Assembly (NCBI GenBank): GCA_965208105.1 | Contig: OZ242318.1 | Span: forward strand, 3,360,001 to 3,424,000 | Direction: 5' to 3' | DNA: 64,000 nucleotides | Source of the DNA: Candidatus Latescibacterota bacterium | GTDB taxonomy: Bacteria > Latescibacterota > UBA2968 > UBA8231 | Shown here: positions 1 through 64,000 of the stretch, piece after piece | Layout of the letters: the number at the start of each line of letters is the position of its first letter | Position numbering within the stretch: position 1 is the first letter of the stretch | Notes under the pieces: generated by a model | Told to the model about the DNA's origin: nothing | Database searches by the model: none | What the model saw: only the letters and a program-made list of their open reading frames with translations | Position numbers and translations under genes: made by a program

Positions 1-2
1 CT

Positions 3-986
3 CTCGAGGTCCAGCGCCTGAACCTAGTGGAGAAGCTGGCCGAAGAGCTGAAGGACAAGAACAGCCAGCTCGAAAGCGTGCTGGCGGACTTGCGCCGCGC
101 CCAGGACCAGATCGTGATGCGCGAGAAACTGGCCGCCCTCGGCGAGCTCACCGCCGGCGTGGCTCACGAAATCAAGAACCCGCTGAACTTCGTGAAGAAC
201 TTCTCGGAGGTATCGGTGGAGCTGTTGGAGGAGATGCAGGAAGTCCTGCGCGAGGATGAAGTTCAGCTGGGCGATGAGCAGCGCGAGGTGGTCGAAGAGA
301 TCTGCGGCGACCTCAGTGCCAACCTGGGACGCATTTGTCAGCACGGCGAGCGCGCCAACGGAATCGTGCACGATATGCTGTCCATGGGCAGGGGCGGGGG
401 AGAGCGCCAGCTGACCGACATCAACCGGCTACTCGACGAGCATGCACGGCTCGCTTACCACAGCGCGCGGGCGACCGATCCCAATTTCAACCTGACCATC
501 GATGAGAATCTCGATCCGGGGGCAGGACAGATAGAGATCGTGCCCCAGGACCTTGGCCGCGTCTTCCTCAACATGGTGAGCAACGCCTGCCACGCCACCG
601 ACGAAAGGCGCCGCGCCGGGAAAGATGGAGAGAAATACGAACCAACCCTGTCCATGGCCACCCGCCGCCTGGACGAGAGCATCGAGGTGCGGATCAGGGA
701 CAACGGCAGCGGGATCCCGCCGGATGTCATCGATAAAATTTTCAACCCCTTCTTCACCACCAAGCCGACCGATCAGGGAACGGGGCTCGGTCTGGCGCTG
801 TCCAACGATATCGTGCGCCAGCACGGGGGCACCATCCGGGTCGAGTCCGAACCCGGCGAGTTCACCGAAATGATTGTCGACCTGCCTCTTTCCCCTCCAT
901 CCGAGGCGCTGGCCGATGGAGAAGGAGAGCCGGAGGGGGCGTCCCTGGGCGAGCCGCTGGGAGAGGGAAGAGAGCAGCCGGCGTAG
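3..986 (+). CDS. Sensor histidine kinase, C-terminal part (5' end outside window)
   Basis: Frame open from position 3; H-box AGVAHEIKNPLN, N-box NMVSNA, DNGSGIP, FNPFFTTK, GTGLGL. Confidence 0.93.
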   Translation, partial: LEVQRLNLVEKLAEELKDKNSQLESVLADLRRAQDQIVMREKLAALGELTAGVAHEIKNPLNFVKNFSEVSVELLEEMQEVLREDEVQLGDEQREVVEEICGDLSANLGRICQHGERANGIVHDMLSMGRGGGERQLTDINRLLDEHARLAYHSARATDPNFNLTIDENLDPGAGQIEIVPQDLGRVFLNMVSNACHATDERRRAGKDGEKYEPTLSMATRRLDESIEVRIRDNGSGIPPDVIDKIFNPFFTTKPTDQGTGLGLALSNDIVRQHGGTIRVESEPGEFTEMIVDLPLSPPSEALADGEGEPEGASLGEPLGEGREQPA

Positions 987-1060
987 ATTCCCTTTGCTCC
1001 TTCTCCACACTCCCCATGAAACAATCGCGGTCGAAAATGTTGATGAAAGGAAGCTGACAG

Positions 1061-1945
1061 GTGGCAAGCCCGATGGAGTCCTCGTTGGCGCTGCTCGCTT
1101 CCGAGGAGGTGTTCCCGATCCCGGACCGGATGAGCAGGAGGAAATGGGATGGTCCGTGGTGGCACATGGCCACTCTCTGCGAGATGGGTGAATCCAACAG
1201 GATCCCCCGGTCGGCTGCCGAAGGGGCCCTGGAACTGCTCAAGCACGGGGCCTGGCCGCGGTTCGTTCTCACCGAGGAAGAGGCTCCCGGGAGCGAGGCG
1301 GACAGGGCGAAGATGGACTGCTGCCACTGCGAGCTGGGTGTGTTCTACATGATACTCTCCGCGTGTGGGTTCGAGGTCGACGTGGAGCTTCCCTGGATCC
1401 GGGCGTGGTTCCTGGAGCACCAGCTTCCGGACGGTGGACTGAATTGTGAACCCTCGGCCTATGGCGGGTCGCGCAAAAGTTCCGTCGTGTCGACACTGCC
1501 TCCGCTGGAAGCCGTGCTCTTTTTCACGAGGCGGGAGTATACGGCTGCCGAGGCCGAATTCCTCGACGAGGGCGCGCGCTACCTGATCGAACATCGCCTG
1601 GTCTGCTCGAAGAAAGACGGTGCTGTCATCAACGGGGAATGGCTGAAACCCTTCTTCCCGCGGTTCTTCGAGTACGATATTTTGCGAGGGATGTACTTTC
1701 TCGTGGAGTGGTCGAGGCGAAGAAGGAAAGTCCTTCCCGGAGATTTGATTGAAGAAGGTCTTCACCGGATTGGAGGCTATACGGGGAAATCAGGGGTCGT
1801 CATCGGCAGGCACGTGAACGACGAGAGCGGCGGCTGGTACGGAAGTTCTTTTCCGCTGCTGCAATCGGTGAGTCAAGTGGGCAAGGAGTCTCCCTACCTG
1901 ACAAGGCAACTGGACGCGGTAGTAGCAGCCGCGCAAACAGGCTAG
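1061..1945 (+). CDS. Hypothetical protein, prenyltransferase/squalene-cyclase-like repeat family
   Basis: QW-like motif WFLEHQLPDGGLNCE and FPRFFEYDILRG; GTG start after AAGGAAG. Confidence 0.6.
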   Translation: MASPMESSLALLASEEVFPIPDRMSRRKWDGPWWHMATLCEMGESNRIPRSAAEGALELLKHGAWPRFVLTEEEAPGSEADRAKMDCCHCELGVFYMILSACGFEVDVELPWIRAWFLEHQLPDGGLNCEPSAYGGSRKSSVVSTLPPLEAVLFFTRREYTAAEAEFLDEGARYLIEHRLVCSKKDGAVINGEWLKPFFPRFFEYDILRGMYFLVEWSRRRRKVLPGDLIEEGLHRIGGYTGKSGVVIGRHVNDESGGWYGSSFPLLQSVSQVGKESPYLTRQLDAVVAAAQTG

Positions 1946-2130
1946 CCTCCCGCCGCGGTTTTTTGACGCACCAGGGGGGATCACTCTTCTTCCGTTGAAT
2001 AGAAGGAGGCGGAGAATGTTTCCATGTAGCGTCCGGATCTCCCTCTGCACAGGTCCGATCCAGCGGTCTGCATGGGGCCATCCCGCCCTCACCGGTAGCG
2101 ATAATTACCCATCTTGATAGGAGAACAGCC

Positions 2131-3516
2131 ATGGGAACATTTCGAAATATATTATTGAACCATTGCCGCAATCTTCCGGCGGTCAGGAGAACATTCGCGG
2201 TGATCGGCGGCCTGGCCTGCGTCCCGACAGTTGCCCATGCCGCCGTCAGCGAGGAGACCATGTTCGTTTTCAACACCTTCTCCTTCCTCGTCTGGGGAGC
2301 CCTGGTGATGTGGATGTGCGCCGGTTTCACCATGCTCGAGTCCGGCTCGGTGCGCACCAAGAACGCCTCCATGATCTGCCTGAAAAATATCGGTCTCTAC
2401 TCTATCGCCGGGCTCGCCTACTACTTCATAGGCTACAACCTCATGTACGTCGACGTAGGAAAGCTGATTGGTTCGTTCAAGCTGCTTTATGGACCCTCCG
2501 CCGCCGACCTCGCGCTGGTGGCAGGGAAGGAGGGGGCAGCGGCCGCGGCGATCGCAAAGGGCCATTCCACCATGTCGGACTGGTTCTTCCAGATGGTATT
2601 CGTGGCCACCGCGGCCTCCATCGTCTCCGGCACCCTGGCCGAGCGCGTCAAGATGTGGTCGTTCTTCCTTTTCACCCTGGTACTGACCGCCGTTATCTAC
2701 CCCGTGGTCGGCGCCTGGACGTGGGGTGGGGGATGGCTGAGCGATATGGGGTTCAAGGATTTCGCCGGCTCCACCATCGTGCACAGCACCGGCGGCTGGG
2801 CTGCTCTCGCCGGCGCCCTGGTGGTCGGTCCCCGCCTCGGCAAGTTCCGCGGCGACGGTTCGGTCAGGCCCACGCCGCCCTCCAACATCCTGGCGGTGAC
2901 CCTGGGGGTCTTCATCCTCTGGTTCGGCTGGTTCGGTTTCAACGGGGGTTCGCAACTGGCCCTGGGCAGCGCGGCTGACGTGGTTGCCATGAGCCACGTG
3001 TTGGTCAACACCAACCTTGCCGCAGCTGCCGGGGTCATGACCGCCCTGGCCATCTCGCGTCCCATCCTTGGGCGCGTGGATCTGTTCGCCGGCCTCAACG
3101 GCGCAATTGCCGGTCTGGTCGCGATTACCGCGGGCCCAGATATCGTCCAGCACTATTGGGCGGTGATCATCGGCGCCGTAGGCGGCGGTGTGTGCACCAT
3201 CGGGATCAAGCTCTTAGAGAGGGTCAAGCTGGACGACGTGGTTGGGGCGGTACCCGCCCACCTGTTCTCCGGCATCTGGGGTACTCTGGCTGTCTGCATA
3301 GTCGGAGGAGGCAGCTTCGGCGTGCAACTGCTCGGCGTGGTGGCAGTGGGAGTGTTCGTATTCGCAGTTTCGTATCTGCTGTGGCGCCTGCTGGAGGCGA
3401 CTATAAGCGTCCGGGTATCGCGCCAGGTCGAGCGCCTGGGCCAGGATGTGGGAGAGCTGGGAATCGAAGCCTATCCCGAATTCGTGCTCATGCCGGAAGA
3501 GGAAGACCAGGAATGA
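2131..3516 (+). CDS. amt: Ammonium transporter (Amt family), stand-alone paralogue
   Basis: FFQMVF, DFAGSTIVH, WFGWFGFNGGS, DDVVGAVPAH (both channel His present); AGGAG RBS. Confidence 0.95.
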   Translation: MGTFRNILLNHCRNLPAVRRTFAVIGGLACVPTVAHAAVSEETMFVFNTFSFLVWGALVMWMCAGFTMLESGSVRTKNASMICLKNIGLYSIAGLAYYFIGYNLMYVDVGKLIGSFKLLYGPSAADLALVAGKEGAAAAAIAKGHSTMSDWFFQMVFVATAASIVSGTLAERVKMWSFFLFTLVLTAVIYPVVGAWTWGGGWLSDMGFKDFAGSTIVHSTGGWAALAGALVVGPRLGKFRGDGSVRPTPPSNILAVTLGVFILWFGWFGFNGGSQLALGSAADVVAMSHVLVNTNLAAAAGVMTALAISRPILGRVDLFAGLNGAIAGLVAITAGPDIVQHYWAVIIGAVGGGVCTIGIKLLERVKLDDVVGAVPAHLFSGIWGTLAVCIVGGGSFGVQLLGVVAVGVFVFAVSYLLWRLLEATISVRVSRQVERLGQDVGELGIEAYPEFVLMPEEEDQE

Positions 3517-3795
3517 GGGGCAGTGCGGTCGTTCTCCACTGTCAGGTCGGGGAAGGGCCGCACCGCATCCGTCTACTCCGTTGGTGTATAATAAGGAGGC
3601 AAAGGAGTCAATCTCCCCTTTTGTCGAGGTGAATAGTGAATTTGCCTTATTGCCAATGCTGTAGTACCTTATGTGCCGGACAGTAATTCACTATCATCCC
3701 TCCGAAGATTTCCACGCGTCACCATCTCGCATTTCGGTTCAGATACCCAAACGAGAGAAGCCGCCAGTTATCTCGGGTATCACAGACAGGACGAA

Positions 3796-5076
3796 ATGCA
3801 GACATTCGACTCACTTCCGCTCCATCCTTCCATCCTCCAAGCCCTTTCTGAAGAGGGCTACGAAACACCGACACCGATACAGTCACGGGCCATTCCCGTT
3901 TCTCTCGGTGGACGTGACGTGTTGGGAACCGCGCAGACAGGAACCGGTAAGACGGCAGCATTCGCTCTTCCTATCCTTCATCTGCTGGACGAAGAGCGCC
4001 CCCATAGCGACGAGGGGCCGCGCGCGCTGATTTTGACGCCGACGCGCGAACTGGCGCTCCAGATCGACCGCAGCTTCAAGGCCTATGGCCGGCAGTTGAG
4101 GTTGCGCACTTCGGTTCTCGTAGGCGGCATCCCTGTCCAAAAACAAATTAGCAGCTTGCAACGGCGCCCCGACATCCTGGTCGCGACACCCGGCCGACTG
4201 CTGGATCTGCTCAGCCAGGACAAAGTCCGTCTGAACCGGGTCCGCAAGTTTGTTCTGGACGAAGCAGATCGAATGCTCGACATGGGTTTCATTCCCGACG
4301 TTCGCAGGATCGCCGCGCAGCTCCCGAGGAAACGGCAGACATTCTTTTTTTCAGCAACGATGCCGCGCGACGTCGAAAAACTCGCCAATACGCTGCTCGG
4401 CGCTTCCGTCCGGATCGAGATCGACCCGCCGGCCGCGGTCGCGGACAGAATCACGCAGGCAGTGATGTTTGTCGAGAAGGCCAACAAGCGGGCGCTGCTG
4501 ACCAGCATGCTCAAGGACACCGACGTGAGCCGTGCGCTTGTTTTTACCCGAACCAAGCATCGGGCGAATCGTATATCCCGGCAACTGAAGGATCGCGGCA
4601 TTGCGGCAGACGCCATCCACGGGAACAAAACACAGAAAGCGCGGGAGCTGGCATTGAGCAGGTTCGGCCAAGGGCGTGTGAAGGTTCTTGTTGCGACAGA
4701 TATCGCGGCGCGGGGCATCGACGTCGATGGAATCTCGCACGTGATCAACTACGAATTGCCAAACGACCCGGAAAGCTACATCCACCGCGTCGGGCGCACT
4801 GCCAGGGCTGGAGCCGCAGGGCGCGCGGTGTCCCTGTGCGATGTGGATGAAGTTGACTGCCTGGCCGACATTGAGCGACTGACGAAGCTGAAGATTGCGC
4901 CGATCGAAGATCATCCCTTTCACTGCGGCAGAACCGCAGCGATCTATGGTGAATTGTCCCATGGAATCCGTGGCGGCAAGAAACCCGTATCGCGGCAGTG
5001 GCAGCCCAGAGGACGGAAGGGAAAGCAATTTCGGGGCAAGCTCTCCGCGGCAATCTCCCAAAATAAGACAGCCTGA
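3796..5076 (+). CDS. rhlE: DEAD-box RNA helicase, RhlE-like
   Basis: TPTPIQ, AQTGTGKT, PTRELA, DEAD, SAT, HRVGRTAR; ATG 3796 preferred over GTG 3673. Confidence 0.9.
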   Translation: MQTFDSLPLHPSILQALSEEGYETPTPIQSRAIPVSLGGRDVLGTAQTGTGKTAAFALPILHLLDEERPHSDEGPRALILTPTRELALQIDRSFKAYGRQLRLRTSVLVGGIPVQKQISSLQRRPDILVATPGRLLDLLSQDKVRLNRVRKFVLDEADRMLDMGFIPDVRRIAAQLPRKRQTFFFSATMPRDVEKLANTLLGASVRIEIDPPAAVADRITQAVMFVEKANKRALLTSMLKDTDVSRALVFTRTKHRANRISRQLKDRGIAADAIHGNKTQKARELALSRFGQGRVKVLVATDIAARGIDVDGISHVINYELPNDPESYIHRVGRTARAGAAGRAVSLCDVDEVDCLADIERLTKLKIAPIEDHPFHCGRTAAIYGELSHGIRGGKKPVSRQWQPRGRKGKQFRGKLSAAISQNKTA

Positions 5077-5298
5077 GACAACGAGTCGGGTTCGGGTGTC
5101 GCTTGCCAGGATTTTAGCTGCGATGGCCTCGGATTCTTCCAGTTTCTCGGGTTTTTGATCATATCCGCCTCTTGTCGATAGACTGGCCCTGGCACCTATT
5201 ATTCCCGCATCTTAACGCCCGGGAATGGTGATAGGGCAAATGCATCCCAGGCACACGTGCCCGATCCGCTCCCGCACCAATAACCCAAGGAGGATTTC

Positions 5299-5889
5299 AT
5301 GACTCGTTCCAATTTGCACCATATGGCATGGGTTGCCGCCCTGACCTTCGCTCTTGCCGCCGAGACGGCGTTGGCGGAAACCTACGTGGTCGATGCATCC
5401 CACTCTTCGGTCGATTTCAGCATCCGCCACCTGGTCGGCCGCACGAAGGGCCGTTTCGGTGACTTCAGCGGAACCATCGGCTACGACGCCGCCAAGCCCG
5501 AATCCTCCACCTTCTCCGGCATCATTCAGGTCAAGAGCATCGACACGGGCAACGAACGCCGCGACGGCCACCTGCAAAGCGTCGACTTTTTCGAAGCCGA
5601 AACCTATCCAACCATCACCCTCGAATCTACCGAGGTGACCAGCACGGGCGATAACACCCTCAGCGTGAAGGGCAAGCTGACCATGCACGGCACCACCAGG
5701 GAGGTCACGCTGCTGGTCGAGATCCTCGGCACCGGCACCAACCCGCGCAGCGGCAAGGCGCAGATCGGCCTGGAAACCAACTTCACCCTTCTCTGCTCCG
5801 ACTACGGAGTCAATAGCTGGGCACGCTTCAGCGCGGTTCTCGGGGACGAAGTGAAAATTCAGGTGCTGATCGAGGCCAACGCGGAGTAA
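5299..5889 (+). CDS. YceI family periplasmic protein
   Basis: Signal peptide, YVVDASHSSVDFSIRH, SIDTGNERRDGHL, GKLTMHG; AGGAGG RBS. Confidence 0.93.
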   Translation: MTRSNLHHMAWVAALTFALAAETALAETYVVDASHSSVDFSIRHLVGRTKGRFGDFSGTIGYDAAKPESSTFSGIIQVKSIDTGNERRDGHLQSVDFFEAETYPTITLESTEVTSTGDNTLSVKGKLTMHGTTREVTLLVEILGTGTNPRSGKAQIGLETNFTLLCSDYGVNSWARFSAVLGDEVKIQVLIEANAE

Positions 5890-5994
5890 GCCGCGAGGGG
5901 CGGTCGATGGCTGGATCCATCGACTCGACGCACCGGGCTGCCGCAGTGTTTGCGCTTCTCGGGGGCAATGGAGAATCGTTGCGGGTGTTGGCAG

Positions 5995-6465
5995 CTAATG
6001 CGACCCCAGCACCGCCAGGTCGACCTCCCCCAGCAGGGGTCCAGCCGTTTCCAAAAGCGACCGTCTGGTGTCCTCGATCAGCAGCCTGCCATCCATCACG
6101 GCCAGTCTCGGCGTCTCCCACTCCTGGTCTTCGCCAAGCAGGGATACGTCGAAGACAATGACATATTCAACCGGAAGGTACGCGGCCGTACCAACGGATC
6201 CGAAGTTGTTCAATTTCAGGTAGAATGCACGGAAGGTCACAGGTGTTATGCGCTCATCCTCTATGATGATGTAGTTGTCCTCGTCATAGAGGGATTCGGA
6301 CAAACGCCGCTCGATGATGATCCCCTCCCTGGGCGGTCCCGTTTCCCCTTGAGGCCCTTGTGGTCCCTGGGGTCCCATTTGACCCTCCGGCCCGGCCGGA
6401 CCCTGGCAGGCGCCGAGGTAAAAAGCTGACAGCGCTGAAAGAAGCAGGAGAAGCCATGTGCACAT
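5995..6465 (-). CDS. Putative lipoprotein with short collagen-like Gly-X-Y repeat
   Basis: Lipobox LGAC then GPAGPEGQMGPQGPQGPQGETGPP; AAGGAG upstream. Confidence 0.7.
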   Translation of the reverse strand: MCTWLLLLLSALSAFYLGACQGPAGPEGQMGPQGPQGPQGETGPPREGIIIERRLSESLYDEDNYIIIEDERITPVTFRAFYLKLNNFGSVGTAAYLPVEYVIVFDVSLLGEDQEWETPRLAVMDGRLLIEDTRRSLLETAGPLLGEVDLAVLGSH

Positions 6466-6614
6466 TGTGCATCTCCTTCAGGTTGAGGTAGGAAGCTGGT
6501 TTTATACTAATCTACGAAAATGAGAAGGTTTGTCAGTCAGGTCATTGGTGCTTCCCTCCTTCAAGAACCCGGATAGCAGAAACGAAGAACCTGACGGATC
6601 CCCGGTGCCAGAAC

Positions 6615-6650
6615 AAAAAATCGGCTGGCCTGATCAACCCAGGCCAGCCG
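6615..6650 (-). terminator. Intrinsic terminator after the DUF4377-like lipoprotein gene
   Basis: 11-bp stem CGGCTGGCCTG/CAGGCCAGCCG, 7-nt loop, T6 tail on the minus strand. Confidence 0.85.
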
Positions 6651-6679
6651 GTGGTCATTTGCGATCTTCCAGGATCTGA

Positions 6680-7480
6680 TCAGTTGCTGGAGTTGCGCTC
6701 CAGGGTTTCCAGCCAGCGATAGCCGTAGGTGGGAATGTTGGCGGACGAAGGGGAGATGCCATCGGTGAACATGCTGAATCTTTCGACCCGCAGGCGATAG
6801 CTGTAGTCGTGCCAGGGCTGGAAATTCACGATCTCACTGCGGAGCGCCCCGCCGTTGACCACGTTGCAGTACACCGGGTGGCTGTCGTCGCACTTGATCC
6901 TGTGCGGCCCCACGCTTATTTCCTCTTCTCCCACAGCCGCCGCTTCGGTTTTTGAGCTGATTTCATTCAACACGTAGCGGCCGTCGTTGTATCTGTTTGC
7001 ACTGAGGGTATAGTGGTAACCGGCCTCGTAATCGAAGTTGGTGATCATATCATTGTAGGGCGCGCCGTCGATCAATAGGCAGAAATCGTCGACCCGGGCG
7101 CATTTCACCCGCGTCGGTCCCACTGCCAGGGTAACGGGCGTGGATGGAGCGCGGGTCTTTTCCAGTTCTTCCAGCAGGCGATAGGCGTAGCGTCCCGCAT
7201 CCTGGGGCGGTTCCTTTCCATTCCAGGGGTCATATACTCCGATGCGCAGGCGGTAGTTGTAGCCTGCCTCGAATTCAAAGCCCTCGATGCCGTCGTAGAA
7301 AAGTCCGCCGTCGACCATCATGCAGGACTGCAGGCCGACGCCGTAGCATTTGGCCAGAGCCGGACCGACGGTTACTTCCCGAATCTCGATGTACTTTGTC
7401 CATGCCGGTCCCGCCGGGTCTTCGCAGGCGGCGAAGACCAGGAGCAAAGGAACGAATAGAACAGAAAGTTTGGATTGCAT
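6680..7480 (-). CDS. Lipoprotein with three DUF4377-like repeats
   Basis: Lipobox FAAC; three VGP-x-C...C...I-x-(G/N)F...Y units (e.g. IEGFEFEAGYNYRLRI, ITNFDYEAGYHYTL). Confidence 0.75.
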   Translation of the reverse strand: MQSKLSVLFVPLLLVFAACEDPAGPAWTKYIEIREVTVGPALAKCYGVGLQSCMMVDGGLFYDGIEGFEFEAGYNYRLRIGVYDPWNGKEPPQDAGRYAYRLLEELEKTRAPSTPVTLAVGPTRVKCARVDDFCLLIDGAPYNDMITNFDYEAGYHYTLSANRYNDGRYVLNEISSKTEAAAVGEEEISVGPHRIKCDDSHPVYCNVVNGGALRSEIVNFQPWHDYSYRLRVERFSMFTDGISPSSANIPTYGYRWLETLERNSSN

Positions 7481-7723
7481 TTGCCCACCTCATTTCATGA
7501 TGTGAGATTCGGTGTGGGTTAACCCTCGAACGAAGCAGAATAAAAATACCGGGGAAACTCCGGCCAAAGCGTCACCGGGCCCGGCCTTTCGCATGAATGC
7601 GGTAACGGTATCAGCCATTCATTTATTGACTCGATTGAAGGCGGTTGGGTTCCTTCGCAAGAAACGCGACCATCCGGAAGGAAAGAGCGGGCAGGCACTG
7701 ACTCGCATTCTTTTCCAGGTCCC

Positions 7724-8883
7724 TAGTGCTCTGTTAAGGATTCAGGCTTGTACTTTTTCGTACATGTTGGTATCATGGGGACCTATGTCCATTTTTCTGG
7801 GAGGGTCCTGCCATGTGCCTCCATGCTCGAACACCGGATGCGGCCGAATCGAAAGAACTGGGCCGATGGCTGAAGCGGCCACGCAATGCCGTACAGATGC
7901 GACGAGGGCAATTGATCTCCCTCAGTGCCCAGGGTATGCGGGTCCAGGAGCTGTCGGCGACGCTGCATCTGCACGAGGAATACATCCGCTCCCTGGTCCG
8001 ACGATACAACGAGGAAGGGCTGGCGTCGCTTCGCACGCGAGCCCACCCGGGGCGCACCCCAGCGCTGACGCCCGAAGACGAGTCCGTGGTGGTGGAGATC
8101 GCCAAGATGCCCCCTCGGGCTTTCGGCCAACCCTTCAACCAGTGGTCGCTGCGCAAGCTGACCGACTGTCTGGTCGGGCGCAAGATGATCCCCAAGGTCT
8201 CGCACGTGACCATCGCCAAGGTCTTGGACCGGCATAAGGTCACCTACCAACGTACCCGCACCTGGAAGGAGTCGAAGGATCCGGATTTCTCCTCGAAAAA
8301 AAACGCATCGACCGCCTCTACCGGCGTGCGCCGAAGGACTCGGTCGTAGTCTGCTTCGACGAAATGGGGCCCGTGCAGATCAAGCCCCATGCCGGCTCCT
8401 CCTGGGCGCCGCAGAAGCACCCGGTGCGGCACCGAGCCACCTACACCCGGCACGCCGGGGTCAGCTATTTCTTCGGCGCCTACAACGTCCACGAGGACGT
8501 CCTGTGGATGCATCACAAGCGAAAGAAGCACGCCTCGGAGGTGCTCACTTTCCTCAAGGCCATCCGGCACCGCTACCGCAAGGCCCAACGCATCTACCTC
8601 GTTCTGGACAATTTGTCGACGCACGCGACCCCAAAGATTCGGCAATGGTGTCGGCAGCATCGAGTCTCCCTCGTCTTCACCGCTACCAACGCCTCCTGGA
8701 TGAACCGTCTCGAATGCCATCTGACCGCCGCCCACTACTTCGTCATCAAGAACAGCGACCCAAGGGACCATCGAGACATCGGCCAGCGCATGCAGGAATA
8801 CCTCGTATGGAGAAATCGAAACCAGGACGATGCCAAGCTCGCCAAAATACAAAATTCAATGCCCACTCTTTAACAGCGCACTA
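7724..8883 (+). mobile_element. Complete IS630-family insertion sequence (~1.16 kb)
   Basis: Inverted ends TAGTGCTCTGTTAAG / TTTAACAGCGCACTA, CTAG at both junctions (7723-7726, 8881-8884), transposase inside. Confidence 0.92.
7813..8873 (+). CDS. IS630 transposase in two ORFs joined by a -1 frameshift at A8 (8296-8303)
   Basis: ORF A has HTH and WSLRKL; the -1 frame reads KKRIDRLY...VCFDE...LVLDN...WMNRLE (DDE triad). Confidence 0.9.
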
Positions 8884-9618
8884 GCGGTGGACGTCGGCGG
8901 CATGCAGGGCCCCGACGCCTCTCTCCATGCGCAGCAGGTGCCTCTGACGCTCGTTGAGCAGGGCGAACCACTCCGCCGGAAAACCGTCGTGGGGATCGAC
9001 CTGGAAGCGCATCATGTGCTTGCGGTAGTGCCCGAAGAGGGCGTGGCGGTGCTCATTCGAGCGGTTGGCGCCGCCGCCGTGCCAGCACTGCCCGTTGAAG
9101 ACCAGAACGCTGCCAGCGGGGGCCTGGGCATGGTGGACGTGCCTGACCTCGAATCCCTCGGGAGGCAGGGCAAGGCCGCTCCGGTGCGAACCGGGCACGA
9201 TGCGGGTGCCGCCGTTTGCGGGCGAGAAAGGGTCAAGCATCCACACGGTGTTCATCATCACCGGCGTGGCCATGTTGAGCATGGCCGCGGGAATGTCGCT
9301 GTGCAGCTCCTGGTCGCCGTCGCCCGGTCGCACGATGCGCGCGTTGAGGCTGCCCAGGATGAGGCTGTCCTCCAGGTAGTGCTCCAGCAGGGGGAGGACC
9401 CTGGGATGGTCGAGGCATGGGAAGAAAACCCTGTCCAGGGTCGGCAGGTTGCTGACGTGCCGGGCCGTGCCCCTGTGGGTGTGCTCGGTGCCCACCTCTT
9501 CGGCGCAGCGGATCAAGGCTTCCTTCATGGCCGCCACCTGACCGGGGTCCAGGACCTCCTCGACGATGGTGAAGCCGTAAATGTCTATCTCTGCAAGGGC
9601 TTGTTCATGCGCTGTCAT
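8881..9618 (-). CDS. Phytanoyl-CoA dioxygenase (PhyH) family Fe(II)/2OG oxygenase
   Basis: LHSD, WMLD, NGGTRIVPGSH, WHGGGAN; ATG 9618 after GGAGG. Confidence 0.9.
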   Translation of the reverse strand: MTAHEQALAEIDIYGFTIVEEVLDPGQVAAMKEALIRCAEEVGTEHTHRGTARHVSNLPTLDRVFFPCLDHPRVLPLLEHYLEDSLILGSLNARIVRPGDGDQELHSDIPAAMLNMATPVMMNTVWMLDPFSPANGGTRIVPGSHRSGLALPPEGFEVRHVHHAQAPAGSVLVFNGQCWHGGGANRSNEHRHALFGHYRKHMMRFQVDPHDGFPAEWFALLNERQRHLLRMERGVGALHAADVHR

Positions 9619-9865
9619 GCCGGTCCCTCCGCCGTGTTCCCGAGATCCATCTTTTGCTTCCCGACCTGTGGAAAGGAGAAATATAACCTCGGCTGTTCTG
9701 GCGCAAAAGATGGACGCCCGCGCTGCCGGTGTAGAGGGGACAGGAAGGTCCGAGCAATCTGCAGGCACGAGACGAGTTGCCGCGGATTCGCCAGACAGTA
9801 ATTTTGTTGGCAGTGAGCTTGACCAACATGGCTGCGATTGAACTGTTGCCGAGGAAGGAGCGCGA

Positions 9866-10996
9866 ATGACTCCAGGTCCATCCGCCCCCCCGGGCGACTT
9901 GATTCTGCTGGTGGGAACCCGCAAAGGTTCCTTCATCCTCACCGGCGACGCCGACCGGCGGAAATGGGAGATCGGCCCCCTGCACAACCCGGGAGCCGAG
10001 GTCTTCCACATGTGCTTCGACGGCCGCGACGGGGGCCGCATCCTGGCCGCCGCAAATAGCGAAATCTGGGGCCCCCAGCTGCAGTACAGCGACGACCTGG
10101 GTTCCTCCTGGGTTTCGGCACCCGGGCAACCGAGGTTCTCCAAAGACGGCGGCGCCACCGTAAAACGGCTGTGGCACATCGAACCGGGACCCCCCTCGGA
10201 ACCCGGTGTGCTCTACGCCGGCGTCGATCCGGCGGCCCTCTTCAGGTCGGATGACGGCGGTGCCAACTGGCAGGAGGTCGCCGGCCTGTCAGGCCATCCC
10301 ACGCGGCCGCAGTGGGAGGGCGGCTTCGGCGGGCTCTGCCTGCACAGTATCGTCGTCGATCCCCGCAGCAGCGGGCGGATGTGGGTCGGTATTTCCGCGG
10401 CAGGGGTGTTCGGTACCGACGACGGCGGAGCCACCTGGGAGCCGATGAACCAGGGGGTGAGGGCCGATTTCGCGCCGGAACCCTTCCCGGAGTGGGGCCA
10501 GTGCCCCCACAAGGTCCTATCCTCCAGGTCGCGGCCGGAGCTGCTTTACCAGCAGAACCACTGCGGCGTGTTCCGCAGCGACAGCGGCGGCAGAGCCTGG
10601 AAGGATGTCTCCGAGGGTCTGCCGTCCAGGTTCGGATTCGTCCTGGGGCTGCATCCAAGGGACCCGGACACCATCTACGTGGTGCCGGAGGACGAGGCTG
10701 TGGGGACCGAGGTGGGGGGTTGGCTGCGTTTCGTGACCGGCGCCAGGTTCCGGGTCTATCGCAGCCGCAACGGCGGCGGCGACTGGGAGGCGTTGACCAG
10801 GGGATTGCCCCAGACCAACGCCTACCTGCATCTCCTGCGCGAAGCGCTGGCGACCGATACCCTGGAACCTTGCGGGATCTACGTCGGGACCACCAGCGGC
10901 CAGATTTTTTTCAGCCGCGACGAGGGGGACAGTTGGGAGCTCCTGGTCGAGTACCTGCCGCCGATCAACTCGTTGACCTGCGCCCAGGTGCTTTAA
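9866..10996 (+). CDS. BNR/Asp-box beta-propeller protein (sialidase-like fold)
   Basis: Repeated SDDGGxxW boxes; LLVGTRKG start; YQQNHCGVFRSD. Confidence 0.85.
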   Translation: MTPGPSAPPGDLILLVGTRKGSFILTGDADRRKWEIGPLHNPGAEVFHMCFDGRDGGRILAAANSEIWGPQLQYSDDLGSSWVSAPGQPRFSKDGGATVKRLWHIEPGPPSEPGVLYAGVDPAALFRSDDGGANWQEVAGLSGHPTRPQWEGGFGGLCLHSIVVDPRSSGRMWVGISAAGVFGTDDGGATWEPMNQGVRADFAPEPFPEWGQCPHKVLSSRSRPELLYQQNHCGVFRSDSGGRAWKDVSEGLPSRFGFVLGLHPRDPDTIYVVPEDEAVGTEVGGWLRFVTGARFRVYRSRNGGGDWEALTRGLPQTNAYLHLLREALATDTLEPCGIYVGTTSGQIFFSRDEGDSWELLVEYLPPINSLTCAQVL

Positions 10997-11182
10997 GGTT
11001 GGTCCCCATGCCGACCTGCCCCGCCTGCGGGGCTTCCCGGAATGGAGGTTGGCCTTGCGCCGAATTCAGGGTTTTGTGAGAATATACCGCTTTGGTGGTA
11101 CAGCTCCCCGCGAAGTTGGGGGAGGACCGCCGCTGGCAACCGACCATCTACTTCCGTTACACGCCGTATCCCAGGAGCCTCC

Positions 11183-12220
11183 ATGATTGCCTCGCCCACC
11201 GGGGTCCGCCTCGCCATCCGGGCGCTGCCGGTCCTCCTCGCCACCTGCGTCCCGGCAGCAGCCCAGGGATTTCCACCCGCCGCGGTAATCGTCACCGAAG
11301 TCCTGCACCAGCCCGTCGAAGGGGAAATCCGCCTGGTGGGTACGGTGCGTCCCCGGCGCGTCAGCCTGGTGGCCGCCCAAACCGATGGGCTGGTGGTCGA
11401 GCGCCGACGCGAGGACGGCGACTACGTCCGCGCGGGCGACCCGATCTTCCTCCTCGCCAACGACCGCCTCCAGGCCGCCCTGGTAGAGGCCCGCGCCGAC
11501 GTGGAATTGCGCTCCTTCGAGCACCGGCAGAGCGAGGCGCTGTACCGCACCGAGGCCGCTTCCGAGGAGGAGATGCGCGCCGCCGCCTACCAGCTCGCCC
11601 GCGCCCGCGCCAAGCTCCAGGACCTGAGCGACCAGAACGACGACCTGGTCGTCCGCGCCCCCTTTTCCGGCTACCTGACCCGGAGCTTCACCGAGGTGGG
11701 GCAGTGGCTCAACCGCGGCGGCCAGGTGGTGCGGCTCATCAGCACCGACACGGTCCGCGTCTATGCCGACGTGCCCGAACGCCACATCGGCGCCCTGAGG
11801 GTGGGAGACGCTGCGCAGGTCTTCGTCGCCGCTCTCGGCGGCGAGCCCCTTGCCGGCCGCATCGCGGTTCTCCCGCCTGAAGGATATCCTGAATCGCACA
11901 CCTTTCCGGTTGTTGTCGGCGTGGACAATCGCGCCGGCCGTCTCAGAAGCCACATGTCTGCCGAGGTGGGCTTTGCGGCGGTGCGGGCCGATTCCGCCAT
12001 CCTGGTCCACAAGGACGCCCTGGTGAGCAGCCCCATGGGACAGGTGGTCTACCTGGCTGTCGAGGGCAAGGCCGAGATGAGGCCGGTCAGGGTCGGGCAG
12101 GCGCACCAGGGTTACGTCGCCGTGGAGGGGGACCTGCCCGCTGGCGCCCTGGCCATTGTGCGCGGCAACGAAAGACTGCAACCCGGCCAGGACGTGCGCG
12201 TCGTGCGCAAGCAACCCTAG
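11183..12220 (+). CDS. RND efflux membrane fusion protein
   Basis: Lipoyl-type motifs EDGDYVRAGD and VRAPFSG, C-terminal RGNERLQPG; AGGAG before ATG 11183. Confidence 0.9.
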   Translation: MIASPTGVRLAIRALPVLLATCVPAAAQGFPPAAVIVTEVLHQPVEGEIRLVGTVRPRRVSLVAAQTDGLVVERRREDGDYVRAGDPIFLLANDRLQAALVEARADVELRSFEHRQSEALYRTEAASEEEMRAAAYQLARARAKLQDLSDQNDDLVVRAPFSGYLTRSFTEVGQWLNRGGQVVRLISTDTVRVYADVPERHIGALRVGDAAQVFVAALGGEPLAGRIAVLPPEGYPESHTFPVVVGVDNRAGRLRSHMSAEVGFAAVRADSAILVHKDALVSSPMGQVVYLAVEGKAEMRPVRVGQAHQGYVAVEGDLPAGALAIVRGNERLQPGQDVRVVRKQP

Positions 12221-12229
12221 GGAATCGGG

Positions 12230-15200
12230 ATGAAGCTGGTCCATACATCAATCATGCGTCCGGTCAGCGTGGCGGTCGGAGTCCTTCTGGTGGCGTTGTT
12301 CGGCCTCGTCTCGCTCTTCCGCATTCCCATCCAGTTGATTCCCGACGTCGACCGCCCCGTCGTCACCGTGAACACCCTGTGGCCCGGTGCCAGTCCCGAG
12401 GAGGTGGAGCGGGAGATCGTCCAGCGCCAGGAGGAACAGCTCAAGTCGCTGCAGGGGCTGGTTGAGATGACCAGCGAGAGCGCCGACAGCTACGCCACGG
12501 TCAGGCTCGAGTTCGCCGTGGGGGTCGATCCCGACGCCACCCTGCTGAAGGTCTCCAACAAGCTCAACCAGGTCAGCGGCTATCCCGGCGACGCCGAGCA
12601 GCCAACCATCGCCCTGGGCGAGGGGGCCACCTCCGGCGCCATTGCCTGGGTCATGCTCGACCAGAGCCCCGATTTTCCCGGCAGCCTCGACGTGGAGAGC
12701 TTCCGCGATTTTGCCGAGGAAGTGGTGGAGACCGCCCTCGAGCGGGTCCCTGGAGTATCCCAGAGCAACGTCTACGGCGGTTTCGAACGCCAGTTGCAGG
12801 TCATCGTCGATCCCCAGGCCCTGGCCGCCCGCGGGCTCACGGTGGACCAGATGGCAGCGGCCATCCAGCGCGAAAACGCCAACATCAGCGCCGGCGCCTT
12901 CGACGAGGGCAAGCGGCGCTACATCGTCCGCACCGTCGGCCAGTTCCACGTTCCCGGGGATGTAGAGGAGGTGGTCATCCGCGCCGGCGACGGCACCCAG
13001 GTGCGGGTCGGCGACATCGCCAGGGTGCGCCTGGGATACGAGCGCCCCACCGCCATGGTGCGGCAGCAAGGAAGGCCGGTAATCGCGGTCAATGTCCAGC
13101 GCGAGACCGGGGCCAACGTCCTCGAGGTCATGGCCGGTATCCGGCTGGCCATCGCCGAGCTCAACGAGGGTCCTCTCGCCCGCGAAGGGCTGCGCCTGAC
13201 CCAGGTCTACGACGAGACCATGTACATCGAAAGCGCCATCGACCTGGTCCAGAACAATATCGTGGTGGGGGGCCTGCTGGCCATCGCCGTTCTCCTCCTC
13301 TTCCTGCGCTCGGTCAGCAGCGTCGCCATCGTCGCCACCGCCATTCCCATTTCCGTGGTCGGGACCTTCCTCTCCATGTTCCTTCTGGGGCGCAACATCA
13401 ACGTGGTCAGCCTGGCCGGCATGAGCTTCGCCGTGGGCATGGTGGTGGACAACGCCATCGTCGCCCTGGAGAACATCTTCCGCCACCGGCAGATGGGGAA
13501 GTCCCGCTTCGAGGCGGCCTATGACGGCGCCCGCGAGGTCTGGGGGGCCCTCCTGGCTTCGACCCTCACCACGGTCGCGATCTTTCTTCCAATCGTCTTC
13601 GTCCAGGACGAGGCCGGCCAGCTCTTTCGCGACATCGCCATCGCCGTTTCCTGCTCGGTGTCCCTGTCTCTCCTGGTGGCCATCACGGTCATCCCCACCA
13701 TGGCCAACAGGATCATCGGAGGCGGTGGCCGGAGCTCCGGGGGGGCCGGGCTCGACCGCCTGGGGAGCGCGGTGCGGGCCTTTTTCGCCGACAGCGTCTA
13801 CCGCATTTCCAGGAGCACGGTTCTGCGCCTGCTGGTGGTCTTCGGCCTCATCGGCTCTTCACTGCTGGTTGCCTGGCAGCTCGTGCCCGACACCGAGTAC
13901 CTGCCAACCGGCAACCGCAACCTCGTCTTCACTATCCTGCTGCCCCCGCCCGGCTACAACCTCGACGAGCTCATCGACGTGGGCCAGCAGCTCGAAGACG
14001 TCCTGCTCCCCCGCTGGGAGGCCGAGCCCGGCAGCGAGGCGGCCGCGGCCCTCGACGACCTGCTCATAGAAAACCATTTCTTCGTCGCATTCGGACGCCT
14101 GGCCTTCATGGGGTCCCAGGCGAAGGATCCCCAGCGCGCCAAGGAGCTCATTCCCGTCATTCAGGGCCCCATTTTCGGTGTCCCCGGCCTGTTGGGTTTC
14201 GTCACCCAGCGTGGTATTTTCGCCGGGATCGGTGGAGGCCGCACCATAGACGTGGTGATCAGCGGTCCCCGGCTGGAGCGGCTGATCCCCCTTGGAGGGC
14301 AGGTCTTCGGCCAGGTCATGCAGGTTCTGCCCGGGTCCCAGGCGCGGCCCATACCCAGCCTCGACCTGGGCAACCCGGAAGTGCGCGTCGTTCCCGACCG
14401 GGTGCGCGCCGCCCAGGTAGGTCTGTCGGCGCGGCAGATCGGAACGGCGGTCAATACCCTGATGGACGGGGCGCGGATCGACACCTACCAGTACCAGGGG
14501 GAGGAGATCGACCTGGTGCTCAGGGGCAGCGAGGACTGGTTCCGCACCCAGGAAATCGGTCAGTTGCCCCTCTATACTCCCGGCGGCCGCATGGTGCCCC
14601 TGAGCGCGGTGGCCGAGGTGGATCTCACCTCCGGCCCCGAGCAGATCAACCGGGTCGAGCGCAGCCGCGCCGTCACCATCCAGGTCTCTCCGCCCGAGGA
14701 GGTGCCCCTAGAGACGGCCCTGGAGACCATCCGCAGCCAGATCGTTCAGCCCCTGAGGGACCAGGGCCAACTGGTGCCGCCCTACGATATCCGCCTGGCA
14801 GGCACCGCCGACGACCTCGAGCGCACCCGCAGCGCCCTGCAGTGGAATTTCGTCCTCGCCCTGGTCATCACCTACCTGCTGATGGCGGCCCTCTTCGAGA
14901 GTTTCCTCTACCCCTTCGTCGTCATGCTCTCGGTACCCCCGGCAACCGCAGGGGGGATTCTGGGGCTGCGAGCGATCAATATGGCCTTCGGGCTGCAGCC
15001 CCTGGACGTGCTGACCATGCTCGGTTTCGTCATTCTGGTAGGGGTGGTGGTCAACAACGCCATCCTCATCGTCCACCAGACCCTCAACAACCTGCGGGCA
15101 GATGAGGAGGTGGGTTCCAAGGAGGCCATCCGCGACGCGGTCTTCGCCCGCGTGCGGCCCATCTTCATGTCGGTGATCACCTCGGTGTGCGGCATGATGC

Positions 15201-15370
15201 CCCTTGTCCTCTTTCCGGGTCCCGGCTCCGAGCTCTACCGCGGCCTGGGCAGCGTGGTCATCGGCGGACTCCTCGTCTCGACCCTGTTCACCCTGTTGCT
15301 GGTGCCGACCTTTCTGAGCCTGGCCATGGACCTGCGCGGCTGGGTGGGCCGGGCATACTCACGGACCTGA
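12230..15370 (+). CDS. RND efflux permease (AcrB/AcrD/AcrF family)
   Basis: 1046 aa; GMVVDNAIV, GVVVNNAIL, RVRPIFMS. Confidence 0.95.
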   Translation: MKLVHTSIMRPVSVAVGVLLVALFGLVSLFRIPIQLIPDVDRPVVTVNTLWPGASPEEVEREIVQRQEEQLKSLQGLVEMTSESADSYATVRLEFAVGVDPDATLLKVSNKLNQVSGYPGDAEQPTIALGEGATSGAIAWVMLDQSPDFPGSLDVESFRDFAEEVVETALERVPGVSQSNVYGGFERQLQVIVDPQALAARGLTVDQMAAAIQRENANISAGAFDEGKRRYIVRTVGQFHVPGDVEEVVIRAGDGTQVRVGDIARVRLGYERPTAMVRQQGRPVIAVNVQRETGANVLEVMAGIRLAIAELNEGPLAREGLRLTQVYDETMYIESAIDLVQNNIVVGGLLAIAVLLLFLRSVSSVAIVATAIPISVVGTFLSMFLLGRNINVVSLAGMSFAVGMVVDNAIVALENIFRHRQMGKSRFEAAYDGAREVWGALLASTLTTVAIFLPIVFVQDEAGQLFRDIAIAVSCSVSLSLLVAITVIPTMANRIIGGGGRSSGGAGLDRLGSAVRAFFADSVYRISRSTVLRLLVVFGLIGSSLLVAWQLVPDTEYLPTGNRNLVFTILLPPPGYNLDELIDVGQQLEDVLLPRWEAEPGSEAAAALDDLLIENHFFVAFGRLAFMGSQAKDPQRAKELIPVIQGPIFGVPGLLGFVTQRGIFAGIGGGRTIDVVISGPRLERLIPLGGQVFGQVMQVLPGSQARPIPSLDLGNPEVRVVPDRVRAAQVGLSARQIGTAVNTLMDGARIDTYQYQGEEIDLVLRGSEDWFRTQEIGQLPLYTPGGRMVPLSAVAEVDLTSGPEQINRVERSRAVTIQVSPPEEVPLETALETIRSQIVQPLRDQGQLVPPYDIRLAGTADDLERTRSALQWNFVLALVITYLLMAALFESFLYPFVVMLSVPPATAGGILGLRAINMAFGLQPLDVLTMLGFVILVGVVVNNAILIVHQTLNNLRADEEVGSKEAIRDAVFARVRPIFMSVITSVCGMMPLVLFPGPGSELYRGLGSVVIGGLLVSTLFTLLLVPTFLSLAMDLRGWVGRAYSRT

Positions 15371-15376
15371 TCGGAC

Positions 15377-16260
15377 TCATCCCTCCAGATTGGCCAGGGC
15401 GCAGACGGTCATGGCGCAGTCGGCGGAGTAGGAGAGCCGGGACCAGGCAGGCCCCCCGGAAACGTCGCCGGGCTGCGGATTCCAGAGGCCGTCATCGCTT
15501 TGGCGGGCGGCGAGAACCTCGCCGAGCTCGAGAGCGCGCTGCAGCAGGTCCGGGTCGCCGGTCTCCTCGTAGAGATTCAGCATGGACCAGCCGAACTTGG
15601 TCGATCTGCCGAAATGGGCGGGATTGGAGCGGTGGCGGTAGACCAGGTCCACGTAGCGGCGCGCTGTTCTTCTTCCCCCATATCGTAGGCCATCTCCCAA
15701 TCTCCTCCCGCCTTGCGCGCCAGCACGGAGCCGTCCCGGCGAAAGCGATTGTAGAAACAGGGGGCCCGCTCCTGCTCGTCGATCAGGGCCCGGAAGGTGT
15801 CGCACATGAGGCGGGCGGATTGTAACCGTCCGACCGCAGCCAGGGCCATGCCGGCGCCTCCCGAGAAGCAGACCTCCGCCACCTCCTCGCCGGCGTCCTC
15901 GTCCGCGAGAACGATGCCGCCGCAGCGGGCGTCCTGGAGGTGTTCGAGGCGGTCGGCCATCAGGTGGGCCAGATCGAATCGTTCGGCCGCCGCGGCTCCG
16001 AGGGCGATCCATCCCATGGCGTAGACCCGGTTGGCCGGCGCAGCCGCCGACTGCAGTTCGCCGTCCCCCGCCACGAATTTCTCCATGATCTGCCGGGCGA
16101 CCCGGCCGCCCCGCGAGCGCATGCCCGCCATGGTCATCAGGTACGGCGTTTTGTAGTAGTAGCGCGAATCCTCGGGATCGATGGCGCACAGTCCGTCCGC
16201 GTCGAAGTTGCGCTGCAGCCAGTCTCCGAGTCTGGCGGCGGCGTCGTGGAAGGATTTCAT
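15377..16260 (-). pseudogene. Hypothetical helical-repeat protein broken by a frameshift near 15660
   Basis: Protein-like frame MKSFHDAA...YDMGEEEQR continues in another frame as ARRYVDLVY...RQSDDGLW...ANLEG. Confidence 0.65.
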
Positions 16261-16445
16261 GGCTCTTCTCCAGTCGGGGGAGATGGAAACTGCAGGCAGA
16301 CATGGAGAAATATCAGGGCGGGGCAATCCGGGCACAACCGGGTATGGGTGCTACGGCCGGGGCGCATCCCTTAGAGACCCCGCCGCCGAGTCTCTCGAGA
16401 CCGGGGGCCGGATCCGTCCGCCTGCGCCCCGACGAAGTCAACAGG

Positions 16446-16474
16446 TTGACCCTCCGTTTTGAGGGAGCTATATT
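16446..16474 (+). promoter_or_regulatory. Sigma70-type promoter for the 16487 gene
   Basis: TTGACC-N17-TATATT; ATG follows 12 nt after the -10 box. Confidence 0.6.
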
Positions 16475-16486
16475 CCCCCGCTGCCC

Positions 16487-17659
16487 ATGAAAACATACAA
16501 CGTTGCAGTTCTGGGCTGCGGCAGCCGCGGTGCCGCCGCCGCCCGCGCCTACTACGACCATCCGCGCACAAATCTGTCAGCGCTCTGCGACCTGGTCCCG
16601 GAACGCTGCGACCCCCTGGGGGACGAGCTCGGAGTCGAGTCCCGTTACGACGACCTGGACCGCATGATAGGCGAGACCGGCCCCGACATCGTCGCCATTC
16701 CCACCGGCACCGAGTTCCACCACCCCCTGGCCCTGCGCGTGCTCGACTACGGAATCCACATCGACATAGAGAAGCCGCTCTGCGTCGACCTGGAGGAAGC
16801 CGACGAGGTGGTGGCGAAGGCGGCCGCGAAAGGGGCGCGCATCGCCGTTCATCACCAGGGCCGCAGCGGAGCGATCATGCGCGCCGTGGAGCGGGCCTAC
16901 AGGGCGGGACGCATCGGCGAGCTGCGCCACATCTCAGGCTACGGCAAGTCCTACTACGGCGGCTACGGGCTCATGAACATCGGCACTCACATGATCAACA
17001 CCATGCTCAAGCTGGCCGGCCATTGCCGCAGCGTCACCGCCACCGGCATGACCGACGGCCACCCGATCACCCCCGCAGACGTCATTCCGGCGGCCGGAGG
17101 CATGGGCATCGTCGCCGGCGAGCACCTGACCGCCACCCTCGACTTCGACAACGGGGTCACCGCCAACATGCTGCAGCACCGCTATCCCAAGGCGGTGAAT
17201 CCGGTGATGGAGTTCTGCGGCAGCGAAGGCCGCCTCATGGTGGGCAACCTGCTCTACATGGAGGACAGGAAAGGGGGCATGCTGCTGCCGGAAACCCACT
17301 ACGCCCCGGGAGCCACGGCGGCGCAATGGGAGGACCTGGACCCGATCTTGCCGGACTGCAGGAGGGCGGACGGCGTAAGCCATGTGGAAGACCTCTGGTT
17401 CGTGGAGGAATACGTCAGGGCCCTGGACGAGGGCCGGGACCACGAGTGCAGCGGCAAGGAGGGGCTCCACGTGGTCGAAGTGATGATGGGGATTCTCGAG
17501 TCGGCCGCCTACGGGCGCAGGGTGGACCTGCCCCAGGAGGACCGCTCGCAGCCGCTGATGCGCTGGAGGAGGGAGCACGGCCTCGGAGCGCCGGAGACCA
17601 TGCCGCGGGGCTACGCCGAATGGCTGCAGGCCGAGGACCGCAGGCTGGGGAGGTGCTGA
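16487..17659 (+). CDS. Gfo/Idh/MocA family oxidoreductase
   Basis: VLGCGSRG, EKP, GTHMIN (His-Asp replaced by His-Asn). Confidence 0.9.
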   Translation: MKTYNVAVLGCGSRGAAAARAYYDHPRTNLSALCDLVPERCDPLGDELGVESRYDDLDRMIGETGPDIVAIPTGTEFHHPLALRVLDYGIHIDIEKPLCVDLEEADEVVAKAAAKGARIAVHHQGRSGAIMRAVERAYRAGRIGELRHISGYGKSYYGGYGLMNIGTHMINTMLKLAGHCRSVTATGMTDGHPITPADVIPAAGGMGIVAGEHLTATLDFDNGVTANMLQHRYPKAVNPVMEFCGSEGRLMVGNLLYMEDRKGGMLLPETHYAPGATAAQWEDLDPILPDCRRADGVSHVEDLWFVEEYVRALDEGRDHECSGKEGLHVVEVMMGILESAAYGRRVDLPQEDRSQPLMRWRREHGLGAPETMPRGYAEWLQAEDRRLGRC

Positions 17660-17725
17660 GCGCGGCGGCAGAACCTGGGTGGTGATGCGGAGTTCCATGA
17701 AGGCTAGATTGGCAAAGGAGAGCAG

Positions 17726-18520
17726 ATGACATCCCTGAACTTCAGCGCGCGGGTGCCGGTGATGGACGCCAACGTCGGCGTCGGCCACAAGGCCAAGCGG
17801 ACTGCCCCATTCGACACCCCCGAGGAGCTGCTGGCGGAGATGGGGAGGCATGGGGTGGAACGGGCCCTGGTGCACCACCAGGCGGGAGAAACCACCAGCA
17901 CCATCGACGCCAACGAGCTGCTCACCCAATGGTGCGGCACGGGCGGCCCGCTGACCTACCAGTGGATGGCGGGCCCCGAAGCCGACTCTCTCGCGCAGCT
18001 GCAGGAGCTGCGCCGCGACGGAAGGCTGGACAACGTTCGCCTGCACGACTGCGCCGCCGCAGGCCTCCCCTTCGTCGACTGGCTCTACGGCGATCTGCTG
18101 GAATGGCTGCAGGCCGAGAGGATTCCGCTGTGGGTGTCCATGGCCAACGAGTGGGATCCCACCTGGCTCTCGCCCATGCCCATGACCCCGGTGACCGAGA
18201 TCATGGACACCCTGCGCAAGTTCCCGGACCTGGTCACGGTGCTGGTCGGAGCGCACTACTCCCACGCCCACTTCGTGAGGCCCTTCCTGAAGCTGCTGCC
18301 CAACTGCTACATCGAGCTCAGCCGCTACGAGGTGCTGTGCGATCTGGAAAAGGTGATCGAGGAGTACGGCCCCGGGCGCTTCGTGTACGGCTCGTTCTAT
18401 CCGCGCTACGCCATGGGTCCCATGCTCTACTACATCCACAACATCGGGCTCGGCGACGCGGACCTGGAAGGAATCTGCGCAGGGAATCTGGAACGCATAC
18501 TACAAGGGGGCGCGCAATGA
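17726..18520 (+). CDS. Amidohydrolase-fold protein lacking canonical metal ligands
   Basis: MDANVGVG, FVYGSFYP, ICAGNLERIL. Confidence 0.8.
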   Translation: MTSLNFSARVPVMDANVGVGHKAKRTAPFDTPEELLAEMGRHGVERALVHHQAGETTSTIDANELLTQWCGTGGPLTYQWMAGPEADSLAQLQELRRDGRLDNVRLHDCAAAGLPFVDWLYGDLLEWLQAERIPLWVSMANEWDPTWLSPMPMTPVTEIMDTLRKFPDLVTVLVGAHYSHAHFVRPFLKLLPNCYIELSRYEVLCDLEKVIEEYGPGRFVYGSFYPRYAMGPMLYYIHNIGLGDADLEGICAGNLERILQGGAQ

Positions 18521-19263
18521 TCGAAGGCGGCATTGTAATCGATTTTCACGGCCACCCCGGCCACTGGGGTCTGACGGAAAGCTCGCCCGAAAACCTGCTG
18601 CACGCCATGGATGCCATCGGCGTGGACTACTCGGTGCTGTTCAGCGTCTGGCACCCCGAGGGCACCCGCGGCAACGACCACACCGCCTCCGTGGTCGCCA
18701 CCCACCCCGACCGCTTCATGGGCTTCGCCTACGTCTCGCCGCTCATGCCCGAGGCCATGGTGCCGGAGCTCACCCGGGCATTCGACGAGCTGCATCTGAA
18801 GGGGATCAAGCTCTACCCCCCATTCACCGGAATCAACCTCAACGAGCCACCCTGGTTCCCGATCTACCAGTTCGCCGACGACCGCGGGCTGGCGGTCATC
18901 TGGCACACCGGAATCGAGGCCCCCGCCCAGCCCAAGTACGTGGCGGACGTGGCGCCGCGCTTCCCCAACGCCATTTTCGTCTGCGGCCACTCGGGCAACT
19001 GCCCTCCCATGCGCGCCATGGCCATCGACGCCGCCCGCAACAACCCCAACGTCTATCTGGAGACCTGCTCCACCTTCCGCACCCCCGGCGCCATCGAGGA
19101 GCTGGTGAACGGGGCGGGCGCCGACCGCGTCCTCTACGGCTCGGACGTGCCGCTCATGGACCATCGCTCCCAGGTCGGCAAGATCGTTACCGCCGACATC
19201 AGCGACGAGGCCAAGCGCCTGGTGCTCGGGGAAAACGCCCGGCGCATTCTGAACCTGCCCTAG
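18517..19263 (+). CDS. Amidohydrolase_2 family metal-dependent hydrolase
   Basis: IDFHGH, GIKLYP, WHTG, CGHSG, VLYGSDVP; ATGA overlap with the upstream gene. Confidence 0.9.
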   Translation: MIEGGIVIDFHGHPGHWGLTESSPENLLHAMDAIGVDYSVLFSVWHPEGTRGNDHTASVVATHPDRFMGFAYVSPLMPEAMVPELTRAFDELHLKGIKLYPPFTGINLNEPPWFPIYQFADDRGLAVIWHTGIEAPAQPKYVADVAPRFPNAIFVCGHSGNCPPMRAMAIDAARNNPNVYLETCSTFRTPGAIEELVNGAGADRVLYGSDVPLMDHRSQVGKIVTADISDEAKRLVLGENARRILNLP

Positions 19264-19318
19264 ATCCGGCCGTTTGCGCCGGTCCTGGCCCCTTAACCCG
19301 ATGGTGAAGGAGGGCCCC

Positions 19319-21031
19319 GTGTCCGCAGCAAGTCCGCCCTACCGCTGGCCCCCGAGAATCCTCTTCAACACCGACGGCTGCCACGCCTTCAAGTACCTGC
19401 GCCGGCGCGACCCTGACGACGTCACCGAGTTGATGGTCCCACTGGCTGGAGCCGGGGTCGACGTGGTCTGCGCCCTGGTGGGAGTCAATGACGATCTGAG
19501 CTGGCGCGGCAGTCCCTACGGCGAGGTCTGGGGCGACACTATGGGGGCGAGCATCGACGACCTGTTCGCCGCAGACGGCACCGTGCGCTCCTCGGTCGCT
19601 CTGAACATCGAGCCCAGCGACCTGCTGCAGATGGGGCTCAGGGCCATGGTCGACGACGGCCACGACGTGCTGCAGCTCTACGTCGACCGGGCCCGCGCAC
19701 TCGGCCAGGGGACCTACGCTTCCTTCCGCATGAACGCGGCCAACGCCAACCTCGAGTACCGCATGGCCGATGGCAGGCGCTCCTCGGCGGTACTGAAGCG
19801 CCAGGACCTGCTCGTCGGGGCCGGGGAGCTGAGCGGCAACGGGAGGGGGTTCAATTTCTGCTGGCAGTGGGATTACGCCCGTGACGAGGTGAGGCAGCGT
19901 TTTCTCGGCCGCATCGACGAGGTGCTCAGGCGCTACGACGTGGACGGCCTCGAGCTGGATTTCTGCCGCAACTTCCCCTTCTTCAAGCGCTTCCAGGGAT
20001 TCAGGCACATCGGCACCATGAACCGCTTCATGGAAGAGGCAAGGGAGATCGTGAGAGGGCACCAGGAGCGCAAGGGAATGGAGATCAAGCTGGCGTGCCG
20101 GGTGGCGTCCAGCCTGGATGCCTGCGCCGAGCAGGGCCTGGACGCGGAACACTGGATCCGCGAAGGCCTGGTCGACGTGGCCGCGATCTCGTCCATGGGG
20201 CACTGGGAACTGGAGAACGATGTCTCCAGAGCGGTTGTCGCGGCAAAGGACAGCGGGGTCCTGATATACGTGGGGTCTTCGGTTGTGCCCCCGGCGTCGC
20301 CGCAGGAAGGCTACGAGAGCGGGCAGCCGACCATCAGGAGGGCGATTGCCCTGAACGCCTACCGCCAGGGCGCGGCCGGGGTCCACCTCTTCAACTACGA
20401 TTATGCCCACGAGCGCGCCCTGCCCCTGGCGCCGGACGACGAGAGCGACCTCCCCGAGGTGGAATATCCCCCTGTCTTCAGCGGTCGCATGGGACTCTAC
20501 GCCTCCGACCGTTTCACCCGGAGGGACCTGCAGTTGCTGCGCGACCTGGCCGACCCCCGCAGTCTCTCCGGCTTGAGCCGCTGCTACAACCTGAACGCCA
20601 GGAAGTATCCGGGGGATTTCGAAGCGCAGATCCCTTTCAAGATACCCCTCCGCGGCAGGGGGGCGGGGCCCCTCCACGCCATGCGCCTGCCCTTGCATGA
20701 CGACGTGCAGGAAGGTCTGGCCGGCGGCCGCATCCGCAAAACCGAGCTGCGCCTGCGCCTCGGCGAGCACGAGCAGAACCTGGACCGCCTCTGCTGCGAG
20801 GTGAACGGCAGGAAGTACGGGTTGAAGGGTGCGCGCGCCATTTCCAATTCAAGCGGCGATACGTGGCTGGTGGTGGATGATCCTCCCCTGGTCAAGGGCG
20901 ACAACACCGTGCTGGTGGTTCTTGAGGGCACTCAATCCCCCAACGGCTGGCACCGCGCCGGAACCGGGGTGGGGCCGAACTGGCCGACCCTGGAGCAGTG
21001 CGAGCTCCTGGTGCTGTGCGGGGACCCCTAG
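19319..21031 (+). CDS. Uncharacterised glycoside-hydrolase-like TIM-barrel protein
   Basis: LFNTDG, ASFRMN, WDYARDEVR, YDVDGLELDFCR, GVHLFNY; GTG after AAGGAGG. Confidence 0.7.
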   Translation: MSAASPPYRWPPRILFNTDGCHAFKYLRRRDPDDVTELMVPLAGAGVDVVCALVGVNDDLSWRGSPYGEVWGDTMGASIDDLFAADGTVRSSVALNIEPSDLLQMGLRAMVDDGHDVLQLYVDRARALGQGTYASFRMNAANANLEYRMADGRRSSAVLKRQDLLVGAGELSGNGRGFNFCWQWDYARDEVRQRFLGRIDEVLRRYDVDGLELDFCRNFPFFKRFQGFRHIGTMNRFMEEAREIVRGHQERKGMEIKLACRVASSLDACAEQGLDAEHWIREGLVDVAAISSMGHWELENDVSRAVVAAKDSGVLIYVGSSVVPPASPQEGYESGQPTIRRAIALNAYRQGAAGVHLFNYDYAHERALPLAPDDESDLPEVEYPPVFSGRMGLYASDRFTRRDLQLLRDLADPRSLSGLSRCYNLNARKYPGDFEAQIPFKIPLRGRGAGPLHAMRLPLHDDVQEGLAGGRIRKTELRLRLGEHEQNLDRLCCEVNGRKYGLKGARAISNSSGDTWLVVDDPPLVKGDNTVLVVLEGTQSPNGWHRAGTGVGPNWPTLEQCELLVLCGDP

Positions 21032-21202
21032 TCGGGCGGGAATCCGGGGCGTGGGAGGGAAGTTGGACCGGGGCTTCGCAGGCGCATGAAATTATCTCCA
21101 ATCGTTGTTGCAACTGGGGGCACTCTCTTTCACCAGCGCATCCGCAGCGATTCTCCGGGTGGACCTCGCAGCATACCCGGTCAGACCGTCTCCCCCAGTG
21201 AC

Positions 21203-22240
21203 CTACCTTTCTCGTCTGCGCTCACCCCAAATACGTTTCCAGAGAAGCGAGAGGACTTGGTCCCGGCCCGAAAAGCCTGGAGAACGGCGGCGGAAGTCGG
21301 CAATCTTGCCGGGGTCTCCGGGGTCTGGGAGCAGGCGGAAGGAAAAGACGTAGCTGCCCGAGGAGGTCAGCCAGCTGTCCGAGCGGCCGAAGCGCAGGTC
21401 GTTGAAGTAGAGGTCGCCGTCCTCGGCTGTAACCGTGTAGTAGCCGCGCGAGAACCAGATCAGCTTCTGCACCGGCTCCTGGTCCAGCACACCGGCGATG
21501 AGGCCGGTGTTTTTTTCGATTCGCTGGAACCGTATGTGGTCGTCCGGGTCGAAGACCGAGTGGAGCCCGACCAGTAGGTGGTCGCCGCCGTCGGCCATGC
21601 CCATCCACAGCAGGTTGTTGAACAGAGTGGGGGTGGCGAAGAGGCGGGAATAGGGATGCCGGCCGTCTTCCAGGGCGGCGGCAAATGCCGCTTTGGCCTG
21701 CATCTGGTTGATCAGACCCAGAAGCAGGTATGCGGTGCTCAAACCCAGGCCGATCAGATTGAGTGCCCGGCGCCTGGCCGAGGTGCGCCGGAGAAAAAGC
21801 GCGGCGAGCAGTCCCGCAGCCACCGGCGCGGTGTAGAGTGGATCGATGATGAAGATGGAAGAGAGGGCGACGGGGTGGGAGCTGAATGGACTGAATAGCT
21901 GGGTGCCGTACATGGTGAAGCAGTCGAGCAGGGAATGGGTGATGAAACCCAGGAAAGCCAGAAGGCCCCACTCTCTCCAGGTTGCCCCGCAGCGGCGGTG
22001 AATCGTGAAAAGGAGCCTGCCTGAGCCCGCCCCGGCCAACACCGCAAAGAGGATGGAGTGGGTTATGCCGCGGTGGATGCTCAACTGCATCGACTGGGAC
22101 ACGAACGGTGAGACCACCACGTCCAGGTCGGGCAGGGTGCCGGCCACCGCCCCCCACATAGCGGCCCTGGCTCCAACCTTGCGGCCGAGCACCGCTTCGC
22201 CTACGGCGGCGCCGAGGGCGATCTGGGTTACCGTATCGAT
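21203..22240 (-). CDS. Membrane metal-dependent hydrolase (YdjM-like), probable ATC start
   Basis: DTVTQIALGAAVGEA, GTLPDLD, HRGITHS, THSLLDCFTMYGTQL, IFIIDP. Confidence 0.85.
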   Translation of the reverse strand: MDTVTQIALGAAVGEAVLGRKVGARAAMWGAVAGTLPDLDVVVSPFVSQSMQLSIHRGITHSILFAVLAGAGSGRLLFTIHRRCGATWREWGLLAFLGFITHSLLDCFTMYGTQLFSPFSSHPVALSSIFIIDPLYTAPVAAGLLAALFLRRTSARRRALNLIGLGLSTAYLLLGLINQMQAKAAFAAALEDGRHPYSRLFATPTLFNNLLWMGMADGGDHLLVGLHSVFDPDDHIRFQRIEKNTGLIAGVLDQEPVQKLIWFSRGYYTVTAEDGDLYFNDLRFGRSDSWLTSSGSYVFSFRLLPDPGDPGKIADFRRRSPGFSGRDQVLSLLWKRIWGERRRER

Positions 22241-22453
22241 GATGGAATCTCCACAGGTCCTTCAGAGGCGGATTGCATCGCCTGTCTTGAATCGGGTGGT
22301 GGTTATTCTCGGTTCTTCTCCCGATAATGCTAATACTTGGCTGCGCTAAGGGACAACCCGGGGCGATGCCTTACGCGATTCTGCCCTGCAGGTTATGTTC
22401 AGGCATGCGGGAGCTCATGCCAACGAACAGCTGAAAAATAGGAGCGAGACAAG

Positions 22454-23572
22454 ATGAAACCTGCGAAAGCGCTCGCGCGCGCCGCCAGGGCAGGCGACCT
22501 GAAAACCATGCGTGCCATGATCAAGGAGGACAGCTCCCTGGCTGCCGACTGGCAGCCGATGATGGATGCATGTTACGTCGGACAGGCGGAGGCCGTGGCC
22601 CTTCTGCTCGAGAACGGCGCCGACCCGAACGTGAAATCCAGGTCGGCCCACCACTACCGGCCCCTCCACCGCACGGTGGAGCACAAGAAGACGGCGCCCA
22701 AGCACGACGGTCATCACGAGGTGGTCGATCTGTTGCTCGATGCCGGCGCCGACCCATTGATGCTGGGAAGCTACTGGCTCATCAGCGCAGTCGCCCTCTG
22801 CGCCACCGGCGATTCGACCGAATTCCTTCCGGCGCTGCTGGAAAGGATCCCCAGGCAGCACGACATCTTCCACGCTGCCGTGCTCGCCGAGGCGGGGCGG
22901 GTGAATTCCCTGTTGAAGAAGGATCCTTCCCTGGCGCAGGCGCATCACGAGGGTACCAGGATCTGGATGAGTGACAAGGGCTGGACACCCCTGATCTACT
23001 GCGTCAGTTCGCGCGTGGGAAGAGACAGCGGGAAGAAGCGCAAGGACCTGGCCCGGACTGCGCGGGCCTTGCTCGATCACGGAGCCGACACCACCGGCTC
23101 CGTCGACCGCGCCATCTACAGCGGCAACCCGGCGGTCCTGGAGATGCTCCTCGAGGCCGGCGGCGCCTGCGCCGACGACGACACCCTCAACCACGCTGCC
23201 TGCGAAGGACATTTCGACGCCTTGGAGCTGCTGCTGAAGTACGGGGCAAGGTTGGACGGAACCCGGGGAACCGATCACCATGGCGGCTACACCCCCCTCG
23301 GCTGCGCTGTCTCCTGCCGCAGCATGCAGGGGACGCGGTGGTTCCTGGAGAAGAACCAGGATCCCAACAAAATCAAGAGCAAGTCGGGGGAAAACTGCCT
23401 GCACGTGGCGGTGCATTTCGGCGCCAGCGCCAAGATGCTGCAGCTGCTGCTCGATCACGGGGCCAGAATCAACCAGAAGGACAAGCTGGGACGTACTCCA
23501 TTGGCTCGGGCTCGGGAGAAAGATCACGGAAAGGCGATTGCCTTTCTGGAAGCCACAGGCGCCAGGGCCTAG
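22454..23572 (+). CDS. Ankyrin repeat protein
   Basis: LLENGADPN, GWTPL, GYTPL, LLDHGARINQKDKLGRTPL. Confidence 0.92.
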   Translation: MKPAKALARAARAGDLKTMRAMIKEDSSLAADWQPMMDACYVGQAEAVALLLENGADPNVKSRSAHHYRPLHRTVEHKKTAPKHDGHHEVVDLLLDAGADPLMLGSYWLISAVALCATGDSTEFLPALLERIPRQHDIFHAAVLAEAGRVNSLLKKDPSLAQAHHEGTRIWMSDKGWTPLIYCVSSRVGRDSGKKRKDLARTARALLDHGADTTGSVDRAIYSGNPAVLEMLLEAGGACADDDTLNHAACEGHFDALELLLKYGARLDGTRGTDHHGGYTPLGCAVSCRSMQGTRWFLEKNQDPNKIKSKSGENCLHVAVHFGASAKMLQLLLDHGARINQKDKLGRTPLARAREKDHGKAIAFLEATGARA

Positions 23573-23736
23573 TGACCCGTCGCAGAAATATGTCGCCATT
23601 ATTCCGCCGATCCATCCCGGCTCACGGCGTTGCCTTCACTCGCCGTACACCACTGGTACGACTCGCTCAGGCGCCTTGTGAGCCGGGCGCCTCGGCGGCC
23701 CAATTGCGTCAACCTATCTCTGCGACGGGTCACTAG
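23569..23736. mobile_element. 168-bp MITE-like hairpin repeat, copy 1
   Basis: 18-bp perfect terminal inverted repeat CTAGTGACCCGTCGCAGA; second copy at 54582. Confidence 0.88.
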
Positions 23737-23823
23737 CAGCCTTATTCAACATCCGGGGCCTGTCCGCCACAGACAGTCCTCCGTTCCACTGACAATCATC
23801 GACCTTTCACCCGGGAGAATTCC

Positions 23824-24792
23824 ATGCGCCTTCCCCTTTCCTTCGCCCTCGCCCTCGTCCTCTGCGCCGCGGAGTCGAGATCAGCCTCCGCCTTCGAGTT
23901 CGCCGCCATCGGCGATCTGCCCTACAGCGAGGCCGACAGCCTTGGCTTCGGCCTGCTGCGCGACCGCATCAACGCCGAAGACCTCGCCTTCGTTCTGCAC
24001 GTGGGAGACATCAAGGGCGGCGGGAGCTCCTGTGACGACGCGGCCCTGGAGTCGCGGGTCCGCATGTTTTCCACCTTCCGCCATCCCTTTCTCCTGTTGC
24101 CGGGAGACAACGAGTGGACCGACTGCCACCGGGGTCAGGCCGGCGGCTGGTCGCCGCTGGAGCGCCTGGCCAGGCTGCGCTCCTTGTTCTTCTCGCCCCC
24201 TGGCCGCACTCTCGGGGGAGGTTCGCTGCAGGTGGTCTCCCAGGCTGCCGACCCGGCCTACGCCGAGTTTCCCGAGCACACCCGCTGGACCCTGGGGGGT
24301 GTGGTGTTCGCCGGGCTGCACCTGGTGGGAAGCAACAACGCCATGGCCGACTTTCCGGACCGCGGTCCCGAAAACGACGCCGAAGTCGAGCGCCGCACCC
24401 GGGCGGCCATCGCCTGGATGGCCGCGGCGTTCCAGCAGGCGCGGGAGACGGGGGCTGCCGCCCTGATGGTGGCCATGCAGGCAAATCCGCGCTTCGAGAC
24501 GGACCAGCGCAAGGATCCGCCGCAGATCTTCACCGAGTTTCTCCGGGTTCTGGCGGAAGAGACGGCGGGTTTCGGCAGGCCCGTCGTTCTCGTTCACGGG
24601 GACTCGCATTACTTCCGCGTCGACAAGCCTCTGGCTGGGCTGGCCAGCCAGCGCAGCCTGAGCAACTTCACCCGGCTGGAGGTTTTCGGCTCGCCCAACA
24701 TGCACTGGGTCCGGGTTAAGGTCGACCGCGATGATCCCCAGGTGTTTCGCTTCCACCAGGAGATAATCCCGGAGCACGCCCAGCTCGACTGA
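23824..24792 (+). CDS. Secreted calcineurin-like metallophosphoesterase
   Basis: Signal peptide; GDLPY, HVGD, PGDNEWTDC, HGDSH. Confidence 0.85.
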   Translation: MRLPLSFALALVLCAAESRSASAFEFAAIGDLPYSEADSLGFGLLRDRINAEDLAFVLHVGDIKGGGSSCDDAALESRVRMFSTFRHPFLLLPGDNEWTDCHRGQAGGWSPLERLARLRSLFFSPPGRTLGGGSLQVVSQAADPAYAEFPEHTRWTLGGVVFAGLHLVGSNNAMADFPDRGPENDAEVERRTRAAIAWMAAAFQQARETGAAALMVAMQANPRFETDQRKDPPQIFTEFLRVLAEETAGFGRPVVLVHGDSHYFRVDKPLAGLASQRSLSNFTRLEVFGSPNMHWVRVKVDRDDPQVFRFHQEIIPEHAQLD

Positions 24793-24879
24793 GAGTCCCC
24801 GACCGGGGGGTCCGGCCGGGCTCGGTGCGCGGAACTGCCGCCGTGAACTGGCCTTTCTACCTGCCCCGGCGAGCTCCCC

Positions 24880-27450
24880 TCAGAACGAAACAGTCACCGT
24901 CATCGAGACCGTCCGCGGAGCTCCGAGCCAGGCCGCGTTCTCCGTGATGGCGGACAGATAGGCCTTGTCGAGCAGGTTGTTGGCCACGACCGAGAACTCC
25001 GTCGAACTGAGCCCCGGTCCCAGGGCCTCCCCTGACAGACTGACATAGGCGTCCGCCAGCCAATAGGCCTCGGTTTTCCAGTCGGCGGTCAGGCTGACGC
25101 GGCGCGGGGATGTGTACTTGGCCGTCAGTCCGGTGCGCAGAGGCCCGGTCCGATCGAGCGACACCACCCACAGCTTGTCCGCTACTCCGGTGACGTCAGC
25201 TCCCGGAACGATGTTCTGGTTGGTATCGACGAGGGGGTCGCCGCTCCCGATGTACTCCGAGTCGTTGATGGTAGCGGCCGTGTAGAAGGACATCTGCCGT
25301 GGCAGCCGCACCGTTGCCGAGAACTCCAGGCCGTTCGTCCGGAGGCCGCCGGCGTTGAAGTAGGCGCCTCCGCCCGGAATGAGGTAGTTGGGACCGGCCG
25401 TGGTTTGCGGGCCGAGGTAGAAGATCCTGTTCTGAAAATCGATGGCGTAGCCAGTGGCACTCAGGGCAAGCAGATCCCCGGTATACTGCAGCCCGACATC
25501 GATGTTGGAAGCGGTTTCCGGCTCGAGGTCCTCGATGCTTCGTCCGGGCACCTCGAGGAGCGTGCTGCTGATCGCCTTGAAGTTCTCGACATATCCGCCG
25601 AAGAGGCGCAGACCCTCAACCGGGGTCTCGTAGGTGAGGCCTCCGGAGAAGAGCAGCTTCGAATCCGAGTCGGCCTCTAGGTCGGGATCGATGTCGAACA
25701 AGTCCTCGCGCGACACCCTGACCAGGAACTGCTTGACGCCGCCGCTCAGGGAGAAAGCTCCGGCGTAGACCGTCTCCTCGACGTACCACTTCAGCACGCG
25801 CTGCGGGAAATCCCACTCGTACTGGTGCCAGTAGGCCTGCTCCTTCCATTTGAAGCTCAGCTCCGGATCCAGCATCTGGTGCCAGTCCCGGCCGAGATCG
25901 CGGCGCGAGCCTTCGTACCAGATGCCGGCGCGCAGCGAGCTGGCCGCCCCGCCGACGGTGGAAAGCCACTCCTCGTCGAGGGTCAGGCCGACGCGGTCCT
26001 TGCCGTAATGGCTGTGGCGGTAGGACTGCACCGCGGTGGCATCCGGGTGGCACGCCGGGTCGACTTCGGGTCCGCCCGCTCCGTAGTAGTTGAAGATGTA
26101 GGAGGACGTGCAGTCAGTCCTCGGTCCGACTGCGGCGCCGTCCCGGTCCACGAAGCGGATCAGGCCGAGCTGGGTTCCGCCTTGCACCGGTGTCCCGTCC
26201 ATCAGCTCCGATTCCGGGCCGCCGCCGTCGTCGGCGATGTCCACGATGTAGGGGGGCAGCCAGTCGCCGCGGCCGCGGTTGCGATGGAAATATACACCGC
26301 CGCTCAGGGAGATGGCCGCACTCAAGGGCCAGTCCGCCTTGAGGTAGGCAAAGGTGTTGTTGCGCCGGGTCTGCCAGCCGGGCCGGTAGAACTGGTTCAG
26401 GTAGGGGACGCCGGGCCAGTCGCCGACCAGGCGGTCCCAGCGCGGGTTGGCCAGGAAGTCGGCCTCGCTGTAGAGCCGCTGGTAGGTGTCCTCGTGGATG
26501 CTGTCGTAGGAGATGTGGCCGGTGAGATCGAGGCCCCCGTGCGTGGAGACAAGCTTGGCGGCCACGTGCTCCCGTTCGTTGCGCGCCGAACCCTGGACCC
26601 AGTCGGTCGCCTCCTGGCGGACCGCGGCGACCCAGGCGCGGGTCTCACCGCCGAACAGCGGCCCCGTGTCGACGCGCATGTAGAACCGCTTGCCGTCGTT
26701 CTCGCCGATGGTGGTCGACGCGGTGTAGCTGCGCTCCGCCGCCGGATCGTCGGTCAGGTAGTCGAAGGTGCCGCCCAGCGCCTCCACCGAACGGGAGGCG
26801 ATGTCGGCGGTCCCCTGGGAAACCTCGACGCCCCCCAGATTCATCGGGTCGATGAAACGATTCGCCTTGGCGCCGCTGAAGTAGTCGGAGGTGCCGTTCG
26901 GGAACCCGTCGATGGTGGTGCCGATCTGCGCCTCGCTGATGGTTACCTGGAAGCCGCGCACGGCGACGTTGCTCGACCAGTCGTCGAAGCCGTAGGCATC
27001 GCCTTCCTGGATGGATACCCCGGGCAGGTTGTCGACCACCGAGGTCACGCTGGTGATGTTCGACTGCTGCTGCAGCATGGGCTCGGCGACGACGTTGCTG
27101 GCGAAGATCCGGGGCTCCTCGCCAACGACGCTGATTCCCTCGAGTCCGACGGCGCTCGGTTCCAGACGGGCGTCGAGAGTGGTCACGCCCGGATTCACCT
27201 TCAGTCGCATCGCCCGGTATCCCACGAAGGAAAAAACCAGAATGTCCTCAGGCGACCGGATGTCAATCGCGTAGGCCCCGACCTGGTCCGTCACCGTCCC
27301 GATGAAGGTGCCCTCGATGACTACGGTTGCGCCCGGCAAGGCCTCGCCGGTTTCGTCCGAGACAACGGTGCCGGAAACCGCACCCTGCCCCTGGGCCTCC
27401 TGGGCCATTTGTACGAAGAAGACGGCGGCGATGGTGAGTGCGAATTTCAT
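24880..27450 (-). CDS. TonB-dependent receptor with N-terminal carboxypeptidase-like domain
   Basis: Signal peptide, GEALPGATV...FSFVGY, plug LPGVSI...VRGF, LEPET, NNLLDKAY, terminal Phe; AGGAGG RBS. Confidence 0.93.
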   Translation of the reverse strand: MKFALTIAAVFFVQMAQEAQGQGAVSGTVVSDETGEALPGATVVIEGTFIGTVTDQVGAYAIDIRSPEDILVFSFVGYRAMRLKVNPGVTTLDARLEPSAVGLEGISVVGEEPRIFASNVVAEPMLQQQSNITSVTSVVDNLPGVSIQEGDAYGFDDWSSNVAVRGFQVTISEAQIGTTIDGFPNGTSDYFSGAKANRFIDPMNLGGVEVSQGTADIASRSVEALGGTFDYLTDDPAAERSYTASTTIGENDGKRFYMRVDTGPLFGGETRAWVAAVRQEATDWVQGSARNEREHVAAKLVSTHGGLDLTGHISYDSIHEDTYQRLYSEADFLANPRWDRLVGDWPGVPYLNQFYRPGWQTRRNNTFAYLKADWPLSAAISLSGGVYFHRNRGRGDWLPPYIVDIADDGGGPESELMDGTPVQGGTQLGLIRFVDRDGAAVGPRTDCTSSYIFNYYGAGGPEVDPACHPDATAVQSYRHSHYGKDRVGLTLDEEWLSTVGGAASSLRAGIWYEGSRRDLGRDWHQMLDPELSFKWKEQAYWHQYEWDFPQRVLKWYVEETVYAGAFSLSGGVKQFLVRVSREDLFDIDPDLEADSDSKLLFSGGLTYETPVEGLRLFGGYVENFKAISSTLLEVPGRSIEDLEPETASNIDVGLQYTGDLLALSATGYAIDFQNRIFYLGPQTTAGPNYLIPGGGAYFNAGGLRTNGLEFSATVRLPRQMSFYTAATINDSEYIGSGDPLVDTNQNIVPGADVTGVADKLWVVSLDRTGPLRTGLTAKYTSPRRVSLTADWKTEAYWLADAYVSLSGEALGPGLSSTEFSVVANNLLDKAYLSAITENAAWLGAPRTVSMTVTVSF

Positions 27451-27720
27451 GAGACCTCCTGCCGTTTGTGGAAAGTGCGAATAAAATAGAAGATAGCGCT
27501 CTGTGGAGCGAGAGCGGGTTTCCATTCTATTGACCCAGGAGGAACTCGAAATGGCCCTGGTAACCATGGAAGCCGGGACTCGGCGCAACCCGCGGCACCG
27601 GGCGGGCGCCAGCGTACCCTGATCGCCCTGATGGGCCGCTCCTCCCACCTCAACCCCGTGCTGCTCCAGGCCCTGATCCAGGTGCGACTGGGGCCGGCGG
27701 CCCGGAGCCTCCTCCCGGCG

Positions 27721-28863
27721 CTACTCCACCCCTAGCAACCGCGCCGCGGTGCCTCCCATTATCTGCGCCAGCTCCCCGGCGTCGAGTCCGGACCATTGCG
27801 CGAAGGGGACCTCGACCCACCTGCGCGACTGGCGGTAGGTGCAGAAGCGGTTCTGGAACGGCATGTCGGTGCCCCAGAGAAGGTGATCGGCGCCGATATG
27901 TTCCACCATCGCGGCCAGGGTCGGCCACACTTCGCGGTAGGGATAGTCGAAGATGTCCCCCAGGCGCACGGGGAAGCACACCTCGACGTGGCAGTTCCCT
28001 CCGGTGAACGGCTCCCATATCTCCTCCGGCAAGGCGATGGCTTTCTTCTCGTCGTCGAGGAAGGTGCGCCAGGGGAAGCCGTGGGTCAGGCTGCACACCG
28101 CCTCGGGATAGCGCTCCATCCAGCGCATGAGGATGCGGTGCTCGCCGAGATAGCCGCGCTGCTCCTCGCGGCTGGAACGCCGGCCGCCCTCGAGGTCGCC
28201 GGGGCCGGCGCCCAGGGTGAAGAAGACGGGCACCCCGAGGCCGGTCACGGCCTCCCAGAACGGGCGGTAGGGACCGTCGTCCCAAGCCTGGTCGCCGGCA
28301 AGGTAGCACAGTGGAGGAATGAACTTGACCGCGTGGAGCCCGTCCTTCTCGACCGCGCCGACGGTTTCGGCGATCACGGTGTCGGTCTCGGCGATGATGC
28401 GCCACTCGTCCACCGGGGCCATGGAGAAGATGCGCCCGGGAAACCTCCTCACGATCTCCCCCAGGTACGAACTGTCGCGCACCAGCGCCGGATCGGTGTG
28501 GAGCAGGACCGCGTCCACCCCGGCGTGGTGCATCTCACAGTCGAGCCCGAAGGGGGTGAACTCCGCACCGCGCAGATTCGGCGGCAGGAAGTACTTGGTG
28601 TACTCCCGGCCCTCCCAGGTCCACAGCGCCCGGCCCCTCGCCTTGTCCACGCGGAAACCCAGGTCTGGAAGGCGGTCGAGGTCGCGGGTTCCCCCGGGGT
28701 CGAGAACATCGGAAGGTCCCACCCTTCCGTCGGCAATGCGCAGGGCGGGCTGGTGGTGGGTGGCGTGGGCGACCTGGACCCAGCGCATGTGCTCCTCGCT
28801 GGAGGCGTAGCCCCGGGGACCGTCGAGGGGCTCGAAGCAGTAGGCATGAGAGTCGAGGATCAC
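27721..28863 (-). CDS. Amidohydrolase family protein
   Basis: ILDSHAY, LLWGTDMP, IMGGTAARL; GTGA overlap with the upstream gene. Confidence 0.85.
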   Translation of the reverse strand: MILDSHAYCFEPLDGPRGYASSEEHMRWVQVAHATHHQPALRIADGRVGPSDVLDPGGTRDLDRLPDLGFRVDKARGRALWTWEGREYTKYFLPPNLRGAEFTPFGLDCEMHHAGVDAVLLHTDPALVRDSSYLGEIVRRFPGRIFSMAPVDEWRIIAETDTVIAETVGAVEKDGLHAVKFIPPLCYLAGDQAWDDGPYRPFWEAVTGLGVPVFFTLGAGPGDLEGGRRSSREEQRGYLGEHRILMRWMERYPEAVCSLTHGFPWRTFLDDEKKAIALPEEIWEPFTGGNCHVEVCFPVRLGDIFDYPYREVWPTLAAMVEHIGADHLLWGTDMPFQNRFCTYRQSRRWVEVPFAQWSGLDAGELAQIMGGTAARLLGVE

Positions 28864-29309
28864 GGCTGTTCGGCCACGTCGTCCTTGAAGACACCGCAGT
28901 GCAGCATGGCCCCGCCGAAGTAGGGATTCATCACGGTCCCCTTCTTCTGGATCCAGTGGGCCCCCTGGGCTTCGTTGGCCATCGGGCAGAATGCAAGGCC
29001 GTAGCCCTGGGGAATCTCTCCTTTGGCCATTTGATCCGAAATGGCGATGAAGGCGCTGCGGAGGGCTTCAATTTCATCGGCGGCGGCGGCCTGGGAAGCC
29101 AGCATCGCAATCTCCTCGGAGCCGTGCTCCTGAAGATCCGCCAGGGCCATGCGGGCTTCGTCCAGATGGTCTCCGGCCAGGGCCTCCTGGACGGCGATAT
29201 AGGCGGTGAAATCGGCGCTTTGAACGGGAGGTACTGTCTGCGCACTTTCTCCGCATCCGATCCAGACAAAGCTCAAACTGCACGCGGCGGCTATGAGATA
29301 CTTTTTCAT
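28860..29309 (-). CDS. DUF3347-like metal-binding lipoprotein
   Basis: YIAVQEALAGD, CPMA, NPYFGGAMLHCG; AAGGAGGAG RBS. Confidence 0.85.
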   Translation of the reverse strand: MKKYLIAAACSLSFVWIGCGESAQTVPPVQSADFTAYIAVQEALAGDHLDEARMALADLQEHGSEEIAMLASQAAAADEIEALRSAFIAISDQMAKGEIPQGYGLAFCPMANEAQGAHWIQKKGTVMNPYFGGAMLHCGVFKDDVAEQP

Positions 29310-29413
29310 CTTGTTCTCCTCCTTGGTTGGTTTGCCGTCAGCAGAGGCGCGACGGCGAAGGCTGTCACTTCCGTTTACCAGGTCTCCTGTTCCATCTGGC
29401 CCCGGTCGTTTTT

Positions 29414-32400
29414 TCAAGCACGGCGCCAGGCTTCCCGCCAGCGCAGCTTCTGCTCCTCGACGGCGCAGTAGAGCACCGGAACCATCTGCATGGTGAACAC
29501 GGTTAGGACCATGCCGCCGAAGGTGGGGATGGCCATGGGCACCATGATATCGGCTCCTCTCCCGGAGGCGGTGAGCACCGGCAGCAGCGCCAGGATTGTG
29601 GTGGCCACGGTCATCAGGCAGGGCCGCACCCGGTGCACCCCCGCCTCCAGGGCAGCGCGGCGGATGGCCTCCCGGGTGGACGGCTGCTGCCGGGAGAAGA
29701 TCTGGCGCAGGTAGGTGGCGGTGATGACGCCGTTGTCCGAGGCAATTCCGAAAAGTGCGAGAAAACCCACCCACACGGCCACGCTCAGATTTATCGGCTC
29801 GACCTGGAACAGGGCGCGCATGGAGGTGCCGAACACCGAAAAGTCCAGAAACCAATCCTGGCCATAGAGCCAGATCATGATGAAGCCTCCGGACCAGGCC
29901 ACCAGGATGCCCGAGAAGACCAGCATGGTGGCCGGGACGTTTTTGAACTGAAAGTAGAGGATCAAGAAAATAGTAAGCAGGGCGAGCGGCAATACCACCC
30001 GCAGGCGCTCCTGGGCCCGCACTGGTTTTCGTAGCTGCCGGCGAAGACGTAGCTGACTCCGGCCGGCAGGTCCAGTTCGCCGCCCGAGATTCTGGCCTCC
30101 AGCTCGGCCCGGCATGCTTCCACCACGTCCACCTCGGCGTAGCCCTCCTTCTTGTCGAACAGCACATAGCCCACCAGGAAGGTGTCCTCGCTCTTGATGA
30201 CCTGCGGACCCCGAACATAGCGGATCTGCGCCAGCTGCCCCAGGGGGATCTGGGCTCCGTCGGGGGTGGCCACCAGTATGCGGCCCAGCGACTCCATGGT
30301 GTCGCGCAGCTCGCGCATGTAGCGCACCCGGACCGGATAGCGCTCCCGGCCTTCCACCGTGGTCGTGATGCGCTGGCCGCCGATGGCCACCTCGACGACC
30401 TGCTGCACCCGCTGCAGGGGAATGCCGTAGCGGGCAATGGCCTCGCGGTCGACGGCGATCTCCAGGTAGGGCTTGCCGACTATGCGGTCGGCGTTGACCG
30501 ACGAGGGTTCCACCGAGGGGACCTGCTTGACCAGCTGCTCGATCCGCAGGCCCACTTCTTCAATGGTCTCCAGGTCGGGACCCCTGATTTTGATGCCCAT
30601 GGGGGCCCTCATGCCGCTTTGCAGCATCACGAGCCGGGCTGCGATGGGCTGCAGCCTGGGTGCCGAGGTGGTGCCCGGAAGCTCCGCCGCAGTGACGATC
30701 TGCTGCCAGATGTCGTCCGGGTCGCGGATGCCCGCCCATGGCCGCCTGTCCTCGTTCAACGCCGGGTCCAGGGGCGGGCGCCAGAGGCGGAACGGCCGTC
30801 CCTCGGAGTCGGGGATCAGGCGGCCCTCGCTGTCCCGGGCAAAGCGGCCCCGTACCCGGTAGGGTCGTCCGTCCGCCGCCGGAAGGGGTGTTCCGTCTTC
30901 CGCCCGGAACCAGTCGGGGGTATCCGGCTCGAAGCGAAAGGTCGCCGGCCGGCCGCGCGCGTCGGGCAGGTACTCGGGCCGGTAGTTGATCACGGTTTCG
31001 AACATTGAGATGGGCGCGGGGTCCAGGGCGGTTTCGGCGCGTCCCAGCTTCCCCACCACCGTTTCCACCTCGGGCAGCCCGCTGATGGCCTTGTCCTGCT
31101 TCTGCAGCACGTCGAGGGCCTCCCCAATGGAGGCGTGCGGCATGGTGGTGGGCATGAATAGAAAGGAACCCTCGTCCAGGGGCGGCATGAACTCCTTGCC
31201 CAGGCCGGGGAACTGATGGGCCATGAAGGACAGCGGCCGCGAGGAGACGGGCAGCCACCCGAACAGGCGGTCGAACCCGAGCCAGACCGAGGCGCCCCAG
31301 ATCAGCGCCAGGAGCGGAAACGACACGGCCGCCGCCTTGTGGTCCAGGCACCAGCGCAGGATTGCAGGGTAGGCCCGCTGAAACAGGGCAAAGGCACCCA
31401 GGAGGCCGCCCAGCAGCAAAACCACGAAGAGGAAATTGCGCGGGGTGCCCTGCTCCTGCCCGAGGGGCAGCCAGCGGCCTGCGAGGAACCCGGCCACCAG
31501 CAAGGCGGTCAGACCGATACCCAGGTGCGGCATCCAGCGGCGAACAGCCTCCGGGATCCATGGCGCGGTCAGATGATAAATGCCGGTGCCGGTCAGGAGA
31601 ATGGCCGCCCACCACGGCAGGACTGCAAGGGACGACAACCCCGCAAGGGTCAGTCCCGCGTAGAGTAAACGCCGTACCATGAGGCGTCGCAGGCCGGGGG
31701 CGAAGAGGAGATGGGCGAGGGCGGGCAGAGCGGTCAGGGCCAGGAGAATGGCCGCGACCAGGGCGAAGGTCTTGGTGTATGCAAGGGGTTTGAAGAGCTT
31801 GCCCTCGGCGCCTTCCATGGCGAAGACCGGTAAAAAGCTCACTACGGTGGTGGCCACCGCGGTCAATACGGCTCCTCCCACTTCGGATGCGGCGCGCAGC
31901 ACGACCTCCAGCGCGTCCTCGTCCTCACTCCTTCTTTCGAGATGGCGTAGAATGTTTTCGGAAAGGACCACACCCATATCCACCATGGTGCCGATGGCGA
32001 TGGCGATTCCGGAAAGGGCGACGATATTTGCGTCCACCGCGAAGATTCTCATGGCGATGAAGCACATCAGCACCGCGAGGGGCAGGAGCCCCGAGATGAG
32101 CGCGGCGCTGCGGAAATGGGCGACCATCACCAGAATGACCGCGATGGTGACCAGAATCTCCTCCTCCAGGGCCTTGTCGAGGGTGCCCAGGGTCTCTTCG
32201 ATCAGCCCGGTGCGGTCATAGAACGGAACCACCGTCACCTGGCTGGTCCGCCCGTCGGAGAGGGTCTTGCGCGGCAGGCCCGGGGCTATCTCGGCGATCT
32301 TGTCCTTCACGTTCCCGATTACCTCGAGCGGATTGGCGCCGTATCGCGCCACCACGACTCCACCCACGGCCTCGGCCCCTTCCTTGTCGAGAGCGCCGCG

Positions 32401-33285
32401 CCGCAGGGCAGGACCCCTGGCCACGGTGGCGACGTTTTTCACGTAGACCGGCACATGGTCGCGGGCGGCGACCACCGCATTTTCGATATCCTTCTGGCTC
32501 TTGACGAATCCGACGCCGCGGATGACGTACTCCACCCGGTTTATCTCGATGGTGCGGGCGCCCACGTCGCGGTTGGCCATGCGCACCGCATCGAAGACCT
32601 GCTCGATGGACACGCCGAAGGCGCGCATGGCGTCCGGGTCCACGTCGATCTGGTACTCCTGCACGAAGCCGCCCACCGAGGCCACCTCGCTCACTCCCTG
32701 GGCCCCCATCAGGGCGTAGCGCACCTGCCAGTCCTGGATGGAACGCAGCTCGTGCAGGTCCCAGCCCCCGGTGGGACGCCCGCTCCGGTCGCGGCCTTCG
32801 AGAGTGTACCAGAAGATTTGCCCGAGGGCGGTGGCGTCGGGCCCCAGGGCCGGCTGCACCTCGGCGGGCAGGGTCCCGGGGGGCAGGCTGTTGAGCTTTT
32901 CCAGCACCCGGGAGCGGGACCAGTAGAAGTCGACCTCCTCGTCGAAAATGATGTAGAGGTTCGAGAGGCCGAACATGGAGTAGCTGCGCACGGTCCTGAC
33001 CCCCGGGACGCCCAGCAGGGCAACCGTCAGGGGGTAGGTTATCTGGTCCTCCACGTCCTGGGGGGAGCGCCCCGTCCACGCGGTTGAGACGATCTGCTGG
33101 TTCTCGCCGATATCGGGGATGGCATCCACCGGAACCGGGTCGCGCGGGAACCCGGCGATGCGCCAATCGAAGGGCGCGACCATCGTCCCCCACAGGCCGA
33201 TGGCGGCGAGTATCAGAATCACGACCAGCTTGTTCTCGATGAAGAAACGCAGTGGCCGTTCCAGGAGAGAGGTCGAGTCGGTCAT
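29414..33285 (-). pseudogene. cusA: CusA/CzcA heavy-metal RND permease with a 1-nt frameshift near 30022 (pseudogene or read error)
   Basis: VDAIPDIGENQ, GPDATALG, GTMVD, EFMPPLDEG; C-terminal helices (RVRPCLMT) lie in another frame. Confidence 0.85.
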
Positions 33286-34796
33286 GGCCGGTGCCCCTCC
33301 TGGTCATGGCCGGCAGAGGGGGCTCCCTCCTCAGGCTCCCGGTGTTCTCCGTGGTGGTGGTGGACCGGGGGAGGGCCGCCGCCCTCGGGGTTCATCATGC
33401 TGGGGCGCGCTAGAATCTGCAGGGCGCTGTCGATCTTGAAGTTGCCCTCGACCACGACCTCCTCGCCGGCGGCCAGCCCCTCGTGGATCACGTAGAAATC
33501 GCCCGCCCGAGGTCCCAGGACCACTTCGCGGCCCTCGTAGAGGCCCGACTTCCCGGCGACGGCTACGTACACCACCGCCCGCTCGCCGGTCTGCAGCACG
33601 GCCGAAGCGGGAACCACCAGCGGATCCTGGACCGCTGCCGGCTCCCCGGCCAGACCCAGGGCCTCGGCCGGCTCCAGGTCCATGCCGCACACGGGACAGG
33701 AGCCCGGCTCGTCCCGCACGATCTCCGGGTGCATCGGGCTGATCCACTTGCCGGCCAGTGAGGGAGCGGCGGCGCGGCCGTGGGCCGATACCTGGGCGTA
33801 GGCCACGGCGCGGGCGAACAACCCCGGTTTGAGCCGTGCCCGGGTGTTGTCCACGTCCACCCGCACGGTGACCGTGCGGGTGGGCTCGTCTAGGAACGGA
33901 GAGACGAAGGAGACCCGGCCGCTGAAAACCTCCCCGGGATGGGCGGGCGTGGTAAACCGCACTTCCTGGCCGTAGTGGATCCAGGGCAGGTCAGACTCGT
34001 AGGCGGCCAGCTCGAGCCAGACCCTGTCCAGGTCGGCAAGGGTATAGATGCGGGTCCCGGTCTGCACGTAGGCGCCCTCGTTGACGTGCTTGTCCACCAC
34101 CGTGCCGCCGACCGGTGAGTATATGGTCAGGTGGTCGGAGGGCTGCCGGCTCTGTTCGATGGCGGCGATCTGGCCGGGGGTCAGGCCCCACAGTTGCAGC
34201 CTGTCCCGGGCCGCGGCGGCCGTGGCCAGTCCTGCGGGCCCCAGTGCCTCGGCTCCCGCAAGTGCCTGGATCAACTCCTGCTGGGCGGCCAGCAGCTCGG
34301 GACTGTAGATATAGACCATGTGGTCGCCCGGCTCCACGGCCACCCCGGTGTAGTCGACGTAGAGCCGGTCGATGCGTCCGGGCACCCAGGCGGTGACGTA
34401 CTTGAGCCTGGTTTCGTCATAGGAGATCTTGCCCACCATGCGGGTCTCCACCTGCACCGGCCGGCGTTCCACCGGCGCCAGCCGCAAAGCGGCCAGGCGC
34501 CGCGCCGTCTCCGACAGCTCCAGCTGCCGCGGTCCGAGGTCGTCCCGGGCGCCGGGCATTGCCACCGGGATGAGGTCCATGGCGCAAATCGGGCATTGCC
34601 CCCGGTTGGGCAGGCGGATCTGCGGGTGCATGGAGCAGGTCCAGACCTGGGCGGTTTGCGCCGGGATTTCTTCGTCCGGAGGTGTCCCGCGGCTGCTCAG
34701 ACCCGAGCCCGCGATCAGCCCCGCGACCCCTGCACCCACCACGAGCGATATCCAGCTCATCGTCTTTCTATTCAAGCGGAATTTCATCGGAAGCAT
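33282..34796 (-). CDS. cusB: CusB-like membrane fusion protein with heavy-metal-binding domains
   Basis: WTCSMHPQI...[16 protein letters not shown]...[19 protein letters not shown], His-rich tail. Confidence 0.9.
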
Positions 34797-34799
34797 CCT

Positions 34800-36122
34800 T
34801 CATTTCGGATTGGGCGGGGCGAGCCGTCCGCCGGTGAGGAGGTCGATCTCGGCCCGGCGGCGGGCGTGGTCGGCCAGGGCCCGTTCTTGCGCCAGTTGGA
34901 ATTGAAGCCGCAGCCGTTGGGCGTCGATCAGGTCGAGGAAGGAGCCCGTGCCGGCGGCAAATGCCTGTCGAGTCACGTCGAGAGCCTGCTCGGCCCGGGG
35001 CAGCAAGCTGTCCCGGTAGAGGTCGATCTTGCGCCGGCTGTCGTGCCAATGGTAGAGGGCAAGCTGCAGACGAGCGCCCAACTGGTTTTCAATTTCCCTG
35101 CGCTCCAGCTCGGCGGCGTTCTGCCGCGCCCGCGCCTGCCGCACTCCGGCCCTGTACTGGCTCCGGTCCAGGGGCAGGTTCAGCGAGAGCATGGCAACCA
35201 GGGGGTCCCTGCCCTCGGCCGCGACGGGGTCGGCGGCCTCCCGCCCGCTGGTGGCGATATAGTCGAAGCTCAATGTCCAGGAGGGATATCCTTCCTTTTG
35301 GGCCCTTTCCACCGCGGCCCGGGAGCGCTCGATTTCAAAGTCGTGGGCGCGCAGGTCCGGATGGCCCTCCAGGACGAACTGGTCGGGCAGGGGCGGCACC
35401 GGAGGGAGTTCGACGACGAAGGAAACGGCGGCCCCCGCGGGCCGGTCGAGCGCCGCGTTCAAGCGTGTCCGTACCGGGGTCCTGCGGTCCCGGAGGCTTT
35501 GCAGTTCGTCCGCCAGCTTGCCGAGTTCCATCTGGATCTTGAGCACGTCGGCCTGCGATCCCCGGCCCGTGCGGTAGTTGGCCCGGGCAACCTTCTCCAG
35601 GGAGTTGAGCCATTGCAGGTTGCTTGTCTGGATTGCGATGGCGCGCTCCAGGTAGTAGAGCTCGTAGTAGGCGCTTTCGACCTGGAATACGAGATCGAGG
35701 CGGGCGGCTTCGTAGCGCTGCCGGGCGGCCTGGGCAGCCGCGGTTCTCATCTTCCCCTGCAGAGCCAGGCGGCCGAACCAGGGGAAGGTCTGGGCAAGGC
35801 CCAGTCGCCACTCCTGGGGTCCCACCCTGGTCTCCACGGGGCGGACAAAATAGCCGGCTGCCAATCGAGGGTCGGGCCGGGCCCTGGCCGGGGCGATGCC
35901 TTCGAGGTGGGCCTGCCATTTCTCGAAGGCCGCCCGGATGCCCGGATTGTTTGCCAGGGCGTAGGCGACGTATTCTTCCAGCCCCGGATCGCCCTCGAGA
36001 ACGAGGTCTTGCCCGGCCTCGGCCTGCCGGTCTCCCCGGGCAAGGAGCTGGAGAGGCGAACCCGTTGCGGCTGCCGTTAGAAAGAGCCAGACCGGCAACC
36101 ACGCGATACGAACGTACTGCAT
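34800..36122 (-). CDS. TolC/CusC family outer-membrane efflux protein
   Basis: ALANNPGI, QTFPWFGRL, FLDLIDAQR; sits upstream of cusB/cusA. Confidence 0.9.
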   Translation of the reverse strand: MQYVRIAWLPVWLFLTAAATGSPLQLLARGDRQAEAGQDLVLEGDPGLEEYVAYALANNPGIRAAFEKWQAHLEGIAPARARPDPRLAAGYFVRPVETRVGPQEWRLGLAQTFPWFGRLALQGKMRTAAAQAARQRYEAARLDLVFQVESAYYELYYLERAIAIQTSNLQWLNSLEKVARANYRTGRGSQADVLKIQMELGKLADELQSLRDRRTPVRTRLNAALDRPAGAAVSFVVELPPVPPLPDQFVLEGHPDLRAHDFEIERSRAAVERAQKEGYPSWTLSFDYIATSGREAADPVAAEGRDPLVAMLSLNLPLDRSQYRAGVRQARARQNAAELERREIENQLGARLQLALYHWHDSRRKIDLYRDSLLPRAEQALDVTRQAFAAGTGSFLDLIDAQRLRLQFQLAQERALADHARRRAEIDLLTGGRLAPPNPK

Positions 36123-36128
36123 TGAAGG

Positions 36129-36215
36129 CCTCCTCCCTGTAAGGATGGAAAGGTGTAGTACCAGGCAGGGGCATTGGCCCCGGAGGGCAGCCCCTGGAGT
36201 GAACAGGGAAAGAGG
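36129..36215 (-). promoter_or_regulatory. SD-sequestering stem in front of the tolC-like gene
   Basis: Transcript CCUCUUUCCCUGU (36215-36203) can pair with ACAGGGAGGAGG (36140-36129), which contains the SD. Confidence 0.65.
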
Positions 36216-36218
36216 GGT

Positions 36219-36605
36219 TTAAATCAGGTAGGAATGGTGCAGCAGGTAGAGCGGCGGGGAACCGGCGCGGTCCGCACCGCCGGGCGGGATGGGAGCAGGC
36301 CGGTGAGGAGCGGATGCATGGGCTGGACGGAAGCCGGAGTCCCTGGCTCCCTGCTGCTTGACCGGTTGGTCGGAAGCGGCAAAGCCGAGGAGGGGCGCCT
36401 GGCCGGGAGCGGAGATGCACTCACTGGCCGCGCAGCAACATCCCTGCTGCTGCAGGGCGGAAGGCGCAGGTGGGGGGTCGGCCTGGTGGCAGGCCGGCTG
36501 CTCCGCAACCTCTAGCCGGCAGGGCGCACACGCCCATCCGAAGGCGCCCTGAGCCGCCAGATTGATCAGCAGGAAACAAAGTAGAAAGACGCGCAGTGCG
36601 CCCAT
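36219..36605 (-). CDS. Cys/Pro-rich putative metal-responsive leader protein (128 aa)
   Basis: Signal-like N-terminus, CAPC, CH, CCC, C-terminus RAGSPPLYLLHHSYLI; GGAGG RBS. Confidence 0.75.
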   Translation of the reverse strand: MGALRVFLLCFLLINLAAQGAFGWACAPCRLEVAEQPACHQADPPPAPSALQQQGCCCAASECISAPGQAPLLGFAASDQPVKQQGARDSGFRPAHASAPHRPAPIPPGGADRAGSPPLYLLHHSYLI

Positions 36606-36654
36606 GGCTGTAGCTTTCCTCCAGCGGCCGTCAACACTCGGTAGACTGCAGGTG

Positions 36655-36683
36655 AATATCACGGGTTCCCGGCAAAGTGTCAA
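36655..36683 (-). promoter_or_regulatory. Sigma70-type promoter of the metal-efflux operon
   Basis: TTGACA-N17-GATATT on the minus strand. Confidence 0.6.
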
Positions 36684-37061
36684 CCTGGCGGGGGAGGGCG
36701 GGTCCTTGCGCCGTGATTCATGGCGAGGTGAACGCATCGGGAAAAAACAGCAGGTTTGCCCGGGCCCAGGATTGACGGGCATGCCGGCGAGGTCCCAGCC
36801 CGACCGCCGAGAAACCCCCGCCCCTCTTGACGGAACTCCCATTCCGGGCAGGTCCGGGGCAGATTTCCACCGGCGCTGAAAAAGGCGGGGTCTCTACTTG
36901 ACCGGCCACCGAAAGGGGCTTAATAATTTCTATTGCTCCACTCGGTTGCCGGGTCTCCTTCCAGGGGGTCTGACCCCCCGGGGAATGGGTCCATGGGAGG
37001 TCGGCAAGCGGACAGGCACAGGTGGTCAATGGCGCCCAGATTCGAGACGAAAGGACGGTCA

Positions 37062-38051
37062 ATGCGCGACATTGTGGTCTTCAGCGGCAACGCGCACCGG
37101 CAACTGGCGGAGGATATCTGCGGGCACCTGGGAGTCCCTCTCAGCCGCAGCACGATCAACCGTTTCAGCAACGACTGCATTCAGGTGCAGCTGGACGCCA
37201 ACTGCCGGGAGGCCGACGTCTTCCTGATTCAGCCCCTGGTTCCACCGGTTCACGACCACCTGATGGAGCTCCTGCAGATGCTGGACGCCGCCCGCGGCGC
37301 ATCGGCCGCCCGCACCACCGCGGTAATTCCCTACTACGGATACGCCCGCTCGGATAAGAAAGACGCGCCGAGGATTTCCATTGCGGCGCGGCTGGTGGCG
37401 GACCTGATCGACGCCGCCGGCGCCAACCGGGTGCTTACCATGACCCTGCACGCGCCACAGGTGCACGGGTTCTTCAACATTCCCGTCGACCACCTCAATG
37501 CCCTGCACGTGCTGGCAAGCCATTTTCAGGGCAAGGACCTTCAGGGGACAGTGGTCGTTTCACCCGATCTCGGGCGCGCCAAGGAGGCGGCGCATTTCGC
37601 CAGGCTGCTCAACGTTCCGGTAGCGGCCGGCAGCAAACGCCGCATCAGCGACAAGAAGGTCGTGATCGACGCAATAGTAGGTGATGTGGAGGGGAGGAGC
37701 GTGATCGTCCTCGACGACGAGATCGCTACGGGGGGGACACAGGTGGAGCTGATCGACCGTCTGCGCGAGCGCGGCGTCAGCCGCATAACCGTGTCCTGCA
37801 CCCACGGCCTGTTTACGGGGAATGCCATAGAGCGCTTCGGCTCCATCTCCGAAGTACGGGAGCTGCTGGCGACCGATACCGTTCCCCTGTCCCCGGATGC
37901 CCGCTGCCATCCCAAGCTCACCACCCTGTCGGTCTCGCCGCTCCTGGGCGAGGCGATTCGCAGGATTCACCACGGAGAATCGGTCAGCAGCCTCTTCACG
38001 GCGCCGGACTGGGTCGCCGGACGCGGGGTGGAGTCGGCGGAGCCGGGCTGA
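37062..38051 (+). CDS. prs: Ribose-phosphate pyrophosphokinase
   Basis: PYYGYARSDKK, LHAPQVHGFF, VSPDLG, VLDDEIATGGT. Confidence 0.95.
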   Translation: MRDIVVFSGNAHRQLAEDICGHLGVPLSRSTINRFSNDCIQVQLDANCREADVFLIQPLVPPVHDHLMELLQMLDAARGASAARTTAVIPYYGYARSDKKDAPRISIAARLVADLIDAAGANRVLTMTLHAPQVHGFFNIPVDHLNALHVLASHFQGKDLQGTVVVSPDLGRAKEAAHFARLLNVPVAAGSKRRISDKKVVIDAIVGDVEGRSVIVLDDEIATGGTQVELIDRLRERGVSRITVSCTHGLFTGNAIERFGSISEVRELLATDTVPLSPDARCHPKLTTLSVSPLLGEAIRRIHHGESVSSLFTAPDWVAGRGVESAEPG

Positions 38052-38067
38052 TCCCGGCCGGGCCGCG

Positions 38068-39159
38068 TCAGGCGGTGCCGCCGGGCTGGAATTGTCGGCT
38101 GCCGTTGTAGATCCCCTCCATGATTGCCTGGTCCGTCCACATCTCCCCGGTGGTGATCAATGGCTCGGCGCGGCCGATGACGCAGTCGACGAAGTGGAAT
38201 ATTTCGCGCTGCATGCGCACCCTGGTGTCGCGGAACGAGGCCGCGAGCCCCGGTGCCACCGCCTCGGTCTTGTCGACGAAATCGCCGTTCTCCCAGGTCA
38301 GCAGCCGCAACGGCGAGAGGCCGGCATAACCTCTGCTTCCCCAGACCTCCACGTTCATCTTGTTGATCTGGCCGGGGCTCATCCACATGCTCTCGCTCGC
38401 CAGGGAGACCCCCCCGGCAAAGCTGGCAAATCCCACTGCCATGATTTCGATGTCGCAGTCGCCGCGGATGTTCTCCAGGTTGGAGGGCAGGGATGGAAGC
38501 TCCGCAAAATGCGAGCTGGCGTGCCCAGTGGCGGAGAGAAGGGGAGGGTTGCCCAGAAACCAGACGGCCAGGTCGAGGGTGTGGATTCCGGTGCTGGCCA
38601 GGGAACCACCGCCGGCCATGGAGCGGACATAGTGGGGAGCATAGCTCGGGATGCCCGGTGAATGAGCTCTGGCACAGGCGAACAGGGGTTTGCCGATGCC
38701 GCCATCGCGGATGAATCGGTGCACCACCCCGGCGTCGTCGCGAAAGCGGTAGTTGTACCCCACCATGAGTAGCCGGTCCGCCTTCTCGGAGGCCTCGATC
38801 ATCGCTTCCGCCTCGGCCAGGGAGGGTGCCATGGGCTTGGCGGCCAGCACGTGGAGGCCGGCCTGGAGGGCGGCGATGGTGCTTTCGGGCCGCGCCTGGG
38901 CTAGGGTTCCCGCTATGGCCATGTCGAGGGATTCCGCGGCGATCATTTTCCTGTAGTCGCTGTAGATGGCGGGGCGCGGCTTCCTGTCGTGCGCGTCGTA
39001 GAATTCCGCGGCAAGTGCTTCGGCGCGCGTCGGGTCCACGTCGCACAGGGCGACCATTTCGGCGTCGGGGCAGGCGATGATGTTCGGCACCCAGGCATGG
39101 CGGGCCCAATGGCCGCAACCGATCTGTCCGACGCGCACAGGACCCTCTGCATGTTTCAT
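38068..39159 (-). CDS. Gfo/Idh/MocA family oxidoreductase
   Basis: IGCGHWA, AKPMA, GGGSLASTGIHTLD. Confidence 0.9.
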   Translation of the reverse strand: MKHAEGPVRVGQIGCGHWARHAWVPNIIACPDAEMVALCDVDPTRAEALAAEFYDAHDRKPRPAIYSDYRKMIAAESLDMAIAGTLAQARPESTIAALQAGLHVLAAKPMAPSLAEAEAMIEASEKADRLLMVGYNYRFRDDAGVVHRFIRDGGIGKPLFACARAHSPGIPSYAPHYVRSMAGGGSLASTGIHTLDLAVWFLGNPPLLSATGHASSHFAELPSLPSNLENIRGDCDIEIMAVGFASFAGGVSLASESMWMSPGQINKMNVEVWGSRGYAGLSPLRLLTWENGDFVDKTEAVAPGLAASFRDTRVRMQREIFHFVDCVIGRAEPLITTGEMWTDQAIMEGIYNGSRQFQPGGTA

Positions 39160-39204
39160 GTTTTCCTCCGGTGGTTTGATTGAAGTCCACGCTCGCTGGC
39201 CGCT

Positions 39205-39780
39205 TCAGGGAGAGGACCGGTGCTCTTCCTCCCATTCCGCCTTCAGGACGGCGAGGACGAGGCTGTCGCTCCAGCCGTCCCTGCCCGGCTCGTATTCCCT
39301 GAGGATTCCCTCCTCCTGAAACCCTGCCTTCTTCGCCACTTTGACGGCGGCGAGGTTGTGGGGATGGCAGGCTGCCTGTATGCGGTGAAGCCGCATGGTG
39401 GCGAGGCCGTACTTCACAACCTCCCGCACCGCTTCGGTGGCCATTCCCCCGCCCTGGAATTCTCTCGAGAGCCAGTAGCCGATTTCGGCCCTGGATTTCC
39501 CCGCGAAGTCGAACAGAGAGCAGGAGCCGATTACCCTGTCTTCCTCCTTGGTGGCGAGGGCCCACCAGAGGATGCGCTTCTCCATGTATTGCGCGCGTAT
39601 GATCTCGATGTGCCTGCCGGCCTCCCCCAGGTTGCGGTGCTGTAGATTCCAGTGAGGCGAGGAGCGCAGGGTGGCGAAGTGATGGTAGAGATCGGCGCAG
39701 TCTCTCTGCTCTATGGCGCGCAGAACCAGGCGGCTGGTTTCGAGCCTGGGAAAACGGGAGAAGGCCCTGTCGAAGCTCAC
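39205..39780 (-). CDS. GNAT acetyltransferase, RimJ/RimL type
   Basis: LETSRLVLR, AEIGYWL, QGGGMATEA, GFQEEG. Confidence 0.9.
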   Translation of the reverse strand: MSFDRAFSRFPRLETSRLVLRAIEQRDCADLYHHFATLRSSPHWNLQHRNLGEAGRHIEIIRAQYMEKRILWWALATKEEDRVIGSCSLFDFAGKSRAEIGYWLSREFQGGGMATEAVREVVKYGLATMRLHRIQAACHPHNLAAVKVAKKAGFQEEGILREYEPGRDGWSDSLVLAVLKAEWEEEHRSSP

Positions 39781-39881
39781 GGGCCGACGGCCCCCTCCCG
39801 GACCTTGGGCGGCGGGGCAGAGCAGTCAGCACCCGCGGCGTGGCCGCGGGCGGGATGAAAGATCATCTGGAGGCCCCCCGA

Positions 39882-41138
39882 TCAGAAGGGCAGGAGGTCT
39901 CCGTTCCGGTCGAAGGCCATCTCTCCGGGAGGGTCGACCACGGTCAGATCAGGACGTTTCTCCACCTCCGCGGAATAGGCCTCGGAGGCCAGGATTTCGG
40001 CAACGTCGAGAGTGTTGTGGATCCGCACCACCCTGGTGTCCTCCGGCTCTACGAGGCCTACGGTCTGCAGGGCGAGTTCGATAACCCTGCGGTCGGTGTC
40101 GCAGTAGAGCGGGATGGCGCCCGAAGGGGGATGGCCGCCGGTGATGACGTTCACGTAGGTGGTTTCCCTGTCCATCTTGTCGACGACGCGCTTGTGGGTG
40201 AACTCCGCCGTGCCCAGGCCCGAGGCATTGCCATGGGTTTCCTCGGTGAGGTCGCGGACGAAGATGCGGGTAACCTTGGGGAGCTCCTTCTCGGCGGCGC
40301 AGTGGTCGAGGAACTTGCGTCCGATGACGTTGGTGTCCATGCCGGAGCCGCTGATGTTCTTGCCGATCTGGTCGACGATGAGAAGGTCGATGCGCTCGAA
40401 GGGCAGGGTCGGCATCCACCTCTTGGCCAGTATGAGGAGTTCCTTTTCGCGCTCGGCAAACTCCTCGGGCGCCACGCCTTTGACAAGGGCGGTCTTGTCG
40501 TAGGGGTTTTCCACGATGCCCAACCCCATGAGCACGCCGCACTTTTCGATCACCGTCCGACCCACGGCGCGGATGATGCGGTCGAAGCTGTAGTTGACTA
40601 TGGCGCGGTGGTAGAGGGAGGCGCCCCGGTGTTTGCCGAGGCCGATGAGCATCATCTTGTGGAGTCCGCTCTCGATCTCTCCGACGAAGCCCGTGTGCGG
40701 CTTGATGCGGCCGACAACCACTACGTGGTCCGCTTCCGATGCATGTTTGTCGAAGAATACGGGTACTCCCTCGTCGATGGCGCCTACCTGGACTGTCTCC
40801 ATGCTGGAGCGGATGGGGGCCCCGGTGTAGTCTTCGGTGACGCCGTAGCCTTCAATGATGGCGCGCTGGCCTTCGGCGCTGCCGCCCCCGTGGCTGCCCA
40901 TGGAGGGGACCAGGAATGGTTCGAGGCCCAGGGCCTTGAACTCTTCTACCAGGGTTTTGATGATCAGGGCGATATTGGCGACGCCCCTGCTGCCCACGGT
41001 AATGGCCGCGGTTTCCCCGGGCCTGACCTTGGAAGAGAGGTTGAGCGCGGCTACTTCCTGGCGGACGGCACCGGCTATGTCATCCAGTTGGGGAGCGTCG
41101 AAATGCTGGCGCACCCGCATCATTCGCGGATAGGACAT
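39882..41138 (-). CDS. Lactate-racemase (LarA/DUF2088) domain protein
   Basis: GSRGVANI, PSMGSHGG, RIKPHT, GKNISGSGMDTNVIGR. Confidence 0.75.
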   Translation of the reverse strand: MSYPRMMRVRQHFDAPQLDDIAGAVRQEVAALNLSSKVRPGETAAITVGSRGVANIALIIKTLVEEFKALGLEPFLVPSMGSHGGGSAEGQRAIIEGYGVTEDYTGAPIRSSMETVQVGAIDEGVPVFFDKHASEADHVVVVGRIKPHTGFVGEIESGLHKMMLIGLGKHRGASLYHRAIVNYSFDRIIRAVGRTVIEKCGVLMGLGIVENPYDKTALVKGVAPEEFAEREKELLILAKRWMPTLPFERIDLLIVDQIGKNISGSGMDTNVIGRKFLDHCAAEKELPKVTRIFVRDLTEETHGNASGLGTAEFTHKRVVDKMDRETTYVNVITGGHPPSGAIPLYCDTDRRVIELALQTVGLVEPEDTRVVRIHNTLDVAEILASEAYSAEVEKRPDLTVVDPPGEMAFDRNGDLLPF

Positions 41139-41302
41139 GAGGGTCTCCTGGGTAGTGGATGGCGAATAAATGTCAAAAAGTGCTTCATTGCGCTAGTCTG
41201 GCGATATGGCGGCCTCGGGCGAATCCCCTGCAGCGGGTTGCCCCGCCCGCCTTTTGCCACGGAAATATAGGAAAGATTCGAGATTTGTTACAGGAAGCAT
41301 GG

Positions 41303-42466
41303 TCAAATGGCCTTTTTGAAGATCCCTTCCAGGTCTTTCCGGGTGGTCTTGCGCGGGTTGACCTCCACGTTGCCGCTCTTCATGGCGTCGCGGGCCATGG
41401 CGCCGATGGATCCGGCCTTGACTCCCGCGGCGGCCAGCCTGGCAGGGATGCCGAAGTCCTGGTTGAGCTCCAGGATGGCGTCGATGGCCGCGTGCGCCGC
41501 TTCGTAGCTGCGCAGTTCGGCCGTGTCGACTCCGAGGGCGGCGGCGATATCGGCGAACTTTTCGAGGCGCGAGGAAAGGTTGTACTCGACGACGTAGGGC
41601 AGGAGGATGGCGTTGGCGAGGCCGTGGTGCACGCCGAAGTGGCCGCCCACCGGATGCGACATGGCGTGCACGTTGCCCAGGCGGGTCTGGGAGAAGGCCA
41701 GCCCGGCCATGGCGCTGGCGATGAGCATGTTCTGGGTCGCTTCGAGTTCGTGGTCGTTGGCGCATGCCCGGCGCAGGTTGGCGCCGATCAAGCGCATGGC
41801 CCCCAGGGCGGTGGCCTCGGTGATGGGAGTGGACAGGAGGTTGACGTAGGATTCAAGGGCGTGGGTCAGGGCGTCCATTCCGGTGGGCGCGCCCACCTCT
41901 GCGGGCAGGGCCAGGGCCAGCTCCGCGTCGAGAATGCCCACCGAGGGCGCGATCTTCCAGCTTATCACCGGGTCCTTGGTGCGGCTTCTGGCGTTGCTGA
42001 GGACGGCGAAGGGAGTGACTTCGCTGCCGGTGCCGTAGGTGGTGGGGGCACAGACGAGAAAAGGAAGGTCGCGCTCGATCTTGTCGTTGCCGTATTGGGC
42101 GCCGAGGTAGTCCTCGATGCGGCCGCCGTTGGTGGCCACAATGCCGATCATCTTGGCCACGTCCATGGAACTCCCGCCGCCGAGTCCGAGAAGGGCGGTG
42201 CACTTTTCCCTGGTGTAGAGACGATGGCCGGCGTTGACGCAGCGGGCCGGAGGATTGCCGAGGACTCCGGCGTAGACCGCGTGGTCGATTCCTGCCTTCT
42301 GCAGGATGGAGGCGACGTGGTCGACGATGCCCGCGCTGCTCAGGCCCTTGTCGGTGACCACCAGGACCTTGTGGCCGGACAGAAACCTGGGTAGACGGGA
42401 AGCGGAGCCGGGGCCGTATACCAGGTGCGTGGGGATGCGTTGGTGGAAGGTGGTTCGGGAGGCCAT
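41303..42466 (-). CDS. Iron-containing alcohol dehydrogenase
   Basis: GGGSSMD, PTTYGTGSE, DALTHALE, HAMSH, HHGLANA. Confidence 0.93.
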   Translation of the reverse strand: MASRTTFHQRIPTHLVYGPGSASRLPRFLSGHKVLVVTDKGLSSAGIVDHVASILQKAGIDHAVYAGVLGNPPARCVNAGHRLYTREKCTALLGLGGGSSMDVAKMIGIVATNGGRIEDYLGAQYGNDKIERDLPFLVCAPTTYGTGSEVTPFAVLSNARSRTKDPVISWKIAPSVGILDAELALALPAEVGAPTGMDALTHALESYVNLLSTPITEATALGAMRLIGANLRRACANDHELEATQNMLIASAMAGLAFSQTRLGNVHAMSHPVGGHFGVHHGLANAILLPYVVEYNLSSRLEKFADIAAALGVDTAELRSYEAAHAAIDAILELNQDFGIPARLAAAGVKAGSIGAMARDAMKSGNVEVNPRKTTRKDLEGIFKKAI

Positions 42467-42580
42467 TGCCTGACGTCAGTTGAGTTGGTGTGAAGGGAGA
42501 AAGATATATCCATGCGGGTCGGAGGGTCAAGTTGAAATGGCCCCCAATGGATCATGGGGAGAAACGGGCCGGGGGAATGC

Positions 42581-43144
42581 TTACAGACCGAGGTGGGGCA
42601 ACAGTTCGGACAGCGAGTGAATGATGGGTCCGTCGACCGGTTCGAGGGGGTCGTGGGACAGGTGGATGTAGGCGACGCCGGCCTCCCGGCTCGCCATGCG
42701 GTCATAGAGGCTGTCTCCGATGAAGCAGGCTTCTGGCGGAGCCAATCCGAGCTTTTCGAGGGCAAGGAGAATCAGGTCGGGGGCGGGCTTGAGGAGGGCG
42801 TCCTCGCGGCTCAGGAGAAGGTCGAAGTGCAGATTGAACTTTTCGACTACCGCATTCATGGCGCGCCGGTTGTTGTTGGTGATCAAGGCCAGTTTCAGCG
42901 AGCGCGGCCGCAGGTTTTCGAAAAGCTCGGCGGCGCCGGGATTGAGGATGGCCTGGCGGGCGGCCTCTTGTTCGGCGGCTTCGAGGATTGCGTGGGCCCG
43001 CTCCCGCTCGTGCATTGGAAGGCTGTCTATGTAGCCGATGATTTGCGCGCCTTCGGGGATGTCGATGCGGTCGCGCAGATCTTTCCAGTCGATGTGAGGG
43101 CAGGTGATCGTGCCGTCCATGTCGAAGAAAAGCGCCTTGAACAT
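42581..43144 (-). CDS. HAD family hydrolase
   Basis: FDMDGT, ITNN, KPAPD, IGDS. Confidence 0.9.
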   Translation of the reverse strand: MFKALFFDMDGTITCPHIDWKDLRDRIDIPEGAQIIGYIDSLPMHERERAHAILEAAEQEAARQAILNPGAAELFENLRPRSLKLALITNNNRRAMNAVVEKFNLHFDLLLSREDALLKPAPDLILLALEKLGLAPPEACFIGDSLYDRMASREAGVAYIHLSHDPLEPVDGPIIHSLSELLPHLGL

Positions 43145-43146
43145 GC

Positions 43147-44169
43147 CTAGTTCGGGAAGAGCCGGGTCATTTCGTCGGCGGCGAATTGCGGCAGGGGGAT
43201 CAGCCGGCCATCCCTGCGCAGTTGCAGGCCGAAGCGGGATTCGCGAACAGTGCCGATGCGGCAGGCGTGGATCCCCTCCTTTTCCAGGGCCGCGACAACT
43301 GGCGGGGCGCTGTCCTCGGGGCATCCGATCAGCAGGGCCCCCGAGGAAATGACGCCGAGAGGGTCCAGATCGAAGGCGCTGCAGAGGCGCGCGGACTCGG
43401 GGGAAATGCGGAGAGCGTGGGCATCGATCTCCAGGCCGACATCGGAGGCGGTTGCCAGTTCGGTCAGAGCGGTGGCTACGCCGCCTTCGGTGGGGTCGTG
43501 CATGGCGTGGACCTGGCCTGCCCGGCAGGCGATTGCAGCGTCGCGCACGACACTGATTCCCGGGTTTTCGAGGTAGCGCGAGCACAGGTCGAGAAAGCCG
43601 GCCGCATGCCCTTGCCGCAGTAGTTCAGCGCGTTTTTCCCGCGCTATGATGGCGGTGGCCTCTATGGCCAGGCCCTTTGTCAGGAGCAGGGCGTCACCGG
43701 GCCGCAGGCCGGAGGAGCGCACCAGGTTGCCGGGTTCGACCTCGCCGAGCATCTGGCCCACTACGATGGGGCGGTCGATGCCGGCGGTGATTTCGGTGTG
43801 TCCGCCGCAGACGGCAATGTCCAGCTGCCCGGCGGCGGCGTGGATGGAGCGGAAGATGGACTCGATCAGAGCGGGTGTGGCCTGCTCTTGCGGAAGCAGA
43901 ATGGTAGACAGGAAGAACCTTGGACGCCCGCCCATGGCCGCGATATCGTTTGCGTTTACGTTGACCGCGTACCAGCCGATGGCGTCGGAGGCGAAGGTAA
44001 TGGGGTCGGTCTTGGCCACCAGGTAGCGGTCCCCCAGGTCGATGACGGCGGCGTCCTCCCCCACCCCGGAAGGAACTACCAGGTCGGGGTGGAGGTGGGT
44101 GTAGCTGCGGATGAGGCGGGCGAGGACCTCGTGGGGGAGTTTGCCCGCGGGGTAGGTTTGGCCGGTCAT
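43147..44169 (-). CDS. AIR synthase (PurM/HypE/ThiL superfamily) related protein
   Basis: GEDAAVI, KTDPIT, NANDIAAMG, GGHTE, HDPTEGG. Confidence 0.88.
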   Translation of the reverse strand: MTGQTYPAGKLPHEVLARLIRSYTHLHPDLVVPSGVGEDAAVIDLGDRYLVAKTDPITFASDAIGWYAVNVNANDIAAMGGRPRFFLSTILLPQEQATPALIESIFRSIHAAAGQLDIAVCGGHTEITAGIDRPIVVGQMLGEVEPGNLVRSSGLRPGDALLLTKGLAIEATAIIAREKRAELLRQGHAAGFLDLCSRYLENPGISVVRDAAIACRAGQVHAMHDPTEGGVATALTELATASDVGLEIDAHALRISPESARLCSAFDLDPLGVISSGALLIGCPEDSAPPVVAALEKEGIHACRIGTVRESRFGLQLRRDGRLIPLPQFAADEMTRLFPN

Positions 44170-45710
44170 GGTCGCCGGCCGCGGTAGTGGTTGCAGATCG
44201 AGCGGACCAGGGCCGGGATGCTGCTCTCCTCAGGCTGGATGTGCGTTTCCAGACCCAGGTCGAGAATGGCCCTGGTGGTGGTTGGGCCGATCGAGGCAAT
44301 GGTGCTCTTTGCCAGGATGGCCTGGCTGCGCCCGGCACCCAGGACTTTGCGGAAATTGTGCACACTGGAAGGGCTGACAAAGACGATGAGATCGATATTT
44401 CCTTCGACCAGGGCCGCCGGCAATTCGACCTCGCCGGGGTCGGGGGGACGGTTCCGGTAGGCGGTGACGCGGCGGACGCGGGCACCGCGGCGCTCCAGTT
44501 CGGTGGCCAGGAGAGCGCGTCCTATGGAGGAGCCGGGCATGAGGACGTTGCATTCTTCAACCTGGACGGAGGCGAAAGCTTCGACCAGGCCATCCTGGGA
44601 GTGCCGGGTGGGGATGAGGTCGGGCTCGATGCCCTGATCGCGGAGATGAGCGGCGGTGGACAGCCCCACGGCGGCCACCGAGGCGGCGCCTAGGGCGCGG
44701 GAGTCCCGGTTCAGCCGGCGCAGGCGCCCGAAAAAGAAGTTGACGCTGTTGGGGCTGGTGAAGACGAGCCAGTGAAACCGCTGCAGTTCCGCTATGCACT
44801 TGTCCAGCTCGGCCCAATCCTCTGGAGGCTGAATGTCGAGGAGGGGCATCGCCGAGACCTCTGCGGCTTCGGCCTCGAGGAGAAGCTGGAGACTGCCGGC
44901 TTGCTCGCGGCTGCGGGTGATGAGGACGCGGCGCCCGAAGAGGGCCTTGTCCTCGAACCAGTTGAGATGGGAGCGCAGGCTCACGACATCGCCCACCACG
45001 ATGAGGGCGGGGGACTGAATGTTTTGCCGGTGTGCTTCCCCGGCGATGCGCTTCAGGGATGAAATCAGGGTGCGCTGGTGCGGCCAGGTGCCCCATTCGA
45101 TGGCAGCGGCCGGAGTGTCGGGAGAGCGGCCGTGTTGCAGCAGGGTCGCGCTGATCTCGTCGAGCTTGCGGGCACCCATGAAGATTACCAGAGTGCTGTC
45201 GAGTCGGGCGAGGAGAGGCCAGTCCGCGGTTGCTGCGGATTTGGCCGGGTCTTCGTGCCCGGTGACGAGAACGGCCGCGGCGGCCAGGCCTCGGTGGGTG
45301 AGCGGAATTCCGGCGTAGGCCAGGGCGCCCGCGGCGGCCGAGACTCCCGAGACGATCTCGAAGGGAATGCCCGCTTTTTTCAGGAGCAGGGCTTCCTCGC
45401 TGCCCCGCCCGAAGATGAGGGGGTCGCCACCCTTGAGGCGGACGACGCTCCGGCCCCCGCGGGCGTGCCGGATGAGCAGGCCGTTGATTTCCTCCTGGGT
45501 GTGGCTCTTTTGACCCCCGCGCTTTCCCACGTAGATCTTCTCGCAGCCGGGCCGGGCAAGGTCGAGGAGGCGTCGGTCCAGAATTTCGTCGTAGAGGACC
45601 ACGTCGGCTGCTTCGAGGCAGCGGGCTCCCTTCAGGGTGATGAGTCCGGGATCGCCGGGTCCCGCACCGACGATGTAGACGTGTCCCGGAGTCAGCTCCA
45701 GTGCGTTCAT
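44166..45710 (-). CDS. cobA-hemD: Uroporphyrinogen-III C-methyltransferase / synthase fusion
   Basis: VGAGPGDPGLIT, RLKGGDP, then HemD domain LITRSREQ, FTSPNSV, IGPTT. Confidence 0.93.
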   Translation of the reverse strand: MNALELTPGHVYIVGAGPGDPGLITLKGARCLEAADVVLYDEILDRRLLDLARPGCEKIYVGKRGGQKSHTQEEINGLLIRHARGGRSVVRLKGGDPLIFGRGSEEALLLKKAGIPFEIVSGVSAAAGALAYAGIPLTHRGLAAAAVLVTGHEDPAKSAATADWPLLARLDSTLVIFMGARKLDEISATLLQHGRSPDTPAAAIEWGTWPHQRTLISSLKRIAGEAHRQNIQSPALIVVGDVVSLRSHLNWFEDKALFGRRVLITRSREQAGSLQLLLEAEAAEVSAMPLLDIQPPEDWAELDKCIAELQRFHWLVFTSPNSVNFFFGRLRRLNRDSRALGAASVAAVGLSTAAHLRDQGIEPDLIPTRHSQDGLVEAFASVQVEECNVLMPGSSIGRALLATELERRGARVRRVTAYRNRPPDPGEVELPAALVEGNIDLIVFVSPSSVHNFRKVLGAGRSQAILAKSTIASIGPTTTRAILDLGLETHIQPEESSIPALVRSICNHYRGRRP

Positions 45711-46633
45711 GGGAACCGGACCGCCGGATCCTGCAGGATGGCATCGGCGCCCAGGCCGCGGAGTTTGGAGGCCACCTCGGCGCCGAGACGGTGGGCCGCT
45801 TCCGGGCCGGTGCTCGAGGTTGCGCGCACGAGATCGGTGCCATCGGGCCGGGCCACGAGGCCTTCGAGAAGAATGGAATTTCCCGCCTGACGGGCCCAGG
45901 CTGCGATGGGCGCCCTGCAGCCTCCGCCCAGGTGCTTGAGGAGACTGCGCTCGGCCGCGACGGCGGCAAAGGTCGGAGGGTGATTCACCGATTCCACCCA
46001 GGACAGGAGTGGGTGGTCGCGCTTCATCTGCAGGCCGAGGGCCGCCTGGCCCGCTGCCGGAAGCATCTCCCGGGTTTCCAGGTAGGCGCTGATTTCGCTG
46101 TGCTGTTCGAGGCGATGAAGTCCGGCGGCGGCGAGGACGACCGCGTCGCACCCGCCCTCCCTGGTGTTGCGCATGCGGGTGTCGATATTGCCGCGTATGC
46201 AGGTGAAACGCAGGTCGGGGCGCAGGGAAAGAAGCTGGGCCTGACGGCGCAGGCTTCCAGTGCCGATGAGGGCGCCCTCGGGCAAGCCCGCCAGGTCACG
46301 GTCTTCCCGGCTGACCAGGACGTCGCGCACGTCTTCGCGCACCGGGGTGGCGACCAGGGTCAGATCGTCGTGGAACCGGGTTGGCAGGTCCTTGAGGCTG
46401 TGAACTGCGAGGTCGATGCGGGCGTCGAGGAGGGCGGTTTCGATTTCGCCTGTGAAGACTCCCCGGGCGCCGGTATCGCGCAAGGAGCCCTTGGTTGAAT
46501 CGCCCCGGGTCTTGATGACCTCAACCTCGATGCGAAGGGAGGAGAATTGCTGCCGGAGCAGGCGGCGGACAAAGTTGCTCTGGACCAGAGCGAGTTGACT
46601 GCCGCGGCTGCCGATGGTGAGAGTTGGGGCCAA
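45707..46633 (-). CDS. hemC: Porphobilinogen deaminase
   Basis: GSRGSQLALVQ, AVHSLKDLP, GTGSLRR, RGNIDTR, GGGCRAP; TTG start inferred. Confidence 0.95.
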   Translation of the reverse strand: MAPTLTIGSRGSQLALVQSNFVRRLLRQQFSSLRIEVEVIKTRGDSTKGSLRDTGARGVFTGEIETALLDARIDLAVHSLKDLPTRFHDDLTLVATPVREDVRDVLVSREDRDLAGLPEGALIGTGSLRRQAQLLSLRPDLRFTCIRGNIDTRMRNTREGGCDAVVLAAAGLHRLEQHSEISAYLETREMLPAAGQAALGLQMKRDHPLLSWVESVNHPPTFAAVAAERSLLKHLGGGCRAPIAAWARQAGNSILLEGLVARPDGTDLVRATSSTGPEAAHRLGAEVASKLRGLGADAILQDPAVRFP

Positions 46634-46973
46634 GTCCAGGTCCTGTTGAGTCCTGTGGCGGATGAAAGACGGACCCGAAGGAAAGGCGTTTCGCGCCAAC
46701 GCATCTCCTGGCGCCGGGATCATTCGGCTGCAGTATTTTAAATCGAATCCCATCTGGCTGCAACCGGCTGCAACCAGGAGCGGTGAACCCCATTCCCCGG
46801 TCCCGGCTGCGCCGTGGATCCGTCCAGAGATCCTCGAGGTCCAGGAGTCGCCCCAGTGCCTGCTAGCGCAATCCCGCCTGAATTCGGCCGCCCCCTCCAG
46901 CCTTGCGTGCACAGGCGCGGGGGCCGAAGACACCGTCTCCAGCCCCCGCACGGATGCTCAGGAGTTTCCTGCG

Positions 46974-48446
<1,473 letters not shown>

Positions 48447-48495
48447 CTAAAGGCTCCTTGGTTGAAAATATGGAGTGGGTGAGGACAACCACAGG

Positions 48496-48527
48496 CGGCG
48501 CCGCAACTCAACCGAGTTGCGGCGCCG
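48496..48527. other. Perfect 14-bp stem-loop between the porin-like gene and glnA
   Basis: CGGCGCCGCAACTC-AACC-GAGTTGCGGCGCCG; no clear U-tract. Confidence 0.75.
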
Positions 48528-48608
48528 ACCTTGGTTTACAGAGGCCGCAGGGCAAGAAAGATTGCGGTGATCTCGACTGCGCTGGGGAAGTCTGAAGAAG
48601 CCTGGCTA

Positions 48609-49265
48609 CTAGAAACTCTTCCCGAATACGAGAAAGGTGGACTCGCGGTCCAGGTTGACTATATAGGAGGCCCAATAGTCGCCCTTGGCCATGGACACAC
48701 CCGCATTGGTCACCGGAATCGGCCCGTTTTCGGTTATGTAGTCGTCGGTGCCCCCACCGGCGAAAATGCTTACCCCGATACCCTCCATCTCGCCCAGATC
48801 GTATCCCAACTCGGCGTAGATGGAGCTCTGGCTCTCGCCTGCGTCATCCTCGGGCTCGAGCACGTTGACCGCCCCCGTCAGGCTGATGGGGCCCGAAGCG
48901 TAGGAGATCATGAGCTCGATGGTGTGAGCGCCGGTTGCGCTGTAGTCGAGGAACCCGTCGTCCTCGCCGAGGGCGGGGAAGAAGTAGTCGGTCGCGGTAA
49001 TGGCCAGTGGCCCGGCTGCATAGGTGATGTAGAGATCGTTCTCGTTGGCGCCGTTGGCGGTGATCCCCCAAGAGGACCAGGCGCCTATCTCTACCGATCC
49101 GGATCCATAGGAAAGATAGGGCTGGATGGACACGCCGTCGCCGAAATCCAGGCCGCGCCAGACGTAGCGGCTCACCAGGTCCGCCCCCATGCCTACACCG
49201 GCCTGGGCCGGAACGGCGCCGACAAGGGCCAGCAGGATTGCGTGGAAAATGAATTTCTTTGTCAA
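48609..49265 (-). CDS. Putative outer-membrane beta-barrel (TorF-like)
   Basis: Signal peptide, ADLVSRYVWRG, SIQP, GAWSS, ENDLY, terminal Phe; AGGAGG before TTG. Confidence 0.75.
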   Translation of the reverse strand: MTKKFIFHAILLALVGAVPAQAGVGMGADLVSRYVWRGLDFGDGVSIQPYLSYGSGSVEIGAWSSWGITANGANENDLYITYAAGPLAITATDYFFPALGEDDGFLDYSATGAHTIELMISYASGPISLTGAVNVLEPEDDAGESQSSIYAELGYDLGEMEGIGVSIFAGGGTDDYITENGPIPVTNAGVSMAKGDYWASYIVNLDRESTFLVFGKSF

Positions 49266-49342
49266 GATTCCCCTCCTTTGCTTGCCGGGCGGGAGAACAT
49301 GCCCGCCCGGCCGGGTGGTGACAGCAGTGAAATTACAGCCGT

Positions 49343-49681
49343 TCACAGCGCGCTTTCCCCGGTCTCTCCGGTGCGGATGCGCACGGCTTCCTCAACAGGG
49401 ACGACAAAGACCTTGCCGTCCCCCACTTTTCCGGTCTTGGCCGCCTCGACGATCGCGCTCACGGCCTGGTCGCGGTCGCCCGGCTTGACGGTGACTTCGA
49501 TCTTGATCTTGGGTACGAAGTCGACGCGGTACTCGGCACCCCGGTAGACTTCGCGGTGGCCGCGCTGGCGGCCAAAGCCGCGTACTTCGATGACGGACAT
49601 GCCGGCGATGCCCAGACCAGCCAGGGCGTCCTGCACCTGTTCGAGCGCGGCCGGGCGCAAAAAAGCTTCAATCTTGTACAT
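49343..49681 (-). CDS. glnK: P-II nitrogen regulator
   Basis: GFGRQRG, YRGAEY, TGKVGDGKVF, RIRTGE; adjacent to amtB. Confidence 0.95.
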   Translation of the reverse strand: MYKIEAFLRPAALEQVQDALAGLGIAGMSVIEVRGFGRQRGHREVYRGAEYRVDFVPKIKIEVTVKPGDRDQAVSAIVEAAKTGKVGDGKVFVVPVEEAVRIRTGETGESAL

Positions 49682-49699
49682 TGTTTTCCTCCTGCCGCA

Positions 49700-51025
49700 T
49701 CAATTGTGGATGGGGTGAAAGTCCGCATAGGAAGGCTGGCCGTGCTCGCCGGCGTCGAGGCCTTCCTCCTCTTCCTCCGCGCTGACGCGAATGCCCACAG
49801 CAGCTTTGATGAGCAGGATCAGGATGGCAGAGGCTGCGAAAGCGAAAAGGGAAATAGAGAGAGTTCCGACAATTTGCTTGAATAAGGTATGGTCTGCGTT
49901 GGTGCTGAACAGACCGACGGCAACCGTTCCCCAGACGCCGCAGATTCCGTGCACGGAGATGGCCCCGACCGGATCGTCGATTTTAATGCGGTCGATGCCC
50001 ACGATGGCGAAGACAACTATGATGCCGCTGATGAGACCGATGGCAATGGCGCCGATCCAGGTAACGCTATCGGCACCTGCGGTAATGCCCACAAGCCCCG
50101 CCAGCACGCCGTTCAGGGCCATGGTGATGTCGGGTTTTTTCAGGTAGGCCATCGAGGTGAACATGGCCGCAAGGCAGCCGGCCGCCGCCGCAAGGGAGGT
50201 GGTGGCGAAAACCAGGGATACGGCCGCGGGGTCCGCGCTGAGAACCGAGCCGCCGTTGAATCCGAACCATCCCAGCCAGAGCAGGAACACTCCGATTGTG
50301 GCAAGGGGCATACTGTGACCGAGAATGGGTCGGACCTGTCCATCCGCGGTGTACTTGCCGTTGCGGGGTCCCAGGAAGATAACGCAGGCCAGGGCGGAAA
50401 AACCGCCAAAAGCGTGGACGATGCTGGACCCGGCGAAATCGTAGAAACCGAGTTGGTCGAGCCAACCGCCTCCCCACTTCCAGGAGCCGGCGATCGGGTA
50501 GAAGAAGGCGACCAGCAAAGCGGCATAGACCATGAAACTGGTGAGTTTAACGCGCTCGGCTACCGCTCCCGAGACGATGGTGGCGGCGGTGGCCGCAAAC
50601 ATGGCCTGGAAAATAAAGTCAGACCAGTAGGTATAGTCGGCATAGGCGGAGGTGAGATTGGCGACCTGGTCGGTAAAACCGAGCGTTCCACCGATGGCGA
50701 TAAAGCCGTTGAAGTCGCCCGGGTACATGGTGTTGAATCCGGTCAGGGCGTAGGTGATCAGACCAACGGAGATGATGAACAGGTTTTTGAAGAGGATATT
50801 GACCGTATTCTTCTGCCGCGTAAGGCCCGATTCGAGGGTGGCGAAGCCGAGGTGCATGACAAATACCAAGGCTGCGGCAATCAATATCCAGAGGTTGTCT
50901 ACTATGAACTTGGGATAGACCAGTGGTGTGTTCTGGAACTCCTCCATTGACTTGATCTCGGCGCCCACTACCTGAGTGGCTCCTCCAAAGACCACAATCA
51001 ATGTCAATAACTTGAAAAACAACAT
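49700..51025 (-). CDS. amtB: Ammonium transporter
   Basis: FQAMFAAT, DFAGSSIVH, GWFGFNGGS, DDPVGAISVH. Confidence 0.96.
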   Translation of the reverse strand: MLFFKLLTLIVVFGGATQVVGAEIKSMEEFQNTPLVYPKFIVDNLWILIAAALVFVMHLGFATLESGLTRQKNTVNILFKNLFIISVGLITYALTGFNTMYPGDFNGFIAIGGTLGFTDQVANLTSAYADYTYWSDFIFQAMFAATAATIVSGAVAERVKLTSFMVYAALLVAFFYPIAGSWKWGGGWLDQLGFYDFAGSSIVHAFGGFSALACVIFLGPRNGKYTADGQVRPILGHSMPLATIGVFLLWLGWFGFNGGSVLSADPAAVSLVFATTSLAAAAGCLAAMFTSMAYLKKPDITMALNGVLAGLVGITAGADSVTWIGAIAIGLISGIIVVFAIVGIDRIKIDDPVGAISVHGICGVWGTVAVGLFSTNADHTLFKQIVGTLSISLFAFAASAILILLIKAAVGIRVSAEEEEEGLDAGEHGQPSYADFHPIHN

Positions 51026-51105
51026 CTTTGTCCCTCCCTTGGGTGATGGGTAATGGGGTCTGCTGCTTCAGGCCCGAGGTGAAAGGTGCGCGCTTGGGAT
51101 TTTTC

Positions 51106-51121
51106 AGCAAGGACTATGCCA
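51106..51121 (-). promoter_or_regulatory. Sigma54 (-24/-12) promoter of the amtB operon
   Basis: TGGCATAGTCCTTGCT, GG-N10-GC. Confidence 0.85.
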
Positions 51122-51276
51122 GCGGCGGCACCAAAGCCAGGGAGGGGGGTTATGAGGCTGGTAATTAAAGGGTTATGCGAAATGCAACGGGCCATGGAGG
51201 AAGCTTATAAAGAGCGACAAAAATGGAAGTTATATCAAAAATATAACCAAATTTGTTGTTTTAACAATTTTGCAGT

Positions 51277-52824
<1,548 letters not shown>

Positions 52825-52894
52825 GAGATACCAGTTCGCTTTACGCGGTTCGCGGGGAATTCAACCGTTTCAGAACAGTCTCAGGAAAAAATCA

Positions 52895-52910
52895 GGCAAG
52901 TTTCATGCCA
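52895..52910 (-). promoter_or_regulatory. Sigma54 promoter of the NifA-like gene
   Basis: TGGCATGAAACTTGCC, GG-N10-GC. Confidence 0.8.
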
Positions 52911-53001
52911 AGAGCGGGAAGGGACTTGAGCTTTCTACCTGTAAAAAGTAGTGTGGGGGAGTCCAGAGAGTGATTCCCAGGGGGAAGAGCGATACAATAA
53001 T

Positions 53002-53015
53002 CTACAAATTTGTAG
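53002..53015. promoter_or_regulatory. Palindromic candidate upstream activator site
   Basis: Perfect palindrome CTACAAATTTGTAG ~90 bp upstream of the sigma54 site. Confidence 0.7.
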
Positions 53016-53186
53016 TATAAAATGCAACAAGATTCATTATTGTGTGAAATCAGCTTGTCCAGAGTCTCCCCGGCAGGCGATGGTAAGATAGGTTAACAAC
53101 AAAATGGGACCTTTGGCCATTACTGGAAGAGTCATGGTCTTCAAATGGTAGTTGTTGCAGTATTGTCAAAGAATGGCTTGGGAGTC

Positions 53187-53603
53187 CTACCGGGTCTCAA
53201 TGCCTGCCCACTCCCCCTTATCGCTGGTAATATCCAGAATATTGCCGTCCGGGTCGAAAACCTTGAAGGCTCGAGAAGGCAAGTCGCTCGGGTCCATCTC
53301 CCGGCGCCCCTTGACGGTCTTTGCGGGAAATTTCGCACCCCACTCGTGCAGGCGTTGCCAAACTGCCGTGAGGTCTTCGACAAGGACCCCCAGATGAATG
53401 TACTCGTGTCCCTCTTCCAAAAGCGGGCGGTCCGCCTGGTCCCCATAGGCGAGCAGCGTGATGTTGTTGGTGCCGTCGCTCATGTCGAGGCCCAGGCGGT
53501 GCCTGCGGTATCCTATGAACTTCCAGCCGATTACCTCTTCATAGAATCGCCGCGATTTCTCCATGTCCTTGCACCAGAGAGCGACGTGGCGCAGCAGAGC
53601 CAT
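53187..53603 (-). CDS. VOC/glyoxalase family protein
   Basis: LRHVAL, FYEEVIG, HLGVLVED, DPDGN. Confidence 0.88.
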   Translation of the reverse strand: MALLRHVALWCKDMEKSRRFYEEVIGWKFIGYRRHRLGLDMSDGTNNITLLAYGDQADRPLLEEGHEYIHLGVLVEDLTAVWQRLHEWGAKFPAKTVKGRREMDPSDLPSRAFKVFDPDGNILDITSDKGEWAGIETR

Positions 53604-53811
53604 TTTCTCCTCCAGGTTTTGTTTCAGGTCCGTTTCACCTCGTGCCGGGAATGATAGGATTCGGTGCAATGGCTGTCAACGCGATTGGTCCAGAAATGGC
53701 TTGAACTTTACGTGCCGAAGAGATATCTTGTCGCCCAAGTTGGAATTCCAACTGGGAACGCCGCCGCGGCCGCCGCAGGCGCGGTCACCGGCCAGCCGGA
53801 AGGAGATCAGG

Positions 53812-54585
53812 ATGGATCAGGACATCAGCAAAGTGCTCCAGGCCTGGAAGTACGATCCCACGGCGAACGTGCGCAAAATCTGGGGTGAAGACGGAGTCCA
53901 GAAGGTGCAGGTTCGGATCGACCAGGGCGCTTTCCAGGGCATACTGCAATTGAATCTCGACGGCCGGCCGGACGGCAAGAAACCCTATGGATTTGACTTC
54001 GCGCTGGACTATTTCCGCAGCGCCCTGGAGAAGTACCGCCGGATTCACAAAGGCGATGAAAAAGGATTCTCCCTGGACGGGGAGGCCTGCCGGGAGCTGT
54101 TCGACGAGGGGACGCGCGTGTACGGGCGTTACTCCTTCCTGCTGCAGCTCCAGGACTATGACCGGGTGATCCGTGACACCGAGCGCAACATGGCCCTCTT
54201 CCGCTTTGTCAATACTTATGGGGAAGAGGAAGAGGACAGAATGAATCTGGAGCGGTGGTGGCCCTATATTCTGCGCCTCAATGCCACCGCCCGAGCCATG
54301 CAGTCCAGCCAGAAAGGCTGCTACGATGATGCGCTCGAGATCGTCAGGGAAGCGCGAGACAAGATCGACAGGCTTCCGGAAATGGACGCCGAGGAATTCC
54401 ACGTCGAGCGCGCCCGCTCGGAGGAGAGCCTGGAGGAGTTGGAGCAGGAACTGCTTTCCAACAAGCCGCCGAGCCGCCGGGAACGATTGCAGAAGGATCT
54501 GCAGATTGCAATCGAGGAGGAAGATTTCGAAAGAGCGGCTGCCATTCGAGACGAGCTGCAAAGGCTGGAGAGGTCCGAGCCCTAG
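53812..54585 (+). CDS. Uncharacterised protein with C-terminal UvrB/UvrC (UVR) motif
   Basis: GRPDGKKP region; AIEEEDFERAAAIRDEL; AAGGAG RBS. Confidence 0.8.
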   Translation: MDQDISKVLQAWKYDPTANVRKIWGEDGVQKVQVRIDQGAFQGILQLNLDGRPDGKKPYGFDFALDYFRSALEKYRRIHKGDEKGFSLDGEACRELFDEGTRVYGRYSFLLQLQDYDRVIRDTERNMALFRFVNTYGEEEEDRMNLERWWPYILRLNATARAMQSSQKGCYDDALEIVREARDKIDRLPEMDAEEFHVERARSEESLEELEQELLSNKPPSRRERLQKDLQIAIEEEDFERAAAIRDELQRLERSEP

Positions 54586-54749
54586 GGTCCCGTCGCAGAA
54601 ATATGCCGCCATTCTTTCGCCGATCCATCCCGGCTCACGGCGTTGCCTTCACTCGCCGTACACCAATGGTACGACTCGCTCAGGCGCCTTGTGAGCCTGG
54701 CGCCTCGGCGGGCCAATTTCGTCAACCTGTCTCTGCGACGGGACACTGA
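54582..54749. mobile_element. 168-bp MITE-like hairpin repeat, copy 2
   Basis: About 13 differences from 23569-23736 by manual alignment. Confidence 0.88.
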
Positions 54750-55072
54750 CAGCCCGCTGAAAAAGTCCATCCGGGCTGCGGCCGGCCCTGGCGTTCGAAT
54801 ACGGCGTTGCGCCCCCTCTCCGAATCCGATCGAATCCCCTCGGTCGCACGCCTTGCCTCAGACCGCCGTGACTCGGCCTCGCCTGCAGAGCAACTATATC
54901 AACGGGCTGCTGGCCTGGAAAACGGAAGTACAGGCCTTGCCGCCTCGCCAACCGCTCTTCCAGTTTCCCGCGCAGCCTGGGTGGGAAATAGCCGGTCGAG
55001 GGACCCACTGCCTCCTGGTCCCGTAGAAGTGCTACTCTCCCCCCGGTATTGCTTTCAGCGGAAGATTCAGCC

Positions 55073-55945
55073 TCAGTAAGCCGGAGATTCCTCGACCAGG
55101 GACAGCAGCGCCTCGTAGCGGGCGGGGTGGCGTAGCTTGCTCAGGGCGCGCTCCTTGAGCTGGCGCACGCGCTCCCGGGTCAGGCTCATCATGCCGCCTA
55201 TCCGCTCCAGGGTGAGAGCTTCGTGGCCATCGAGCCCGAAGTAGAGACGGATGATGCGCAGCTCGCGCTCGTCCAGATTGACCAGCACACTCTCCAGCTG
55301 AGCCCGGGCCGAATCGCCGAGCACCTCTGTTTCCGGCGAAGCCTGATGAGGGTCGGACAGGATGTTGAGCAGGCTGCGCTCGTCGTCTTCGGTGAAGGCC
55401 TCGTCCAGCGAGCGCACCGTGCGCGCGCTCAGCAGGGTCTCCCGCACCTCCTCGGCCGACACGTCCAACTCCTGGGCGATCTCCTCCACGTCGGGCTCGC
55501 TTTCGCGTCCCTGGCCCAGCCGCCGCGCGGTTTTGGAGATGTCCTTGAGCAGGCTCACCTTGTTCATGGGCAGGCGCACGGTGCGGGCGTGCTCGGCGAT
55601 GCTCTGGAGGATGGATTGCTTGATCCACCATACGGCGTAGGAGATGAACTTGTAGCCCTTGGTGCCGTCGAAGCGCTCGGCGGCGGTGAGCAGGCCCACG
55701 TTGCCGGCGCTGATCAGGTCGGCCAGCGAGAGGCCGCGGTTCTGGTAGTTTTTGGCCACGTCGATGACGAATCGCAGGTTGGCCTGGACGAGTTCGTCGC
55801 GGGCGTCCCTGTGGCCCTCCTGGATGCGGGCGGAAAGTTCGACTTCGCGCTCGCGCGACAGCGGCCTCGAGTCGGCGATGTCGTCGAAGTAGAGACGCAA
55901 AGTGCTTTCCTCATCATTGAGGGCTTCCTGGATGACGTACCCCAT
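55073..55945 (-). CDS. Sigma70-family sigma factor without region 1.1 (RpoD/RpoS-like, group 2 type)
   Basis: ANLRFV, DLISAGNVGL, KFISYAVWWI, TRERVRQ; 290 aa. Confidence 0.92.
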   Translation of the reverse strand: MGYVIQEALNDEESTLRLYFDDIADSRPLSREREVELSARIQEGHRDARDELVQANLRFVIDVAKNYQNRGLSLADLISAGNVGLLTAAERFDGTKGYKFISYAVWWIKQSILQSIAEHARTVRLPMNKVSLLKDISKTARRLGQGRESEPDVEEIAQELDVSAEEVRETLLSARTVRSLDEAFTEDDERSLLNILSDPHQASPETEVLGDSARAQLESVLVNLDERELRIIRLYFGLDGHEALTLERIGGMMSLTRERVRQLKERALSKLRHPARYEALLSLVEESPAY

Positions 55946-56586
55946 TTCGTTTCCTGCTTTCGTTTGAATTTTTATCCGCTGCTGCTAACCGGCGAAGCCT
56001 GTATCAGCCTCGGGCAGGGGAAACCGGAAAAGCGCGCTGGAATCCCGCCTCGCCGCAAAGGTCAGCCGAAGCATCCGGAGCAGGGATTCGATTCCCCTGA
56101 ACATTCTCTCACAACTGCCGGAGGCAATCGACAGGAGTGAAGACAAAGTGCAAAAGTTGCATCAAGATCGGCAGCGCCGGAGGCTTGCCCGCTGGTGCCA
56201 GGCAGCATCCGATGATTGTACCGGGGCGATTGGAAATCCAATCCAGCCGGATCCGCTGGCCTGCCCCGGGCATTCATGCGGCATCAGGCTCAGGAGCGCC
56301 TTGAAACCAGGCGCCGCGGGAACCTGCTACCTCCAGCCGCCTGCTGCAGTAAAAATATTTTGACCATGATCCACTGGCGGATAAAAGTTCGAGAAAGTGC
56401 ATAAATTGCACAGGCTCCTCAACCTTACCCTGCAGCCCGGCGATCTCCATGGGCACTTCTGTCCGGGAACTGCCCGATCAATGGACCTCGATTTCAAAAG
56501 GCCCTTAGAACTCCTCGGGTTATCTTCTAGAACCTTTGACTTCACCCCGGGGTTCCGTGGCCTTCTGCGCCCTCTGCAAAGAATCC

Positions 56587-56602
56587 TGCAAATTCGGTGC
56601 CA
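56587..56602 (-). promoter_or_regulatory. Sigma54 promoter facing the sigma factor gene
   Basis: TGGCACCGAATTTGCA, near-consensus GG-N10-GC. Confidence 0.85.
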
Positions 56603-56691
56603 GAGACCGAATTATTTTTTTAACTTACTTTCTCGCCATAGGTTAGGAACTTGGCAAGCTGTCTCCGGGCGGGCATGGGCGACTCGAGAAA

Positions 56692-56713
56692 GGCAAATAA
56701 TGCAACATTTGCA
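56692..56713. promoter_or_regulatory. Candidate activator site (tandem TGCA-N5-TGCA)
   Basis: GGCA-AATAA-TGCA-ACATT-TGCA, 90-110 bp upstream of the sigma54 site. Confidence 0.6.
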
Positions 56714-56791
56714 TGCCCCTCCCAAGTGGCGGAGCAAGCGCGGAAGGCGGATCCGGGTCCGGAGCCGGGGGGAAAGGCCGGTGGATTGGCC

Positions 56792-58150
56792 TCAGTGAAT
56801 CCCGTACTGCTTCAATTTGTACTGGAGGGAGCGCAGACTGATTCCGAGGATGGAAGCGGCGCGGCGCCGGTTGGAGGTGACCCGGTGCAGGGTCTGGCGG
56901 ATGAGTTCGGCCTCCGCTTCCCTGACCGAGGTCCCCAGTTTGAGGGTGAACTGGCCGAGAGCCTGGTCAGTTGCGGCAAGGATGCCGGGAAGGTGCTCGG
57001 GTCTGATGGTTTTGCTCGGGCAGGTGACCACCAGGCGCTGGATCAAGTTGCGGAGCTCACGCACGTTGCCCGGCCAGGAGTGGTGGAGAAAATGCGCCAT
57101 GCTCTCAGGAGCCACCTGCTTGAGGGCCTGGCCATGGGCTCGACATGACTCCTCGAGGAAGATCTCCACCAGCACGGGGATGTCTTCATGGCGCTTGCGC
57201 AGAGGGGGAATGTCGAGGGGCACCACGTTGAATCGGTAGTAGAGATCTTCGCGGAAGTTGCCCCGGTCCACGTCCGTTTCCAGGTCGCGGTTGGTCGCGG
57301 CGATAAAGCGGACATCGGCACGGTGGAGATGGGAGTCGCCGACGGGCTGATATTCGGAGTTCTCGAGGGCCCGCAACAACTCGACCTGGTTCTTCAGGGG
57401 CACCTCGCCGATTTCGTCGAGAAAGAGGGTGCCGCCTTCGGCCAGGGCGAATCTTCCGGGCTTGTCGGTGAGAGCTCCGGTGAAGGCGCCGCGGACATGC
57501 CCGAAGAGCTCGCTGGCGAAAAGCTCTTGGGGGAAGCCTCCGCAATTCACCGCCACGAAGGGGCCGTCCCGTCTCCTGCTGCGCTCGTGAATTGCGCGGG
57601 CGATCAAATCCTTGCCCACCCCGGTCTCGCCGCGCAGGAACACGGGGACGTCGGACATGGCCACCTGCTTGATGGTTGTCGCCGCAGCCTGCATTGCCGG
57701 GCTGTGCCGCACGATTTTGCGAAAACTGTCCCGGTTCTCCAGGCGGCTTTGCAGCTGGCGGTTGGCGGCGACCAACTCGAGGCGGCCCAGGGCGCGCTCG
57801 ACCAACAGGCCCAGGTGGGAGAGATCCAGGGGCTTGGCTATGAAGTCGTAGGCACCTTTCTTCATGGCCTCCACGGCGGTGGAGATATTGCCGTCCTTGG
57901 TCAGGACGATTATGTGAGTATCGGGATCGGAGTTGCGGATCTCTTCGAGCAGCTCCATGCCCCCGGGACCGGGAAGGCCGAGGTCCATGACCACCAGATC
58001 GTAGGATTTCTCCCGGATCATCCTGCGGGTTTGATGCCCGTCCGCGGCCATCTCCGCCTTGAGCTTGGTTTTGTGCAGGGCTTTCCTCAGTCCATTGCGG
58101 ATAAAGGCCTCGTCGTCGGCTATGAGAATTTGAACTTTGCGCTTTGTCAT
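56792..58150 (-). CDS. Sigma54-dependent response regulator (NtrC/AtoC type)
   Basis: Receiver ADDE...VMD...KP, GETGVGKD, GAFTGA, WPGNVREL, HTH. Confidence 0.93.
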   Translation of the reverse strand: MTKRKVQILIADDEAFIRNGLRKALHKTKLKAEMAADGHQTRRMIREKSYDLVVMDLGLPGPGGMELLEEIRNSDPDTHIIVLTKDGNISTAVEAMKKGAYDFIAKPLDLSHLGLLVERALGRLELVAANRQLQSRLENRDSFRKIVRHSPAMQAAATTIKQVAMSDVPVFLRGETGVGKDLIARAIHERSRRRDGPFVAVNCGGFPQELFASELFGHVRGAFTGALTDKPGRFALAEGGTLFLDEIGEVPLKNQVELLRALENSEYQPVGDSHLHRADVRFIAATNRDLETDVDRGNFREDLYYRFNVVPLDIPPLRKRHEDIPVLVEIFLEESCRAHGQALKQVAPESMAHFLHHSWPGNVRELRNLIQRLVVTCPSKTIRPEHLPGILAATDQALGQFTLKLGTSVREAEAELIRQTLHRVTSNRRRAASILGISLRSLQYKLKQYGIH

Positions 58151-58176
58151 GCCTGGCAGATCTTTGAAGGATTCGT

Positions 58177-58908
58177 ATGAATGACGCAGATCGGATAGAG
58201 GAACGCAAGCGGCGGATCCGGGAGATGTTCAATGCCATTGCCGGCCGCTACGACTTGTTGAACCACCTGCTCAGCGGAGGCGTGGACATTTACTGGCGCC
58301 GCCGGGCATTGAACGAGGTGCGGCATCCCCGGCCGCGGCAGGTTCTGGATCTGGCGACCGGAACGGGTGATTTCGCTCTTGCGGCGAGCAGACTGCGTCC
58401 GCGCCGGGTTTTTGGAGTGGACGTTTCCATGAGCATGCTGCGGCTTGGCGCGGCAAAGGTCGGCAGGCGACCGCAGGCGGGGTCCGTATTCCTGCTGGCC
58501 GGGGACGCCGAAGAGCTGCCTTTCGCCGGGAACAGCTTCGACCTGGTAATGGGTGCATTCGGCGTTCGAAATTTCGGTCATATTCCCACTGGCATGAAGG
58601 AGGCCTGGAGGGTGCTCAGACCGGGAGGAGAGATCCTGGTCCTGGATTTTTCAGAGCCGGCACTTCCCCTGTTCAAACAGGCCTATCGCTTTTATTTCAA
58701 GCGGGTCCTGCCTCTTTTAGGGGGGCTCGTTTCAGGGAACCGCCGGGCCTATTCCTACTTGCCGCAATCGGTAGATACTTTTCCCCAGGGGTGGGCGTTC
58801 GAGAAACTGCTCGAAGGGGCCGGATTCGTCGAGACCAGGACGACGCCTTTGACCCTTGGAATCTCTGCCGTTTACCAGGGCAGGAAGCCCGGGAAGCCGG
58901 TTGACTAA
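58177..58908 (+). CDS. menG: Demethylmenaquinone methyltransferase
   Basis: MFNAIAGRYDLLN, LDLATGTGD, FGVRN, RVLRPGG. Confidence 0.9.
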   Translation: MNDADRIEERKRRIREMFNAIAGRYDLLNHLLSGGVDIYWRRRALNEVRHPRPRQVLDLATGTGDFALAASRLRPRRVFGVDVSMSMLRLGAAKVGRRPQAGSVFLLAGDAEELPFAGNSFDLVMGAFGVRNFGHIPTGMKEAWRVLRPGGEILVLDFSEPALPLFKQAYRFYFKRVLPLLGGLVSGNRRAYSYLPQSVDTFPQGWAFEKLLEGAGFVETRTTPLTLGISAVYQGRKPGKPVD

Positions 58909-58965
58909 TGTGAGGCCGGTAGGTATTATGTGGTCGCGTTTCCAGGGGGAATACGGAGCCTATTC

Positions 58966-60093
58966 GTGCTATTCGAAGAACAGATCGACAGGGCTGGACT
59001 GGCCGAAGTGCACCGCACCATACGGGAGGGCGGACGTCTCAGCATGGATCAGGGGATGCAGCTCTACGCCTGCGACCAACTGCCGGTGCTGGGATACCTC
59101 GCCAATATGGTGCGCGAGCGGTTCAATGGAAATATGACCTACTACGTCCGCAACCAGCACATCAACTACACCAATATCTGCAACAAGCTTTGCAGGTTCT
59201 GTTCCTTCTACGTGAAGCCCAAGGATGAGCGCGGCTACGTTCTCTCCCCGGAACAGATTCAGGACCGTCTGGCCGAGTACTGCGACCTCCCCATAACCGA
59301 GATCCACATGGTGGGCGGCGTCAATCCCAGGCTGCCGTACGAGTATTACCTCGATGTCCTGCGCGCGATGAAGGAAGCCCGTCCCGATGCGCATCTGAAG
59401 GCGTTCACCATGATCGAGTTGGCCCAGATTCAGCGCATTGCCAAAAAACCCCTGGAAGAGGTGCTGGAGGACCTGAAGGAAGCCGGACTAGAAAGCCTCC
59501 CCGGCGGCGGAGCCGAGGTGTTCAGCGCGCGGGTGCAGGGCGATCTGTTCTGGACCAAGAGCGACTCGGAGGAATGGCTGCGAACCGCGGCGGCAGCCCA
59601 CCGGGCCAAGTTGCCCACCAATGCCACCATGCTGTACGGCCACATCGAGAACACCGAGGAAAAGGTCTATCACCTGGTCCGCCTGCGCGAGGTGCAGGAT
59701 GAGACTGGTGGATTTTTGGCCTACATCCCACTCTCCTTTCATCCGGAACGCACCGAGCTGGAGGATTTGCCCGGACCCACGGGCGCGCTCGACCTCAAGG
59801 AGATCGCCGTCGGGCGTCTGATGCTGGACAATTTTCCTCACGTCAAGACCTTCTGGATCATGAACACCATCGAGATCTCCCAGACGGCGCTCTGGTACGG
59901 GGCAGACGATATCGACGGCACGATCATGGACTACGAAATCACGCGGCGCAGCTACGAGGAGACCCGGCAGCGCCTGACTCAGGCGGAGCTGCTCGAGCGC
60001 ATCGTCGAAGCCGGACGGGTTCCGGTGGAACGGGACAGCCTGTACAATCTGGTTGCCGGCGGTCCCGGGTTGCCCCGGGCCGTTGCGGGCTGA
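58966..60093 (+). CDS. mqnE: Aminofutalosine synthase (radical SAM)
   Basis: CNKLCRFC, HVKTFWIM, GADDIDGT; GTG 58966 after GGAG. Confidence 0.85.
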   Translation: MLFEEQIDRAGLAEVHRTIREGGRLSMDQGMQLYACDQLPVLGYLANMVRERFNGNMTYYVRNQHINYTNICNKLCRFCSFYVKPKDERGYVLSPEQIQDRLAEYCDLPITEIHMVGGVNPRLPYEYYLDVLRAMKEARPDAHLKAFTMIELAQIQRIAKKPLEEVLEDLKEAGLESLPGGGAEVFSARVQGDLFWTKSDSEEWLRTAAAAHRAKLPTNATMLYGHIENTEEKVYHLVRLREVQDETGGFLAYIPLSFHPERTELEDLPGPTGALDLKEIAVGRLMLDNFPHVKTFWIMNTIEISQTALWYGADDIDGTIMDYEITRRSYEETRQRLTQAELLERIVEAGRVPVERDSLYNLVAGGPGLPRAVAG

Positions 60094-60104
60094 AGAAGGA
60101 AGAA

Positions 60105-61247
60105 ATGATCGAGGATATTGCCGATAAGATTTACCGCGGAGAACGTCTCGAACTGGACGACGCGCGCCGCCTCTACCACCACCCCAATCTCGCCGAGCTG
60201 GGGATGATGGCCAGTTGGGTGCGCCGGAGCAGGCATCCGGAGCCATTGGTCACCTACAATGTGGGACGCAACATCAACTACACCAACGTATGCTGGGTCA
60301 GGTGCGACTTCTGCGCCTTTTACCGTCCCCCCGGGTCGGAGGAGGGATATGTGCTTTCCCATGAGGAAATCTTCGCCAAGATCGACGAACTCGTCCTGTT
60401 CGGAGGCGACGAGCCGAAGTCGTGCGAGATCCTCATGCAGGGGGGACTGAATCCGAAGCTGCGGCTGGAGTACTACGAGGAACTGCTGAAGGCCATCAGC
60501 ACGCGCTATCCCATGGTCCAGTTGCACTGCCTGTCGGCCACCGAGATCATCTACATCGCCCATATTTCGCGGCTTCCGCTGGAGGAGACCGTCCGGCGCC
60601 TGGCCGCGGCGGGCCTCGACTCCATCCCCGGAGCCGGGGCGGAGATCCTCGACGACGAGGTGCGGGATATCATCGGTTTCCGCAAGGACCGCAGCGACGA
60701 GTGGCTGCAAGTTCACCGCGTCGCCCACGGGCTGGGCATGCGCACCACCGCCACAATGATGTACGGGCATGTGGAGTCGGTTGACCAGCGTTTGGGACAC
60801 CTGCAGCGCCTGCGCGATCTCCAGGACGAAACCGGAGGTTTCCGCGCCTTCATCACCTGGAGTTTTCAACCCGACGAGACCGCCCTGGCCGCGGACAAAG
60901 ACCGCTGGAACGGCCTGAAAGCCACCGGCTACGACCACCTGCGGACGGTTGCCGTCAGCCGCCTCTTTCTCGACAATGTCGACAATATCCAGGCTTCCTG
61001 GGTCACCCAGGGCCCCAAGATCGCCCAGGTCAGTCTGCATTACGGGGTCAATGACTTCGGCAGCACCATGCTCGAAGAGAACGTGGTGAGCGCCGCCGGC
61101 ACAAGCCACACCAACGAGATGGATCTCGAAGCCATGGAGCGGCTCATCCGCGGCGCAGGTTACGAGCCTCGCCGCCGCAATACCCGCTATGAATTCGTCT
61201 CCACCTCTCCGCGCCCGGAGGCGCTGAGAAAGGCGGCCCTTGCGTGA
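60105..61247 (+). CDS. mqnC: Cyclic dehypoxanthinyl futalosine synthase (radical SAM)
   Basis: RNINYTNVCWVRCDFC, IQASWVTQG, DFGSTMLEENVV. Confidence 0.9.
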   Translation: MIEDIADKIYRGERLELDDARRLYHHPNLAELGMMASWVRRSRHPEPLVTYNVGRNINYTNVCWVRCDFCAFYRPPGSEEGYVLSHEEIFAKIDELVLFGGDEPKSCEILMQGGLNPKLRLEYYEELLKAISTRYPMVQLHCLSATEIIYIAHISRLPLEETVRRLAAAGLDSIPGAGAEILDDEVRDIIGFRKDRSDEWLQVHRVAHGLGMRTTATMMYGHVESVDQRLGHLQRLRDLQDETGGFRAFITWSFQPDETALAADKDRWNGLKATGYDHLRTVAVSRLFLDNVDNIQASWVTQGPKIAQVSLHYGVNDFGSTMLEENVVSAAGTSHTNEMDLEAMERLIRGAGYEPRRRNTRYEFVSTSPRPEALRKAALA

Positions 61248-62047
61248 GCGTCCGCCTGCGGGCGGTGTCGTATTTGAACTCGCGTCCGCTGACTATTTCC
61301 CTCGAAAACAATCCGGCCTTCGAGTTGAGCTATTCCGTGCCCTCGGTTTGCGCCGCCGATCTTGAGGCCGGACGCGCCGACCTGGGACTGATCCCTTCCA
61401 TCGAATACGCGCGCAGCCGTGAGCCATATTACATTGTCCCGGATGTGGCAATAGTCAGCCGTGGCGAGGTACTGACGGTGCGGCTGTTCTGGCGAGGCGA
61501 TTTGCGCAGGGTGAAGCGCATCGCCCTGGATACGAGTTCGCGGACCGCGGCGGCCCTTCTGCACATACTCCTGCGCGAGAAGTTTCGCCTGGCGCCCGAG
61601 TTTGCGGAAGCAGGGCCTGCACTCGAGACCATGCTCGAGAGCGCAGACGCGGCGCTGCTCATCGGCGACCCCGTATTTCAGTTCATCGACACCGACCTGG
61701 ACTGCATGGACCTCGGGCAGGTCTGGACCGAATTTTCGGGGCTGCCTTTCGTATTCGCTTTTTGGGCAGGCCGGAGAGGGGTTGTGAATCCCGGGCAGGT
61801 CGTGGCATTGAAGGAAGCCAGACTCGCCGGGGAGGAGCAGGCAGCGGCGATCGCCCGCAAGTACAGCCGGGACTCCGCAAGATCTGCCGGGTTCTACGAG
61901 CGCTATCTCACCGGCAACATCTCCTTCGATTTCGGGGAAGCCGAAATCGAAGGGTTGTACGCGTTCTACCGCCTGGCACAGCGGCACGGCCTGATCGAGG
62001 CAGTGCCGGCACTCAGATTTTACGAGAGCGACGAGGTCCGTGCATAG
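61244..62047 (+). CDS. mqnA: Chorismate dehydratase
   Basis: VSYLNSRPL, SSRTA, LLIGD, DLGQVW...LPFVFAFW. Confidence 0.9.
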   Translation: MSVRLRAVSYLNSRPLTISLENNPAFELSYSVPSVCAADLEAGRADLGLIPSIEYARSREPYYIVPDVAIVSRGEVLTVRLFWRGDLRRVKRIALDTSSRTAAALLHILLREKFRLAPEFAEAGPALETMLESADAALLIGDPVFQFIDTDLDCMDLGQVWTEFSGLPFVFAFWAGRRGVVNPGQVVALKEARLAGEEQAAAIARKYSRDSARSAGFYERYLTGNISFDFGEAEIEGLYAFYRLAQRHGLIEAVPALRFYESDEVRA

Positions 62048-62944
62048 ATGATGAACCCACTGAGCGCGATCGCCGTCTACGGGCGCATGATCAAGTTTTC
62101 GCACAGCATCTTTGCCTTGCCCTTCGCCCTCAGCGGTGCCGCCCTGGCTGCTGCCCAGGTCGGGATCCGGCTCGATCAGCTGGGTTGGATCATCGCGGCC
62201 ATGGTCGGTGCGCGCAGCGCGGCGATGGGATTCAACCGATTGGTAGACCGGGGTATCGACGCGGAAAATCCGCGCACCCGGAACAGGGAACTGCCCCGAG
62301 GGGTTGTTTCCCCTCCGGCCGTGGCGGTATTTGTCCTGCTTTCGGGGGGAGTCCTGATCTGGGCGGCCCGGGAGCTCAATCCCCTCTGCTTTTACCTGTC
62401 GCCTCTGGTCCTGGCGGTCCTCCTCCTGTATTCCTACACCAAGCGTTTCACCTGGGCTTCCCATCTGGTTCTGGGCTTGTGTCTGGGGGGGGCGCCCGTG
62501 GGCGCCTGGATTGCCGTTACGGGTGGCTTCGGGCTTGCTCCCTTCCTGCTCGGCCTGGCCGTACTTTCCTGGGTTGCCGGGTTCGACGTAATCTATGCCT
62601 GCATGGACCGCGACTTCGATCTGCGCTCTGGTCTGCACTCGATTCCGGTGCGGTTCGGCATTGCCCCCGCCCTGCGGATTGCGCGCTTTCTTCACGTCCT
62701 CGCCACCCTGTTTCTGGTGGCCGTGGGGCTGGTGGCACAGTTGCACGCGCTCTACTTTTTCGGCATCGCGGTCATCGCCGGACTTCTCGTGTATGAGCAT
62801 CGCCTGGTGAGCCCCCGGGACATGTCCCGGGTGGGAATGGCCTTTCTCACCATGAACAGCACAGTCAGTACCGTCTACCTTGCCTTCACCCTGGCGGACC
62901 TGGTGATACTGGGCGACCCATGGACTCTCTTACAACTCGATTGA
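62048..62944 (+). CDS. mqnP: UbiA-family polyprenyltransferase (MqnP-like)
   Basis: [41 protein letters not shown]. Confidence 0.85.
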
Positions 62945-62975
62945 ACTGAAACAAATCCGAGGGAATGCCGGAGAA

Positions 62976-64000
62976 ATGAGCAAAGACAGCGATCGCCGGG
63001 GAGGGTTTGGCCCGATCCTCGACTCTGAAGACGAGTCCATCTTTTCGACTCGCACCAAAGCCCCGGGTCCCCAGGGGAAATTGCCGTTGCAGGCCGAAGA
63101 GGTCGTCAACTCGCCCAGCGGCCATATCTTTGCGTACAGCCAGAACGCCGGCATGGGCTGGAATCCTTCCGAGCTTGGCCGCAGGGAATTCCTGATCCTC
63201 AGTACCCTGGGCGGCCTGCGGGCAGCGGATGGCCGGCCTATCGCCCTGGGCTATCACACGGGCCACTGGGAGGTAGGCCTGCTCGTGGAAGCGGCAGCCG
63301 AGGAGATCCACCGCAGGGGCGGGATTCCCTATGCCGGGTATTGCTCCGATCCCTGCGACGGGCGCACCCAGGGGACGGCCGGCATGTTCGACAGCCTGCC
63401 CTACCGCAACGATGCGGCCACGGTACTGCGTCGCCTCGTCCGCTCCTTGCCGACTCGCAAGGGCGTCATGGGGGTGGGCACATGCGACAAGGGGCTTCCA
63501 GCCGTGATGATCGCCCTGGCCGGGATGCGTGAACTCCCCGTGATCGTGGTGCCCGGCGGAGTTACCCTCCCCCCGGAGCATGGAGAGGATGCGGGCAAGA
63601 TTCAATCCGTGGGCATGCGCCTTGCCCATGGGGAAATGACCCTGGATGAAGTAAACGACCTGGGCTGCCGGGCTTGCGCTACCGCCGGCGGGGGCTGCCA
63701 GTTCCTGGGAACGGCGGCCACTTCCCAGGTTGTGGCCGAGGCCCTGGGGTTGAGCCTTCCCCACTCCGCCCTGGCACCCTCCGGCCAGGCAGTCTGGCTC
63801 GATATGGCGGTTCGGTCCGGACGCGCGCTGATGGAATTGGAGGCTGCAGGCGTTGCTTCCAGCCAGATTTTGACCGATGCCGCGTTTCAAAATGCCATGG
63901 TGGTTCACGCCGCCTTTGGCGGCTCGACCAACCTGGTCCTTCACATTCCGGCGATTGCCCATGCCGCCGGCCGGAGGCGTCCGATGGTGGAGGACTGGGA
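62976..64000 (+). CDS. YjhG/YagF family D-xylonate dehydratase-like protein (3' end outside window)
   Basis: Translated by hand: [51 protein letters not shown]. Confidence 0.88.

Follow-up and report, generated by a model that had tools for sequence, protein, structure and literature searches.

We put at roughly one half the probability that a 128-codon open reading frame (P0001), situated before a heavy-metal RND efflux operon, acts in cis as a CutF/CruR-type leader gene. All of the elements that the initial annotation had described for this ORF and operon were found in place on the minus strand of the window (the whole stretch of 64,000 nucleotides that was analysed). In the three loci that carry the leader ORF (the window and two related loci, L001 and L002), it sits directly upstream of the pump gene and on the same strand. 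The genes and the signals 5' of the leader are as follows.

36683..36655, minus strand: sigma-70-like promoter, TTGACA-17-GATATT, 10 of 12 matches; both hexamers kept in L001 and L002
36618..36622, minus strand: GGAGG Shine-Dalgarno (SD) of the leader ORF, 12 nt 5' of the leader ATG; TGGAG conserved in all three loci
36605..36219, minus strand: leader ORF P0001, 128 aa plus stop; homologues, dN/dS 0.34-0.48, no Pfam or NCBIfam match
34800..36122, minus strand: outer-membrane efflux protein (OEP) gene, TolC/CusC-like, 440 aa; Pfam OEP, E = 2.4e-50
33282..34796, minus strand: periplasmic adaptor of the CusB/CzcB type, carrying two heavy-metal-binding domains; Pfam matches HMBD (two stretches) and HlyD_D23, NCBIfam matches RND_mfp, CzcB/NccB and CusB
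29962..33285, minus strand: CusA/CzcA-family heavy-metal RND transporter, 1107 aa; Pfam ACR_tran, NCBIfam TIGR00914 at 644 bits, under its 701-bit cut-off

The promoter is the sigma70 site that had already been read 5' of the 128-aa ORF, and the 1.2-kb region holds two promoter-like sites where 0.1 would be expected from shuffled sequence. Between the leader ORF and the OEP gene lies a spacer of 96 nt, in which no intrinsic terminator was found. A terminator-like match at 36603-36587 falls within the first codons of the ORF and is probably due to chance. Rfam supplied no name for the leader ORF or the spacer, and its single match (plus strand, E = 0.58) was set aside as chance. A simple pattern search of the RND transporter for a transmembrane signature of metal specificity gave no match. 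No transcription factor gene was found within about 10 kb of the operon, and therefore the leader could be the operon's main metal-responsive control. Three parts of the leader bear on such a role.

36537..36605, minus strand: codons 1-23, a positive start, hydrophobic helix and small-residue end, resembling a signal peptide or membrane anchor (hydropathy, AlphaFold2)
36417..36530, minus strand: cysteine cluster region C26xxC29, C39-H40, C56-C57-C58 and C63, invariant in 6 of 6 family proteins
36222..36260, minus strand: conserved tail S116-I128 (SPPLYLLHHSYLI), the last 13 codons (family alignment, three DNA copies)

Homologues of the leader are few and uniform in length. Four share 77-92% identity, every one of them 128 aa long, and a profile search of 1.84 billion representatives added one further cluster (127 aa, 46% identity); widening the family with a 13-sequence profile returned only 11 proteins, all of them query members or their close relatives. 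The six-sequence alignment holds 46 invariant columns, among them eight Cys and 10 of the last 13 residues, so that the tail is conserved in the homologues, a point that the initial annotation had proposed to check. The signal-like N-terminus, the CAPC/CH/CCC motifs and the Pro-rich stretch noticed earlier are likewise present. The N-terminus has R5, then a 13-residue hydrophobic core and then small residues at A-F-G, with a hydropathy of 2.05-2.72 over residues 1-17. The cysteines of C26-A-P-C29 are the same in all six sequences, with the Pro replaced by Arg in P0007, and C39-H40 and C56-C58 are also unchanged throughout. The middle of the protein is rich in Pro and Ala and its C-terminal end reads RAGSPPLYLLHHSYLI. 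Within the tail, S-P-P (the Pro-Pro being P117-P118) is invariant (6/6) at 10 residues before the last residue and is preceded by RAG in four of the six sequences. AlphaFold2 modelled the leader with a mean pLDDT of 50 and a helix at residues 2-20 as the only confident part; the ESM Atlas model has a pLDDT of 0.50. The body beyond the N-terminal helix is thus predicted to be disordered.

At the DNA level, the dN/dS of the leader ORF is 0.34, 0.48 and 0.47 for the three DNA pairs and lies between 0.2 and 0.7 in every segment, with the middle third the least constrained (0.55-0.70 against the window copy). Synonymous differences occur in four codons of the tail among the three DNA copies. Judged by its homologues and these substitution patterns, the ORF is a real conserved coding sequence, and its tail is conserved as a peptide. 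Codon usage in the ORF is atypical, with a score of -0.11 compared with +0.25 to +0.48 for six Pfam-supported genes and a GC3 of 0.73 compared with 0.81-0.89 for the same six. A candidate second leader copy in L001 (tblastn 444-725, E = 0.005-0.015) was rejected, as it lies within an iron-alcohol-dehydrogenase gene and in another frame.

The spacer that follows the leader stop codon contains the RNA elements on which the proposed control would depend.

36203..36215, minus strand: anti-SD arm CCUCUUUCCCUGU, 13 nt, starting 4 nt after the stop codon (36221-36219); CCTCTTTCCC identical in all three loci
36166..36196, minus strand: inner hairpin with a 7-bp stem (36196-36190 with 36172-36166) and a 4-bp apical stem (minimum-energy fold)
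36129..36140, minus strand: SD region of the OEP gene, ACAGGGAGGAGG, which forms the 3' side of the helix, 6 nt 5' of the ATG at 36122

The initial annotation had drawn an anti-SD helix of about 12 bp with one bulge and one G-U, and the minimum-energy fold of 36240-36100 returns it with 6+6 bp, a single bulged U and one G-U. The same fold confirms the inner stem that had been placed between 36166-36172 and 36190-36196. Its energy is -45.5 kcal/mol (z = -2.82), and one of 200 shuffles was as stable. In the window, the first 20 nt after the stop codon are expected to form 11.8 pairs with the SD window, while dinucleotide shuffles of the 5' spacer average 2.4; the native value was reached by 0 of 300 shuffles for the window and by 1 and 2 of 300 for the two related loci. 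In each of the three loci, both the minimum-energy fold and the centroid fold contain the SD-sequestering helix, with z = -2.71 for the L001 fold and -0.97 for that of L002. The inner hairpin is also kept in L001 and L002, with an apical stem of GCCC/GGGC in the window, GCCG/CGGC in L001 and GCCGU/ACGGU in L002. In L002 the SD has changed from GGGAGGAG to GGAAAGAU, which has better complementarity to the unchanged anti-SD, and the base of the helix is altered on both sides (UGU/ACA to GUCUA/UAGAC) with pairing kept. The window and L001 share 77 of 96 spacer positions as compared with 58% identity at synonymous sites (pS 0.416). The covariation of the stem that had been suggested as a check was borne out in part: the changed pairs keep pairing in both related loci, but RNAalifold on the three loci counts 1 of 20 pairs as compensatory (covariation term +1.67). 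The covariation rests on few events because only three DNA sequences carry the element and two of these are closely related.

These pairings have to be read against the composition of the spacer, which has 38 C and 21 G in its 96 nt in the window. This C-richness leaves the SD largely paired in shuffled sequences too (9.2 of 12 nt), and the specific feature is the pairing partner beside the stop codon, not the pairing of the SD itself. Duplex energies between the stop region and the ribosome-binding site (RBS) were unexceptional against other 40-nt windows of the same locus, with p = 0.19 in the window, 0.29 and 0.054 in the other two of the three loci. The same test in 16 loci, against other windows of each, gave empirical p values of 0.04-0.88 and no overall signal.

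The anti-SD:SD helix sets the leader stop codon and the pump start codon at its two ends. In the mechanism that we favor, the SD of the pump gene would be occluded in the resting state. A ribosome at the leader stop codon would cover roughly the first 10 post-stop nucleotides, which make up the CCUCUU half of the anti-SD that holds GGAGG, and therefore translation to the end of the leader would free the SD. Any dwell at that position would lengthen the time for which the SD is open. The nascent chain may be exported co-translationally and, with C63 located 65 residues from the C-terminus, all of the cysteine motifs could therefore be outside the membrane with the tail still in the tunnel. A soft metal (Cu(I), Ag(I) or a similar ion) on the cysteines could then alter the force that pulls on or folds the chain, and thereby how long the ribosome dwells at the tail. 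With its Pro-Pro 10-11 residues from the last, the conserved tail would act inside the exit tunnel at or next to termination, in contrast to RAPP or PPP motifs, which act at the peptidyl-transferase centre. Metal sensing and ribosome arrest by the leader are the steps that we infer; what speaks for sequence-specific arrest is indirect, namely a tail whose peptide sequence persists through synonymous changes and recurs across phyla.

Where the ribosome would have to stand was explored with a mask model. A ribosome at the second Pro codon, 33 nt 5' of the stop, leaves the SD opening energy in the window almost unchanged (14.9 vs 15.6 kcal/mol), in agreement with the earlier argument that the Pro-Pro is too distant for a ribosome stalled there to reach the anti-SD. 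Since the conserved 10-residue hydrophobic tail comes after the Pro-Pro, a ribosome stalled on the Pro-Pro would be about 18 nt short of the stop codon. With the ribosome placed at the stop codon, the SD opening energy drops by 5.4 kcal/mol in the window, 0.1 in L001 and 4.5 in L002, and the freed SD can re-pair in the model with other pyrimidine-rich stretches. The equilibrium model gives an ambiguous answer for a ribosome in this position; the modelled footprint geometry fits opening of the SD helix from there.

Cys-rich small ORFs precede related pump genes in Planctomycetota, Verrucomicrobiota and Calditrichia as well, and only the tail is common to them and the leader. Profile alignment recovers this segment alone (16 columns, end to end, E = 5.2e-5, probability 67%), and the last Pro of these ORFs is often exactly 10 residues from the end. 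Pairing between the stop region and the RBS was not significant in 13 distant loci with analogous ORFs (per-locus p 0.07-1.0 from minimum-energy folds and shuffles). Five of the 13 have 8-14 such pairs (p about 0.07-0.11 each), three have none, and the combined value for all 13 (Fisher, by hand) is also not significant at p about 0.09. A much bolder proposal can be built on the tail, and we consider it rather unlikely: that [S/G]-P-P-x10-stop, hydrophobic and usually ending in L-I, would be an unrecognised arrest module that works at or next to termination with its prolines some 10 residues back in the tunnel and not at the catalytic centre. The module would recur in small exported Cys-rich leaders before heavy-metal RND operons of four or more phyla (Latescibacterota, Planctomycetota, Verrucomicrobiota and Calditrichia), would lie outside Pfam DUF2946 and would serve as the primary, transcription-factor-free metal sensor of the pump.

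Several of the observations above could also be accommodated if the leader were a mature protein. A dN/dS below 1 over the whole ORF is also expected of a functional mature protein, and purifying selection in every segment, together with eight invariant cysteines that include a CCC cluster, would suit a periplasmic or membrane-attached metal-binding accessory of the pump, such as a metallochaperone or a protein resembling CzcI. In homologous pump loci elsewhere, the equivalent position holds further small periplasmic proteins that bind metal (e.g., L007, L019, L020 and L039). The helix would then provide only constitutive translational coupling or mRNA stabilisation with no metal-dependent arrest; any ribosome that finishes the leader would open it, with no need to stall. 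An accessory protein is harder to reconcile with the predicted disorder outside the N-terminal helix and with a middle third that is the least constrained part of the ORF. The segment that recurs across phyla is moreover 13-16 residues long and ends exactly at the stop codon, and a conserved stretch ending at the stop codon is typical of tunnel-acting peptides. The CutF and CruR products themselves are reportedly undetectable or short-lived, according to PMC9973294 and PMC9426467. On balance, an accessory role strikes us as somewhat unlikely. The N-terminal hydrophobic helix could instead be an uncleaved anchor, which would be compatible with a trans-acting regulator (a membrane sensor or an anti-sigma-like partner) beside which the RNA helix is incidental, and PMC9973294 places CzcI, found upstream of czcCBA, among the CutF-like proteins and suggests a metal-sensing regulatory role for it. 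With no partner regulator gene nearby, a helix that is conserved with changed pairs and an ORF kept directly upstream on the same strand in 3 of 3 loci, we regard trans action as very improbable.

Two further explanations concern the spacer. Rho-dependent polarity, by which CruR works in the excerpts of PMC9426467, would make the C-rich spacer a Rho loading site, with ribosome occupancy at the leader end or pump start deciding transcription. The spacer is indeed C-rich and G-poor in the three loci (C/G 38/21, 37/19 and 34/20) and no intrinsic terminator was reported in it, but much of it is predicted to be base-paired, which would disfavor Rho loading. We find polarity as the main control improbable, and it is compatible with the SD-occlusion model and not exclusive of it. 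Finally, the leader ORF and helix could be chance features of a GC-rich, pyrimidine-rich spacer. The atypical codon usage, the SD that is mostly paired in shuffles too and the unexceptional duplex energy all point in this direction, but the frame stays 127-128 aa long even at 46% identity, dN/dS is below 0.5, conservation extends to the promoter, start codon, tail and anti-SD, and 0-2 of 300 shuffles reach the post-stop:SD pairing. We give coincidence next to no credence. The reading of the ORF as a cis-acting leader is the one that we carry forward.

To our knowledge, CutF and CruR, both DUF2946 proteins from Pseudomonadota, are the only nascent exported peptides shown to control metal efflux. 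The present locus has the CutF/CruR layout in a poorly studied, uncultured lineage, with a peptide that escapes the family model. It differs in an anti-SD position that is accessible only to a ribosome on the very last part of the leader and in a distinct conserved tail that recurs across phyla. Should the tail be an arrest signal, it would be a new sequence class among the small set of known arrest peptides, and trans-membrane metal sensing by nascent chains would reach RND pumps well beyond Proteobacteria. Should it not be, a conserved small gene that standard family models leave unnamed is an annotation target in its own right.

Among characterized systems, the arrest peptides SecM (SecM-secA) and TnaC resemble the proposal made here in having a conserved C-terminal peptide that acts within the ribosome tunnel, with the paused ribosome exposing an RNA element downstream. 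In TnaC the arrest occurs at the stop codon, and the key residues lie about 12 positions before it. Neither peptide has sequence similarity to the leader, and the signal proposed here is extracytoplasmic metal, not secretion activity or tryptophan. SecM-secA is described as an arrest peptide in the excerpts of bioRxiv 10.1101/2025.02.05.636593. CzcI of Cupriavidus metallidurans is likewise a small ORF that immediately precedes a czcCBA-type RND metal efflux operon; compared by description only, it reportedly lacks a C-terminal proline motif (PMC9973294, excerpts). CruR of Bordetella pertussis, the DUF2946 prototype, shares with the leader its position as an upstream ORF, a CXXC, a proline motif near the C-terminus and a predicted exported, poorly structured product, and it controls its downstream gene after transcription start (PMC9426467, excerpts). 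The leader has the CXXC of DUF2946 (C26-A-P-C29), but its S-P-P is 10 residues back where the proline motif of the family is a few residues from the C-terminus (RAPP at three in CruR), and its cysteine-to-proline spacing is 87 (C29-P117) or 53 (C63-P117) residues where the excerpts of PMC9426467 give about 45 from CXXC to RAPP, conserved in the family within one or two. CruR further differs in acting via Rho termination, with copper relieving arrest, and in targeting a TonB-dependent importer where the leader precedes an efflux pump (PMC9426467, excerpts). Searches for DUF2946 (PF11162) or any other Pfam family gave no match for P0001 at E <= 0.01, for five family members at E <= 10 or for the L001 and L002 copies at E <= 1, and NCBIfam gave none for the leader at E <= 0.1. 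By these profile searches, and by its motif spacing and proline position, the leader is not a member of Pfam DUF2946. ESM Atlas neighbours named DUF2946 were discarded, as their TM scores of 0.28-0.33 are too low to be useful.

The closest parallel is CutF of the Rhodobacter capsulatus cutFOG locus, for which a stem-loop and ribosome-stalling mechanism is described in PMC9973294 and bioRxiv 10.1101/2025.02.05.636593. The initial annotation had argued for CutF-type logic, and the leader and spacer architecture agrees with that system as these sources present it: an ORF of fewer than 150 aa that directly precedes a metal-detoxification gene on the same strand, a hydrophobic segment of export type at the N-terminus, metal-binding cysteine motifs, PP within the last 15 residues, a product predicted to be unstructured and a short spacer of about 100 nt whose stem-loop masks the downstream SD. 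The leader fits the rule-based filter for CutF-like genes given in PMC9973294 in its 128 aa, P117-P118, 96-nt spacer and same-strand OEP gene, and its N-terminus may be the cleavable Sec signal peptide, predicted by SignalP, that the filter also asks for, or an uncleaved anchor. CutF differs in a C-terminal PPP stall, where the leader has PP and then a conserved 10-residue hydrophobic tail; in CxxxC, where the leader has CxxC, CH, CCC and C; and in a downstream multicopper oxidase, where an outer-membrane efflux protein is found here. The leader in addition lacks a DUF2946 HMM match and its host is a Latescibacterota-like bacterium. An efflux-pump target had been put forward as a departure from the known systems, which it is not: RND outer-membrane efflux proteins are the most frequent downstream neighbours of CutF-like genes in PMC9973294, and for this reason the target is not new. 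In arrangement the leader resembles the copper-sensing CutF and CruR genes, but its conserved tail is different.

The leader ORF and the pump genes occupy the minus strand in the following arrangement, listed with their neighbors:

36683-36655, minus strand: sigma-70-like promoter (TTGACA-17-GATATT), upstream of the leader ORF
12 nt upstream of the leader ATG, minus strand: GGAGG
36605-36219, minus strand: leader ORF, 128 codons
starting 96 nt downstream of the leader ORF, minus strand: outer-membrane efflux protein, 440 aa (Pfam OEP)
33282-34796, minus strand, next after the OEP gene: CusB/CzcB-like adaptor with two heavy-metal-binding domains
after the adaptor gene, minus strand: CusA/CzcA-family RND transporter
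within ~10 kb, divergent: ribose-phosphate pyrophosphokinase gene (prs)
within ~10 kb: oxidoreductase, acetyltransferase, lactate-racemase-like protein and iron alcohol dehydrogenase genes
downstream side: amidohydrolase and TonB-dependent receptor genes

The initial annotation had described a promoter, a cysteine-containing leader ORF and a helix over the Shine-Dalgarno (SD) region of the outer-membrane efflux gene, and that description was accurate in every detail checked. Housekeeping and metabolic genes make up the flanks (~10 kb each side), and the iron alcohol dehydrogenase, lactate-racemase-like, acetyltransferase, oxidoreductase and prs genes are syntenic between the window and the related locus L001. 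The two heavy-metal-binding repeats of the adaptor (33282-34796, minus strand) read C-x-M-H-P ... C-P-x-C, and its C-terminal end is His-rich. On the strand of the RND gene and ~650 nt past it (28860-29309, minus) lies a gene, possibly the fifth of the operon, for a predicted lipoprotein of 149 aa with CPM and HC motifs; its match to DUF3347 is weak and falls below the cut-off (E = 0.0088). A terminator-like hairpin with a T-run (36587-36603, minus strand) within the leader's first ten codons is probably due to chance, with two such sites found against 1.1 expected.

On sequence evidence, the leader ORF is a real gene. Its product begins MGALR followed by a 13-residue hydrophobic core, carries the motifs C26-A-P-C29, C39-H40, C56-C57-C58 and C63, and passes through a Pro/Ala-rich middle to the C-terminal end RAGSPPLYLLHHSYLI. 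Four homologs, each 128 aa and 77-92% identical, came from a word-indexed search over 5.8 billion proteins; when 1.84 billion cluster representatives were searched exhaustively by profile, only two clusters emerged, the second of 127 aa and 46% identity. The six-sequence alignment has 46 invariant columns, among them eight cysteines and 10 of the 13 C-terminal residues. When genome contigs were searched with the adjacent outer-membrane protein as query, 52 loci were obtained, and the leader ORF is present in just the two closest, directly upstream of the OEP gene in both; these loci, L001 and L002, come from MAGs labeled Candidatus Latescibacterota and have OEP identities of 83% (the best found) and 71%. 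Among the three DNA copies, dN/dS is 0.34, 0.48 and 0.47, with its minimum in the N-terminal half and its maximum in the middle. Codons S116, L122, H124 and I128 of the tail (S116-I128) differ synonymously with the residue kept, so the tail is conserved as a peptide. Codon usage, however, is atypical: compared with six Pfam-supported genes, GC3 is 0.73 (theirs 0.81-0.89) and the codon score -0.11 (theirs +0.25 to +0.48). The protein has no match among Pfam or NCBIfam models, permissive thresholds included. AlphaFold2 (13-row alignment) gave a mean pLDDT of 50 with residues 2-20 as the sole helix, and the ESM Atlas model is similar.

The RNA beyond the leader stop folds onto the pump SD. In the minimum-energy fold of 36240-36100, 36215-36203 (CCUCUUUCCCUGU) pairs with 36140-36129 (ACAGGGAGGAGG), giving an anti-SD:SD helix of 6+6 bp with one bulged U that encloses a hairpin at 36196-36166. 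The window fold has z = -2.82 and was equaled by 1 of 200 shuffles; L001 has the same fold (z = -2.71) and L002 the same architecture with a weak z of -0.97. Expected pairs between the first 20 nt past the stop and the SD window number 11.8, 10.8 and 8.9 in the window, L001 and L002, and when the 5′ part of the spacer was dinucleotide-shuffled, 0, 1 and 2 of 300 trials, respectively, reached the native pairing. The SD is largely paired in shuffles too because the spacer is C-rich, and a plain duplex-energy comparison of the stop region with the ribosome-binding site was unexceptional. The comparative evidence comes from three sequences only: the ten bases CCTCTTTCCC are unchanged in all of them, and the SD changes from GGGAGGAG to GGAAAGAU in L002, so that a G-U becomes an A-U and the formerly bulged U is paired. 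The helix base is altered in both arms in L002 (UGU/ACA to GUCUA/UAGAC), and the apical stem of the inner hairpin reads GCCC/GGGC in the window, GCCG/CGGC in L001 and GCCGU/ACGGU in L002. Spacer identity between the window and L001 is 77/96, compared with 58% at synonymous sites; with L002 it is 52/101, which does not exceed the identity at synonymous sites. Of 20 pairs, RNAalifold (MAFFT alignment) counted only 1 as compensatory.

The spacer itself (36123-36218) is C-rich and G-poor (38 C and 21 G of 96 nt), as are its L001 and L002 counterparts, with a 22-nt G-free stretch immediately before the SD, a composition like that of a Rho loading site. By eye, the last leader codons (36222-36233, UCCUACCUG) possibly pair with the SD (CAGGGAGGA) over 8 bp with one mismatch and could form a second anti-SD-like stretch within the coding tail. 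Synonymous divergence of the tail is low between the window and L001 (dS 0.18, from ~13 sites only, versus 0.61 for the whole ORF).

A ribosome with a stop codon in its A site covers ~10 nt past the stop. From this footprint geometry, a ribosome at the leader stop would cover the CCUCUU half of the anti-SD, and one stalled on the second Pro codon would have its edge ~18 nt before the stop, leaving the anti-SD out of reach. In a mask model, the energy needed to open the SD region in the window is 15.6 kcal/mol without a ribosome; it drops to 10.2 when the stop is occupied and to 14.9 when P117-P118 is, which bears out the earlier concern that a ribosome stalled at the prolines is too far away. 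The model gives 8.7 free versus 4.2 with a ribosome at the stop for L002 and 13.05 versus 12.96 for L001, essentially unchanged because the freed SD re-pairs elsewhere. Geometry and model together favor a tail whose action would come at termination or immediately adjacent to it, while the prolines sit in the tunnel. The last cysteine is 65 residues from the C-terminus, so by analogy with CutF the cysteines would already have been exported, and in that position they could sense metal.

This locus has both a conserved, translated leader and a conserved helix linking stop-proximal RNA to the pump SD, and the initial observation as a whole is confirmed. A working accessory metal-binding protein with constitutive coupling is the likeliest of the alternatives, though still rather doubtful. 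Rho-dependent polarity through the C-rich spacer is improbable. A trans-acting regulator seems slightly less probable again, and no two-component, MerR-type or ArsR-type regulator occurs among the genes within ~10 kb on either side. Chance, next to the recurrence of leader and helix in L001 and L002, is very hard to credit.

Features like those of the leader recur at more distant pump loci. In the loci for which a start could be assigned, we looked at ORFs whose ends fall shortly before the outer-membrane gene, and by eye 18 of the 52 loci have a small ORF there with a hydrophobic N-terminus and cysteine clusters (L001, L002, L016, L017, L026, L028, L029, L031, L034, L036, L037, L038, L040, L043, L044, L045, L050 and L051), labeled Latescibacterota, Verrucomicrobiota, Planctomycetota, Calditrichia and others; the other loci have different upstream genes or a contig edge. 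Thirteen distant small ORFs scanned against Pfam gave no meaningful family match. Fourteen of the 18 were aligned with the window's protein, omitting L045 (a near-duplicate of L043) and L028, L034 and L037 (differing ends). The last proline lies exactly 10 residues before the C-terminal residue in 9 of these 15 sequences; the nine represent ~6 independent lineages, three of them being from the window's clade and two (L038 and L044) from one contig; example tails among the aligned ORFs are SPPKYLLNLALLI, GPPLQLIYQVFLI and GPPIFLLNSVLLR. When the profile of the window's family is compared with that of the distant set, just the last 16 columns align, end to end (E = 5.2e-5, probability 67%), which points to the tail as a module common to several phyla. 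If the P-x10-stop tail is truly a distinct arrest module, the finding gains interest. In minimum-energy folds of L026, L036, L040, L050 and L051, the ribosome-binding site downstream is paired with the final codons or the stop region of the leader; shuffle p values for these five are only ~0.07-0.11 per locus, three loci lack such pairs, and no significance is reached when the signal is combined.

Several of these loci have peculiarities of their own. Between its Cys-rich small ORF and its outer-membrane gene, L038 has an extra 67-aa ORF (5577-5780) with a heavy-metal-binding motif; the counterpart in the paralogous L044, on the same Planctomycetota contig, looks degenerate (~5745-5800). At both loci, pairing is predicted between the final codons of the small ORF and the region where the intermediate ORF starts. 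L017 (5753-5790) and L029 (5707-5745) have in common a conserved stretch, GATTCTGCGCGCTG, ~20 nt past the small ORF's stop, which may be a separate RNA or DNA element. By eye, the leader position in L007, L019, L020 and L039 holds another small periplasmic protein, which is His-rich at its end and has C-P-x-M-G-G and C-C-x-x-C motifs; in L013, L015, L027 and L009 it holds a sigma factor, response regulator or NikR-like gene.

Both CutF and CruR belong to DUF2946 and combine a signal peptide with a cysteine motif and, at the C-terminus, a proline motif (PMC9973294; bioRxiv 10.1101/2025.02.05.636593; PMC9426467). Periplasmic copper binding by CutF leads to a stall at PPP and melting of a stem-loop over the cutO SD (PMC9973294; bioRxiv 10.1101/2025.02.05.636593). 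CruR arrests at RAPP, three residues from its end, and controls Rho termination; the CXXC-to-RAPP spacing of 45 residues is conserved in its family (PMC9426467). A literature search on leader ORFs of heavy-metal RND operons returned PMC9973294 as the sole relevant match. That source lists 5,334 CutF-like proteins, chiefly from Pseudomonadota and Bacteroidota, and the gene most often found downstream of them encodes the outer-membrane protein of an RND metal efflux system. The initial annotation had extended the CutF and CruR logic to this locus with an efflux pump as the distinguishing target; that interpretation is partly supported, and an efflux target is already known for CutF-like genes (PMC9973294). 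In contrast to DUF2946 proteins such as CutF and CruR, the window's ORF fails the HMM and differs in motif spacing and motif position. The broader class of CutF-like proteins is defined by rules: a length of <150 aa, PP among the 15 C-terminal residues, a signal peptide, and a neighbor on the same strand within 1000 nt (PMC9973294). The window's ORF agrees with the length, PP and neighbor rules, and its hydrophobic N-terminus may be a signal peptide or an uncleaved anchor.
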